Positions 1-64,000 of a stretch of DNA of 64,000 nucleotides are shown here, piece by piece. The first letter of the stretch is position 1. Each line of letters starts with the position of its first letter. Made by a program: the position numbers and the translations under genes. The notes under the pieces are model-generated. The model was not told the origin of the DNA. It searched no databases and worked only from the letters and a program-made list of their open reading frames with translations. This DNA is from Squalus acanthias (taxonomy: Eukaryota), in NCBI GenBank assembly GCA_030390025.1, contig CM059432.1, forward strand, positions 4,278,001-4,342,000, in the 5' to 3' direction.

Positions 1-1605
1 ACCCTCATCCTACTGCAAGCATATCAACTAACAACACACAAGGGTAGGCACTTGAGAGGTTTAGCCAATGTCCATGTGAAGTTTCTGGTAATGTGTTGTC
101 ATACAGTGAAATCTCTTTTTCCAAAAGTGCCCCTTATTGGACAGATCTGAGCGCACCTTGAGAAGTGTCTTACTGAGTTCCAGTGATTGTTCAGTCATAA
201 GAACATAAGAACATAAGAAATAGGAGCAGGAGTAGACCAATCGGCCCCTCGAGCCTGCTCCGCCATTCAATGAGATCATGGCTGATCTGATCCAACCTCA
301 ACTCTAAAGAACACAAGAAGTAGGAGCAGGACCAGGCCACTCGGCCCCTGGGCCCGCTCCGCCACCCACAGGGCCTTGACCGATCCGAACTCACTCATGT
401 CCAATTTCCAGCCCGCTCCCTGCAACCCCTAATTCCCTTTACTTCTAGGAAACGGTCTATTTCTGTTTTAAATTTATTTAATGAAGTAGCTTCCACAGCT
501 TCCTGGGGTAGCAAATTCCACAGACCCACTACCCTCTGAGTGAAAAACTTTCTCCTCATCTCAGCTTTGAAAGATCAGCCCCTTATTCTAAGATTATGTC
601 CCCTAGTTCTAGTTTCACCCATCATTGGGAACATCCTCACCGCGTCCACCCGATCAAGCCCCTTCACAATCTTATATGTTTCAATCAGATCGCCTCTCAT
701 TCTTCTGAACTCCAATGAGTAGAGTCCCAATCTACTCAACCTCCCCGCCCCCCCCCCCCCCCACCCCCGTTATAGTGGTGAGTGTGTATGGAATAGCTTG
801 GACATTAAAGGGATGCTTCACCGTGTTGGTGTGGGATGGTGTCAACCTGGCGCATCATGTGGCAGCCAGGGTTTACAGCATCAACTGAAGTAAATCTGGC
901 CATGGTGATGCCATTGCTGGCCTCCCGGGCTGCAATTTTATCAGGGACTGATGCCCTGTGTCCAGTGCAGCATCAGGTGATGGCGGAGAAGGTTGGTGAT
1001 GAGGTTGGCGATGTTGGTGTTGGGGCTGATCGTGGAAGGATTCGGAGGACCAAGGTCTGATTGTTTCATTGGCTCCGATGTTGCTGGAATAGATGGCAGC
1101 TGCAGGTGAGATGAAAGAAGTGATCTGTCACTGGTGAGAGAGGTTTTCCCAATGAGGTGGCACTGGACATACAGATGGATCTAAAAACTTGTAAGCTAAA
1201 GAAATCTCTATATGTATTAAAAATGCAGTAACCAACATTTTCTGTGCTCTGAAACTCACCATCTCCAACATGGCATCCTTGACACCACTTCTGCAGCTGT
1301 CAGCTTTTCACAAACATCAGAGCAGACTCAAAACACGCCAGCTTGAGCTGGCGTGTTCCCCGAACAGCAGGTAACCCGTGGGGGAGAAGGTAAAATTAGA
1401 AGTAAGCCTTAACAAGCCATTTAAGTAGCTGAATTGTCTCCCCTGCGCTTGGTGTCAGGTCAGATCTGTGCTGACAGACCCGACACCCGGGAGACTCGCG
1501 TGGAGGCGGGTTGACCTTGGGTTTCCTACCCGCTGTCAATCTTTGCTATTTTGACAGCGGACCCGCCTCCAAACCTGCCCCCTCAGTGCTATTAAATTTG
1601 CGGCC
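1..1605. mobile_element. Decayed Harbinger-type element (family C), cut by window start and interrupted by a CR1
   Basis: 1-190 and 780-1160 align by eye with 61597-62200; right end AAATTTGCGGCC (1594-1605) is the reverse complement of the terminus GGCCGCAATTT at 60191. Confidence 0.65.
197..745 (-). mobile_element. CR1 LINE 3' fragment with duplicated 3' tail
   Basis: Reverse strand encodes the CR1 ORF2 C-terminus; (CATAAGAA)n tail at ~197-220; second tail-like copy at ~306-395. Confidence 0.9.
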
Positions 1606-1675
1606 GTTAACTCTGTTGCTCTCTCCACAGATGCTGCCTGACCTGCTGAGTGTTTCCAGCATTTTCTGTTTCTAT
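1606..1675 (+). mobile_element. Penelope-like 3' end fragment
   Basis: GTTAACTCTGTT..CTCTCCACAGATGCTGCCTGACCTGCTGAG matches the end of the GIY-YIG-bearing element at 10958-11030. Confidence 0.7.
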
Positions 1676-1842
1676 AATGTTTTACATATCCTTGACTTTA
1701 TGACACTTGAAAACATTAATTAAAAAAAAACATATCTTATTATTACACCTTGCCATGGCACTTAGCAGGGTCTAGGGGGACCGTTTGTTGTAGTGATATT
1801 GCTCTCCAATAACAGTTTTGTTAGAATGTAAATTGCCTGCAG

Positions 1843-2232
1843 TAAGAACATAAGAATTAGGAGCAGGGGTAGGCCATTCGGCCCCTCGAGCCTGCTCCAC
1901 CATTCAATAAGATCATGGCCAGATCCGATTTTGGCCTCAGCTCCCCATAGCCCTTGATTCCCCTGTTTTTCAAATGTCTGTCTATCTCCGCCTTGAATAT
2001 ATTCACTGACTCAGCCTCCACAGCTCTCTGGGGTAGAGAATTCCAAAGATTCACGACCCTCTGAGAGAAGAAATTCCTCCTCATCTCCGTCTTAAATGGA
2101 TGCCCCCTTATTCTGAAACTGTGCCCCCTAGTTCTAGATTCCCCCACGAGGGGGAAACATCCTCTCAGCATCCACCCTGTCAAGCCCCTTCAGAATCTTA
2201 TGTTTTAATAAGATCACCTCTCATTCTTCTAA
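1843..2232 (-). mobile_element. CR1 LINE 3' fragment
   Basis: ORF 1857-2183 (ESRTRGHSFRIRG..RNFFSQRVVNLWNSLP) plus tail. Confidence 0.9.
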
Positions 2233-2371
2233 ATGAATCGTGCGAAAGATGCCCATCTTTAAATGATGTCATGTTGAAACCGACAACGAATGCACCTAGA
2301 CATAATAAAGAACTTGCATTTCTATAGCGACTTTCACGACCTCAGAACATCCCAAAGCGCTTTACAGCCAA

Positions 2372-2625
2372 TCACAGAATCACAGAATGGTTACAGCACA
2401 GAAGGAGGCCATTCGGCCCGTCGAGCCCGTGCCGGCTCTCTGCAAGAGCACTTCAGCCAGTCCCACTCCCCTGCCCTTTCCCCGTAGCCCTGCAAATGTT
2501 TTCTTTCAGGTACTTATCCAACTCCCTTTTGAAAGCCACGATTGAATCTGCCTCCCCCGCCCTTTCAGGCAGTGCATTCCAGATCCTAACCACTCGCTGC
2601 CTAAAAAAGTTTTTCCTCATGTCGC
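2372..2625 (-). mobile_element. CR1 LINE 3' fragment (different subfamily)
   Basis: RVVRIWNALPE..FKRELDKYLK on reverse strand; (ATCACAGA)n tail. Confidence 0.85.
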
Positions 2626-2719
2626 CTTTGAACTTTTGACGTGTTGTACTGTAGGAAACGCGGCAGCCAATTTGCGCACAGCAAGCTCCCACAGAAAGCA
2701 ATGATTTGGATGAGAGGCC

Positions 2720-3772
2720 CAAATGTAATTTTTCCAAGTTTGCTGATGATACAAAGCTGGGTTGGAATGTAATTTGTGAGGAGGATGCAAGGAGGCTTCA
2801 AGGGGATATAGACAGGCTAAGTGAGTAGGCAAGAACATGGCAAATGGAATATAATGTGGAGAAATGTGAAGTTATCCACTTTGGTAGGAAAAATAGAAAA
2901 GCAGAGTATTTTTTAAATGGTGAGATTGGGAAATGTTGGTGTTCAGAGGGACCTGGGTGTCCTTGTACACGAATCACTGAAAATTAACATACAGGTACAG
3001 CAAGCAATTAGGAAAGCAAATGGTATGTTGGCCTTTATTACAAGAGGATTTGAGTATAAGAGTAAAGACGTCTTACTGCAATTATATAGGGCCCTAGTGA
3101 GACCACACCTGGAGTATTGTGTACAGTTTTGGTCTCCTTACCTATGGAAGGATACTGAGTTTGGATGATCAGCCATGATCTCATCGAATGGCGGAGCAGG
3201 CTCAAGGGGCCGAATGGCCTACTCCTGATCCTATCTTCTATGTTTCTATACTTGCCATAGATGGAGTGCAACGAAGGTTCACCAGACTGGTTCCTGGGAT
3301 GGGGGGATTGTCCTATGAGGAGAGATTGAGTAGACTAGGCCTATATTCTCTAGAATTTAGAAGAATGAGAGGTGACCTCATTGAAACATACAAAATTCTT
3401 ACAGGGCTTGACAGGGTAGATGCAGGGAGGATGTTTCCCCTGGCTGGGGAGTCTAGAACCAGGGGTCACAGTCTCAGGATAAGGGGGTTGGCAATTTAGG
3501 ACTGAGATTAGGAGAAATCTCTTCACTCAGAGGGTGGTGAATCTTTGGAATTCTCTACCCCAAAGGGCTGTGGAGGCTCAGTCGTTGAGTATATTCAAGA
3601 CAGTGATCGATAGATTTTTGATTATTAAGGGAATCAAGTGATATGGGGATAGTGCAGGAAAGTGGAGTTGAGGTCGAAGATCAGCCATGATCTTATTGAA
3701 TGGCGGAGCAGGCTCGAAGGGCCAAATGGCCGACTCCTGCTCCTATTTCTTATGTTCTTATGTTCCTATGTT
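2720..3772 (+). mobile_element. CR1 LINE ORF2 3' part, with a second CR1 tail inserted at ~3150-3247
   Basis: KFADDTKL at ~2737; ORFs 2917-3168 and 3188-3499; (TTCTTATG)n tail. Confidence 0.92.
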
Positions 3773-4538
3773 AATGACCAGATTATCTTTTCTGGTGATG
3801 TTGGTTGAGTGATAAATATTGGCCAGGAACACTGGGGAGAACTCCCCTGCTCTTCTTTGAATAGTGCCGTGGGATCTTTTATGAGGCCTAACCAGTGATT
3901 TATAAAGCTTTAGCTTAACTTCTTTGCTTTTGTGCTCTATGCCTCTACTTATAAATTGACATGTTGTTGGCGGAGTGGAAGTAGGAGGATAGGCAGAGAA
4001 CCTAGGAGGCAGGGGTCATAGGTCAGCACTCACAAGAGATCCAAGGGAAGACTCTGAACTAACAGCCATTCTTGCCTAACAAAAGGAAGACCGGCCAATT
4101 GAAAATCTAGTGTGGACCCTTGTTCACCCAATTGGCCGCCTGAATCAACTTTCAAGGCTGGCCTTTCTATGTTCGGTCCTGGCGAGTGCAGTCGATATCA
4201 TGAGGCCTTTGAGGTTCCTGACCAGAAAGTCTTCCCGCCCCCAGAGCATCTTTCAGATGCCAAGCCACCAGGGTCTACAGGCCCAGAAGATCATACAGAA
4301 AATAACTCCCTGGAGTTCTGCACAAGGAGGCTGTTGCTCAGCCCCAAAGCTCTTGAAGAGTTCGGTACCATCCTACAGGGAGATCTGCAAACTGCCTCAG
4401 CAATCAGGGCAGCTGTTTCTGTGGCTCAGGAAGTCAGTCCAGTGCTTGGCCACTGGGAAACGCAGCAGCCAATTTGCGCACAGCAAGCTCCCACAAACAG
4501 CAATGTCATAATGACCAGATAACAAATTATTAGTGTCC

Positions 4539-4985
4539 GTGTCAGCTGTGGCTCAGTGGGTAGCACTCTCACCTCTAGGTCCGAATGGTCGTGGGTTCAA
4601 GTCCCACTCCAGAGACTTGAGTACAAAAATCTAGGCTGACACTCCCAGTGCAGTGCTGAGGGAGTGCTGCACTGTCAGCGGTGCTGCCTTTCAGATGAGA
4701 TGTTAAACCGAGGCTCCGTCTGCTCTCCCAGGTGGACATAAAAGATTCCATGACGCTATTTCGAAAGTAGAGCAGGGGAGTTATCCCCAGTGTCCTGGCC
4801 AATATCTATCCCTCAATGAATATCACTAAAACAGATTATCTGGCTATTATCACATTGCTGTTTGTGGGAGCTTGCTGTGCACAAACTGGCTGTTGCATTT
4901 CCTACATTACAGCATTGGCTGTAAAATGCTTTGGGACGTCTGGTGGTTGTGAAATGTGCTATAGAAATGCAAGTCTTTCTTTCTT
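4539..4985 (+). mobile_element. tRNA-derived Deu-domain SINE (SacSINE1/AmnSINE1-like), near full length
   Basis: A box TGGCTCAGTGG, B box GGTTCAAGTCC, Deu-type body, tail GCTATAGAAATGCAAGTCTTTC. Confidence 0.85.
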
Positions 4986-5265
4986 TTAGTGATGTTGATT
5001 GAAGGATAAATTTTGGCCAGGACACCAGGGATAACTCCCATGCTCTTCAAAATAGTGCTGTGGTAACTTTTATGTCCGCCTGAGAGGGCAGGCAGCGGCC
5101 TTGGTTTAACGTTTCATCCGAAAGACGGCACCTCTGAGAGTGCAGCACTCCAGTGGCGTGCCAGCCTAGAGTTTTGTGCCCAAGTCTCTCTGGAGTGGGA
5201 CTCTGAACCCACAACCTTCTGACTCCGAGATGAGAGAGAGTGCGACCCACTGAGCCACGACTGAC
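4986..5265 (-). mobile_element. Deu-domain SINE, 5' two-thirds, inverted next to previous copy
   Basis: Reverse complement of SINE head and body. Confidence 0.85.
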
Positions 5266-5569
5266 AGAACTAAAAGATGTGAGAAATAAACAGCTTTTAA
5301 GCAATTACACATCAATGAAGGTGAACAGGGTGAAAGAGACAAACGGACATCCCGTCGGAGAGAAGAGCAGAACTTCTTCAAGGTGGGCATTGCTGGAAGA
5401 GAAGTGGCAGCGAATTAAACACTGACACAAAAGCAAAATACCGCGGCGGCCAGAAATCTGAAAAAGGAACAGGAGACTCTGGCAACGCACAGCGGGCCAG
5501 GCAGCCTAGTGTTGCCTCTTTCATGCTTCAACGCTGAGTGGGCTTGAGGTGTTAATAGGTAATTATAAC

Positions 5570-5940
5570 TGGTTGGAAAAGAGCTGCTCTCTGATTGGCT
5601 GTTCAGCCTGAGAGGGAGTTTTGCCTTGAGGTGCTGTTGGACAGAAATTTAAAATTAATACCGGTGTGAAGTGAGCAAGAGAAGTTTGATTCTGGTGAGA
5701 GTTCGGTGGTCGTGGGAATTCAAGCTAACAATAGCACTGCTGTTTGAAGTTGGACACCGAGGGTTGACAGGGCAAGGAACTCTCATGATAATGCGTGGAG
5801 GTGATATGTGGGCCATCGTAGATCCTTCGGTCTATCTAAAGGGCAGCTTGTTAGCGTTAAGTGTTGTGAAATTGAATCTCTAGAGCAGAGGATCTCTGCC
5901 CTAGCAACAATAGGCGGCACTCCATCAAAGAGGAGGAGGA
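5570..5940 (+). mobile_element. Probable decayed CR1 5' UTR/ORF1 start
   Basis: MW..D and KCCEIESLEQRISAL resemble the zinc-finger/coiled-coil start of CR1 ORF1 seen at 15163. Confidence 0.4.
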
Positions 5941-6224
5941 ATTTCAGTATTGTGCTCTCTAGAATCTGGTTGCCCATGAAACAGTGCTGGGCTGGATAGT
6001 GATATACGGTCCCCACCACTTAAAAAGCCGCAGCAGATTTCTTTGTGGTTACCGTTGAACAAAGGGCTGTTAGTCCAGCGACAATAAACCTGCTTATGAT
6101 TCACGCACAAGTCGCTCTTATAATAACAAGCTGGCTGATTTGGTCTTCCATTTATATTAAATGACTTGCAAATAATGCAGAAAACGCTGGATCATCTCTT
6201 AATGTCTCTCAATGTCTCTTAATC

Positions 6225-6436
6225 TCTCCTTTTGTTCTTTCATCCCCTCCCCCTTTTCCCAGCTTTATCCTTGCTTTAAATCTATTTCATTTCCTGCTTT
6301 TTTCCAGTTCTGACGAAAGGTCTTCGACCTGAAACGTTAACTCTGTTTCTCTCTCCACGGATGCTGCCTGGCCTGCTGAGTTTTTCCAGCGTTTTCTGTT
6401 GTTATTTTGGATTTCCAGCATCCGCAGTATTTTGCT
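6225..6436 (+). mobile_element. Penelope-like 3' end (pLTR) fragment
   Basis: Matches 10851-11064 and 20360-20545. Confidence 0.8.
6306..6342 (+). ncRNA. Minimal type I hammerhead ribozyme-like motif
   Basis: AGTT-CTGACGA-A-AGGTC(TTC)GACCT-GAAAC-GTT-AACT: both conserved core boxes, helix II, short helix I, palindromic AACGTT at helix III. Confidence 0.6.
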
Positions 6437-6609
6437 ATCGTGCAAATAATGCAACCTGGTTCCCAGACTCCGACCACCACCGAGAGCGCTCTCCGACCCA
6501 AGAGAACAACACAAGTCCTGGAGTGACCAGCTCCCGCCCTCCAGGCCCTCCAGCGTGACTGTATGCCCCTTGTTGTTTCTTAGCTCCACCCAAACTGATT
6601 CCACATTTT

Positions 6610-7282
6610 GGGCTGGATTTTGATACTGGGACGGGTTGGGGTCGTGTCATCCACTTTTCGTGTTATCTACCTGACTGCAATTGGATGTGGGAGATTGATG
6701 TGATTTTCACCTAATTGGGCAATTGAGTTCCAGCATGTGGGAACCCATGACCCAATTAGTGTTTTCAGTCTGAAAGTCGCCTCTGATGATGTCATCATTG
6801 CTGCTGCATTGAAGGTCTGCAAAGACTGCCTGGCCTTTGCTGTGAGAGGACCTGCAAAATGAGCAGCAGCAGTCCTAAGTCTGCTCCCAGATATTTTTAC
6901 ACCACCACTCCCAGATATGTCTCCTCTACATCCATCCATACACATAGCCATCCATATATGCATCCCCATAGCCAGCCAGCCAGCCAGCGTCAGCTATCCA
7001 AATGTGCTCCCGCCAGGTTTCACATTCGTGGTTCAGAACAGGCGTGCTTCACGTAGAAAAAGGGTTAAAATCACAAAGACCTTTCAAAATGGCATTATAG
7101 AGGCAATTTAGTGCTTGTTAAGGGCCTTAACAGCCTATCCCACCTCTTAGAGGCGGGACGGAGTCAGGACCAGCAGACACGATTTAATGTAAATTGGATG
7201 GAGGCGGACTTGTGCCCGCCCACCAGTTTTCGCAATTTTAACCCCCCACACACCTCCAAACGGGTCAATTAAAATCCAGCCC
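6610..7282. mobile_element. Non-autonomous Harbinger-type MITE (family D)
   Basis: Perfect 12-bp TIR GGGCTGGATTTT/AAAATCCAGCCC; 3-bp TSD TTT; same ends at 58517 and 63963. Confidence 0.8.
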
Positions 7283-7329
7283 TTTGTTTTTCCGCGCCAA
7301 GATCCTTTCTCTCTACTGTCTTTATTCCT

Positions 7330-7530
7330 TCCTTTATTATCAGGGCTATCCCTCCTCCTTTTCCATTCTGCCTGTCTTTTCTAAAAGTCAGATATCCTGA
7401 AATATTTAGTTCCCAACCTTGGTCACTCTGCAACCACGTCTCTGTAATGGCTGTTAAATCAAACCCATTTATTTCTATCTGCGCGATTAATTCATCTATT
7501 TTGTTGTGAATGCTTCGTGCATTCAGATAT
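7330..7530 (-). mobile_element. CR1 ORF2 endonuclease-region fragment
   Basis: Aligns with 13845-14020 (NARSI..ITETWLQ). Confidence 0.75.
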
Positions 7531-7542
7531 CATGTAACATTT

Positions 7543-8005
7543 AGGTTGTCCTATGAGGAGAGATTGAGTAGATTGGGCCTATACTCTCTGGAGTTTAGAA
7601 GAATGAGAAGTGATCTCATTGATACATATAAGATTCTGAGGGGGATTGACAGGGTAGATGCTGAGAGGTTGTTTCTCCTGGCTGGAGAGTCTAGAACTAG
7701 GGGGCATAGTCTCAGGATAAGGGGTCGGCCATTTAAGACTGAGATGAGGAGGAATTTCTTCACTCAGAGGGTTGTGAATCTTTTGGAATTCTCTACCCCA
7801 GAGGGCTATGAATGCTGAATCATTGAGTATATTCAAGGCTGAGATCGATAGATTTTTGGACTCTTAGGGAATCAAGGGATATGGGGAGTGGACGGGAAAG
7901 TGGAATTGAGGTCGAAGATCAGCCATGATCTTATTGAATGGCGGAGCAGGCTCGAGGGGCTGTCGGGCCTATTCCTGCTCCTAATTCTTATGTTCTTATG
8001 TTCTT
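7543..8005 (+). mobile_element. CR1 LINE 3' fragment
   Basis: [19 protein letters not shown]..; (TTCTTATG)n tail. Confidence 0.9.
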
Positions 8006-8074
8006 ATACTATAATACAACCTTGGCCTGTGCGTGCATAATATGTATAACTATATTATACAGGAGCTATAATGG

Positions 8075-8300
8075 AGATGTTGTTGTGATCAGGATTGCGC
8101 TGCCTGAAAGGGTGGTGGAGGCTGATTCAATAGTAACTTTCAAAAGGGGAATTGGATAAATACTTGAAGGGGAAAACTTTTACAGATCTATGGGGAAAGA
8201 GCAGGGGGGAGTGGGACTAATTGGAGAGTTCTATCAAAGAGCCGGCACAGGCACGATGGGCTGAATGTCCTCCTTCTGTGCTGTGTCGTTCTATGATTCT
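8075..8300 (+). mobile_element. CR1 LINE 3' fragment
   Basis: ALPERVVEADSIVTFK; tail TTCTATGATTCT. Confidence 0.85.
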
Positions 8301-8809
8301 GTGTGGGGGTCGATTTTGACCAGGGCAGAGGGCCAATCAAAATGGAATCGTTTACATGTGGTGTTGCAAGCGCGCGCTAGTTTCCCAGTTATAACATTTA
8401 AATGCAGTCTTGATGAAGCTATCTAGATGTTCACACAATTTTCCAAAAGTTGCGCAGAAATAGCATTAAGTTATGTCGCGCCAAGATGCTAGGTGATGTT
8501 CTGTGCGCAGAAATGTTTTTAAATAGACCTGTGAGAAGAACTGTTGCTATATTTTAACAGAGTGTCTATTGACAACACTGTGTCAGCCAATGAGTTGGAG
8601 GCAGGGCGGGACCCACAGCAGGACACACAGCACACAGTCTACTTTACGGCAAACTGAGTCTGCTTAAACAGCGCACTAAAGCAAACAGTCTACAGAGTCT
8701 ATTTAAAAAGAGTCTCTGTGAACGACAGCAAACAGCTCATGAACGAAACTACAGCAACGTCTCCCGATAAAAGCAGGGTGATTTCTCCAGTGAAATGCAG
8801 TGAGATGAG

Positions 8810-9270
8810 AAAAAAATTCTCCTCATCTCCCCTCTGGTTCTTTAGCCTTAAATCTGTGTCCTCTGGTTTCCGACCCTCCCGCCAGTGGAAACAGTGTCGC
8901 TTTATTTACTCTATCAAAACCCTTTCTTTTCTTTCTATTACTCTCGAACATATGAACGTACGAACAATGGCAGACAGGTAATGACCCTTTGGTCCATCGA
9001 GCCTGTCCCACACAATTGCGATACCTTGTGTATCACAACATATACACTACACCCCACCCAAAACCATGTGATCTCCTGGGAGAGGCAAAAAGAAACAAAT
9101 AAAAACCCAGGCCAATTTGGGGAAAAAAACCTGGGAAATTCCTCTCCGACCCATCTGGGCGATGGAAACTAGTCCAGGAGATCGCTCTGGCCCTGAATTC
9201 CCTGCAGTGCATACCTTCTGTAAGAGGTGATCTCCACCCCAGTCAGAAACAGGTCCAGCTCTCGCCTGAA
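8810..9270 (-). mobile_element. CR1 fragments (ORF2 relic 8810-8935; CR1-like 3' UTR/tail 8945-9270)
   Basis: LFPLAGGSETRGHRFK on reverse strand; GAACATAT-type tail with stem-loop. Confidence 0.55.
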
Positions 9271-9996
9271 GGAATTCTCCCTTTTCCTCTTTGTCACTCT
9301 CCTTTCCTCCGATATGATGTTCACGCTCCTCTGTTCCCTTCACGTCACTCAGCACTCAAGGACTAGCACGGTATAATCTGCTTCTCTGCTCGGCGGATTT
9401 CTGAACGAGAATGTGCATTCAGCAACTTGGCAAGACTGAAAAGATCAATCAAACCTGCATAGCATTTCTGGGTTAACAGACCAGGTGAAACAGCGATTTA
9501 CTTGTACTTCTTGCAATTTAGTATACTGTATTCGCTGCTCACGATGCGGTCTCCTCTACGTTGGGGAGACCAAACGCAGATTGGGTGACCGCTTTTGCGG
9601 AACACCTTCGTTCAGTCCGTAAGGGTGACCCCGAGCTTCCGGTCGCCTGTCACTTTAATTCTCCGCTCCACTCCCACTCTGATCTCTCGTCCTCGGCCTC
9701 TTACACTGTTCCAATGAAGCTCCAAGTAAGCTCGAGGAACAGCACCTCATCTTTCGATTAGGCACTTTACAACCTTCTGGAGTCAACATCGAGTTCAACA
9801 ATTTCAGACCATAACCTCTGCCCCTATTTTTTCACATGGCAGCTGTTGATTCTGTCATTCCAATTTACACCTCCTCCAGACCCATCTTTTGTTTCTTAAC
9901 TTGTCCCATTACCATCTCCTTTCGCCTCACACTATCATCCCTTTCATCATTTAATCTCTCCCGCCTTTCACCCCATCACAGACCTTCCTTTTTGTT

Positions 9997-10850
9997 TATA
10001 GAAACATAGAAAAATAGGAGTAGGAGTCGGCCTTTCGGCCCTTCGAGCCTGCTCTGCCATTCAATATGATCATGGCTGATCCTCTATCTCAATACCATAT
10101 TCCCGCTCTCTCACCATACCCCTTGACGCCTTTTGTGTCTATCTATCTATCTATCTCCTTCTTAAATATATTCAGTGACTTGGCCCCCACAGCCTTCTGT
10201 GGTAGAGAATCCCACAGGTTCACCACCCTCTGAGTGAAGAAATTTCTCCTCATCTCAGTCCTAAATGTCCTACCCCGTATCCTGAGACTGTGACCCCTCG
10301 TTCTAGACCCCCCAGCCAGGGGAAACATCCTCCCTGCATCCAGTCTGTCTAGCACTGTCAGAATTTTATACGTTTCAATGAGATCCCCTCTCATTCTTCT
10401 GAACTCTAGTGAATACAGGCCTAGTCGACCCAATCTCTCCTCATACGACAGTCCTGCCATCCCAGGAATCAGTCTGGTGAACCTTCGCTGCACTCCCTCT
10501 ATGGCAAGTATATCCTTTCTTAGGTAAGGAGACCAAAACTGCACACGGTACTCCAGGTGTGGTCTCACCAAGGCCCTGTACAACTGTAGTAAGACATCCT
10601 TGCTCCTGTACTCAAATCCTCTTGCAATGAAGGCCAGCATACCATTTGCCTTCCTAGCAGCTTGCTGCATCTGCATGTTTGCTTTCAGTGACTGGTGTAC
10701 AAGGACACCCAGGTCCCTTTGTACATCAACATTTCCCAATCTATCACCATTTAAATAATACTCTGCCTTTCTGTTTTTCCTACCGAAGTGGATAACTTCA
10801 CATTTATCCACGTTATACTGCATCTGCCATGAATTTGCCCACTCACTCAA
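9997..10850 (-). mobile_element. CR1 LINE 3' fragment inserted in Penelope element
   Basis: ORF 10143-10913; (ATAGAAAC)n tail; TTTGTT on both flanks. Confidence 0.92.
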
Positions 10851-10927
10851 CTTTGTTCTTTCCTCTCCCTCCCCCCTTTCCCTGCCTCTGCACTTGCTGA
10901 AAATCTGTTTCATCTATAACTTTTTCC

Positions 10928-10964
10928 AGTTCTGACGAAAGGTCATCGCCCTGAAATGTTAACG
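10928..10964 (+). ncRNA. Degenerate hammerhead-like motif in Penelope pLTR
   Basis: CTGACGA at 10932, GAAA at ~10953; one mismatch in helix II. Confidence 0.45.
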
Positions 10965-11244
10965 CTGTTTCTTTCTCTCTACAGAGGCTGCCTGACCTGC
11001 CGAGTGTCTCCACCATTTTCTGCTTTTAGTTCAGATTTCCAGCATCCGCAGTATTTTGCTTTTGTAACATTTCTGGGGCTTGACCTAGATGTTCACTATA
11101 ATCAGGGGGATCCCCTGTGGCGGCAGGAATTGCAGGTAACCATGACCTGGTACATAGAAACATAGAAGATAGGAGCAGGAGTAGGCCATTCGGCCCCTTG
11201 AGCCTGCTCCGCCATTCAATGCGATCATGGCTGATCATCCAAAT

Positions 11245-14040
11245 TCAGTACCCTGTCCCTGCTTTCTCCCCATATCCCTTGAGCCCCTTAGCCTTAAGAA
11301 ATATATCTAGCTCCTTCTTGAATATATTTAATGAATTGGCCTCAAATGCCTTCTGTGGTAGAGAATTCCACAGGTTCACCACTCTCTGGGTGAAGAAATT
11401 CCTTCTTATCTCAGTCCTAAATGGCTTACCCCTTATCCTTAGACTGTGACCCCTGGTTCTGGACTCCCCCACCTTCGGGAACAGCCTTCTTGCATCTAGT
11501 CTGTCTAGTGCTGTTAGAATTTTATAAGTTTCAATGAGATCCCCTCTCATTCTTCTAAACTCTAGCGAATATAAGCCCAATCGACCCAATCTCTCTTCAT
11601 ACGTCATTCCTGCCATCCCAGGTATCAGTCTGGTGAATCTTCGCTGCACTCCCTCCATGGCAAGAACATCCTTCCTCAGATAAGGCAACTAAAACTGCAC
11701 ACAATACTCAAGGTGTGGTCTCACCAAGGCCCTGTACAACTGCAGCAAAACATCCTTGCTCCTGTACTCGAATCCTCTCGCTATGAAGGCCAACATACCA
11801 TTTGCCTTCTTAACCGCCTGCTGCACCTGCATGCTTACCTTCAGCGACTGGTGCACAAGGACACCCAGGTCTCATTGCACTTCCCCTTTTCCCAATCTAT
11901 TGCCGTTCAGATAATAATCTACCTTCCTGTTTTTGCCACCAAAGTGGATAACCTCGCATTTATCCATATTATACTGCATCTGCCATGCATCTGCCCAATC
12001 AACCAACCTGTCCAAATCATACTGGAGTTTCTCTGCATCCTCCTCACAGCACACACGCCCACCCAGCTTTGTGTCGTCTGCAAACTTGGAGATATTACAT
12101 CTAGTTCCCTCATCTAGATCATTAATATATATTGTGAATAACTGGGGTCCTAGCACCGATCCCTGTGGTACCCCACTAGTCACTGCCTGCCACTCGGAAA
12201 AAGACCCGTTTATTCCAACTCCTTGCTTCCTGTCTGCCAACCAGTTCTCTATCCAAATCAGTACCTTACCCCCAATCCCGTGTGCTTTAACTTTGCACGC
12301 TAATCTCTTATGCGGGACCTTATTGAAAGCCTTCTGAAATACCAAATACACCACATCCACTGGTTCTCCCTTATCTATTCTACCAGTTACATCCTCAAAA
12401 AATTCCAGTAGATTAGTCAAGCATGATTTACCTTTTGTAAATCCATGTTGACTTTGTCCGATCCTGTCACTGTTTTCCAAGTGCTCTACTATTACATCTT
12501 TATAATGGACTCTAGCGATTTCCCCACTACCGATGTCAGGCTTACCGGTCTATAATTCCCCGTTTTCTCTCTACCACCTTTTTTTAATAGTGGGGTTACA
12601 TTAGCTACCCTCCAATCCATGGGAACTGTTCCAGAGTCTATAGAATTTTGGAAGATGACCAGCAATGCATCCAATATTTCTAGGGCCACTTCCTTAAGTA
12701 CCCTAGGATGTAGATTATCAGGCCCTGGGGATTTATCGGCCTTCAATCCCGTCAATTTCCTTAACACCATTTCCCTACAAATACTGATTTCATTCAGTTC
12801 CTCCCTCTCATTAGACCCTATGTTCCCTGACATCTCTGGGAGTTTATTTGTGTCCTCCTTTGTGAAGACAGAACCAAAGTATGTATTTAATTGGTCTGCC
12901 ATTTCTTTGTTCCCCATTATAAATTCCCCTGATTCTGCAAGGGACCTACGCTTGACCTCACCAATCTTTTTCTCTTCACATATCTATAGAAGCTTTTACA
13001 GTCAGTTTTATGTTCCCTGCAAGCTTACTCTCATACTTTACTTCCCCCCTCTTAAAAAATCCCTTTGTCCTCCTTTGCTGGATCCTAAACTGCTCCCAAT
13101 CCTCATGTTTGCTGCTTTTTCTGGCCAATTTTTATGTCCTCTCCTTGGATTTTATGCTATCCCTAATTTCCCTTGTTAGCCATGGTTGAGTCACCTTTTT
13201 TGTTTTATTTTTATGCCAAACAGGGATGAACAAATTCTGTAGTTCATCCATGCGATCTTTAAATGTTTGCCATTGCGTATCCACCGTCAACCCTTTAAGT
13301 AACATTCCCCAATCCATCCTAGCCAACTCGCGCCTCATACCATCGTAGTTTCCTTTATTGAAAATCAGTACCCTAGTCTCTGAGTCAACTGCTACTTCAC
13401 TCTCCATCTTAATGAAGAATTCTATCATATTATGATCGCTCCTCCCCAAGGGGCCTCGCACAACAAGATTGCTAATTAATGCTTTCTCATTACATAATAC
13501 CCAGTCTAAGATGGCCTGATCTCTAGTTGGTTCCTCGACATATTGGTCCAGGAAACCATCCCGTATACACTCTAGAAATTCCTCCTCCACAGTATTGTTA
13601 CTAATTTGGTTAGCCCAATCTATATGTAGATTAAAGTCACCCATGATAACTGCTGTGTCCTTTTGGACGCATCTCTAATTTCCCGTTTAATGCCATCCCC
13701 AACCTCAGCATTACTGTTTGGGGGTCTGTATACAACTCCTCTGCCCCATGGTATTTCTCAGCTCTACCCATACCAATTCCACATCATCAGAGCTAATATC
13801 CTTCCTTACAATTGTGTTAATCTCCTCTTTAACCAGCAATGCTACCCCACCTCCTTTTCCTTCTTGCCTGTCCTTTCTGAATATTGAATACCCCTGGATG
13901 TTGAATTCCCAGCCTTGGTCACCCTGGAGCCATGTCTCTGTAATCCCAATTATATCATATCCGTTTACATCTATTTGTGCAGCTAATTCTTCCACCTTAT
14001 TACGAATGCTCCTCGCATTAAGACACAAAGCCTTCAGGCT
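11245..14040 (-). pseudogene. CR1 ORF2 (APE endonuclease + reverse transcriptase), several frameshifts
   Basis: CLNARSI, ITETWL, GDFN, SDH, NYRPVSLTS, QHGF, GVPQGSVLGP, FADD motifs in order. Confidence 0.93.
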
Positions 14041-14214
14041 TGTTTTTTTTAATACTCTTAGACCTTTTAGAATTATTATTTACTGTGGCTATGTTTGATT
14101 TACACCCTTGATTTCTCTGACTTCCACTTTTGCTTTTCTGCTTCCTGTCTTTTGCTTCTATCCTTGCTTTCCTTTCCTCTGTCTCCCTGCACATGTTCCC
14201 AACCCCCTGCCATT

Positions 14215-15163
14215 TTAGTTGAAACCCTCCCCAACAGCACCAGCAAACACTCCCCCTAGGACATCGGTCCCGGTCCTGCCTAGGTGCAAACCGTCCAGTT
14301 TGTACTGGTCCCACCTCCCCCAGAACTGGTCCCAATGTCCCAGGAATTTGAATCTCTCCCCCTTGCACCATTCTTCTAGCCACGTATCCATCTGAAATAT
14401 CCTTCTATTTCTACTCTGACTAGTACGTGGCACTGGTAGCAATCCTGAGATTACTACCTTTGAGGTCCTATTTTTAAATTTACCTCCTAACTCCCTATAT
14501 TCAGCTTTTAGGACCTCATCCCGTTTTTACCTATATCATTGGTACCTATATGCACCACGACAACTGGCTGTTCACCCTCCCCCTCCAGAATTCCCTGCAG
14601 CTGCTCTGAGACATCCTTGACCCTTGCACCAGGGAGGCAACATACCATCCTGGAGTCTCATTTGCGGTCGCAGAAACGCCTATCTATTCCCCTTACTATA
14701 GAATCCCCTATCACTATAGCTCTCCCGCTCTTTTTCCTCCCGTCCTGTGCAGCAGAACCACCCATGGTGCCAGGAAGTTGGTTGCTGCTGCCTTCCCCCG
14801 ATAAGCCATCCTCCTCAACAATATCCAAAGCGGTATATCTGTTTGAGAGGGGGATGGCCACAGAGGACCCTTGCACTACCTGCCTGCACCTATTACTCTG
14901 CCTGGCGGTCACCCATTCCCTTCCTGCCTGTGCAGCCTTTACCTGCGGTGTGACCAACTCATTAAACGTGATATCCAGAACGTCCTCAGCATCGCGAATG
15001 CTCCCGTATCTATCCATTCGCAGCTCCAGCGCCGCAATGCGGTCTGTGATAGCTGCAGCTGGATATATCTCCCGCACACATTGTCACCAGGGACACAGGA
15101 AGTGTCCCTGATTTCCCACATAGTGCAGGAGGAGCATGCCACGGGGTCGAGCTGTGCTGCCAT
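14215..15163 (-). pseudogene. CR1 ORF1 (zinc finger/coiled coil + SGNH esterase-like), frameshifted
   Basis: CSSCTMWE..CGR; AIVIGDSIVRGIDRRFC; YKLDGLHL..VGEGFN*, spread over three frames. Confidence 0.88.
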
Positions 15164-15469
15164 GACTTACCCTTTAATTAATTTAAATTAAATCAAATCA
15201 ATACCACAAATTACACTACAATTAAATGATATAGTCAAGGGCCCTTGTTTACTAGCACTCCCTGCTACACAACAGAGACCTTAGGAACTATAACCACAAA
15301 ATTAAGACCTTCTAAACTTTTTAAACTATTAACCTTAACAGTCAAACTATAGGGTAGTATAAATACTCACCTGGCCGTACTCACCCAATCAACTGTTTCC
15401 TCTTGCCCGCATCACTTTTTGAATCATGACATGGCTCTGGAACGCCGCCGCCAGTCTGCGAGATTGGTA

Positions 15470-15612
15470 AGCCTCTGAAAAAAGCCCGCAAGAGTGAGTT
15501 TAAATACTCACTGTTCTCTCCTGCTTCTCCCGACACCAGCCTCTGAAAAAAAGCCCGCGAAAGTGAGTTTAAATACTCACTGTACCGTTGCTCTCTCCGC
15601 TCCCGACACCGG
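15470..15612. repeat. Two ~70-bp tandem monomers at CR1 5' end
   Basis: AGCCTCTGAAAAAAGCCCGC..GTGAGTTTAAATACTCACTG..CTCCCGACACC occurs twice. Confidence 0.8.
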
Positions 15613-15750
15613 CCTGGATGCTAAAGCCAATTGTCATTAGCAACCACTGCCACAGCTAGCTCAGGGGAGTGACTTGGTGACCAGTCAAGATGGGTTTGAT
15701 CGATTGGTCTTCCCACTGGGAGTCCAATGTTCTTCTTATAAAAAACAAAA

Positions 15751-15961
15751 ATGAGAAGTCGCACAACACCAGGTTATAGTCCAACAGTTTTATTTGAAAT
15801 TACGAGCTTTCGGAGCTCTGCTCCTTCTTCAGGTACAGAAGGGGCAGTAGCTCCGAAAGCTCGTAATTTCAAATAAAACTGTTGGACTATAACCTGGTGT
15901 TGTGCGACTTCTCATTTTTGTCCACCCCAGTCCAACACCGGCATCTCCGCATCATGGCCAC
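15751..15961. mobile_element. Fold-back retro-insertion (probably inverted Penelope-type ends) with 14-bp TSD
   Basis: Perfect 73-bp inverted arms 15745-15817/15849-15921; TATAAAAAACAAAA at 15737-15750 and 15962-15975. Confidence 0.75.
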
Positions 15962-16054
15962 TATAAAAAACAAAACAGCTTTTAGTGATTAGTCTCAAGG
16001 CACAGATTCACCCGATAGTGTATTACACCCTTAGTATGGACTCTAGCTCGTTAA

Positions 16055-16151
16055 GACCAATCGGAAGAGCCATTTCCCAGCGTCTTGTGATGTAGCGGAA
16101 GGCCTAGAGTGTAGGCTCTTAACTGACTGAGTGTTCAGTTTCCATGGTAAC
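16055..16151. promoter_or_regulatory. Candidate promoter motif cluster (CCAAT box, ETS cores, RFX X-box)
   Basis: GACCAATCG 16055-16063; CGGAAG 16062 and 16096; GTTTCCATGGTAAC 16138-16151; non-repetitive sequence. Confidence 0.4.
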
Positions 16152-16611
16152 CGCTGTTAGGTTATAATGCTGACGAAAGTTTTTTTTTTAACTCCAAATT
16201 AAACCAATTTGATTCCTCCTTTTTTTCCCCGGTAATGTTCCTATTTTGAGCCCTGACGTTCAGTCACTTTCCGCAAGGATGCATTTTTCTATCTGTGCCG
16301 CTTGCTATTCCTTTCGGACTTGTCGGCTAGCGGCCTGAAGCTCGAGTGATCGGGAGGAAGCCCTCGAAAGGGGCATTACCATAATTGCCTCCGCATGCCA
16401 TCATCAAACTGCACAGGATGGTGAAAGGGCAGCCACAGCGAGGATCATTTACAGGCCAGGTTCAATTATGTCAGTACCAAGCACTGCATCCCCTGTCCTA
16501 TTTAGCTCTACGGGTGAATGCGTAATTTTGTAATTTTTTTTTGTTGGACTGTTATCGGTATTTCAGCCTTGATTTCTTCTCCAACAACTTCGTGAAGGTA
16601 TGAATATTGGC

Positions 16612-16660
16612 AGCGGGGGGGAGGGGGAGGGGGGGGGAAGGAGGGGGGGGAGGGGAGAGG
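16612..16660 (+). repeat. G-rich (GnA)n tract, G-quadruplex-forming potential
   Basis: More than four runs of at least 4 G with short loops. Confidence 0.7.
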
Positions 16661-16899
16661 TTTCTGCAGGAAAACTTCACCCACACTTTAGAAAAAATAA
16701 TGCAGGCAAGATGTCAAGTTCACGGCTCTGCTAATTAACTTCCTATTAATAGACCTCATGATCTATGTCGTGTCAGGCACGCAGGGTGCAAGAAACATCA
16801 AAACAGTGATGATCAATGCATAGCCCTCAGTGCTTGACGTTGCATATTCATTTAATGAACCGTTAGTTTTCTGGTTAATTAAGGTCACAATCTCACATT

Positions 16900-16926
16900 C
16901 ACACACACACACACACACACACACAT
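16900..16926 (+). repeat. (CA)n microsatellite
   Basis: Direct reading. Confidence 0.95.
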
Positions 16927-17124
16927 ACAAAACAATGCCCTAGGGTAATTAAATAAAAATGAATTTGTTTGGTACTAAGATCAAACTTTAATGAAGTAGT
17001 AACCACAGTATTCAAATCAAACAAACTCTTAACGCAAGATAAAATTGAAGAACCTTTCCCCTCAGATTAGTGGACATGTGGTGGGGACTCCCAGTAAAAG
17101 CAATTTATCAATTAACACCACCTT

Positions 17125-17545
17125 GTGTCAGCCGTGGTTCAGTGGGTAGCACTACTCGCCTCTGAGTCAGAAGGTTGTGGGTTCAAGTCTACGCTCCAGG
17201 GACTTGAGCACATAAAGCTAGGCTGACACTCCAGTGCAGTATTGAGGGAGTGCCGCACTGTTGGATGAGACATTAAACCAAGGCTCTCTCAAGTGGGTGT
17301 AAAAGATCCCACGGCCACTATTTCGAAGAAGAGCAGGGGAGTTATCCCCTGGTGTCCTGGGGCCAATATTTATCCCTCAACCAACATAACAAAAACAGAT
17401 TATCTGGTCATTATCACATTGCTGTTTGTGGGAGCTTGCTGTGTGCAAATTGGCTGCTGCGTTTTCCACAGTAATGGGACTTGGACCCCACGACCTTCTG
17501 AGTCAGAGGTGAGAGAGCTACCCACTGAGACCTAGGTTGACACCT
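17125..17545 (+). mobile_element. Deu-domain SINE (3' truncated) followed by an inverted SINE head
   Basis: A/B boxes and body 17125-17472; reverse head 17473-17545. Confidence 0.85.
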
Positions 17546-17974
17546 AATCTGTCCATTCCACCTGGAGCAGGTGAACGAACAGAACCCAGAGCAGGTGCAA
17601 GCAGTGAAGAGTGGATCCAGCGTGTAGTGCAGTGAACTTGTTTCCGATAACTTTTCTTGTATAAGTTCTTATTTTTTTATGTCTCACTGTGAAGGATGGA
17701 GGAGCCACACTAACAGTATCAGCACAGCCGGGAGGCAAATATAATCAGTATTCATGTACACATACAGTGAATATATTATTCATGTTTAAAGTGGAATTTG
17801 AGTGCATGGCTCTGTATCTGTGCCAATTAATTGAATTGTGTATCAGGCTGCAATCAGACTACATTGGCACAACAAGGCAAACTTGCATCATGCTGCGATG
17901 TGTGAGACTTTGCTTTCTGTTGTTCGTCAATGGCTGTCTTTGAAATAACATGCTATTAGCTCTTGATTTTGGTA

Positions 17975-18345
17975 GAATCGTAGAATTATACAAATTTACA
18001 GCACAGAAGGAGGCCATTCGGCCCATCGTATCTGAGTCAGCCGAAAAAGAGCTCTCCAGCCTAATCCCACTTTCCAGCTCTTGGTCCGTAGCCCTGTAGG
18101 TTACAGCACTTCAAGTGCACATCCAAGTACTTTTTAAATGTGCTGAGGGTTTCTGCCTCTACCACCCTTTCAGGCAGAGAGTTCCAGACCCCCACCACCC
18201 TCTGGGTGAAAAGATTTCTGCTCAACTCCCCTCTAATCCTTCTACCAATTACTTTAAATCTCTGCACCCTGGTTATTGACCTCTCTGCTAGGGGGAAATA
18301 GGTCCTTCCTACCCACTCTATCTAGGCCCCTTGTAATTTTACACA
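17975..18345 (-). mobile_element. CR1 LINE 3' fragment
   Basis: ORF 18061-18267 ending GYGPRAGKWD*. Confidence 0.9.
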
Positions 18346-18597
18346 CTCTTCACTGCTTGCACCTGCTCTGGTTTCTGTCAGTGGTAGGTGGTAGAATGGA
18401 CAATAGTGCTCAATATTCAGATGGTGGAGGTGAGGTGACTGTGATTGTGGTGCATTATCCTTCCTCGTCCTTCTCCGATCGTTCCTCAGTGTTCAATGCA
18501 TTTCACCATGCCATCCCTCCAATGCCTCTCCTCTGTTGTCCATCTCTGTCACGCTTGCCCTCACAGGGTTCCCACTTCTTCTGATCCATGATTCTCT

Positions 18598-18800
18598 TCC
18601 TATCAACATTGCAAAAAACAGACTGTCTGGTCATTATCACATTACTGTTTGTGGGATCTTGCTGTGCGCAAACTGTCTGCCATGTTTGCTACATTACAAC
18701 AGTGACTCCACTTCAAGAAAGTACTTCATTGGCTGTAAAGCGCTTTGGGACGTCCTGAGGTCATGAAAGACGCTATAGAAATGCAAATCTTTCTTTCTTT
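18598..18800 (+). mobile_element. Deu-domain SINE 3' half inside an old L2 RT relic (~18436-18860)
   Basis: SINE body/tail match; flanks resemble L2 LLVLLDLS and SGVPQG regions. Confidence 0.7.
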
Positions 18801-19103
18801 TATTGCCACACCACCATCTCCGGAGTCTCCCAAAGACCTCTCCTCAACCTCCTTCTCTTATGAATGTATGTAGGACTGAGGAGAGGTTGGGGAAGGGATG
18901 CAAAAGGATAATGCACCACACTCACAGTCACCTCACCTCATCCATCTGAATATTGAAAGAAAGAAAGACTTGCATTTATATAGCGCCTTTCACGACCACC
19001 GGACGTCTCAAAGCACTTTACAGCCAATGAAGTGCTTTTGAAGTGGAGTCACTGTTGAAATGTGGGCAATATTGACCACGATTGTCCTTTCTACCATCTA
19101 CCA

Positions 19104-19865
19104 AAAAGTTAGGAACAGTGGAGGTCCAAAGAGATGTAGGGGTCCATGTACACAGATCATTAAAATGTCGTGGTCAGGTACAAAATAAATCAAAAAAGGC
19201 TAATGGAATGTTGGCCTTTATAACTCGAGGGCTAGACTATAAAGGGGAGGAAGTTTTGCTACAGCTGTACAAAGCCCTGGTTAGACCACATCTGGAGTCA
19301 CTGCGTTCAGTTCTGGGCCCCGCACCTCAGGAAGGATATATTGGCCTTGGAGGGGGAGCAGCGCAGATTCACCAGAATGGTACCGGGGGCTCCAAGGGTT
19401 AGATTATGAGGTGAGATTACATAAACTAGGCTTGTATTCCCTGGAATATAGGTGGTTAACAACAACAACAACAACAAGGGGTGATTTGTTTGAGGTTTTT
19501 AGGATTTTGAAAGGAATTGACAGGGGAGATAGAGAGAAACTTTTTCCACTGCTGGGGGAGTCTTGGACAAGGGGACATGGCCTTAAAATCAGAGCCAGGC
19601 CATTCAGGAGAGAAGTTAGGAAACACTTCTTCACACAAAGGGTGGTAGAAGTGTGGCGCTCTCTCCCACAAAAAGCAGTAGATGCTGGGGCTCAATTAAT
19701 AATTTTAAATCTGAGACCCATAGAGTTTTGCGAGCCAAGGATATAAGAGGATATGGAGCCAAGGCAGGTGGATGGGGTTAAGATACAGATCAGCCATGAT
19801 CTGACGGGATAGTGCAACAGGCTCTAGGGGTTGAATGGCCTACTCCTGTTCCTATGTTCCTATGT
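19104..19865 (+). mobile_element. CR1 LINE 3' fragment
   Basis: ORFs 19082-19402 and 19411-19746; (TTCCTATG)n tail. Confidence 0.88.
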
Positions 19866-20085
19866 ATGCCCATGGTGATAGAGTCATAGGAGCAAGAACC
19901 ATTCAGCCCCTCAAGCCTGTTGTTTCTCAACTCCTGCCTTTTCTCCATATCCCTTGATACCCTTACAAAAATCTATTGATCTCAGTCTTGTCAATTGTTC
20001 CCCAGCATCCACAGCCTTTTGTGGAAGAGAGTTCAAGATTCCACTACCCTTTGTGTGAAAAAATGCTTCCAGACTTCACTCCTAA

Positions 20086-20542
20086 GCTCGAGGAACAGTA
20101 CCTCATCTTTCAATTAGGCACTTTACAGCCTTCTGGACTCAACATCGAGTTCAACAATTTCAGACCATAACCTCTGCCCCTATCATTTTTTTGCTCTCTC
20201 TCTCACATGGCAGCTGTTGATCACTCTGCCAGTGCCATTTACACTTCATCTAGAGCCATCTTTTGTTTCTTAACTTGTCCCATTACCATCTCCTTTTGCC
20301 TTGCACCATCCTCCCTTTTGTCATTTAATCTCTCCCGCCTTCCATCCTATCACAGACCTTCCCTTTTGTTCTTTCCTCCCCTCCCCCCTCTCCCTGCCCC
20401 GACACTTGCTTAAAAACCTGTTCCATCTCCAACTTTTTCCAGTTCTGATGAAAGGTCATCGACCTGAAACATTAACTCTGTTTCTCTCTCTCCACAGATG
20501 CTGCCTGACCTGCTGAGTATTTCCAGCATTTTCTGTTTGTAT
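20086..20542 (+). mobile_element. Penelope-like 3' fragment inserted into an old CR1 (19885-20755, minus)
   Basis: KLEEQYLIFQLGTLQPSGLNIEFNNFRP*; 11-bp TSD TTCACTCCTAA at 20075-20085 and 20543-20553. Confidence 0.88.
20441..20477 (+). ncRNA. Minimal hammerhead-like motif
   Basis: AGTT-CTGATGA-A-AGGTC(ATC)GACCT-GAAAC-ATT-AACT. Confidence 0.55.
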
Positions 20543-20759
20543 TTCACTCCTAACTGGCTTGGCTCTAATTTTAAGATTATGCCCTCTGGTTTTAGATTCC
20601 CCCACCAGAGGAAATAATTGCTCTGTGTTGACCCAATCCCTTTGTCATTTTAAAGAAACACCTCTCAACCTTCTAAACTCAAAGGAATACATCAAAGTCA
20701 ATGCAACCTGTCCTCATAATGTAATCCTTTTAGCCCTGGTATCATTCTGGTGAATCAAT

Positions 20760-21175
20760 TGGGGATAGGCTGGGGTTTGTTTTCTTTGGAACAGAGGAGG
20801 CTGAGGGGAGATTTAATTGAGGTGTATAAAATTATGAGAGGCCGAGATAGAGTGGATAGGAAGGACCTATTTCCCTTAGCAGAGAGGCCAATAACCAGGG
20901 GGCATAGATTTAAATTAATTGGTAGAAGGATTAGGGGGGAGTTGAGGAGAACTTATTTCACCCAGAGGGTGGTAGGGGTCTGGAACTCACTGCCTGAAAG
21001 GGTGGTAGAGGCAGGAACCCTCATCACATTTAAAAAGTACTTGGATGTGCACTTGAAGTGCCGTAACCTGCAGGGCCACGGACCAAGAGCTGGAAAGTGG
21101 GATTAGGCTGGAGAGCTCTTTGTCAGCTGGCGCGGACACGATGGGCCGAATGGCCTCCTTCTGTGCCACAAATTT
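20760..21175 (+). mobile_element. CR1 LINE 3' fragment
   Basis: ORF 20750-21106 ending GPRAGKWD*. Confidence 0.9.
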
Positions 21176-21602
21176 TTTTAAAGAAAGAACCTGAGCTACA
21201 CCCCCTTCCAAGGCCAATATACCCTTCCTGAGGTGCGGAGCCCAGAAGCGAACGCAATTACTCCGGATGGATAAGCCAACTGAAGCATCACCTCCTCACA
21301 TCAGAACAACGGCACTATTTGTCCAACTGTAGGGAATATTAAAATGTGAGACATGCTGACGTCCCTGGTTTCTCTCCCTTCTTCAGAGGAAGTGCCTTTG
21401 CTACTGCTTATTACTTCCTCGTTCATTCTTTCCCAAGACAGCAAACTCATCAAATGGGCAATCTCAGACCCAGATCTGAGCCTTACCATGTTATAATAAA
21501 GCATATCACTGTATTAACGGGCTCGACTTCGAAGCAATCATTGCAGTTAATTATTTAATGGCGAAGGTTTGAGATTAATAATTGTGGTAAGAAATATTTT
21601 TT

Positions 21603-22110
21603 TTCATTCATTCATAGGATGTGGGCGTCACTGGCAAGGCCAGTATTTATTGCCCATCCCTAATCGCTCTTGAGAAGGTGGTGGTGAGCCGCCTTCTTGA
21701 ACCGCTGCAGTCCGTGTGGTGAAGGTACTCCCACAGTGCTGTTCGGGAGAGAGTTCCAGGATTTTGACCCAGCGACGATGAAGGAACGGCCAATATATTT
21801 CCAAGTCAGGATGGTGTGTGTGACTTGGAGGGGAACTTGGAGGTGGTGGTGTTCCCATGTGCCTGCTGCCCTTGCCCTTCTAGGTGGTACAGGTCATGGG
21901 TTTGGGAGGTGCTGCCGAAGAAGCCTTGGCGAGTTGCTGCAGTGCATCTTGTAGATGGTACACACTGCAGCCACGGTGCGCCGGTGGTGGAGGGAGTGAA
22001 TATTTAAGGTGGTGGATGGGGTACAATCAAGTGGGCTGCTTTGCCCTGGATGGTGTCGAGCTTCTTGAGTGTTGTTGGAGCTGCACTCAACCAGGCAAGT
22101 GGAGAGTATT
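21603..22110 (-). mobile_element. 3' fragment of the second LINE family (as 56337-57295)
   Basis: Reverse complement of 56790-57290; (TTCA)n tail. Confidence 0.85.
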
Positions 22111-22247
22111 ATGCCATCCTATAAGGTTGGGAGATAACTCTGTGTTTACATCCAATGTTATTGTTGTCCATTATTTAGTTTTTAACTTACTGGTTGTAGT
22201 TCAATTTTTCTCTCTGCTCTCCAACTTCCAAGAGTTACAAAACCTTA

Positions 22248-22752
22248 GTAAAGAAAGACTTGCATTTCTCCAGCGCCTTTCACGACCATCGGACATCTCA
22301 AAGCGCTTTACAGCCAATGAAGTACTTTTGATGTGCAGTCGCTGTTGTAATGTGGGAAACGCAGCAGCCAATTTGCGCACAGCAACACAGAATACACATT
22401 GGAACAACACAGAATACAGGGCGATATGATAGAAGCAATGTGAAAATGACCAGAAAATCTGTTTTAATGAAGTTGATTAAGGGATAAATATTGGCTTGGG
22501 ATACCTACCGTGCTCTTCTTCGAAATAGTGGCCATGGGATCTTTTACGTTCCCCTGAGAGAGCAGACGGGGCCTCGGTTTAACATCTCACCCGAAAAACG
22601 GCACCTCCAACAGTGCAGCACTCCCGCTGCACTGCATTAGGAGTGTCAGCCTAGCTTTATCGTGCTCAAGTCCCTGGAGTGGGACTGTGAACCCACAACC
22701 TTCTGACTCAGAGGTGAGAGAGAGTGCTGCCCACTGAGCCACGGCTGACACT
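22248..22752 (-). mobile_element. Deu-domain SINE with a short templated insertion
   Basis: Complete tail-to-head match; foreign ~50 bp at 22384-22434. Confidence 0.85.
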
Positions 22753-22754
22753 GT

Positions 22755-23180
22755 AAGACCCTAGCTAGAGTACTGTGTGTAGTATTGAACTCCGCGCTAT
22801 AGCAAGGATATTGAATCTTTGGAGAGGGTGCAATGCAGATCCACTGGGATAAGGCTTGCTTTGAAGAAATACAACGATGAAGAAAAACTTGAAAAATTGG
22901 GTCCTTTTTTCATTAGAACAACACAGAATACAGGGCGATATGATAGAAACAGATTGGTTCCAATACTTGATACAATATTAAACGTAAGAGATTTAGAACA
23001 GAACGCAAGAGAAACTTCTTCACATGGGGAGTTGTGAATCACTTCCAGGGTTAGAGGCTGAGGCAGAATCTATGCCAACATTCAAGCTTAGATTGGAGAG
23101 GTGGAGGAATAAAAAGGGGCTCAGGGGATACAGGAACTGGGTGGATAAATGTGATTAAAACTATTTGCATGTGTGGAGGA
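22755..23180 (+). mobile_element. Highly decayed CR1 3' fragment
   Basis: RP.LEYCV.., LERVQ, EEKLEKLG.F remnants. Confidence 0.65.
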
Positions 23181-23217
23181 GAAATGCCAACATTGACAGA
23201 TGTCAGCTGAGGCTCCG

Positions 23218-23950
23218 CTGACACTCCCAGTGCAGTACTGAGGGAGTGCTGCACTGTCGGAGGTGCCGTCTTTCAGATGAGACGTTAAACTGAGGCCCCG
23301 TCTGCTCTCTCGGGTGGATGTGAATGGTCCCACAGCTGTTATTTCGAAGAAGAGCAGGCGAGTTCTCCTCTGTGTCCTGGCCAATATTTATCCCTCGACC
23401 AAGATCATTATCACATTGCTGTTTGTGGGAGCTTGCTGTGCGCAAATCAGCTGCCGCGTTTCCTACATTACAACAGTGGCTACGCTCCAAAAGTACTTCA
23501 TTGTCTGTATTGGTAGCACACTCGTCTCTGAGTCAGAAGGTTATGGGCTCAAGTCCCACTCCAGAGACTTGAGCACATAAAGCTAGGCTGACACTCCAGT
23601 ACAGTGCTGAGGGAGTGCTGCACTGTTGGAGTTGCCGTCTTTCGGATGAGACGTTAAACCGAGACCCCTCAGGTGGACGTAAAAGATCCCACGGAACTAT
23701 TTTGAAGAAGAGCAGGGGGAGTTCTCCTCGATATCCTGGGGCCAATATTTATCCCTCAATCAACAACACAAAAACAGATTATCTGGTCATTATCAAATTG
23801 CTGTTTGTGGGAGCTTGCTGTGTGTATATTGGCTGCCGCATTTCCCACATTACAACAGTGCCTACACTCCAAAAAGTACTTCATTGGCTGTAAAGCGCTT
23901 TGAGACGTCCGGTGGTCGTGAAAGGCGCTATAGAAATGCAAGTCTTTCTG
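23218..23950 (+). mobile_element. Two tandem Deu-domain SINE copies (23218-23505, 23510-23950)
   Basis: Body and tail match other copies. Confidence 0.85.
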
Positions 23951-24424
23951 TTTAATAACCTGGTTCCGTGTTGCAACGTCTCGGTATTTCTAGGTATAAC
24001 TTCGAGAGTTTCATTTATTGTGAGTAAGGGGAAAATAGCACAACTAAGTTCGACATAGAAAAATGATGAAAATCTAGCAATGATATTTCAGGTTAATCTG
24101 GTGCAGCAGCAGCTCTCCTTGCGCGACTATAAGTATCTCCAAAAGAGCTGTGAGGATTATGGCGGGTCTCTGGAGGTGACGGTAGGAGGTATATGCACTG
24201 CTGTGATGTTAATTAACCGCTGCACGCTGCCAGCCTCCAAATATAAGGGCTGATTGGAAGGTATAGATTTGTGGAGGGAGTCTCACAGTTGGATTAATTG
24301 AGCAATCGCTTCTGCTTTACTGCTCTCTAAAATTAACCCTTTGAAAATATTCATCGTCGCAAGCTAAATGTTCCAAGTAAAATACTGAACCGAAATGTCC
24401 CTTCTTAAAACTTTATCTTCTCAC

Positions 24425-24612
24425 CATTCATAGAACGATACAGCACAGGAGGAGGCCATTCGGCCCATCGTGCATGTGTCAGCTCTTTGAACAGAGCTCT
24501 CCGATTGGTTCCACCCCCCCCCTGCTCTTTCCCCATAGCCCTGAAAATTAGTCCTCTTCAAGTACTTGTCCAATTGTCTTTTAAAAGTTCCTACGGAATC
24601 TGCTTCCACCAT
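24425..24612 (-). mobile_element. CR1 3' fragment
   Basis: VEADSVGTFKRQLDKYLK plus tail. Confidence 0.8.
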
Positions 24613-24832
24613 GTCCTGTGGTTACTAATTCCATATTGAGCCAATACTGAATGTGATGCTGAAACTGATAGGCTGCGTAAACAAAAGGGGAGTAGTAGCA
24701 TTTTTGTTACCATGTTTCTGATTACTTTTTCACCCCATCTCCAGGTGAAACCTCCTACGTAATGTCAATGGAGGGGTTTTTAGCAGCAACAACATGCATT
24801 TATATAGCGCTTTTAATGTAGTAAAACATAAG

Positions 24833-25593
24833 GGGGTAAAAATTGAGTCGCGCCCCATTTGGGGCGCTAACCTCGCCGGGGCGCGACTTTTAGCGCCCCG
24901 AAAAAATTAGCAGCCCCGCGCCGGAACTTCAGTGGTTGCGCCCCAAGAGGGAAGCGGGGCGCAACTGGAAGCAGCCCGCATCCCTCTTGGGGCGCTGCGA
25001 GTGAATATCCTGGCGCTACGTGCCGCAGCGCCACGCGCTGCGGCACGTCGCGCCGCGGTATTGCAGGCCTTCCTCCCCTTCTTAAAGGGGAGGGACCCTG
25101 CGCAGCGCGAACCGGGGCCCAGCTGGGCCCCCAGGGATCGGGAGTGCCGGCAAAAGAGCCCGGCACTCAAGAGAAGTGCCGGGCTCTTGGAGCGCAGCCG
25201 GCACTTCACGGTGGGGGGGCTTCACGGGGGCCGGGGGCAGGTGCTGGCAGGCGGCCAGCAACAAAAATGGCCGCCTGCCACCTCCGCTTTAAATATCGCC
25301 GCCCCGGCCGCACGTACGCCTCCCTGAACCCGTCGGACATAGCGTCTGGCGGTAAATCAGGGGGCGCGACTGAAGATCACGGCCGGGGCGCGAGCGGGGT
25401 GCTGCGCACGGCGATGACGTCATCGCCGGCGGCGCAGCGCCACAGGGCGCTACCGGCTGCCGCCGCCGCTAACCTCCCACTAAATTTTTCGGGAGGCGTG
25501 GGCGGCGCTGCGCCCGGGTGTTAGCTGCTTTACGCCCCATTAGCGCCCTCTTAAGGCGCTAACGGGAGGCGCAAGCAGCTGAATTTTTCCCCC
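24833..25593 (-). mobile_element. Non-autonomous MITE related to the autonomous Harbinger (family A)
   Basis: TIR GGGGTAAAAATT/AATTTTTCCCCC; TSD AAG (24830-24832, 25594-25596); right ~65 bp nearly identical to reverse complement of 39883-39950. Confidence 0.9.
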
Positions 25594-25888
25594 AAGGACT
25601 TAAGAACATAAGAACTAGGAGCAGGAATAGGCCACTTGGCCCCTCGAGCCTGCTCCGCCATTCAATAAGATCATGGCTGATCTTGGGCTCAAAGCCACTT
25701 CCCTGCCCGCTCCCCATAACCCTTCACTCCCTTATCTTGCCCCCGGCCGACCTCCCCACCCCCGCCGATCCTCCGGCCGACCCTCCCGATCCCCGACTGA
25801 CTCACCCCATGATCCGCTACCGAACCCCCCCCTCTCGCTCCTCAACCGAACCCCCCGCGATCCCCAACTGACCCCCCAACCCCATTCG

Positions 25889-26285
25889 TTCCAGGGCACT
25901 TCACAGGAGCGTTATCAAAATTTGACACCAAGCCGCATAAGGAGATATTAGGACAGGGAAAGAGGTAGGTTTTAAGGAGCGTCTTAAAGGAGGAGAGAGA
26001 GAGGAGAGAGAGGCGGAGAGGTTTAGGGAGGGAATTCCAGAGCTTAGGGCCCGGGCAGCTGAAGGCACGGCCGCCAATGGTGGAGCGATTAAAATCGGGG
26101 ATGCACAAGAGGCCAGAATTGAAGGAGCGCAGAGATCTCGGGGGGTTGTGGGGCTGGAGGAGGATGCAGAGATAGGGAGGGGCGAGGCCATGGAGGGATT
26201 TGAAAACAAGGAGGAGAATTTTAAATCTGAGGCATTGCCTGACCGGGGGCCAATGTAGGTCAGGGAGCACAGGGGTGATGGGGAA
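25889..26285 (-). mobile_element. L2 LINE 3' fragment (its tail lies at ~24786-24830, separated by later insertions)
   Basis: ITPVLPDLHWPPVRQ..FKILLLVFKSLHGLAPPYL..GGRAFS..LWNSLP..FKTLLKTYLF. Confidence 0.88.
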
Positions 26286-26309
26286 ACAAGCCGTAATATC
26301 CCTAATCAG

Positions 26310-26763
26310 AGTGTCAGCCAGTGGCTCCACGGGCAGCACCCTCGCCTATGAGTCAGAAGGTTGTGGGTTCAAGTCCTACTCCAGAAACTTGAGCACAAAA
26401 CTCCAGGCCGACACTCCAGTGCGGTGCTGAGGGAGAGCTGCACTGTCGGAGGTGCCGTCTTTTGGATGAGATGTTAAACCGAGGCCCCGTCTGCTCTCTC
26501 AGGTTGACGAAAAACGGCACTATTTCGAAGAAGAGCAGGGGAGTTCTCCTCGGTGTGCTGGCCAATATTTATCCCTCGATCAACATCACTAAAAACAGAT
26601 TATCTGGTCATTATCGCATGGGAGCTTGCTGTGCGCAAATTGGCTGCTGTGTTTCCTACATTACAACAGTGATTACACTTCAAAAAGTACTTCATTGGCT
26701 GTAAAACGCTTTGGGACATCCTGAGGTTGTGAAAGGCGCTATAGAAATGCAAGTCTTTCTTTC
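26310..26763 (+). mobile_element. Deu-domain SINE, near full length
   Basis: B box GGTTCAAGTCC, body, tail. Confidence 0.87.
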
Positions 26764-26793
26764 CGAGGAAACGCGGCAGCCTATTTGCACACA

Positions 26794-27266
26794 GTGCCAA
26801 CACTCCCCACAGTTCAGACAACGCACAGCGCCAACACTCCCCACAGTTCAGACAACGCACAGCGCCAACACTCCCCACAGTTCAGACAACGCACAGCGCC
26901 AACACTCCCCACAGTTCAGACAACGCACAGCGCCAACACTCTCCACAGTTCAGACAACGCACAGCGCTAACACTCCCCACAGTTCAGACAATGCATAGCG
27001 CCAACACTCCCCACAGTTCAGACAACGCACAGCGCCAACACTCCCCACAGTTCAGACAACGCACAGCACCAACACTCCCCACAGTTCAGACAACGCACAG
27101 CGCCAACACTCCCCACAGTTCAGACAACGCACAGCGCCAACACTCCCCACAGTTCAGACAACGCACGGCGCCAACACTCCCCACAGTTCAGACAACGCAC
27201 AGCGCCAACACTCCCACAGTTCAGACAATGTACAGCACTAACATTCGAGTTCAGACAATGCACAGA
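26794..27266 (+). repeat. 34-bp minisatellite array (~14 units) inside a minus-strand SINE (26766-27400)
   Basis: Unit GCCAACACTCCCCACAGTTCAGACAACGCACAGC. Confidence 0.95.
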
Positions 27267-27654
27267 AATTAGATAATGAACAGATAATTATTTTCAGTTA
27301 TGTTGATTGAGGGATAAATATTGGCCCCAGGACACCGGGGAGAACTCCCCTGCTCTTCTTCAAAATAGTGCCATGGGATCTTTTGCATCCACCCGAGAGG
27401 GATGTTGGTGCTGGGAAGCTGAACACTTTCCATTTTGGAGACACAAGCCTTGATTTTCTGGCAGGTTTAGCACGTTCGTCAGAAATTGCTCTTTCTACCA
27501 TTTTAGCAGAAATATTATCGGTTTATTTTAATGGAGTTGAAATGGCAGAGAGAGGAATTTCAAATGAACATGTTGAGTGCGCATTTGCCAGTATTCCATG
27601 GTGTAATTTCAGGGCTCTAATGTCAGCATCGAGTGCTCCAAGGTCAGATATAAA

Positions 27655-28110
27655 AGAAAAAGAAAGACTTGCATTTCTATCGCGGCTTTCACAACCTCAG
27701 GACATCCCAAAGTGCTTTACAGCCAATTTTTGAAGTGTGGTCACTGTTGTAATGTAGGAAACGCAGCAGCCAATTTGCGCACAGCAAGCTCCCACAAACA
27801 GCAATGTGATAATGACCAGATAATCAGTTTTTAGTGATGTTGATTGAGGGATTAAATATTGGTCAGGACACCGGGGAGAACTCCCCTGCTCCTCTTCAAA
27901 ATAGTGGCCGTGAGATCTTTTACAGCCACTTGAGAGAGCAGATGAGGTCTTGGTTTAAAATCTCATCTAAAAGACGGCACCTCCAACAGTGCAGCACTGC
28001 ACTGGAGTGTCAGCCCAGATTTATGTGCTCAAGTCTCTGAGAGTAGGACCTGAACCCACAACCTTCTGACTCAGAGGTGAGAGTGCTGCCCACTGAGCCA
28101 CGGCTGAACC
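27655..28110 (-). mobile_element. Deu-domain SINE, near full length
   Basis: Reverse complement of SINE consensus seen elsewhere in window. Confidence 0.87.
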
Positions 28111-28399
28111 AATGTTGGGCTCTACCTCGTTTCAAGGTTTGAGGGGGTGGGGGGTGGGGTGGTGGGTTTGCCCTGATCCATTGGTTGTGGGACAACTTAG
28201 CTCTGCTTAGCGCCTGTTGGCCTTTGGTGTTTAGCTTGCAGGCGGCCATTTATGGTCACTTCACTGCGTTCATCGCCCATTTAAAGGTACACCTGCCGCA
28301 ATGCACCAGGCACCTAGTACCCTGGCATGAGGGTGATGCAAGAGCGCGGATCATGAGTCTGAAGAGGACGAGGAGGGATGGTTCCCCACGACCACAGTG

Positions 28400-28610
28400 A
28401 GTGCCTCGCAAGTTGTCGGAGGCGAGGGTAAAGCGGGCAGGGGAGAGGGGAGGGGTTTACGGAGATGGATGGTAGGGGAGTAACGAAGTGGAGGGTTATC
28501 TATGCTCTCCAAGGTGGTCTTGGAGTAGTGGGCGTTCTTGGCAGAGGAGGCTGAGGCCTGATAGCGCTTGACATGGAAACCCTGCCACCCTGTTCCAGTC
28601 AGCAGACTAG
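28400..28610 (-). mobile_element. Old L2 ORF2 relic
   Basis: Reverse translation HVKRYQASASSAKNAHYSKTTLESIDNP resembles L2 ORF2 linker. Confidence 0.45.
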
Positions 28611-28712
28611 GTACGTGCTTTATATGGCCATCTGTGTGATAGCATTAGCGCAGCATTGGCTGATCTACTGTTAGCACTGCACCTTACCACCTCCAATATT
28701 AGAACTTGGGGG

Positions 28713-30165
28713 CTGTTAGCGCTGTGCATTGTCTGAACTGTGGGGAGTGTTAGCACTGTGCGTTGTCTGAACTGTGGGAGTGTTGGCGCTGTGCGTTGTC
28801 TGAACTGTGGGGAGTGTTGGCGCTGTGCATTGTCTGAACTGTGGGGAGTGTTAGCGCTGTGCATTGTCTGAACTGTGGGAGTGTTGGTGCTGTGCGGTGT
28901 CTGAACTGTGGGGAGTGTTAGCGCTGTGCGTTGTCTGAACTGTGGGAGTGTTGGCGCTGTGCGTTGTCGGAACTGTGGGAGTGTTGGTGCTGTGCGTTGT
29001 CTGAACTGTGGGAGTGTTGGCGCTGTGTGTTATCTGAACTGTGGGGAGTGTTAGCGCTGTGCGTTGTCTGAACTGTGGGGAGTGTTGGCGCTGTACATTG
29101 TCTGAACTGTGGGGAGTGTTGGCGCTGTGCGTTGTCTGAACTGTGGGAGTGTTGGCGCTGTGCGTTGTCGGAACTGTGGGAGTGTTGGTGCTGTGCGTTG
29201 TCTGAACTGTGGGAGTGTTGGCGCTGTGTGTTATCTGAACTGTGGGGAGTGTTAGCGCTGTGCGTTGTCTGAACTGTGGGGAGTGTTGGCGCTGTACATT
29301 GTCTGAACTGTGGGAGTGTTGGCGCTGTGTGTTATCTGAACTGTGGGAGTGTTGGCGCTGTACATTGTCTGAACTGTGGGGAGTGTTGGCGCGGTGCGTT
29401 GTCTGAACTGTGGGGAGTGTTGGCGCTGTGCGTTGTCTGAACTGTGGGGAGTGTTGGCGCTGTGCGTTGTCTGAACTGTGGGAGTGTTGGCGCTGTACAT
29501 TGTCTGAACTGCGGGGAGTGTTGGCGCTGTGCGTTGTCTGAACTGTGGGGAGTGTTAGCGCTGTGCGTTGTCTGAACTGTGGGAGTGTTGGTGCTGTGCG
29601 TTGTCTGAACTGTGGGAGTGTTGGCGCTGTGCGTTGTCTGAACTGTGGGAGTGTTGGCGCTGTGCGTTGTCTGAACTGTGGGAGTGTTGGCGCTGTGCGT
29701 TGTCTGAACTGTGGGGAGTGTTAGCACTGTGCGTTGTCTGAACTGTGTGAGTGTTAGCGCTGTGCGTTGTCTGAACTGTGGGGAGTGTTGGCGCTGTGCG
29801 TTGTCTGAACTGTGGGAGTGTTGGCGCTGTGCGTTGTCTGAACTGTGGGAGTGTTGGCGCTGTGCGTTGTCTGAACTGTGGGAGTGTTGGCGCTGTGCGT
29901 TGTCTGAACTGTGGGGAGTGTTAGCACTGTGCGTTGTCTGAACTGTGTGAGTGTTAGCGCTGTGCGTTGTCTGAACTGTGGGGAGTGTTGGCGCTGTGCG
30001 TTGTCTGAACTGTGGGAGTGTTGGCGCTGTGCGTTGTCTGAACTGTGGGAGTGTTGGCGCTGTGCGTTGTCTGAACTGTGGGAGTGTTGGCGCTGTGCGT
30101 TGTCTGAACTGTGGGGAGTGTTATCATGTGCGATGCTGAAACTGGGCAGTGTTAGCGCCCTGTGT
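28713..30165 (-). repeat. 33/34-bp minisatellite array (~43 units), inverted relative to 26794-27266
   Basis: Unit GCTGTGCGTTGTCTGAACTGTGGG(G)AGTGTTGGC; degenerate edges. Confidence 0.95.
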
Positions 30166-30689
30166 TCTGAAAGAAAGCTCTATTAGAAACACAGAGTTAC
30201 CCTTTACATTAGGAAGCCAGTGACCACACTATGGTGTAGAATCAAGGCACTATAATAGCTATTTCTCACCTCTTACGAAGAGTCTATTAACAGATTCTGA
30301 GGTTTTACATGTGTGACTGTGGGTTGTTAATGGTGATAGCACGGAAGAGTACAAGTTCACCTTCCAGCACTGGCGTGTACTGCAGCTTATAAAAAAATAA
30401 CTTGTTTATAAAAAAGGCTGCTTGTGTCAGGGATTTAGTAGCATAGAGATTAACGAGGAAAACTCAGTTCTTGTTGTCTTGCTCTCAAATAAATTAATTA
30501 GTACTGCAGGTACAAAGAACAACTGCAAATTCTGGTAATCTGAAACAAAAACTGGCAAAGCAGAGTACAGCACGCAGCTTCTAAAAGAAGTAATGGGCTG
30601 TGTAACTTATCAAAACTAGCAGAGTCAGCATCCAGAAGGTCCTTTGTCGGACTGAATGAAACAAAGAAGGATGAACAAGTAAAAGAAAA

Positions 30690-31262
30690 AAGAAAGACTT
30701 GCATTTCTATAGTGAGATAAGAAAAGTACTAGGCACTTGGTCTAAGCGTTAAACAAAGCTTTAATCAACTGTTTTTCAACATGGAGATCTAGTTGTGTCC
30801 TTCACTAGTTCCTGTTGAGGAATGTCCTAAGCAAGCTGGGCCCATGCCCGAGTATTTATACTCTCCCTGGACAGCGCCACCAGCAGGCCGCCCTGTAGTA
30901 CTTCATACATGAATGACAAGATTCACATCATATAGCGCCTTTCACAACCTCAGGACATCCCAAAAGCGCTTTGCAGCCAATGGAGTACTTTGTGAAGTGT
31001 AGTCGCTGTTGTAATATGGGAAACACGGCAGCTAATTTGCGCACAGCAAGCTCCCACAAACAGCAATGTGATAATGACCAGATAATCTGTTTTAGTGATG
31101 TTGGTTGAGGGATTAATATTGGCCAGGACACCCAGGATAACTCCCCTGCTCTTCTTCAAAATAGTGGCTGTGGGATCTTTTACATCCACCTGAGAGAGCA
31201 GACGGCGCCTCGGTTTAATGTCTCATCCGAAAGACGGCGCCTCCGACAGTGCGGCGCTCCCT
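30690..31262 (-). mobile_element. Deu-domain SINE interrupted in its tail by a solo LTR
   Basis: Tail ..GCATTTCTATAG resumes as TATAGCGCCTTTCAC at 30931. Confidence 0.85.
30713..30930 (-). mobile_element. Short solo LTR (218 bp)
   Basis: TG..CA ends; 5-bp TSD TATAG (30708-30712, 30931-30935); minus-strand TATAAATA (30853-30860) upstream of ATTAAA (30760-30765). Confidence 0.75.
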
Positions 31263-31519
31263 TAGCTGATGCAACTGATGCAACACTCCTAAATAATCCT
31301 AGCTCCTACCATCCACGCCGCTAATGCAATGAAGTATTGGTTTAACAAAGGGCCGTTTTTCTTGGCCTGGCACATAGAAACATACACCATTCGGCCCATC
31401 GTGTCTGTGCCGGCTCTTTGAAAGAGCTAACCAATTAATCCCACACCCATACCCTTTTCCCCATAGCCCTGCAAATTTCTTTCATTTTTGAGTATACAGT
31501 ATATCCAATTCCCTTTTTC

Positions 31520-31917
31520 TTTATTCATTCACGGATATGGGCGTCACTGGCGAGGCCAGCGTTTATTGCCCACCCCTAATTGCCCTCGAGAATGTGGTGG
31601 TGAGCCGCCTTCTTGAATACAACTAAGTGTCTTGCTCCGTCATTTCAGAGGGGCAGTTAAGAGTCGACCACATTGCTCTGGGTCTGGAGCCACATATCGG
31701 CCAGACCGGGCAAGGGCGGCAGATTTCCTTCATTAAAGGACATTAGTGAACCAGATGGGTTTTTGTGACAATCCGGTAATTACATGATCACCGTTACTGA
31801 TACAGATTTATTTTAACTGAATTTAAATTCCCCAGCTGCCGTGGTGGGATTTGAACTCACGTCTCCAGATCATTAGTCCAGGCCTCGGGATTACTCCAGC
31901 AACATAACTATGTTGCC
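31520..31917 (-). mobile_element. Second tRNA-derived SINE family, sharing its 3' tail with the LINE at 56337-57295
   Basis: Minus-strand B box GAGTTCAAATCCC (~31846-31858); 31520-31617 is reverse complement of 57197-57290. Confidence 0.7.
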
Positions 31918-32224
31918 TTACCCTCTAAAGTTACTGTTAAATCTGATTCCTTTCCGGCAGTGTGTTCCAGATGTGGTGGTGCACGATTTTAGATCGACTG
32001 AGAAAGGGCGAAGATCAGGAAGATCACCATTAAAGATCAGGAAGATCACCATTAAAAGGATGGTGTAGATGGGGCCAATACAACCAAGGAATATTTTGGC
32101 AGCACGCAGTATTGCCTTCGGGGGGAAAAGTGTCAGTGTTTGCCACCACGAATGCGAATACTGTTCCCGAATTGTGCCGGGGAGCTTGTCCTCCAACAGT
32201 GCTTGATGAGAGTCACGAGTTCAG

Positions 32225-33432
32225 GTTGTGCAGTTTTGGTCTCCTTATTTAAGGAAGGGTACACTTGCATTGGGGGCAGTTCAGAGAAGGTTCACTAGGT
32301 TGATTCCTGAGTTGAAGGGGTTGTCTTATGAGGAAAGGTTGAGCAGGTTGGGTCTATACTCATTGGAGTTTAGAAGAATGAGAGGTGATCTTATTGAAAC
32401 GTATAAGATTGTGAAGGGGCTCGACAGGGTAGATGCAGGGAGGATGTTTCCCCTCGTGGGGGAATCTAGAACTAGGGGGCATAGTTTCAGAATAAGGGGT
32501 CGCCCATTTAAAACGGAGATGAGGAGGGATTTCTTCTCTCAGAGGGTCGTGAATTTTTGGAATTCTCTACCCCAGAGAGCTGTGGAGGCGGAGTCATTGA
32601 GTATATTCAAGGCGGAGATAGACAGATTTTTGAAAAGCAGGAGAATCAAGGGTTATGGGGAGCAGGCAGGAAAGTGGAGTTGAGGCCAAGATCAGATCGG
32701 CCATGATCTTATTGAATGGCGGAGCAGGCTCGAGGGGCCGAATAAGAACATAAGAACATAAGAAGTAGGAGCAGGAGTCGGCCATATGGCCCCTCGGGCC
32801 TGCTCCGCCATTCAATAGGATCATGGCTGATCCGAACCTAGACTCACGTCCACTTCCCTGCCCGCTCCCCATAACCCTTAATTCCCTTATCAGCTAGGAA
32901 ACTGTCTATCTCCGTTTTAAATTTATTTAATGTCGCAGCTTCCACAGCTCTCTGAGGTAGCAAATTCCATAGATTTACTACCCTCTGAGTGAAGAAGTTT
33001 CTCCTCATCTCAGTTTTGAAACGGCAGCCCCTTATTCTAAGATTATGCCCCCTAGTTCTAGTCTCACCCATCAGTGGAAACATCCTCCCCGCCTCCACCC
33101 GATCAAGCCCTCTCACAATCTTATATGTTTCGATAAGATCGCCTCTCATTCTTCTGAATTCCAATGAGTATAGGCCCAACCTACTCAACCTCTCCTCATA
33201 ATTCAACCCTCTCATCTCCGGAATCAACCGAGTGAACCTTCTCTGAACTGCCTCGGGAGCAAGTATATCTTTTCTCAAATATGGAAACCAAAACTGCACG
33301 CAGCACTCCAGGTGCGGCCCCACCAGTACCCTGCACAACCGAAGCAAGACCTCCCTGCCCCTATACTCCATCCCCCCCGCAATAAAAGCCAAGATTCCAC
33401 TGGCTGACTCCTGCTCCTATTTCTTATGTTCT
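32225..33432 (+). mobile_element. CR1 3' fragment whose tail is split by an inverted CR1
   Basis: ORF 32228-32683; tail resumes at ~33401. Confidence 0.9.
32743..33395 (-). mobile_element. CR1 3' fragment with A>G-rich 5' end
   Basis: ORF 32844-33392; (CATAAGAA)n tail. Confidence 0.9.
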
Positions 33433-34049
33433 TCTGTCTGTTGGCTTCACGCCAGTTCCACTCATGCCCATTTCTCTGAGCACAGCCGGCGCGCAAAATA
33501 CGACAGAGAACAATTTAAATTGAGACATTAATTCAGCAGTTCTGAAATCTACTTTGGCAATCAAATCAAATTGAATTCTAGCAGAATCGAGCTCAGAATT
33601 GTGCTTGTTATCCCAGCTAGTGTTATGGCTGATGGCAGAAGCAAGTACTTTATGAACACTCCGCTGATCAAAGGGTCTCTCTGTGATGAGCAAGGTAGGG
33701 AAATATCAGAATAAATGATGCTGAGAAATTATGCTGTTTGGATCTCGCTTTGTTATTGTCATCTTCCTTTTCCTAAGAGGAAACTGGATGTAGGAGGTTT
33801 GTTATTGGGAATCATTCATCATTTTAAAACTTTTCAAATAATTTGGAAGGGTATGTGATTAATAAAAAAAAAACTTTGCTATTTACTATTATGTTGGCTA
33901 GCAGTTTTCTTTCTTTCTAATCTCCCTTTTTAGGCTTCTTTTCTATTCCCGTACCACTACAACCGCCAGGAATTACTTGTAGTACTGTTGAGGATTACTA
34001 TAAGTGCACTCTGTGAGTTACGTGCTTTCCCTCTGGATAGACTTGATAT

Positions 34050-34336
34050 GCGTTAAATCGAGGCCCCGTCTGTTCTCTCAGGTGGACGTAAAAGATCCCG
34101 CAGGCACTATTTCGAAAAAGAGCAGGTGAGTTCTCCCTGGTGTCCTGGGGCCAATATTAATCCCTCAACCAACATCACTAAAACAGATTACCTGGTCATT
34201 ATCACATTGCTGTTTGTGGGAGCTTGCTGTGCGCAAATTGTCTGCCGCGTTTCCTACATTACAGCAGTGACCACACTTCAAAAAAGTACTTCATTGGTTG
34301 TAAATGAGCTTTGGGACGTCCGGAGGTTGTGAAAGC
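34050..34336 (+). mobile_element. Deu-domain SINE, 5' truncated
   Basis: Body match. Confidence 0.83.
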
Positions 34337-34339
34337 TTC

Positions 34340-34552
34340 CCCACCACTGACGTTAATCAGACTGGCCTGTAATTACCAGGTTTATCCCTCTCCCCTTTTT
34401 TTTTGAACAAAGGTATAAAATTTGCAATCCTCCAGTCCTCTGGCACCACCCCCCCCGGTATCTAAGAAGGAATGGAAGATTGTGGCCAGCACCTTCGTAC
34501 TTTCTCCCCCTTACTTCCCTTGGCAACCTTGGATGCATCCCATCCAGACCGA
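34340..34552 (-). mobile_element. CR1 ORF2 internal fragment
   Basis: Reverse strand PLFKKK..NYRPV region. Confidence 0.7.
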
Positions 34553-34889
34553 GTGAGACTGTGATTCTGTGATATTTGATTTCATTTTATTTGCGACGAC
34601 TGTATCATGGCCGTCCCGACATTGAAACAAGTTTCCTTTGCCCCGACAACTCCGAACATCTGATTCACGATTCAACGCTCAGTCACACATACACTAATTG
34701 AAAATGTTTTCTCGATTAAAATCAGTCTGCTGTAAAGTTTAAATGCGGCTCTACAATTAACCATTTTTAATATAGGTTCCCAAGGGGGGGAGAATTTCCC
34801 AAATTCCAACTTCTCTCCCCCAATCCCCGCCCCCCCCCCCCCCTTCCTTTCACATACTAGTGTGAAATGTGGGCAGGGGGATAGAATTT

Positions 34890-35432
34890 GGAAATTCTGG
34901 TCACCACATTACAGGAAAGATGCGATTGCACTAGAGAGGGTACAGGGGAGATTTACAAGGATGTTGCCGGGAGTAGAGAATCTTAGCTATGAGGAAAGAT
35001 TGGATAGACTGGGTCTGTTTTCCTTGGAACAGAGGAGGCTGAGGGGAGACCTTATTGAGGTGTATAACATTATGAGGGGTCTAGATAAAGTGGATAGAAA
35101 GGACCTATTTCCCTTTGCAGAGGGGTGAAAAACCGGGGGGCACAGATTTAAAGTAATTGGTGGAAGGTTTAGAGGGGATTTGAGGGGAAATCTTTTCACC
35201 CAGAGGTTTGTGGGGGTCTGGAACTCACTGCCTGAAAGGGCGGTAGAGGCAGGAACCCTCACCACATTTAAAAAGTACTTGGATGTGCACTTGGGATGCT
35301 CTAACCTGCAGGGCTACGGAACAAGAGCTGGGAAGTGGGATTAGGCTGGACAGCTCTTTGTTGGCCGGTGCGGACACAATGGGCCGAAATGGCCTCCTTC
35401 CGTGCTGTAACTTTCTATGATTCTATGATTCT
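34890..35432 (+). mobile_element. CR1 3' fragment
   Basis: FWSPHYRKD..; (ATTCTATG)n tail. Confidence 0.9.
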
Positions 35433-35611
35433 ATATACAATATTCTACATCCCTGTAAAAGAAAGACAGACTTGCATTTCTACAGCACCTTTCACAACCT
35501 CAGGACATCCCAAAGCGCTTTTCAGCCAATGAAGTACTTTTGAAGTGTGGTCACTGCTACTGGAGTGATATTCACCAGCATACTAAGACTAGATCATACA
35601 ATCATAAAATC

Positions 35612-35950
35612 ACAGATGCTGAGAGGTTGTTTCTCCCTGGCTGGAGTGTCTAGAACCAGGGCTCACAGTCTCAGAATAAGGGGTCGGACATTTAGGACTG
35701 AGATGAGGAGGAATTTCTTCACTCAGAGGGTGGTGAATCTTTGGAATTCTCTGCCCCAGAGGGCTATGGAGGCTCAGTCATTGAGTATATTCAGGGCTGA
35801 GATCGATAGATTTTTGGACTCTGGGGGAATCGAGGGATATGAGGATCGGGCGGGAGAGTGGAGTTGTGGTCGAAGATCAGCCGTGATCTTATTGAATGGC
35901 TTGAAGAGCTGTATGGCCAACTCCTGCTCCTATTTCTTATCATTTTATGT
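35612..35950 (+). mobile_element. CR1 3' fragment
   Basis: SRTRAHSLRIRG..WNSLPQRA. Confidence 0.88.
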
Positions 35951-35951
35951 A

Positions 35952-38900
35952 AGGAGGCCATTCGGCCCATCGTGCCTGTGCCGGCTCTTTGAAAGAGCCA
36001 TCCAATTAGTCCCACTCCCCCTCCGCTCTTTCCCCAGAGCCCTGCAAATTTTATCCTTTTCAAGTATTTATCCAATTCCCTTTTGAAAGTTACTATTGAA
36101 TCTGCTTCCACCGCCCTTTCAGGCAGCGCGTTCCAGATCACAGCAACTCACTGTGCAATAAAATGTTTCCTCATCTCCCCCTCTGGTTCTTTTACCAATC
36201 ACCTTAAATCTGTGTCCTCTGGTTACCGACCCTGGTGCTAGTGGAAACAGTTTCTCCTTATTTACTCTACAACAACGACAACAACTCAATATTCCGGGGT
36301 ATAGAATCTTCAGGCGAGACAGAGGGGGGTGTAAAAGAGGAGGGGGTGTCGCAATATTAATCAAGGAGTCAATTACTGCTGTAAGGAGGGATGATATCTT
36401 AGCAGGTTCCTCTAATGAGGCCATATGGGTAGAACTTAAAAACAAAAAGGGGGCAAGCACTTTGCTGGGAATGTACTATAGGCCCCCAAACAGTCAGAGG
36501 GAGATAGAGGAACAGATATGTAGGCAAATCTCAGAGAAGTGTAGAAATAATAGGGTAATAATAGTAGGGGATTTCAACTTCCCCAATATTAACTGGGATA
36601 GTCAGAGTGTGAAAGGCTTAGAGGGCGCGGAATTCTTAAAGTGCATCCAGGAGAGCTTTTTGAGCCAGCATGTAGAAAGTCCTACAAGAGAGGGGGCGGT
36701 ACTGGACCTAATTCTAGGGAATGTGGCCGGGCAAGTGGTGGAAGTGTTAGTAGGAGAGCATTTTGGTGACAGTGACCATAATTCGGTGAGATTTAAGGTA
36801 GTCATGGAAAAGGACAAAGACGGACCGGAAATAAAGGTTCCAAATTGGGGGAAGGCCGATTTTAATATGATAAGGCAGGATCTGGCCAAAGTGGACTGGG
36901 ATCAGCTACTTGTAGGAAAATCCACATCAGAGCAGTGGGAGTCTTTCAGAAAGGAAATAGAGAGAGTACAACGGCAACATGTTCCCGTAAAGGTCAAGGG
37001 TGGGACCAACAAGCCCAGGGAACTCTGGATGTCAAGGGATATAAGAGAATGGATTAGGGAAAAAAGGGAGGTTTTTGGCAGATACAAAGGACTAAAAACA
37101 GTGGAAGCCCTAGAGGAGTATCGAAAGTGCAGGGGGGTACTTAAAAAAGAAATTAGGAGAGCGAAGAGGGGGCATAAAAAAACACTGGTGGGCAAAATAA
37201 AGAAAAATCCCAAGGTGTTTTATAAGTATATTAAGGGCAAGAGGATAACCAGGGAAAGAGTAGGGCCCATTAGGGACCAAAGTGGCAATCTGTTTGTAGA
37301 ACCAGAAGATGTAGGTGGGGTTTTAAATGAATATTTTGCATCTGTGTTCACTAAGGAGAAGGACGATGTAGGCATAGAAATCAGGCAGGGGGATTGGGAT
37401 ATACTTGAACAAATTAGTATTGAGAGGGAGCAGGTACTAACGGTATTACCAGGCTTAAAAGTGGATAAATCCCCAGGCCCAGACGAGATGTATCCCAGGC
37501 TGCTGTGTGAGGCAAGGGAGGAGATTGCAGGGGCTCTTACACAAATTTTCAGATCCTCTCTGGCCACACGGGAGGTGCCAGAGGACTGGAGAACAGCTAA
37601 CGTAGTACCATTATTCAAGAAGGGTAGTAGGGATAAACCAGGGAATTACAGGCCAGTGAACATAACATCAGTGGTAGGGAAATTATTGGAAAAAATTCTG
37701 AGGGACAGAATTAGTCTCCACTTGGAGAGGCAAGGATTAATCAAGGATAGTCAGCATGGCTTTGTCAGGGGGAGATCATGTCTGACCAATTTGATTGAAT
37801 TTTTTGAGGAGGTGACTAGGTGTGTGGATGAGGGTAGAGCAGTTGATGTGGTCTACATGGACTTTAGTAAGGCTTTTGACAAAGTCCCACATGGGAGACT
37901 GGTCAAGAAGGTAAAAGCCCATGGCACATTGGATCCAAAATTGGCTTAGTGGCAGGAGGCAGAGGGTGATGGTCGAAGGTTGCTTTTGTGACTGGAAGCC
38001 TGTGTCCAGTGGTGTACCGTAGGGATCGGTGCTGGGTCCTTTGCTGTTTGTAGTGTGCATTAATGATTTAGATATGAATGTAGGAGGTATGATCAGTAAG
38101 TTTGCAGATGACACGAAAATTGGTGAAGTGGTAAATAGCGAGGAAGGAAGCCTCAGGCTACAGGACGATATAGACGGGTTGGTCAGATGGGCAGAACAGT
38201 GACAAATGGAATTTAACCCTGAAAAGTGTGAGGTGATGCATTTTGGGAGGACTAACAAGGCAAGGTAATACACAATGAATGGTAGGACCCTAGGAAGGAC
38301 AGAGGATCAGAGGGACCTTGGTGTGCATGTACATAGATCCCTGAAGGCAGCAGGACAGGTAGATAAGGTGGTTAAAAAGGCATATAGGATACTTGCCTTC
38401 ATTAGCCGAGGCACAGAATATAAGAGCAGGGAGGTTATGATGGAGCTGTACAAAACGCTAGTTAGGCCACAGCTGCAATACTGTGTGCAGTTCTGGTCGC
38501 CACCCTATAGGAAGGATGTGATTGCATTGGAGAGGGTGCAGAGGAGATTCACCAGGATGTTACCTGGGCTGCAGCGCTTCAGCTATGAAGCGAGACTGGA
38601 CAGGCTGGGGTTGTTTTCCTTAGAGCAGAGAAGGCTGAGGGGGGACCTGATTGAGGTGTACAAAATTATGAGGGGCATAGATAGGGTAGATAGAAAGGAA
38701 CTTTTCCCCTTAGTAGAGGGGTCAATAACCAGGGGGCATAGTTTCAAGGTAAGGGGCAGGAGGTTTAGAGGGGATTTAAGGAAAACCTTTTTCACCCAGA
38801 GGGTGGTTGGAATCTGGAACTCACTGCCTGAAAGGGTGGTAGAGGCAGGAACCCTCACAACATTCAAGAAGCATTTAGATGAGCACTTGAAACGCCATAG

Positions 38901-39449
38901 CGTACAAGGCTACGGACCAAGTGCTGGAAAATGGGATTAGAATAGACAGGGCTTGATGGCCGGCGCGGACACGATGGGCCGAAGGGCCTCTTTCTGTGCT
39001 GTATAACTCTATAACTCTATGAACTAACTTGTATTAATATCAAAACCGTTCATGATTTTGAACACCTCTATCAAATCTCCCCTTAACCTTCGCTACTCTA
39101 AGGAGAACAATCCCAGATTCTCCAGTCTCTCCACATAACTGAAATCCCTCATCCCTGGCACCATTCTAGTAAATCTCCTCTGCACCCTCTCCACGACCTT
39201 GACATCCTTCCTAATGTGTGGTGCCCAGAATTGGGCACAATACTCCGGCTGGGGTCTAACCAGTGTTTTATAAAGGTTTAGCCTAACTTCCTTGCTTTTG
39301 TACTCTCTGCCTCTATTGATAAAGCCATGGACCTGCTTTTTGAGCAGCTTTCTCAGCTTGTCCTGCCATCTTCAAAGATTTGTGTCCGTACACCCCAAGG
39401 TCTCTCAGTCCCTGCACCCCCTTTAAAATTGTACCATTTAGTTCATATT
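35952..39449 (-). mobile_element. CR1 fragment split into 35952-36270 and 39038-39449 by later insertions
   Basis: Both pieces are contiguous CR1 ORF2 3' sequence on the minus strand (compare 63370-63962). Confidence 0.75.
36280..39022 (+). mobile_element. 5'-truncated CR1 LINE, most of ORF2 (APE + RT) with stops/frameshift
   Basis: ORF 36462-37949 (YRPP, GDFN, SDH, NYRPV, QHGF, DFSKAFDKV), FADD at ~38101, ORF 38275-38940; (ATAACTCT)n tail. Confidence 0.95.
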
Positions 39450-40190
39450 GGCCCGAAAATTAAACCTAATACGCGAGAGTACGCACTGTGTACTCTCACG
39501 TATTAGATCCCGAATTGCCGGTTTCCTGCATGCACTGCGCATGCGCGGGAAACCGGCACTTCGTGAATTGAAAAGCGGGCGGTTCCTAAGTGAACCACGT
39601 GCGCGCTACAGGCTGTACGCACGCAGTGCACTTAGTTATTTTTTCAGCTTTGAACGCGCAGGTAAGTGGTGAAGATTTTACACATAAAGAAAGCAGGCGT
39701 AGGACAGCCCTTTTAACAAGGTAAGTAGTTAATTAAGTGTTATTTTAAATTTTTTTCAACAGGTTTATCTTTTTTAGAGACTTTAAAGAAAGGTAAGTTT
39801 ATTTTTATAACTTTTAAAAAGATTTTACATTTTTTCAAAAATTTAATTTTTTGTTTAAAGTGGTTAATTTATTTAACTATACGGGGTAAAAATTCAGTTG
39901 GTTGCGCCTCCCGTTAGCGCCTTAAGAGGGCGCTAATGGGGCGCAAAGCCGCTAACGCCCGGGCGCAGCGATGTTTGCGCCGCTCGGGAACTTAACTAGA
40001 GATTGTGCGGCGGCGCTAAAACTTACCGCTGCGACCACCTGCGCGCGCAGATTGTGACGTCATTCCATGGTGCAACGCCCTTGTGGCGCCCCGGAGCGGA
40101 AATTGAGTGGCGCCCCCTGCCTTACCGCCTGGCGCATCCAACGACCGGAAGACTGGAACGCTATCAATCGCTGTGGGGCTGGGGGGGACG

Positions 40191-40200
40191 CTATTTAAAG
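40191..40200 (+). promoter_or_regulatory. Candidate TATA-like box of the transposase gene
   Basis: CTATTTAAAG ~200 bp upstream of ATG; retained (reverse) in derivative at ~58188-58197. Confidence 0.4.
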
Positions 40201-40393
40201 GGGGCCTCTTCCTGTCTTTTTCTGTGGTCGACATTTTTGCACCACTCGTTCTGAGAGAGAGAGAGAGATTCGGAGAGAGAGAAAGAGAGACTTCTGCATT
40301 GACTCAACGCTTTGTGAGGTAGTTTTGCCTATTGATCCTAACTTCGCTAATACTTTAGTTGCTGTCCTTCATTACTTTGCTTGCAAAGAGACT

Positions 40394-41554
40394 ATGGGGG
40401 CTGCACTGATTGGGGGCGTCGTCCTGCTCCAGCTGAATCGGAGGATACAGAGACGCAGAGAGAGAGTGGCAATGATGGCCAGACGGAGGAGGGCCAACAG
40501 GCGTATGTACAGGAGAGCTTACCCTCCCAGGGTATATCGTGAACAGCTCTCCTACATTCATATGTCTGAGGAGCTGTGTTTGCGAAGGCTGCGATTCAGC
40601 AAGGAGGTGGTCACTGAGCTCTGCCACCTGCTGCAGCCAGATCTGCAGCCTCAACTGAGGTCCAGGACGTCTCTGTCGGTGGCAGTGAAGGTCACAGTGG
40701 CTCTCAACTTTTACGCTACTGGCTCATTTCAAGCTGCTGCTGGGGACCTCGCCAATATCTCCCAGTTCGCGGTGCATTGCTGCATCCGGCAGGTCACAAA
40801 TGCCCTCTTTAAAAGGAGACGAGAGTTCATCTCTTTCCCCATGACCCCAGACAAGCAGCGTGACCGCGCTCTGGGCTTTGCGAGGGTAGCGGGCTTCCCC
40901 ATGGTGCAGGGCGCCATTGACTGCACGCATGTGGCTTTGCGTGCTCCGCATGAGAATGCCGAGGAATTCCGGAACAGAAAGGGGTTCCATTCCTTGAATG
41001 TTCAGTTGGTCTGTGACCACAGACAGCTGATACTCGCTGTCAATGCCCACTATCCTGGCAGCTGCCACGATGCTTTTATCCTGCGCCAGACTACTGTGGC
41101 AGAACTTTTCGAGGCACCGCATCAGCCAGTTGGTTGGCTTCTCGGGGACAAGGGGTATGCATTGAGCACCTGGCTGATGACACCGCTCCGTACGCCCAAC
41201 ACCCCTGCTGAGCTGCGGTACAATGAGAGCCATCAAGCTACCAGGAACATAATTGAGCGCACAATCGGCGTGCTGAAGCAACGGTTCCGCTGTCTCGATC
41301 ATTCTGGAGGAGCCCTGCAGTACTCGCCTGAGCGAGTATCCAACTTCGTAGTCGTGTGCTGCATGTTGCATAACATGGCAATCCTCAGGACCCAGCCAAT
41401 GCCACCAGGCCTTGGAGCACCACCAGAGGAGGAGGAGGAAGAGGAGGAAGAGGACGAGGAGGATGATCATCAGCAGCACCAAGGCGGGAGGGCGGCCCAC
41501 AATGGTCAAACTGCAAGGGCCGTCCGTCAACGGCTAATAGCAAGCCGCTTCTAG
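40394..41554 (+). CDS. PIF/Harbinger DDE transposase (HARBI1-like, 386 aa from first ATG)
   Basis: Uninterrupted ORF with GAIDCTH, NRKGFHSLNVQLVCD, PGSCHDA, LLGDKGY, YNESH..R..IERTIGVLKQRFRCL; acidic C-terminal tract. Confidence 0.95.
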   Translation: MGAALIGGVVLLQLNRRIQRRRERVAMMARRRRANRRMYRRAYPPRVYREQLSYIHMSEELCLRRLRFSKEVVTELCHLLQPDLQPQLRSRTSLSVAVKVTVALNFYATGSFQAAAGDLANISQFAVHCCIRQVTNALFKRRREFISFPMTPDKQRDRALGFARVAGFPMVQGAIDCTHVALRAPHENAEEFRNRKGFHSLNVQLVCDHRQLILAVNAHYPGSCHDAFILRQTTVAELFEAPHQPVGWLLGDKGYALSTWLMTPLRTPNTPAELRYNESHQATRNIIERTIGVLKQRFRCLDHSGGALQYSPERVSNFVVVCCMLHNMAILRTQPMPPGLGAPPEEEEEEEEEDEEDDHQQHQGGRAAHNGQTARAVRQRLIASRF

Positions 41555-41866
41555 GGCCCCTGCTGTGGAAATGGCTTCTGCCATTGCTAACAACATCAAT
41601 GAACCCAGCACGCAACCCCTAAGCCAGCCAAGGCACCAATAATTCCAACCACCAACCATGTATATTTTGAATACAGAAACTTATTTATTTTACAAACTCT
41701 GTGTGTGTCAATTCCTCATGACAAACTCATAGAAATAAACACAAAAAAACAGTCAATAACATAACTGGTTCTCACAACCTGGAGATAATGTCCAAAACAC
41801 TAAACAAAAGTTGGACCATGAACCTCGACCTTTAATAAAAAAATGACCAGCATTTTGTCACACCTC

Positions 41867-43686
41867 CTACTTTTTGCCCTTCGAGGGTGATCTCCTTCCC
41901 TTGCGCACTTCCCCCCTTCTAACCCTACTGCTCCTCCGTAATGGGACCTCAGTGGCTGCAGCAAGGCTGGTGGAAGGCTGCTGATCGTCAGACCCTGACA
42001 CGGCAGATGCCCCTGAAGGACGGCCTCGACCAGTTCTGGGCCTGGAGGGCCCGGCTGCAGACTGCACCAACTCTGCATGGGCGGCAGCAGTCTGTCCTAC
42101 AGGCGGTGGCAAGTGCAGTGGAGAAGTGACAGTGTTGGCAGCAGGAATGCTGTCATCGTGAGAGAGGACAGCAACTCCCTGCTCGCCCAACACACTGGCA
42201 CTCCCACGGGGCAGCACTTCAGCATCCGGAGCAATCAGCTGGAGAACAGATTGCTGGCCTGCTGCGGCGCGGTGACAGCCCCAGGGACATGTGCACGAAC
42301 CATCGAGGTTGGCAGCAGTCTGTGCTCGCGTGGCCTCAATCTGAGTCTGTATGAGAGCAGTCAGAGATGGGATCACGGCAGCCAGTGACTGAATTGCAGC
42401 ACTAAGCGTTAGTGTGGCATCCGCCTGTGCTACAGCGAAGTGCTCCACACTCCTTGCCAGTGACTCAATGCATTCGGGCACCCTTCCCACTGCACCCATG
42501 AGCTCAGTGTGCATGCCCACCGCCTGGGTGTTCATTTCTGCGATCAGCCGCTCCTCCTCTGCATCCATTGCAGTAGGAGTGTCTGGCATACTCTCCCTCT
42601 GGGGAGAAGGCCCCCGTTCTTCCCTACCCCCATGGCGTTGCTGCAGCCCGCTGGGTCCTGGAGCTTCACCCTCATCAGACCCTTCCCCCCTGCTCCCCTC
42701 CAGGGAAGGCGTGTTCCCAGTGTGGGCATGGGCTTCCTCGGGAGAGGGTGGCACTGATGCTCCGGCTTCCTCTTCCTCCTCAGCTGCAGCATCACTCCCA
42801 GTGGCAGCTTCAGGGCCCGTCTCCTCAGCTGGTGAATCACCATCTGAAAGCAGGGAGGTACAAGAGTGGCTTTAGCGTGAGGACAGGGTGGCAGTAAGGG
42901 AGGAATAAGTGCAGCGAGTTAGCAAGTTGGATTGAAAGTGTCAAAGGCTGGTGTTGTGAGGGACAAGTGGAAGGACAGAGGACAAAAAGGTGATGACCTT
43001 ACCATTGCTGTCCACAACGGGGTCGGCGTCTCCAGTGGCGACGGGACCGATCACCCGGCTTGCCACAATCCTGTGGACGCGCTCCTCAAGATCGCTGAGG
43101 GGTTGCAGCTGAGGCCGCCCTCCACCTGTCCGTTGCTGCTGTCTCCGATTATGCGCCAGCTTGGCCTGTAAGAAAAAGGACAGCATCTGAGTAAATATAC
43201 AGCCATGGTCTTGCCTGATGTGCCTCCCAGAGGTGAATAGCCCTTACTGTATGCAGCCATGGTCTTGCCTGATGTGCCTCCCATAGGTGAATAGCCCTTA
43301 CTGTATGCAAAGTGTGGAATGTGTGTGTGTGTTTCATGAAAGGGCCATAGGTGTTGGATGAGTGTTGTGCATTGGGGTTTTAAGACCCTCTGGCCATAGA
43401 GTGAGTTTGAGATGGAGGGATGGAGAGGTATTGAGAAAAAGCCACTCACCCTGACGACCCGAGTGAGGTCGTTGAACTTTTTGCGGCATTGAGTATGGGT
43501 CCTGGGCACCATGCTCCTGGAGGAGACGCTCTGAGCCACCTCCCTCCACACTCTTCTGAACTCGCGTGGCAAAGGCCTCCTGCCCCTCTCAGGGAAGAGT
43601 ATACATCTTCTGCGCTCCACCGCGCCAACCAGAGCATCCAAGGCCCGCTCGGTGAAGCGATGAGCTCGTTCTCTCACCCTCTCCAT
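41867..43686 (-). CDS. Harbinger Myb/SANT(trihelix)-like DNA-binding protein, 3 exons (43686-43450, 43165-43003, 42843-41867), 458 aa
   Basis: Exon1 RFTERALDALV..W..VA..V..RT..QCRKKFNDL; donors GTGAGT/GTAAGG; acceptors TTTTTCTTACAG/CTGCTTTCAG; 237+163+977 nt = 459 codons including stop. Confidence 0.88.
43200..43307. repeat. 54-bp tandem duplication in intron 1 of the Myb/SANT gene
   Basis: CAGCCATGGTCTTGCC..CTTACTGTATG twice, one mismatch. Confidence 0.9.
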
Positions 43687-44414
43687 CCTTGGCAGCAAAA
43701 TGGATTCACAGGTCTCTCCAGGCCGAGATTCAAGGCTGCAATGAGCAGGGTGTGGCTGGGGAGCAAGTTGGCCCCCCCCGCTTTAAGAAGTGGCCGGCGC
43801 CAGTGTGTCTGTGTTCCCTCGCTAACTGGCAGCAGCTGCGCTGCGCTCGCGCGCTGAGTTAGCGCCTCACTGCTCGGCCTTTGCGCCTTAAGACAGGTGT
43901 GCAGCGCCTGATTTAGCGCTCCACTCACCTCCCAGGGCGGTAAAAGTGAAGTTTCCAGTCAGTGCCGATAATTAGCGCCAGGCGGTAATATTTGCGTCCA
44001 GACGATATTTGCGCCACAAATGTGGCGCGACCTAATTTTTCCCCCTACTTATTTTATTAATGTGATGGCTTTTTTTTTAAATTTAATTGAGGTTTAGCTG
44101 TTCTTTTGGGGGGGTGTAGTATTCATAGCTTTGACAGGTCTTCCTGTCAAAACTATGAATGAAAGATGGTGTGCTGCCATTGGCTCTAACTGAATCACGT
44201 GATCCCAGAGCTCGCACGAACTAATTGCGTCTCTGGGTCACGCAAGCACTGCACAGTTCCAAGAGAGAGAGCCTTTCAAACTAAAGTTCGTGTGGGCCCG
44301 TAGCAAAAAGGTAGGCGCGGAGTGCGATATCGCGGAGAATCCTTACCCCCGCGGGAACCCTCACTGTTTAATTTCTGGGCCATTACCTCTCGATGTATCT
44401 AACCATCATAGGAC

Positions 44415-44960
44415 CATAGAAACATAGAAAGTTAGAAGATAGGAGCAGGAGTAGGCCATTCAGCCCCTCGAGCCTTTTCCGCCATTTAATGAGATCATGG
44501 CTGATCATCCAAATTCAGAACCCTGTCCTGCTTTCTCCCCATATCCCTTGATCCCTTTAGCCTTAAGAACTATATCTAACTCCTTCTTGAATATATTTAA
44601 TGAATTGGCCTCAACTGCCTTGTGTGGTAGAGAATTCCACAGGTTCACCACTCTCTGGGTGAAGAAATTCCTCCTCATCTCAGTCCTAAATGGCTTACCC
44701 CTTATCCTTTGACTGTGACCCCTGGTTCTGGACTCCCCCACCATCGGGAACATCCTTCCTGCATCTAGTCTGTCTGGTCCTGTTAGAATTTTATATTGGT
44801 ACAGGAGTTCCTCTAGGAACAGGAGGAGGCCATTCAGCCCCTCGAGCCCCATCCGCCATTCAATTAGATCCTGTCTGATCTGTATCTTACTCTACTTTCC
44901 CACCTTGGTTCTGCGTCACTCAATACCCTTGCCCTGACAAAAATCTCAGTTTTGAAATTT
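44415..44960 (-). mobile_element. Two CR1 3' fragments (44415-44795, 44812-44960)
   Basis: ORF 44505-44852 and two tails. Confidence 0.87.
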
Positions 44961-45600
44961 TCAGTCACACAGGGAATTAAATACATCTGGCTGCACCTTA
45001 GCATCTGAGCGATTAAAGATTCTCGGTGCTATTTGTTGATGTTTGACTGTTGGAATACTCAGACGCCGACTGTTTAAAGAGGCAATAAGCAAACCTCTGT
45101 GCTCATTAACCTGCAATTATCATTATTCATTTTCTCTGTTTAGACTCATCTCGCTTTAATTGTTCTGTGCGCAACTGAACATATGGCGGTATTGTGATCC
45201 CCCTCATTGGAGAGACACAGGACTTAAACAGTTATTTCAGCTTAATGAAAACCTGGCCCCTTATTTTATCCAAAACTTTTTTTTGAATCACATTTGTTTC
45301 AATAATCCATCTCATTTGATGTGATCACTATTTGTCGCTACAGCATCTGCAAGTTTTGTTGCATTTCAGGTGGATTACTTTTCAACTGTGAACTTGATTA
45401 GGGTTCCTCCTCATCTCAGTCCTAAATGGCTTACCCCTTATCCTTAGACTGTGGCCCCTGGTTCTGGACTCCCCGACAATCGGGTGGTGGAAATCTGGAA
45501 CTCTCTCCCCCAAAATGCTGTTGAGGCTTGGGGGGGGTCAATTGAAAATTTCAAAACTGAGATTGCTAGATTTTTCTTAGGTAAGGGTATTAAAGGTTAT

Positions 45601-46243
45601 GTCCCTGGCTCAGCTCATCCGCTGCTGAAACCCTCATCCGTGCCTTTGTTGCCTCTAGACTTGACTATTCCAACACACTCCTGGCCGGCCTCCCACATTC
45701 CACCCTACGTAAACATGAGGTGATCCAAAACTCTGCTGCCCATGTCCTAACTCGCACCAAGTCCTGTTCGCCCATCACCCCCTGTGCTCGCTGACCTACA
45801 TTGGCTCCCGGTTAAGCAACGCCCCGAATTTAAAATTATCATCCTTGTGTTCAAATCCCTCCATGGCCTCGCGCCCCCTCCCTATCTCTGTAATCTCCAT
45901 CAGCCCCACAACCCCCTGAGATATCTGCGCTCCTCTAACTCTGGCCTCTTGAGCATTCCTGATTATAATCGCTGAACCTTTGGTGGCCGTGCCTTCAGCT
46001 GCCTGGGCCCTAAGCTCTGGAATTCCCTCCCTAAACCTCTCCGCCTCGCTCCCTCTCTCTCCTCCTTTAAGACACTCCTTAAAACCTACCTCTTTGACCA
46101 AGCTTTTGGTCATCTGCCCTAATTTCTCCTTATGTGACTCAGTTTCAAATTGTGTTTCATAACACTCCTGTGAAGCACCTTGGGACATTTTACTACATTA
46201 AAGGCGCTATATAAATACAAATTGTTGTTGTTGTTGTTGTTGT
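45601..46243 (+). mobile_element. L2 LINE 3' fragment inserted in a CR1 fragment (45480-46352)
   Basis: ITPVLADLHWLPVKQR..FKI..LVFKSLHGLAP; 3' end AAAGGCGCTATATAAATACAAA(TTG)n. Confidence 0.9.
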
Positions 46244-46704
46244 TACGGAACCAAGGTGGGTAGATGGAGTCGAGGTACAGATCAGCCATGATCTAATTGA
46301 ATGGCGGAACAGGCTTGAGGGGCCGAATGGCCTCCTCCTGTTCCTATGTTCCTTCCCATGTATGTGGCAGAACTGATCTGATAGAAATGTTCCATCTTAT
46401 CGATTTATTTTGGGCAGCAGCTCCATAGCCCTTGTGAGATAAGTCTATCAAGGGATGTGGAGCAATGGTGAGTAAATGGAGTTGAGGTCGAAGATCAACC
46501 ATGATCTCATTGAATGGCGGCGCAGGCTCGAGGAACCGAATGGCCACCTCCTGTTCCTATTGTTCCTATTATTATATTTTGATTGCAAATTTGTTTTGGT
46601 GATCCTGAAGGAGTCAACAATACAGCTGGACTCTCACGCTCTCTGATTATTTCAGCCCAGTTTCTTTTCATCCCACCAAAACCTATAAATAAAGAGAAAT
46701 CAAT

Positions 46705-47455
46705 GGGCCGGATATTCCGATCCCTATGGATGTGTACGCGCCGTGTACCCACCCGTAGGGACATCGGAAATGCCGGTTTCAGGCATGCACAGCGCATGCG
46801 CTGAAAACTGGCATTTCCGATCTATCAAGAATGCTCTTGACAGATTGGACGCCTGCCCTGGAGAAGGGCCTCTGCGGGCGGATAGTTCCGCTTTCTGGAG
46901 AGCCTCCGCCCGCAGAAAACCCTTAGAATTCTTACGCCTGGTAAAAGGCATAAGACGTAAGGCCTGCTTTTACCAGGATAAGAGTTGAAAAAAAGTTTTT
47001 AAAAAGTTTTTTCAGTCATTTATCATTTAAAAATAGGCAAGTTTATTTTTAGCCCCATAAAAATTTTAATTATGTTTTTCAAAAAATTAAAGTTTTGTTT
47101 AAAGTATTTAATTTATTGTCATTTCAACTAATTTTAAAAATGTGATTTTTTTTTAAATGTATTTAATGTTTTGAAGTGTTTTTGGGGTGATCTCCATTCA
47201 TATATTTGACAGGTCTATCTGTCAAGTGTATGAAGGGCGATTCCCTTCTCCTATTGGCTCCCCATGGCCCACGTGATCCCAGGGACGCTTGTGAACTGCC
47301 TGCGCCCCTGGGATACGTGGGCCCTGCGCACTTGGAGTTCGAGAGGCCCAGCATCGGAACTTTACGCACCTCGGGAGCCCTCAGGTAAGTGCATAGATTT
47401 TTTCCAGATCGGAGGCCTCCGCACGCAGGAAGCCTCCGATTGGAAAATATGGCCC
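46705..47455 (+). mobile_element. Family B MITE copy
   Basis: Imperfect TIR GGGCCGGATATTCCGATC/GATTGGAAAATATGGCCC; same internal hairpins as 39450 copy; flanks AAT/ATT. Confidence 0.78.
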
Positions 47456-48035
47456 ATTATCTCATTATGAAACAAAAAATCAGAAAGACTGACGTTTAGC
47501 TCTGGCACTGACGGCATTTCTTGGTATGACATTTATATTGCAAGACGGTGCTTGCTCGTGTGAGGAAAGATAGTTCTGTAAAAGTGCTGTGAGAGGAGAG
47601 CAGGACCGTTCAAACCAAGACTAGGAATTTTGACCGAGAGCAAAGTGAATGATTGATTGGGTGAGCAACTGCTGAAACTAAAGTATCAACGTCACATGTT
47701 TTCAGCAACCAAAAATGTGAGTATTGCTTCTTGATGATGATTCACACACACACGCGGTCCTCTCACTAGCACAACGGCCAAGATAAATCGGTTCTCGACT
47801 CCGCCAAGGATATATGAAATCAAGCGTAAATATCCATTATGCCAACATGTCCTCATCAACTGGACTGGTTCGTTCACAAGACAGTGTCTGTTCAGAAAAC
47901 ATTTTTTCTTTCGTAGTAGGTAAAAGTTTTGAACTGAATGGAAGGTCATGTGAGGTCACCTACACCTCAGTGGTGAAAACAGGACGGTGAAAGCAATAAA
48001 GGTGAATCAAGTGGCCCTGTCTCTGAGAACACATT

Positions 48036-48800
48036 GGCCTGGATTTTGCAGTCGGCGGCGAAGTGACAGCGCTCGCCGTTGATCTTGAACAAAGCTGTCC
48101 ACAAAGATCTAGCGATCTCTGCAGCGTCGATTTCACTTTCCCGATGTTAATTTCATTCTGGCTCCATGTATAGCGGATCTCCAGCGTCCAGCAACAGTGA
48201 TGTCATCAAGCAGGCTAAGCAGTCAATCACATTGAAGAATTCTCACAGGCAGCAAACCAGGAAGTAAAAAGCACTGATTATCCTTCACTTTTTAATCATT
48301 TTACGGAGAGCAAAATAAAGATTTGGACATACACATGGGATTAAGGTAGAAGTTGAAATATAAACTACCTTTAAAAAAAATGATTTTTATTATTTTAAAA
48401 AATCTATGGGAATTTATATCACAATGGAGATATTTGACATTGCACAAATATAAAATTAGTTTTTTCCAGGCCAGAGAGGTTGTTCAGCAGTAATGATGAC
48501 TTAGTACGCCATTAAAAACCAAGTTAAACCTCATTCAACAAGGCTTAACATTTTTTTTTAAGAACGATTAGACCGTAAAAAGTGAAAGTTCATGTCAATC
48601 CAAGTGATTTATAAGATTTCCATCTGCGAGGACTTGAACAGCGCACCCTGTGGAGGAGCGGGAAACCTCTGACAGCAACTTCCGGATTTCCGCGTTTAAC
48701 TGCGCATGTGCGGACGCCAGAAGTAGCTGTCAGTTTCACACTTGTAATGATGGCGAACACTGACAGTTTTGCTGTCATTACAACTGCAAAAATCCGGGCC
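48036..48800. mobile_element. Harbinger-type MITE (family E)
   Basis: TIR GGCCTGGATTTTGCAGT/ACTGCAAAAATCCGGGCC; flanks ATT/CTT. Confidence 0.7.
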
Positions 48801-48809
48801 CTTGTGACA

Positions 48810-49395
48810 AAGTATTACAAAGTATTTACAGCACAGACACAGGCCAGTCAGCCCAACCAGTCCATGCCGCCGTTTATGCTCCACACGAGCCTCCTCCCAC
48901 CCCTCTTCATCTAATCCCATCAGCATATCCTTCTATTCGTATATCCCTCATGTGCACATCTAGCTGATGAATAGAATAGAAGATGAATAGAAGATAGGAG
49001 CAGGAGTAGGCCATTCGGCCCCTCGAGCCTGCTCCACCATTTAATGAGATCATGGCTGATCATCCAAATTCAGTACCCTGTCCCTGCTTTCTCCCCCTAT
49101 CCCTTGATCCCTTTAGCCTTAAGAAATATATCTATCTCCTTCTTGAATATATTTAATGAATTGGCCTCAACTGCCTTCTGTGGTAGAGAATTCCACAGGT
49201 TCACCACTCTCTGGGTGAAGAAATTCCTCCTCATCTCTGTCCTAAATGGCTTACCCCTTATCCTTAAGACTGTGACCTCTGGTTCTGGACTCCCCCGCCA
49301 TCGGGAACATCCTTCCTGCATCTAGTCTGTCTAGTCCTGTTAGAATTTTATAAGTTTCAATGAGATCCCCTCTCATTCTTCTAAACTCCAGCGAA
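48810..49395 (-). mobile_element. Two CR1 3' fragments (48810-48965, 48985-49395)
   Basis: ORF 49097-49321; two different tails. Confidence 0.83.
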
Positions 49396-50029
49396 GTGAA
49401 GTATTGGAAAGGGGTCTAGTTTCAGTGGACTTGCTGTGTCTCCAACCACATGTATTCAGGGGCTGTCAGCTGACGCTTGTCAGATCTAAAAATTCTTTGT
49501 ACGTTTCCCAGTAACTTAAAATACTTGTGTTGACTGTGATGTTGTAAATTGTGATTTAGAGCTAGAGGTTTGCAGATGTTTCAAATTAGACTGCACCAGC
49601 TGAAGAGTGTAAATTAATTCAATTCAGTGTGAACTTGGAGTGAAGGAACACTCCCTCTAATTTCTAAATTAACATCACCCTTGCAGGAGAGCAGCTTGAA
49701 TCAAGCTGGTAATTGAACAGATGTTGCTGATTTTAATAAGACTGAAAGTCAAGGTATTTGCAAATATTGCATCTTCGAACTTACTTCCTCTCCAAAACTA
49801 ATTTTCAGTGTTTAGTTCCTCTCGTTCAAAAGGTTTTTTTTTTTTAGAAGGGCTTTGAAATTATGGCGCATGGTTACAGTCAGACTGTTGGGCATTGTAA
49901 GGTATATGCCTGGGCCATTGCATGCAAGTGATATTTAAAGGGGACTGGACAATTTTCAGGCCACGGTTGACACGGTTGATGGTTGCCATCGGATGTGCCA
50001 GCTCGCTGAGGTATACCAGCTGCAGGTGT

Positions 50030-52040
50030 CCTTGTGCTCAAATCCCTCCATGGTCTCGCCCCTTGCCTATCTTTCGAACCTCCTCCAGCCCTACAACCCC
50101 CCCCGCCCCCCGAGATCTCTGCGCTCCACCAATTCTGGCCTCTTGCGCATTCCCGATTTCCATCGCTCCACCATTGGTTGCCATGCCTTCAGCTGCCTGG
50201 GCCCTAAGCTCTGGAATTACCTCCCTAAACCTCTCCACCTCGCTACCTCCCTTTCCTCCTTTAAGATGCTCCTTAAAACCTACGGGGGAAAGATTCATGT
50301 TCGCCTACAAAGTTGCCAGTGTCACCGGCAACTGCAGTTAACGGCCGCTGGAAATGGCCGCAACGCAAACTGAGTGAAATTGGTCTGGGGGGCGTGGAGA
50401 TAGGTGGCGCAGCGCTCACCTTCTGTGCTACACCGTCCTGGTGGCGTTGCTGGAGGGATCTGGGACGAAGTTCCTGTCCAGGTCTGGTGTCGCAGCTTCT
50501 CACAGCCAATGGGAGCGAAGCTGTGGAGCTCGCAGGGAATTGTGGGCAATGAAAAGGTCTGAGAATTAAAGGGGCCACGCACACTGAAGCAATACAAAAT
50601 AAAATGCAGTGAATCAATACATTCTTCAGCCCTTTCTGCCTTTAAAAACATATTCAACATTTAAAAGAAGTTCCAAATGTGAATATTCAGCTGTTAAGGC
50701 TGAATTACCTTCCTAACCTCAACAAATGGGAAAACTGCCTCAGCACTAACACAAATGGCTCAGCAGGCCAGGGAAGGGGCACCCAGGGTCTCGCACGCAG
50801 CACTCCAGCTTTCTGCAGAGGGTCAACACTGCAAGAGCGGCCCTCTACCCACAGGGGCCAGGAGGCCCTCCAGAAAGAACGATCTGGGAGTACATCACTA
50901 AGGCTGTCACTGCCAGCAGCGTTGCCTCCACCACCTGGCTCCAGCGCCCAAAGAAGCTTCATGACCTCAGACCACTGGTCAAGGTCAGTGAATGTATCTT
51001 CAAAAACCGTCTCCTACCAACTTCACCACTCGCCTCACACACTGCTCAATGCACGACCCCCAATCACTCACCTACCAACAATCTGCACCAATGACGAGGC
51101 ACATCTTCCATTCCTAACCTCACCTCACCCCCTTGGAGGAGACGGTGCTGGCCATTCTTGGCAGGGACATGGTTGAGCCCTTGGCCAGCAGTGGAGTTGA
51201 AAGGATACAAGGTTCTGGTATCCTCATATGTTATCCTCCTTCTGGCATGCACTTCTTGCTTTCTCGCCCTCTCGTCAGCACAACTCCACCCTTGTGCCTT
51301 CCTCATTTCACACACTCAAGATGATTCCATCCCGGATATCCCGGCCATAAATGGGCTGTCTGGGATGCATCCTTCCATCTGATTCCTCCTCTTCAGCTTC
51401 CTCCTCTTCTGCGTCTTCCTCTTCCCTCTGCAAGCGGATGCTGTAAATCTGAATTGACTGCATAAAATGCTGGAAATACTCAGTTGGTCTGGCAGCATGT
51501 CGACCTGTGATGCAAAATCTGTTTTTCTCTCCACGGATGCTGCGTGACCTGCTGAGTATTTGCAGCATGTTCTGTCTTCTCAAAGGCCTTCATTTACCAT
51601 CCGAGCCCTTGAATGCGTCCAGCAGCACTCCCTACACACTTAAAAATCTTTTCACATCTATTGCAGCAAGCCACCACTTCAATAAAATCAAAAAAAACAG
51701 TCCAAACCCTTAAATTCAAACTTACCTGAATGATGTGTGTGTCCCTTTAAGAGCTGCAGACATCACCACTGTCAGCCTGCTGGCAGGCCGGGTTAACCTG
51801 GCTTGCTTAGGACCCAGCGATAAATTCAGTGCCGATTGACATCACCACGGTGCCATTTTTTTCCCAGGGCACTGCCAAAGGGGCGAGGAATACGGCGGCC
51901 GTCGCGGGACCCACCACCAGCTGGAGAAAGAGCGGTGGCCGCCATTTTATCACCATCTATCCTAATATCTCCTTCTGTGGTTCGGTGTCAAATGTTACTA
52001 CGTTAAAGATGCTATACAAATGCAAGTTGTTTTTGTTGTT
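50030..52040 (+). mobile_element. L2 3' fragment (50030-50283, resumes ~51954-52040)
   Basis: RSLRSTNSGLLRIP..AFSCLGPKLWN..FKMLLKTY; tail GCTATACAAATGCAAGTTG. Confidence 0.8.
50284..51953 (+). mobile_element. Decayed Harbinger element with Myb/SANT exon relics
   Basis: Starts GGGGGAAAGATTCA; 50755-50983 reads MAQQAREGAPRVS..IWEYITKAVTASSVASTTWLQRPKKLHDLRPLVK|GT; exon-2-like LEETVLAILGR; minus-strand acidic tract ~51385-51430. Confidence 0.7.
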
Positions 52041-52044
52041 CTTG

Positions 52045-52420
52045 AAAAAATTCCTCCTCATCTCAGTCCTAAATGGCCGACCCCTTATCCTGAGACTATG
52101 CCCCCTAGTTCTAGACTCCCCAGCCAGGGGGAAACAGCCTCTCAGCATCTACCCTGTCAAGCCCTCTGAATTTTAAGCGTTTCAATGAGATCAGCTCTCA
52201 TTCTTCTAAACTCCAGAGAGCAGAGGTCCATTCTACTCAATCTCTCCTCATAGGAACCAGCCTGGTGATCCTTTGTTGCACCTCCTCCAAGGCAAGTATA
52301 TCCTTCCTTAGGTAAGGAGACCTAAACTGTACACAATACTCCAGGTGTGGTCTCACCCAGGCCCTGTATAATTGCAGCTAGACTTCCTTGCTCGTACACT
52401 CCAACCTCCCTTGCAATAAA
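52045..52420 (-). mobile_element. CR1 ORF2 fragment
   Basis: FPLAGESRTRGHSLRIRGRPFRTEMRRNF on reverse strand. Confidence 0.85.
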
Positions 52421-52666
52421 CCCACTATCAATAGTGCCATGCGATCTCTTACAACCACCTGAGAGGACAGACGGTTTAACATTTCATCTGAAAGATGGCA
52501 CTTCCGACAGTGCAGCCCTGAATCAAGGAAATCGGGGCTGCACGAGAGGCCAAAATTGGAGGTATGCATAGATGTCGGAGAGATGTAGGGCTGGAGGAGG
52601 TTACAGCGATAGGGAAGGGGTGAGACCATTGAGGGGCTTGGATATAAGGATGAGAATTTTAAACTC

Positions 52667-53443
52667 AGATTATTATCTGAACGGCAATAGATTGGGAGAA
52701 GGGGAAGTGCAACGAGACCTGGGTGTCCTTGTGCACCAGTCGCTGAAGGTAAGCATGCAGGTGCAGCAGGCGGTTAAGAAGGCAAATGGTATGTTGGCCT
52801 TCATAGCGAGAGGATTCGAGTACAGGAGCAAGGATGTCTTGCTGCAGTTGTACAGGGCCTTGGTGAGACCACACCTTGAGTACTGTGTGCAGTTTTGGTC
52901 TCCTTATCTGAGGAAGGATGTTTTTGCCATGGAAGGAGTTCAGCGAAGATTCACAAGGCTGATACCTGGGATGGCAGGAATGACGTATGAAGAGAGTTTG
53001 GGTTGATTGGGCTTATACTCGCTGGAGTTTAGAAGAATGAGAGGGGATCTCATTGAAACTTATAAAATTCTGACAGGACAGGACAAACTAGATGCAGGAA
53101 GGATGTTCCTGATGGTCGGGGAGTCCAGAACCAGGGGTCACAGTCTAAGGATAAGGGGTAAGCCATTTAGGACAGAAATGAGGAGGAATTTCTTCACCCA
53201 GAGAGTGGTGAACCTGTGGAATTCTCTGCCACAGAAGGCAGTAGAGGCCAATTCATTAAATATATTCAAGAAGGAGTTGATATATTTCTTAAGGCTAAAG
53301 GGATCAAGGGATATGGGGAGAAAGCAGGGACAGGGTACTGAATTTGGATGATCAGCCATGATCGCATTGAATGGCGGAGCAGGCTAGAGGGGCCGAGTGG
53401 CCTACTCCTGCTCCTATCTTCTATGTTTCTATGATTCTATGAA
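52667..53443 (+). mobile_element. CR1 3' fragment, same subfamily as 11153-15615
   Basis: ORFs 52572-53006 and 53007-53351; near reverse complement of 11160-11920. Confidence 0.92.
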
Positions 53444-53635
53444 ACTTGAGGCGTTCCTGGACCGGGAGCCAACGTAGGTCAACGAGTACAACCAGAGAAG
53501 GTAGAAGAAGGTTTGAATTATGATTTTATGTAAAGTCAGCGAACCATCTAAAACTCCACAAAATGAGGAGGATTACTGCAAATATATCAATGGCCTTTAA
53601 AAGTCTTTACAATGGGAGGGCAATACAATAAGCAA

Positions 53636-53950
53636 CAGTGCACCTCCCAAACCCGCGACCTCTACCACCTAGAAGGACAAGGGCAGCAGGCGCATGGGAA
53701 TACCACCACCTCCAAGTTCCCCTCCAAGTCACACACACCATCTTGACTTGGAAATATATCAGCCGTTCCTTCATTGTCGCTGGGTCAAAATCCTGGAACT
53801 CCCTCCCTAACAGCGCTGTGGGAGCACCTTCACCACACGGACTGCTGCGGTTCAAGGTGGCGGCTCACCACCACCTTCTCGAGGGCAATTAGGGATGGGC
53901 AATAAATGCCGGCCTTGCCAGTGACGCCCACATCCCAGGAACTAATTTTT
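53636..53950 (+). mobile_element. 3' fragment of second LINE family
   Basis: Matches 56990-57290. Confidence 0.85.
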
Positions 53951-54624
53951 AAAAATGGAGCCAAAGAGCACCTGAAAAAATAGTTAGTCAACTTAAGCTC
54001 GTGATTAAGTTCAAACTTTGGGACAAAGAGGAGGCAACCTGCTCAGAATCAAAACTGTCAGATAAGTGAAATACGATTGGTTTCACAACTAGCCCACGCA
54101 TTACAAGTACTGCGCAAGCAACCTTCGTCATTGCTTTCCGAATCTGCTAGCTAATTCCACTTTATCAAGTCAAAAACACATGCCACTATCTCGTATCTCG
54201 ATCAGCATTTGAATTGCATAAATTATTTACTGTCTGCTATCTGCAACAAGGTCCACAAATGAGTTGTTTTTAATCCCGGTTTATTGAATCAAGGTTTGTG
54301 GCAATTACTATCTTGGAGGACATCGGAAAAGAACCTTGCCCAAATTAAATGGACGGAAAAGCGCGCAAGTAGACCCATAACAGTAATGTCCACAAAATGT
54401 TCTACACCTACTTCATTAGGAGACTTCTTTCCATTAATTTCTTTAGACAACTTACACACTGGAAAAGTAGGAAAGCTGCAGATAGCAGTGAGTCACTGAA
54501 TAATTTATGCAATTTGAATGCTGGTAGAGACACGCGATAGTTGTATCAACAATGGGAAATATTTAAACAGGAGATGCAGAGGGTGCAAATTAAATATATA
54601 TTCCAGTGAGGAAAAAAAAAGTGA

Positions 54625-54910
54625 ACATAATTTAAGATAATTGGCACAAGAACCAGAGGGAGAGATGAGGAGAATTTTTTTTACGCAGCGAGTTGTTGTG
54701 ATCTGGAACGCGCTGCCTGAAAGGGCGGTGGAAGCAGATTCAATAGTAACTTGCAAAGGGGAATTGGATAAATACTTGAAAAGGAAAAATTTGTAGGGCT
54801 ATGGGGAAAGGGCAGGGGGGAGTGGGACTAATTGGAGAGCTCTTTCAAAGAGCCGGCACAGGCACGACGGGCCGAATGGCCTCCTTCTGTGCTGTATCAT
54901 TCTATGATTC
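54625..54910 (+). mobile_element. CR1 3' fragment
   Basis: RVVVIWNALPERAVEADSI; tail. Confidence 0.85.
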
Positions 54911-55012
54911 GAGTCTGATCTTGTACTGTGGTTATTATGTGTGAAGCATCCATGCACTAATATCCATACAATTTGAATTTCTGGTCAATAATGGAATTAT
55001 AATATATATAAT

Positions 55013-55770
55013 GGTCCAGAAATTCGGGTTGGAGGATTCCCGCGGGCGCAAGCCCCCTGACCTGCACTTACCTAGCGCGCCTGCCGTTGTGCTGTGGGCC
55101 CGCGTGGGATTCCGATCCTGGGCCTCCTCCAGCTGCCGGCGCGCAGTGCTCGCGTATCCCAGGGGCGAAGCTAGTTCGCAGCGTCCCCTGGGATCACGTG
55201 GGCCATGGGGAGCCAATCAGAGCAGGGAATCTCCATTCATAGATTTGACAGGAAGACCTGTCAAATCTATGAATAGAGATCGGCCCCAAAACCTCACTAA
55301 AAGTTCAAATATTTTTTTTAAATCATTTTTAAAATAACTATAAATTACATAAATTAACTAATTTAAACAAAAATTTTAATTTTTGAAAAAATTTATTAAA
55401 GTTTTTAACGGGGCTAAAAATAAACTTACCTTTCTTTAAAGTATTTAAAAATGATAAACCTGTGGAAAAAATGTTTTCAATTTTACTTAATTCACCTCTT
55501 ACCTTGTTAAAGGCAGGCCTTGCGCCTGCTTATTCCCCGCGCAGCTGCCAGGGACTTGCCCTCACAGAGAAACCTGAAAAAAAGCGGAAGTTCCAGGTCT
55601 ACACGCTGCCTCTCCGGCGCACGCGTTTGACCCGTGAACCCCTTCCTTCAAGGGAATGGAAGTTCCGGTTTCCAGCGCATGCGCAGTGCATGCGCGAATC
55701 CGGCACTTTCGTTGGCCTTACGGTGAGTACACAGCGTGTACTCACCCGTGGGGACCCGAATTTCTGGGCC
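55013..55770 (-). mobile_element. Family B MITE copy, opposite orientation
   Basis: TIR GGTCCAGAAATTCGGGT/ACCCGAATTTCTGGGCC 16/17; hairpin 55235-55274 matches 44121-44160. Confidence 0.82.
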
Positions 55771-55961
55771 ATAGACTTAGATGTTACTTTGAATCCGGTT
55801 TGTAGCTCTTTTATGGCAACTGTTTCACTTTTCTGATCACCACAGCAGATTCTGTTTTATCACCGGTAATATCTCCAGGAAATTCAACCTTTGACTAAAT
55901 CACCACTTGGAATATTTTGTCCCTGGGTTACACGTGAGTGATGATTAAACCCATAAGATAA

Positions 55962-56325
55962 GAAATACAAACAGAAAATGCTGGAAATACTCAGCAGGTC
56001 AGGCAGCATCTGTGGAGAGAGAGAAACAGCGTTAACGAGAATCAGATCTGACGAAGGGTCATCGACCTGAAACGTTAACTCTGTTTCTCTCTCCACAGAT
56101 GCTGCCTGACCTGCTGAGCAATGCTCCCCCGAATTTTTTTTGGGTGCGCGGCCCATTCACAGTTTCGCGCATGCGTGGAGTTTAACATTGAAAAAGCCGG
56201 TCCCGGTTGCGCGGGACAGGCAGAGAGATGGGCGGCCGCGTGGCTTATAGGGAATATTGCTGCTGAGTATGTCCGGCGTTTTCTGTTTTTATTTCAGGTT
56301 TCCAGCCGTCCGCAGTTTTGTGCCT
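55962..56325. mobile_element. Penelope-like fold-back (inverted pLTR ends) with hammerhead core at 56048-56080
   Basis: 55962-56036 is reverse complement of 56073-56118 + 56268-56292; CTGACGA..GGTC(ATC)GACC..GAAACGTT. Confidence 0.78.
56119..56259. mobile_element. 141-bp hAT-type MITE
   Basis: 8-bp TSD CTGCTGAG (56111-56118, 56260-56267); TIR CAATGCTCCC/GGGAATATTG 8/10. Confidence 0.8.
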
Positions 56326-56336
56326 TTGCATTACAT

Positions 56337-57295
56337 ACCATCTTCAGCTGCTTCATCAATGACCTTCCCTCCAACATAAGGTCAGAAGTGGGGATGTTCG
56401 CTGATGACTGCACAGTGTTCAGTTCCATTCGCAACTCCTCAGATAATGAAGCAGTCCATGCCCGCATGCAACAAGACCTGGACGACGTTCAGGCTTGGGC
56501 TGATAAGTGGCAGGTAACATTCATGCCACACAAGTGCCAGGCAATGGCTATTTCCAACAAGCGAGAATCTAACCACCGCCCCTTGACATTCAACGACATT
56601 ACCATCGCTGAATCCCCCACCATCAACATCCTGGGGGTCTCCATTGACCAGAAACTTAACTGAACCAACCACATAAATACTGTGGCAACAAGAGCAGGTC
56701 AGAGGCTAGGTATTCTGCAGCGAGTGTCTCACCTCCTGACTCCCCAAAGCCTTTCCACCATCTACAAGGCTCAAGTAAGGAGTGTGATGGAATACTCTCC
56801 ACTTGCCTGGATGAGTGCAGCTCCAATAACACTCAATAAGCTCGACACCATCCAGGACAAAGCAGCCCGCTTGATTGGCACCCCATCCACCACCTTAAAC
56901 ATTCATTCTCTCCACCACCGGCGTACCGTGGCTGCAGTGTGTACCATCTACAAGATGCACTGCAGCAACTCGCCAAGGCTTCTTCGGCAGCACCTCCCAA
57001 ACCCGCGACCTCTTCCACCTAGAAGGACAAGGGCAGCAGGCACATGGGAACACCACCACCTCCAAGTTCCCCTCAAGTCACACACCATCCTGACTTGGAA
57101 GTATATCGCTGATCCTTCATTGTCGCTGGGTCAAAATCCTGGAACTCCCTCCCTAACAGCACTGTGGGAGTACCTTCACCACACGGACTGTAGCGGTTCA
57201 AGGCGGCGGCTCACCACCACCTTCTCAAGGGCAATTAGGGATGGGGCAATAAATGCCGGCCTTGCCAGCGACGCCCACATCCCATAAACAAATTT
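56337..57295 (+). mobile_element. 5'-truncated LINE (CR1/L2-group RT, family distinct from the common CR1s)
   Basis: FINDLP..MFADDCTVF..QQDLDDVQAWADKWQVTF..KCQ; TIYKAQVRSVMEYS; one in-frame stop. Confidence 0.88.
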
Positions 57296-57615
57296 AAAAA
57301 ACCATAAGAAACAGGAAAAGGCCACTCTGTGTCTCAAGTTCATTCCACAGAACATGTGCAAATTGCACTCTCACAAGATCTGCCTAACTTATTTGATTTC
57401 CTGACAGAAGCGAATAATCTCTGATAGAACTACCAGGCAGATGACACGTAATGAAATTTCTTCCTGACTCCGCAGAGTAATCAAATAAAACCTCAAAGAT
57501 ACTAACCTTGCGTTGCGATCTACTTTTTGAACCGTTACATGCCACAGTTGACATTCCCATGATCCCAACAAGACTGAAACCATCACATTTCATGGAATAT
57601 TGGATTAGAGTCCCA

Positions 57616-58505
57616 GGGGGAGAAATTCAGTATCGCCCCATTTGGGGCGCAATTATCGGCCGGGCGCAAAGATTAGCGCCTGCCGCTAATTATCGCCTCC
57701 GACTGCAAACTTGACTTTTATCGCTCCTGGAGGTGATTGCAGCGCTAAATCAGGCGCTTCACACCTGTCTTAAGGCGCAAAGGCCGAGGAGCGAGGCGCT
57801 ACCTCAGAGCGCTGGCGAAGCTCATGTGATGTCAGTCAGCAATGGAACACACACACAATGGCGCGGGCCAGTTCTTAAAGGGGAGGGTTGATCTTGCTTT
57901 CCATCCACATCCTCATTGCAGCCTTGAATCTCGGCCTGGAGAGACCTGCACATCAAATCTGCTGGAAAGAACAATGGAGAGTACCAGGCAAAGAGCTCAG
58001 AGTGCAGCCCCCACAGTCTCTTCTAAATCGATACAAGGAAGGGCAAATCAAAATGAACCTGCAAAGTGCTGCTCAGTACCCAAAACTCCTTCACACAGCG
58101 TTGAATCTCTCCAGAAGTCTCTCTCTCTCTCTCTCAGAAAGTGTGGTTCAAAAATGTCACCAACAATAAAAGGCAGGAAGCAGTCGCCTTTAAATAGCGC
58201 TCCCCCAGTCCCTTCCTGACTGCAAAACGCTCCCCTCAACCTGTCGTTGCTAGCGGCAGGCGGTAAGGCAGGGGGAGCCAGTCAATATCCGCTCCGGGGC
58301 GATACCGGGGCGTTGCGCACTCGACTGACGTCACGATCTGCCGGCGCAGGAGATTGTGGCGGTAGTGTTTAGCGCCGCCGCAAAATGTCTAGTTAATTTC
58401 GCGAGCGGCGCAAACATCGCCGCGCCCGGGCGCTAGATGATTTGCGCCCCATTAGTGCCCTCTTAAGGCGCTAACGGGAGGCGCAACCAACTGAATTTTT
58501 CCCCC
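57616..58505 (-). mobile_element. Internally deleted relative of the autonomous Harbinger (family A)
   Basis: TIR GGGGGAGAAATT/AATTTTTCCCCC; flanks CCA/ACA; left part matches revcomp 43665-44045 including Myb start (MESTRQRA vs MERVRERA); right part matches revcomp 39883-40300. Confidence 0.88.
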
Positions 58506-58516
58506 ACAGAGTCATA

Positions 58517-59361
58517 GGGCTGGATTTTGATACTGGGGATGTGATGGAGGCGGGACTCCCACTTTTTGGGTTGTAGACCCGCCTCCATCGACTTGTGGCC
58601 AACCCACGGTATTTTCCCTTGATTGACCTTGTTGAGCCCGCCCAGCGAGCTCAGCAGGCCAATTAAGGGCCACCCGGCAACAGGTGACGTCACAGATTGA
58701 CATTTCATCTGTCAAGAGCTTTTGACAGATGAAATATCAGCGTTTGACAGCTCTGTGAAGCTGTCAAACACTGCCAATTTGTCTTCTAACTTGAGTCCTT
58801 CCTCTCAGGCTGAGTTAGAAATCATTCCAGCACAGAAAACAGAGGCTGCAGTTTTTGACAGCACCACGGCCTTTCTGCTTTCTGTGCCGGTGAGATATCT
58901 GACTCCCGAGAACTGAAGGGCTGACACCTGCAGGAGGAAGTTAAGGTAAGTAAAACTTTTTCCCACACTTTGCACTTACCTTACACACTTACCTCTGCAC
59001 ACATACACCCATCACTCACCTGCCCACCGGACATATCGACCCCTCCAACCCCTGCAGACCCACGGTCCGCCTCGCTAACTTGGCGTGGTTGGGACCTGTC
59101 GGGAAGCCCACATTTCAGCTTTCAAAATAGGAAATAGGCAAAAACCTGCCTGTTAACTACCTGTTAACAGGCAGTTAATTGTCACTAATCCCCTTCCCGC
59201 CTCGGGGAGGCGGGTCCCAGCACAGGTCGGGTACCCGCCTCCAGCGAAACTGGCATGGAGGCGGGTTGGGGGCGGGATGGGGTCGGGACCCCCGAATCTG
59301 CAACTTTAACCCCCCTACACGCCTCCAAACCCGCCTCCACGGGTCAATGAAAATCCAGCCC
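58517..59361. mobile_element. Family D MITE
   Basis: Perfect TIR GGGCTGGATTTT/AAAATCCAGCCC; TSD ATA. Confidence 0.83.
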
Positions 59362-59364
59362 ATA

Positions 59365-59768
59365 GATTTATACAGCACAGAAAGAGGCCCTTTGGCCCAT
59401 CGTGTCCGCGCCGGCCATCAAGCCCTGTCTATTCTAATCCCATTTTCCAGCACTTGGTCCGTAGCCTTGTATGCTATGGCGTTTCAAGTGCTCATCTAAA
59501 TGCTACTTGAATGTTATGAGGGTTTCTGCCTCTACCACCCTTTCAGGCAGTGAGTTCCAGATTCCAACCACCCTCTGGGTGAAAAAGTATTTCCTCAAAT
59601 CCCCTCTAAACCTCCTGCCACTTAACTTGAAACTATGCCCCCTGGTTATTGACCCCTCTACTAAGGGGAAAAGTTCCTTTCTATCTACCCTATCTATGCC
59701 CCTCATAATTTTGTACACCTCAATCAGGTCCCCCCTCAGCCTTCCCTGCTCTAAGGAAAACAACCCCT
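59365..59768 (-). mobile_element. CR1 3' fragment (subfamily of 36280-39022)
   Basis: ORF 59503-59763. Confidence 0.9.
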
Positions 59769-60190
59769 ACAATATTGACATAAAATTATTTACAATATTG
59801 ACGTAAAATTGAAATGCCGCTGCCTGTATCAGGTGTAAGTTTCCTGCCCACACTGGAAATTCCATGAGAAATGTGCCTCAAGGATAAAGGAGGAGGAAGC
59901 CGGCTGCGTATTGTGACCCCACTATTCCCGGCCAGAATTGAGATGATTGGGTAATTCCCCTGTCAATCACGCCTGGAGTCCGCACTGGTGTAAGTGACTG
60001 GGGTTGAATTTACACACATCATTTGTATTGTCTAACTATCCTCCGCTCACTGGATGTTGCTGGAGAAATCAGCCTGCTTCTATCGGGAGATTTTTGCTGT
60101 AGTTTCAGTCATGAGTTCAGGTTGCTGCAGTTCCTCTAGGCTCTTTTTAAAGGGGGTACGGTAGCATAGTGGTTATGTTATAGAACCATA

Positions 60191-62655
60191 GGCCGCAATT
60201 TCGCCTACCGAGGCGGGTCCAGTGTGGCCGGGGTCGATAGCGCGGTCCCAGCCCGCTGCCTGCTCCAGCCCATTCTGTTGAAGTGATTTTATGTTGATTG
60301 GGCTTGTTAAGCCCGCCCAGTGAGGTTCCCAGCCAATTAAAAGGAAGCGGGTCTGATGACGCCATTTGATGATGCGTCATCAGTCGGTTTCCTTAAAGGG
60401 GCCATGTCCAAATTTACTTTGACAGTTCTGCTGTCAGTGTTCTACAGCATTGAGGTGCTGCAAACACTGACAAGCACTGTACAGAGGTGCACGGCTGCAC
60501 CCAGGCTCTCCCATGACTCCCTCCATATTATGGAGGGAGTCACAGCACACAAGGAGGTCCTCTTCCCTTCCAATGGGCGGAAGAGACCTCCCCAGGAGAC
60601 CAACGCAGCCTGGTTGCACATTGCACAAGAGGGCACAACCAGGGATGTCATCAGGGGGACCAGGCTGCAGTGGCGCCAACCTTTCAATGATCTCAGTTGT
60701 ACGAAAGGCTGATATTTAGAGATATTTAGTAGACGAGAATCATATACATATAAATTCAAGTGTAGCCATTGACCAAATAATATTACCCAGAATTACTGCT
60801 GGGTAACTAAAAAGCTAAGACTTGTTCAGAATGCAGCTGCAAGGACAGTCAAAAGCAGTTTTGACTAAGTTTTGATAACTAGTGAAACAGCGCTGATATG
60901 GGCCCTTGGTATAAAGGTCTTGTACCAGGGAGGCAGGAAATGAAAGAGATATGGTAAATTCCAATGGGGTGAAAAACTATAAACAAGATAACAAGACAGC
61001 AGGATAGGGTTGACGGAAAAATACTGGAAAGGCGGGATGCTACCTTAGTCTGAGTGACAATGGTATTTTGACCATTAGAACCAATTAAAAAGGGTGATTT
61101 TGTTAAAGACCATATATGGACACTGGCCAAACCAACTTTTGATAAGAAAAGGGTTAAAACCTCGATACTCAAAGAACAACTTTACACAGACCTACTGCGA
61201 GAACAAAGGAACAGACTTAAGACGACGTCATCTGTGTCGGAGAGGTTCCAGAGACCAAGGGCTGCGAGCTACTCATTAAACTATCGCTTAATATTAAGTA
61301 TATTACGCTGTAAGCTTAATAAATCTCAATCTATTGCTCAAACATATTGGCTGCTGCCTATTGGTGTCTTGTCCAAGAACTCAGAGATTATTAAGATCTT
61401 AAACAGTAGATCACGAAAAGTTACTGTCAAGCCACACTCACCTTCATCCTGCTGTGCCACTCATCACATCCCCATCACTCTGCCTTCCCTACCCGACTCC
61501 TGCACATCCTTACTCACACCAACTTACCTTGCACCTCCACCCTTCCCTCTCTATCAACATTATCACATCCCCATCTCACTAGCCACCCCTCATACTCACC
61601 CTCATCCTCGTGCAATCATACCAACTAACAACACACAAGGGTAGGCACTTGGGTGTTTTAGCCAATGTTCAAGTGAAGTTTCTGTTAATGTGCTGTCAAA
61701 TATTGAAATCTTTATTTTCAACACTTGGGCAGATTTGTGTGCACCTTTGGAAGTGGCTTAGTGATTTGCAGTGAATGGTGAGACATAACCGTACCCCCTG
61801 CAATGGTCATGAGTGTGAAAGGAATGGCTTGGGCATTGTAGGGATACTTTATGGTGTTGGTGTGGGGTGGTGCCAACTTGGCGTATCATGTGACAGCCAG
61901 GGTGTACAGTGTCAATTGAAGTAAATCTGGCCATGGTGAGGCCATCCCTGGCCTCGCGGGCAGCAATGTGGTCAGGTGCTGATGCCCTGTGTCCTGTGCA
62001 GCATCAATTGATTGCGGAGAAGGATGGCGTTGTTGTTGGTGCTGCTGGTGTGCCTTGTGCTGCTGGTGTTGGGGCTGATCGTGGTGGGATTCTGAGGACC
62101 AAGGTGAGAGAGTATAAAGGGCACCCATGCTGATGGAATAGATGGCAGGCGAAGTAGAGATGACAGAAGTGATCTGTCAATGGTGAGAGAGGTAATGAGG
62201 TCAGACTGGATGGAGACTTGTGGAAAGACTTGCAGTGTGCTGAATCTGTTGTGGAAATGCAGTGAGGAAGAGCTTGTGGCTGAGGGAAGATATCTCTGTA
62301 AGGTGGGAGCTTTTACTGTACATTTGAAGCTGTCAACTCAACAGCTGATTCAATGGCCACTGCACTCCCGCCTCAGCTTCACAGACGTGGTCCACGACCA
62401 ACGTGGACCCTGTGGGCGAGCTGTCAAATGCAGAAGGTGAGCTGAAATTCATTCTCAAGTGGCTCTAAACAAGTCACTAACGACCTGAATTGGGTTCCCC
62501 CGCCGCTGCCTGTTGGGTCTGCTCAGCGCTGACAGACCCGCCATCAGGGAAAGGTGTGTGGTGGTGTGTTCACAGCGGGGGAAAAAAAACACTTTCCCAC
62601 CCGACCTGCCACCGATCATGCCCGTTGACCCCCCCCCCCCCGCAAAATTCCGGCC
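60191..62655 (+). mobile_element. Decayed Harbinger element (family C) with Myb/SANT relic
   Basis: TIR GGCCGCAATTTCGC/GCAAAATTCCGGCC 12/14; TSD ATA; APRLSHDSL..EVLFPSNGRKRP..AWLHIAQ..TRLQWRQPFNDLS at ~60495-60697. Confidence 0.82.
60698..61403 (+). mobile_element. Solo-LTR candidate (706 bp)
   Basis: 4-bp TSD CAGT; starts TGTA, ends TTAAA (CA not intact); AATAAA 61318-61323; removing it restores NDLSRSRK. Confidence 0.6.
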
Positions 62656-63369
62656 ATAGACTGTTTGCTGTGAGTCTGGCGATAAGTCCCGCCCCGCCTC
62701 CACCTCATTGGCTGCCACAGTGGTCAATAGACACTCTGGTGGAAACCCAATAACAGGTCTCCAACCCTTTTCCTCTTCCTGGTGTCCCTGAAACAGACAC
62801 ACATAGGGTGTTGGCTGAGGAATATTGCGGCTTCTATCTTCTGTCAGTTGGCTGTAAAGACCCTATGAGAATTCTCAATCTAGATCCTAGTAACCATTGG
62901 CTATTGGCACAAAATTGCCACAAATTGGGCAGAAATCTTCCTAAATCGGTAATCTTGCACAAAAGAGTTGCAGGATGGACGAGATGGGGAAAATACAAAA
63001 TTGTCACAGTTGTGTGGGTGGGCCTTGCTGTTCTGAAGTCGGGACTGAAACAGAATAGAAGTTTGTGCATCATAACTGTACTGCACATGACCTCGGAGTG
63101 GCTGATGCTCACACTGGGAGTCAAAAATGGAAAAATTTCAATTCCCAAGGAATAATAGCCTTCAACTTGATTTACCAAAAAATGGTTAAAAATGAAATGT
63201 TTCTCGAAAATAGGAAAGGTGAGAAAACGCGACAGGACAATAACAAGACGAACATTTTGAATGATTCTAAAATTGTTTTCACCAGACAAATTCGCAGAAT
63301 TCAGTTTCCATTATTTGGAGGATTAGGAGTTGCTTCAAGGTTCATGAAGAAAATGGAGCCAGTCCTTTA

Positions 63370-63962
63370 ATAGAATCATAGAATCATACAGCACTGAAGG
63401 AGGCCATTCGGCCCATCGAAAGAGCTATCCAATTAGTCTTTGAAAGAGCTATCCAATTAGTCCCACCCTCTTGTACTTTGCCCTTAGTATATATTGTTAG
63501 TATCCAAGTATTTATCCAATTCCCTTTTGAAAGTTACGATTGAATCTGCTTCCACCGCCCTTTCAGGCAGCGCGTTCCAGATCACAACAACTCGCTGCGT
63601 AAAAAAAAATTCTCCTCATCTCCCCCTCGGGCCCTTTTGCCAATTATCTTAAATCTGGTTACTGACCCTCCTGCCAGTGGAAACAGCTTCTCCCCATCTA
63701 CTCAATCAAAACCCCCTCATAATTTTTGAATCTCTCTTTAACCTTCTCTGCTCCAAGGAGAACAATCCCAGCTTCTCCAGTCTCTCCACGTAACTGAAGT
63801 CCCTCATCCCTGGTACCACTCTGGTAAATCTCCTCCGCACCCTCTCCAAGGCCTTGACATCCTTCCTAAAGTGTGGTCCCCAGAATTGGACACAATACTC
63901 TAGCTGAGATCTAACCAGTGATTTCTAATGCTTTACTATAACGTCCTTGTTTTGTACTCTAT
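63370..63962 (-). mobile_element. CR1 3' fragment
   Basis: (ATAGAATC)n tail and ORF2 C-terminal sequence. Confidence 0.87.
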
Positions 63963-64000
63963 GGGCTGGATTTTGATACTGGGGCGGGTTGGGGTCGTGT
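63963..64000. mobile_element. Left end of a family D MITE, cut by window edge
   Basis: 38 bp nearly identical to 6610-6647. Confidence 0.8.

Follow-up and report, generated by a model that had tools for sequence, protein, structure and literature searches.

A full-length, open-frame two-gene Harbinger transposon nested within an older element of a shark genome

The 64,000-nt stretch of shark DNA analysed here (the window) contains a 4163-bp element that we explain, with fair though far from complete confidence, as a full-length, open-frame copy of an abundant two-gene Harbinger family, probably long resident inside an older element and likely to encode competent proteins. A sequence-only reading had described it as an apparently intact two-gene PIF/Harbinger transposon, and this was upheld for each point examined: the features that define PIF/Harbinger in the broad sense, namely a DDE transposase ORF, a Myb/SANT ORF, TIRs and a 3-bp TSD, were all found. 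Judging from its reading frames, the copy could likely still make working proteins. The features of the element and its surroundings are as follows.

39450..44381 (unstranded): older non-autonomous GG-TIR host element carrying the Harbinger; TSD ATT, ~765 bp excluding the insertion
39883..44045 (+): whole autonomous-type Harbinger element, delimited by paralogous empty sites and empty-site joints
39880..39882 (unstranded): left TSD, TAC
44046..44048 (unstranded): right TSD, TAC
39883..39894 (+): left TIR, 12 bp, GGGG start
44034..44045 (-): right TIR
39895..40190 (unstranded): left subterminal region, GC/CpG-rich, with GCGCC/GGCGC repeats
43790..44033 (unstranded): right subterminal region, GC-rich, with GCGCC repeats
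40192..40199 (+): TATA-like box, ~200 nt 5′ of the transposase ATG
40394..41554 (+): DDE transposase, single exon, 386 aa, no stop
41555..41866 (unstranded): convergent 3′ region common to both genes
43450..43686 (-): Myb/SANT exon 1, 237 nt, with the tri-helix domain PF13873
43003..43165 (-): Myb/SANT exon 2, 163 nt
41867..42843 (-): Myb/SANT exon 3, 977 nt, through the stop codon
43202..43309 (unstranded): 54-bp tandem duplication in Myb intron 1, 53/54 identical

The two TIRs are identical at 11 of 12 nt and at 13 of the first 16, with similarity fading further inward; at 12 bp they fall below the usual 25–50 bp given in the available text of PMC9179366 and inside the 5–1042 bp range given in that of PMC4482050. 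The two TAC copies match exactly and, when the Harbinger is excised together with one of them, the flanks become collinear with two paralogs of the host element (46705-47455 and 55013-55770). Contigs from public sequencing runs contain empty-site joints, with a 4166-nt skip exactly at this place in 3 contigs of run X1, 11 of X3 and 1 of X12. TAC is a true 3-bp TSD, and the TIRs and exact TSD reported from the sequence alone are borne out. Insertion polymorphism was considered as a source of the empty-site joints and rejected, as their depth is in the hundreds and they come from paralogous host copies. The nesting of the Harbinger in an older non-autonomous TIR element had been overlooked by the earlier reading.

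The transposase matches PF13359 in a profile search (E = 6.8e-40), and its conservation is complete by the measure used here: it matches all 90 columns that 80% or more of the 120 homologs conserve and ranks first among 121 rows, whose median is 0.88. Acidic residues D176, D252, E288 and D226 are all present in the stop-free frame, as the sequence-only reading had noted for the conserved acidic motifs; D176, D252 and E288 are presumably the DDE catalytic triad. A structure model of the protein (pLDDT 86) has DDE transposases and integrases as its best Foldseek matches, all of them weak (E ≥ 0.012) and none at E ≤ 0.001, and a PDB sequence search found no relative. No upstream ATG lies between the TATA-like box and the transposase ATG, and the box is kept in both non-autonomous relatives described below. 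The polyA signals that had been noted were located as AATAAA at 41734 and 41834 (+) and at 41684 (-), in the region into which the two genes converge.

The Myb/SANT partner has three exons and two GT-AG introns (284 and 159 nt), and its predicted splice product of 458 aa has no internal stop. PF13873 is found in this gene with E = 1.3e-9 in a profile search. Residues 5–455 of the spliced model align with sawshark protein P0123 at 37% identity across both junctions, so that the claim of a fully spliceable partner holds over the full length of a homolog. A word-index protein search with exon 3 gave no match; a search with exon 1 returned one protein and an exhaustive search returned 11. Exon 3 is mostly in the same frame as the homologs, and a compensated frameshift, considered for the odd residues 313–325, was rejected on that ground and on that of an ungapped X8 contig at the same place. 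Compared with four homologs, the protein is without an internal stretch of 20–50 aa near residue 270; because an ungapped X8 contig crosses that place, the alignment suggests that the missing stretch is a family trait. One Myb homolog, P0125, changes frame near its C-terminal part.

A working scheme for the element can be drawn from zebrafish Harbinger3_DR, as described in the available text of PMC9179366 and PMC9392472. Transcription of the convergent genes would start in the GC-rich ends; the protein made from the spliced Myb/SANT transcript would attach both to the ends and to the N-terminus of the transposase, and would bring the transposase into the nucleus; and the DDE transposase would cut the element out and insert it with a 3-bp staggered cut. 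The left subterminal GCGCC/GGCGC repeats are likely to be binding sites of the Myb protein, judging from their sequence. For the shark element, transcription, splicing, complex formation, catalysis and the cross-mobilisation of short elements would follow by this analogy. A complex prediction of transposase residues 35–340 with a Myb exon-3 segment, run without alignments, scored 0.00, which speaks neither for nor against an interaction. X12, a single run guessed to be RNA, showed no spliced transcript, its contigs crossing Myb intron sequence unspliced, and no splice joint was present among the 15 of 183 X12 joints listed.

Copy number and divergence were taken from contigs of public sequencing runs X1, X3, X8 and X12. 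In two organism-A DNA runs, 60,360 and 100,629 contigs fell on a 5.5-kb stretch. Summed contig depth, which is not in itself a copy number, gives a crude floor of 720–870 copy-equivalents and a family of roughly 10^3 copies. The element differs from the family majority at 34 of 3560 nt in long X8 contigs and at 20 of 1816 nt in X12, or ~0.4–1% overall, and ~12% of sampled words, equivalent to roughly 16 sites, are absent even from the best DNA run. At the pedigree rate of the epaulette shark (PMC10587355), a different shark species whose rate carries a tenfold confidence interval, the copy is likely ~6–14 million generations old. The family had been called young; this stands in percent terms only (~1% from the majority), and the support drawn for it from retained CpGs and from neighbouring relatives does not. 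CpG o/e is an ordinary 0.58 in the element versus 0.50 in the window, with 0.59 and 0.42 in the ORFs; only the ends of the Harbinger are CpG-rich, and the older host element is CpG-rich too.

We also weighed an active master element, either this copy itself or its close sub-lineage, that still transposes in the germ line; we consider this unlikely. Such activity would be in keeping with the perfect TSD, the fully conserved transposase residues, the intact frames, splice sites, TATA-like box and polyA signals, and a family homogeneous enough to yield X8 contigs of 830–878 nt at ~5x depth. Transposase differences are also mostly silent (three of the four coding rows among the 40 of 168 difference rows listed), a bias that could point away from decay and to an active sub-lineage of recent origin. 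Among the same 40 rows, however, nine sites set this copy apart from X8 and from at least 90% of the depth in X1 and X3; one is a silent transposase change, three are non-coding, and five lie in the Myb gene, four of them replacements and one silent. Two of the nine are of CpG-decay type. These four replacements, two of CpG-decay type, stand against current activity, as do the sampled words missing from the best DNA run, the age of the neighbouring short relatives and the fact that no spliced RNA was seen in X12. A rough neutral-decay estimate, based on our own assumptions, has 7–32% of copies keeping both frames open at 0.4–1% divergence; in a family of roughly 10^3 copies, an open copy therefore requires no current activity.

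The same estimate favours a second alternative, which we judge quite improbable, that the frames are open by chance and the copy is functionally dead through its Myb replacements or silenced ends. Relative to the family majority, the Myb protein is changed at R34, in the tri-helix exon, and at three exon-3 residues, but no conserved transposase column is changed, and the Myb protein bearing these changes shares no more than 37% identity with even its closest homolog.

Non-autonomous relatives had been reported within 20 kb on both sides, and two were confirmed at the following positions.

57616..58505 (-): non-autonomous relative, 890 bp; 408/500 of the left end and 313/380 of the right end identical; TSD 2/3
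24833..25593 (-): non-autonomous relative, 761 bp; 191/247 of the left end identical; exact TSD; inside a CR1-type tail repeat

Their presence stands; their value as a signal of youth does not, as they are only 77–82% identical to the element's ends, and the idea that the neighbouring short elements are its young offspring was rejected for the same reason. In all, the window holds nine GG-TIR elements, the Harbinger and eight short ones, the latter making up ~6.2 kb. The TSD varies among the nine, and none of them has TWA. The Harbinger flanks resemble the Harbinger3_DR target palindrome AAACACCWGGTCTTT as published, with a score of 63 compared to a random mean of 30.8 and maximum of 50 in 20,000 draws. 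Together, the nine sites of this one window support a target choice that would depend on the flanks (A at -4 and T at +4 from the TSD, the same letters as in that palindrome) more than on the central triplet.

Like Harbinger3_DR, the shark element combines DDE transposase and Myb/SANT genes with short TIRs and a 3-bp TSD. By published description, the Harbinger3_DR TSD is CWG, whereas that of the shark element is TAC and the TSD varies among the nine GG-TIR elements of the window. Harbinger3_DR was reconstructed (Sinzelle et al. 2008, as cited in the available text of PMC3016246, PMC9179366 and PMC9392472), while the shark element is a natural open copy. The animal NuwaI and NuwaII elements (PHIS; Han et al. 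2015, PMC4482050, as available) likewise have GGG/GG TIR starts and DDE and Myb/SANT ORFs, and their mean length of 4.5–4.7 kb compares with ~4.2 kb here. Under the rules excerpted from that paper, the shark element has the GGG TIR start and both ORFs of NuwaI, but its TAC departs from the NuwaI TSD rule CWG and from the 5′-TWA-3′ rule of the PIF/Harbinger group, and its target A|TAC|T departs from the NuwaII rule C|TNA|G. No cartilaginous fish is named among the NuwaI/NuwaII hosts in the Results of the same paper.

In the part of Etchegaray et al. 2022 (PMC9179366) available to us, the elephant shark is reported to be without Harbingers and other cartilaginous fishes are suggested for testing. 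For the whale shark and the grey reef shark, publications list the superfamily among repeat classes and go no further, with DNA transposons at 1.58% in the grey reef shark, and no published account of an autonomous shark Harbinger was found in a search directed at the literature, with Repbase and Dfam outside its scope. This copy and the eight short GG-TIR elements suggest that Harbinger-type DNA is under-annotated in the shark lineage, and the combination of a variable TSD with conserved flanks means that subgroup rules based on the TSD miss such elements. A complete shark Harbinger with both genes open is an element ready for testing; if the natural pair does move DNA, it would supply a vertebrate Harbinger tool that targets semi-specifically and requires no reconstruction; absent proof of mobility, the element counts as an ordinary transposon copy in good preservation. 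The most ambitious view, which we regard as unlikely, is that of a natural, still-mobile vertebrate master copy in no need of reconstruction, from a cartilaginous-fish subgroup indifferent to the central triplet and using a Harbinger3-like palindromic flank, that drives a MITE population amounting to about a tenth of the window, in a lineage believed to have almost no DNA transposons.

We hold it very improbable that the family recently spread by horizontal transfer among unrelated species. Each of 18 public runs, under seven coded organism labels and one unlabelled, contains 50% or more of the sampled words, which could point to such a spread, but two runs of one study differ sharply for organism E, with word shares of 0.61 and 0.00. 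In X8 (organism C), depth over the element is even at ~5 and flanking CR1 sequence is present as well, a pattern that looks like trace DNA of a repeat-rich shark genome. As this, the one non-A holder analysed at contig level, resembles trace DNA, the word-share table was rejected as evidence of horizontal transfer. Organism B, with word shares of 0.58–0.68 in three runs from two studies, may be a true relative. Runs X19 and X20 have word shares of 0.05–0.06 and play no part in these conclusions. In a tree of database homologs, from which Nuwa reference sequences were absent, the transposase falls in a deep 25-row clade (support 100/99), and every named member of this clade is a cartilaginous fish. 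Its closest proteins come from elasmobranchs and reach at most 67% identity, and the exact transposase sequence is absent from a collection of 15 billion proteins. Horizontal transfer, for which the sequence-only reading had proposed a check, is unsupported. Harbinger-Snek of sea kraits (PMC8437027, as available) is a similar high-copy, two-gene vertebrate Harbinger with derived non-autonomous forms, but is described as having arrived by horizontal transfer.

A domesticated HARBI1/NAIF1-like host gene pair has next to no chance of being the right explanation: database homologs are labelled ‘putative nuclease HARBI1’, and some relatives may be domesticated, to judge from tree pairs that join different orders by short branches, but the idea is refuted here by the TIRs and TSD, the empty sites in paralogs, the insertion inside a repeat and the very large number of copies. 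According to the available text of PMC9392472, HARBI1 and NAIF1 belong to the same protein superfamilies as the shark gene pair and are host genes of jawed vertebrates, whereas the shark element has TIRs, a TSD and many copies. Two sawshark proteins with the HARBI1 label, P0001 and P0002, are 67% and 61% identical to the transposase, and these and the Myb-type P0123 represent different families at the DNA level.

The transposon copy analysed here is an unusually well-preserved member of an abundant elasmobranch Harbinger family, and it is nested in an older element.

Harbinger element, its genes and its host (window positions)
39450-44381: older non-autonomous TIR host element, TSD ATT
39883-44045: Harbinger element, 4,163 bp
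40192: TATA-like box
40394-41554, + strand: transposase, 386 aa, intronless, PF13359 E=6.8e-40
41734/41834, + strand: polyA hexamers
41684, - strand: polyA hexamer
43686-43450, - strand: Myb gene exon 1, PF13873 E=1.3e-9
43165-43003, - strand: Myb gene exon 2
42843-41867, - strand: Myb gene exon 3

The two ends of the element are alike at 11 of 12 nt and at 13 of 16 over a longer stretch, and TAC stands on either flank, so that the TIRs and exact TSD described in the sequence-only reading both hold. In silico excision of the element with one TAC left flanks collinear, with no break, with two paralogues of the host (46705-47455 and 55013-55770), and contigs from public sequencing runs bridge the exact insertion site, skipping 4166 nt (n = 3 in X1, 11 in X3, and 1 in X12, a putative RNA run). 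The TAC duplication is therefore genuine and the Harbinger copy lies within an older non-autonomous TIR element, a nesting that the earlier reading did not contain. Within the host, the AGGTAAGT donor-like motif occurs three times in 39658-39800, where there is also an acceptor-like site; the two host paralogues retain most of these.

The transposase was confirmed as stop-free with its acidic residues in place: D176, D252 and E288, the putative catalytic triad, are present together with D226. Protein search, to which the judgement of novelty had been left, returned 426 relatives, the best 120 of which are mostly shark or ray, mostly labelled 'putative nuclease HARBI1', and at most 67% identical; the host genome is judged a likely shark from these relatives. 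Aligned with these 120, the window transposase agrees with the majority at every one of the 90 columns in which at least 80% of rows share a residue, and it ranks first of the 121 rows (median 0.88). Its AlphaFold model is confident (pLDDT 86), and the top Foldseek rows are DDE transposases and integrases, with no match at E<=0.001. In a midpoint-rooted tree built from this protein and 32 of the 120 homologues (33 rows, with no true HARBI1 or Nuwa reference), it adjoins sawshark proteins within a clade of 25 rows (100/99) that has only cartilaginous fish among its named members. Short-branch groups in the same clade span different shark and ray orders (P0004/P0005, P0011/P0012, P0016/P0020, P0025/P0028/P0067 and P0042/P0043), which suggests that elasmobranchs may have several domesticated Harbinger transposase genes. 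Elsewhere, 4313-4462 is a weak tblastn remnant of the N-terminal part of a Harbinger-like transposase (38%, E=2e-4).

Splicing of the Myb gene is predicted to remove two GT-AG introns, 284 nt and 159 nt long, giving a stop-free protein of 458 aa. With exon 3 as query, exhaustive searching yielded 11 homologues, and the sawshark protein P0123 aligns with residues 5-455 of the spliced model (37%) across both exon junctions; the claimed spliceable Myb/SANT partner stands on paper. Both genes start at the first ATG, and the polyA signals noted earlier were found again. Near position 270 the Myb protein lacks 20-50 residues that four homologues have, which looks like a family trait, since an ungapped 878-nt contig of X8 (a run from organism C) spans the gap. 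The database gene models P0007 and P0132, which join Myb and transposase parts, and P0129, with three Myb repeats, are likely annotation read-through of adjacent transposon copies.

PMC9179366 and PMC9392472 describe a Harbinger Myb-like protein that binds both the TIR region and the N-terminus of the transposase and carries the transposase into the nucleus, both proteins being required for transposition. By analogy, the Myb protein of this element would bind its TIR region and transposase N-terminus, the transposase would enter the nucleus through it, and the two together would transpose the element. The element likely encodes competent proteins; that it is mobile at present is rather unlikely.

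Among 23 runs listed, 18 contain at least half of 415 sampled words. Four runs were compared to 39200-44700 at 92% likeness; contigs numbered 60,360 and 100,629 for the two that are DNA runs of organism A. The resulting 720-870 copy-equivalents (median summed depth/31/assumed single-copy depth of 25) are a crude floor, as summed depth is not a true copy number. The youth proposed for the family is qualified by copy divergence, about 1% from family contigs: 34 of 3,560 nt differ in X8 (0.96%; 7 of 8 contigs listed, excluding a 194-nt piece with 12 differences, taken as another subfamily) and 20 of 1,816 in X12 (1.1%; all 8 contigs listed). The top word share of 0.88 corresponds to ~16 sites (0.4%) found in no contig. 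Among 40 of 168 difference rows listed, 32 fall within the element, and at nine sites the copy disagrees with X8 and with 90% or more of the depth in X1 and in X3; these comprise one silent transposase change, one silent and four replacement Myb changes and three non-coding changes, two of the nine being of the CpG-decay type. At the epaulette shark mutation rate reported in PMC10587355 (7e-10 per site per generation, 95% CI 1.4-14.1e-10), 0.4-1% divergence equals ~6-14 million generations (range 3-69 million), an age valid only if the differences postdate insertion, as a minor active lineage would give the same differences. The share of copies expected to keep both frames open at this divergence is 7-32%, assuming that stops are 4.5% of substitutions and that indels occur at 1/10 of the substitution rate.

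CpG retention, previously read as a sign of youth, failed as such: o/e is 0.58 in the element vs 0.50 in the window, with coding-region values of 0.59 and 0.42; only the ends are high (1.15 and 0.80), and the older host surpasses them in its left half (1.47). The non-autonomous relatives do lie less than 15 kb away on either side, but their low identity to the element's ends speaks against youth; 57616-58505 matches at 408/500 and 313/380 nt and 24833-25593 at 191/247 and 50/65, so both are, by sequence comparison, older side branches.

One X12 contig covers the whole of Myb intron 2 with zero differences, another passes the exon-1 donor unspliced, and no splice joint occurs among the 15 joints listed of 183 in this putative RNA, a result compatible both with transcription of the element and with its absence. 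Contig joints across the empty site were rejected as insertion polymorphism of this locus, since their depth in the hundreds points to paralogous host-element copies. Horizontal transfer, for which a cross-species check had been proposed, is unsupported: runs containing the words carry seven organism codes, two organism E runs within one study have word shares of 0.61 and 0.00, and X8 has the element at flat depth ~5 together with a CR1 flank. Traces of DNA from a highly abundant repeat explain this pattern.

PIF-Harbinger is listed as present in whale shark (PMC8455134) and grey reef shark (PMC12498223). PMC9179366 reports that Harbinger was not found in elephant shark and suggests other cartilaginous fishes for testing. 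No autonomous shark Harbinger is described among the literature matches listed, which come from openly accessible papers. A comparable expansion is that of the sea-krait Harbinger (PMC8437027). Harbinger-type subgroups are defined by TSD in PMC4482050; the GGG ends of the element resemble Nuwa, whereas its TSD fits none of the rules given there.

Short GG-TIR elements (window positions)
6610-7282: short element
24833-25593: relative
39450-44381: Harbinger's host (insert included)
46705-47455: host paralogue
48036-48800: short element
55013-55770: host paralogue
57616-58505: relative
58517-59361: short element

These eight non-coding elements (670-890 bp, several CpG-rich) have 3-bp TSDs and Harbinger3-like flanks and together make up about 6.2 kb of 64 kb, ~10% of the window; the Harbinger link of six of the eight consists of TIR and TSD form only. 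Nine GG-TIR elements were chosen by TIR match from terminus scans of the window, and five carry exact 3-bp duplications, which vary in sequence, with no TWA, CWG or TNA among the nine. Their flanks resemble the palindromic target of Harbinger3_DR published in PMC3016246, with a score of 63; 20,000 random window draws averaged 30.8 and never exceeded 50. A at -4 or T at +4 occupies 16 of 18 places, in a test chosen post hoc after three sites had been seen. The different TIR elements 57616-58505 and 58517-59361 are separated by a gap of 11 bp, so their target flanks overlap. The relative at 24833-25593 interrupts a CR1-type LINE in its 8-nt tail repeat, and 26688-27299 and 28697-30180 are two tandem arrays of 33-34-bp units.
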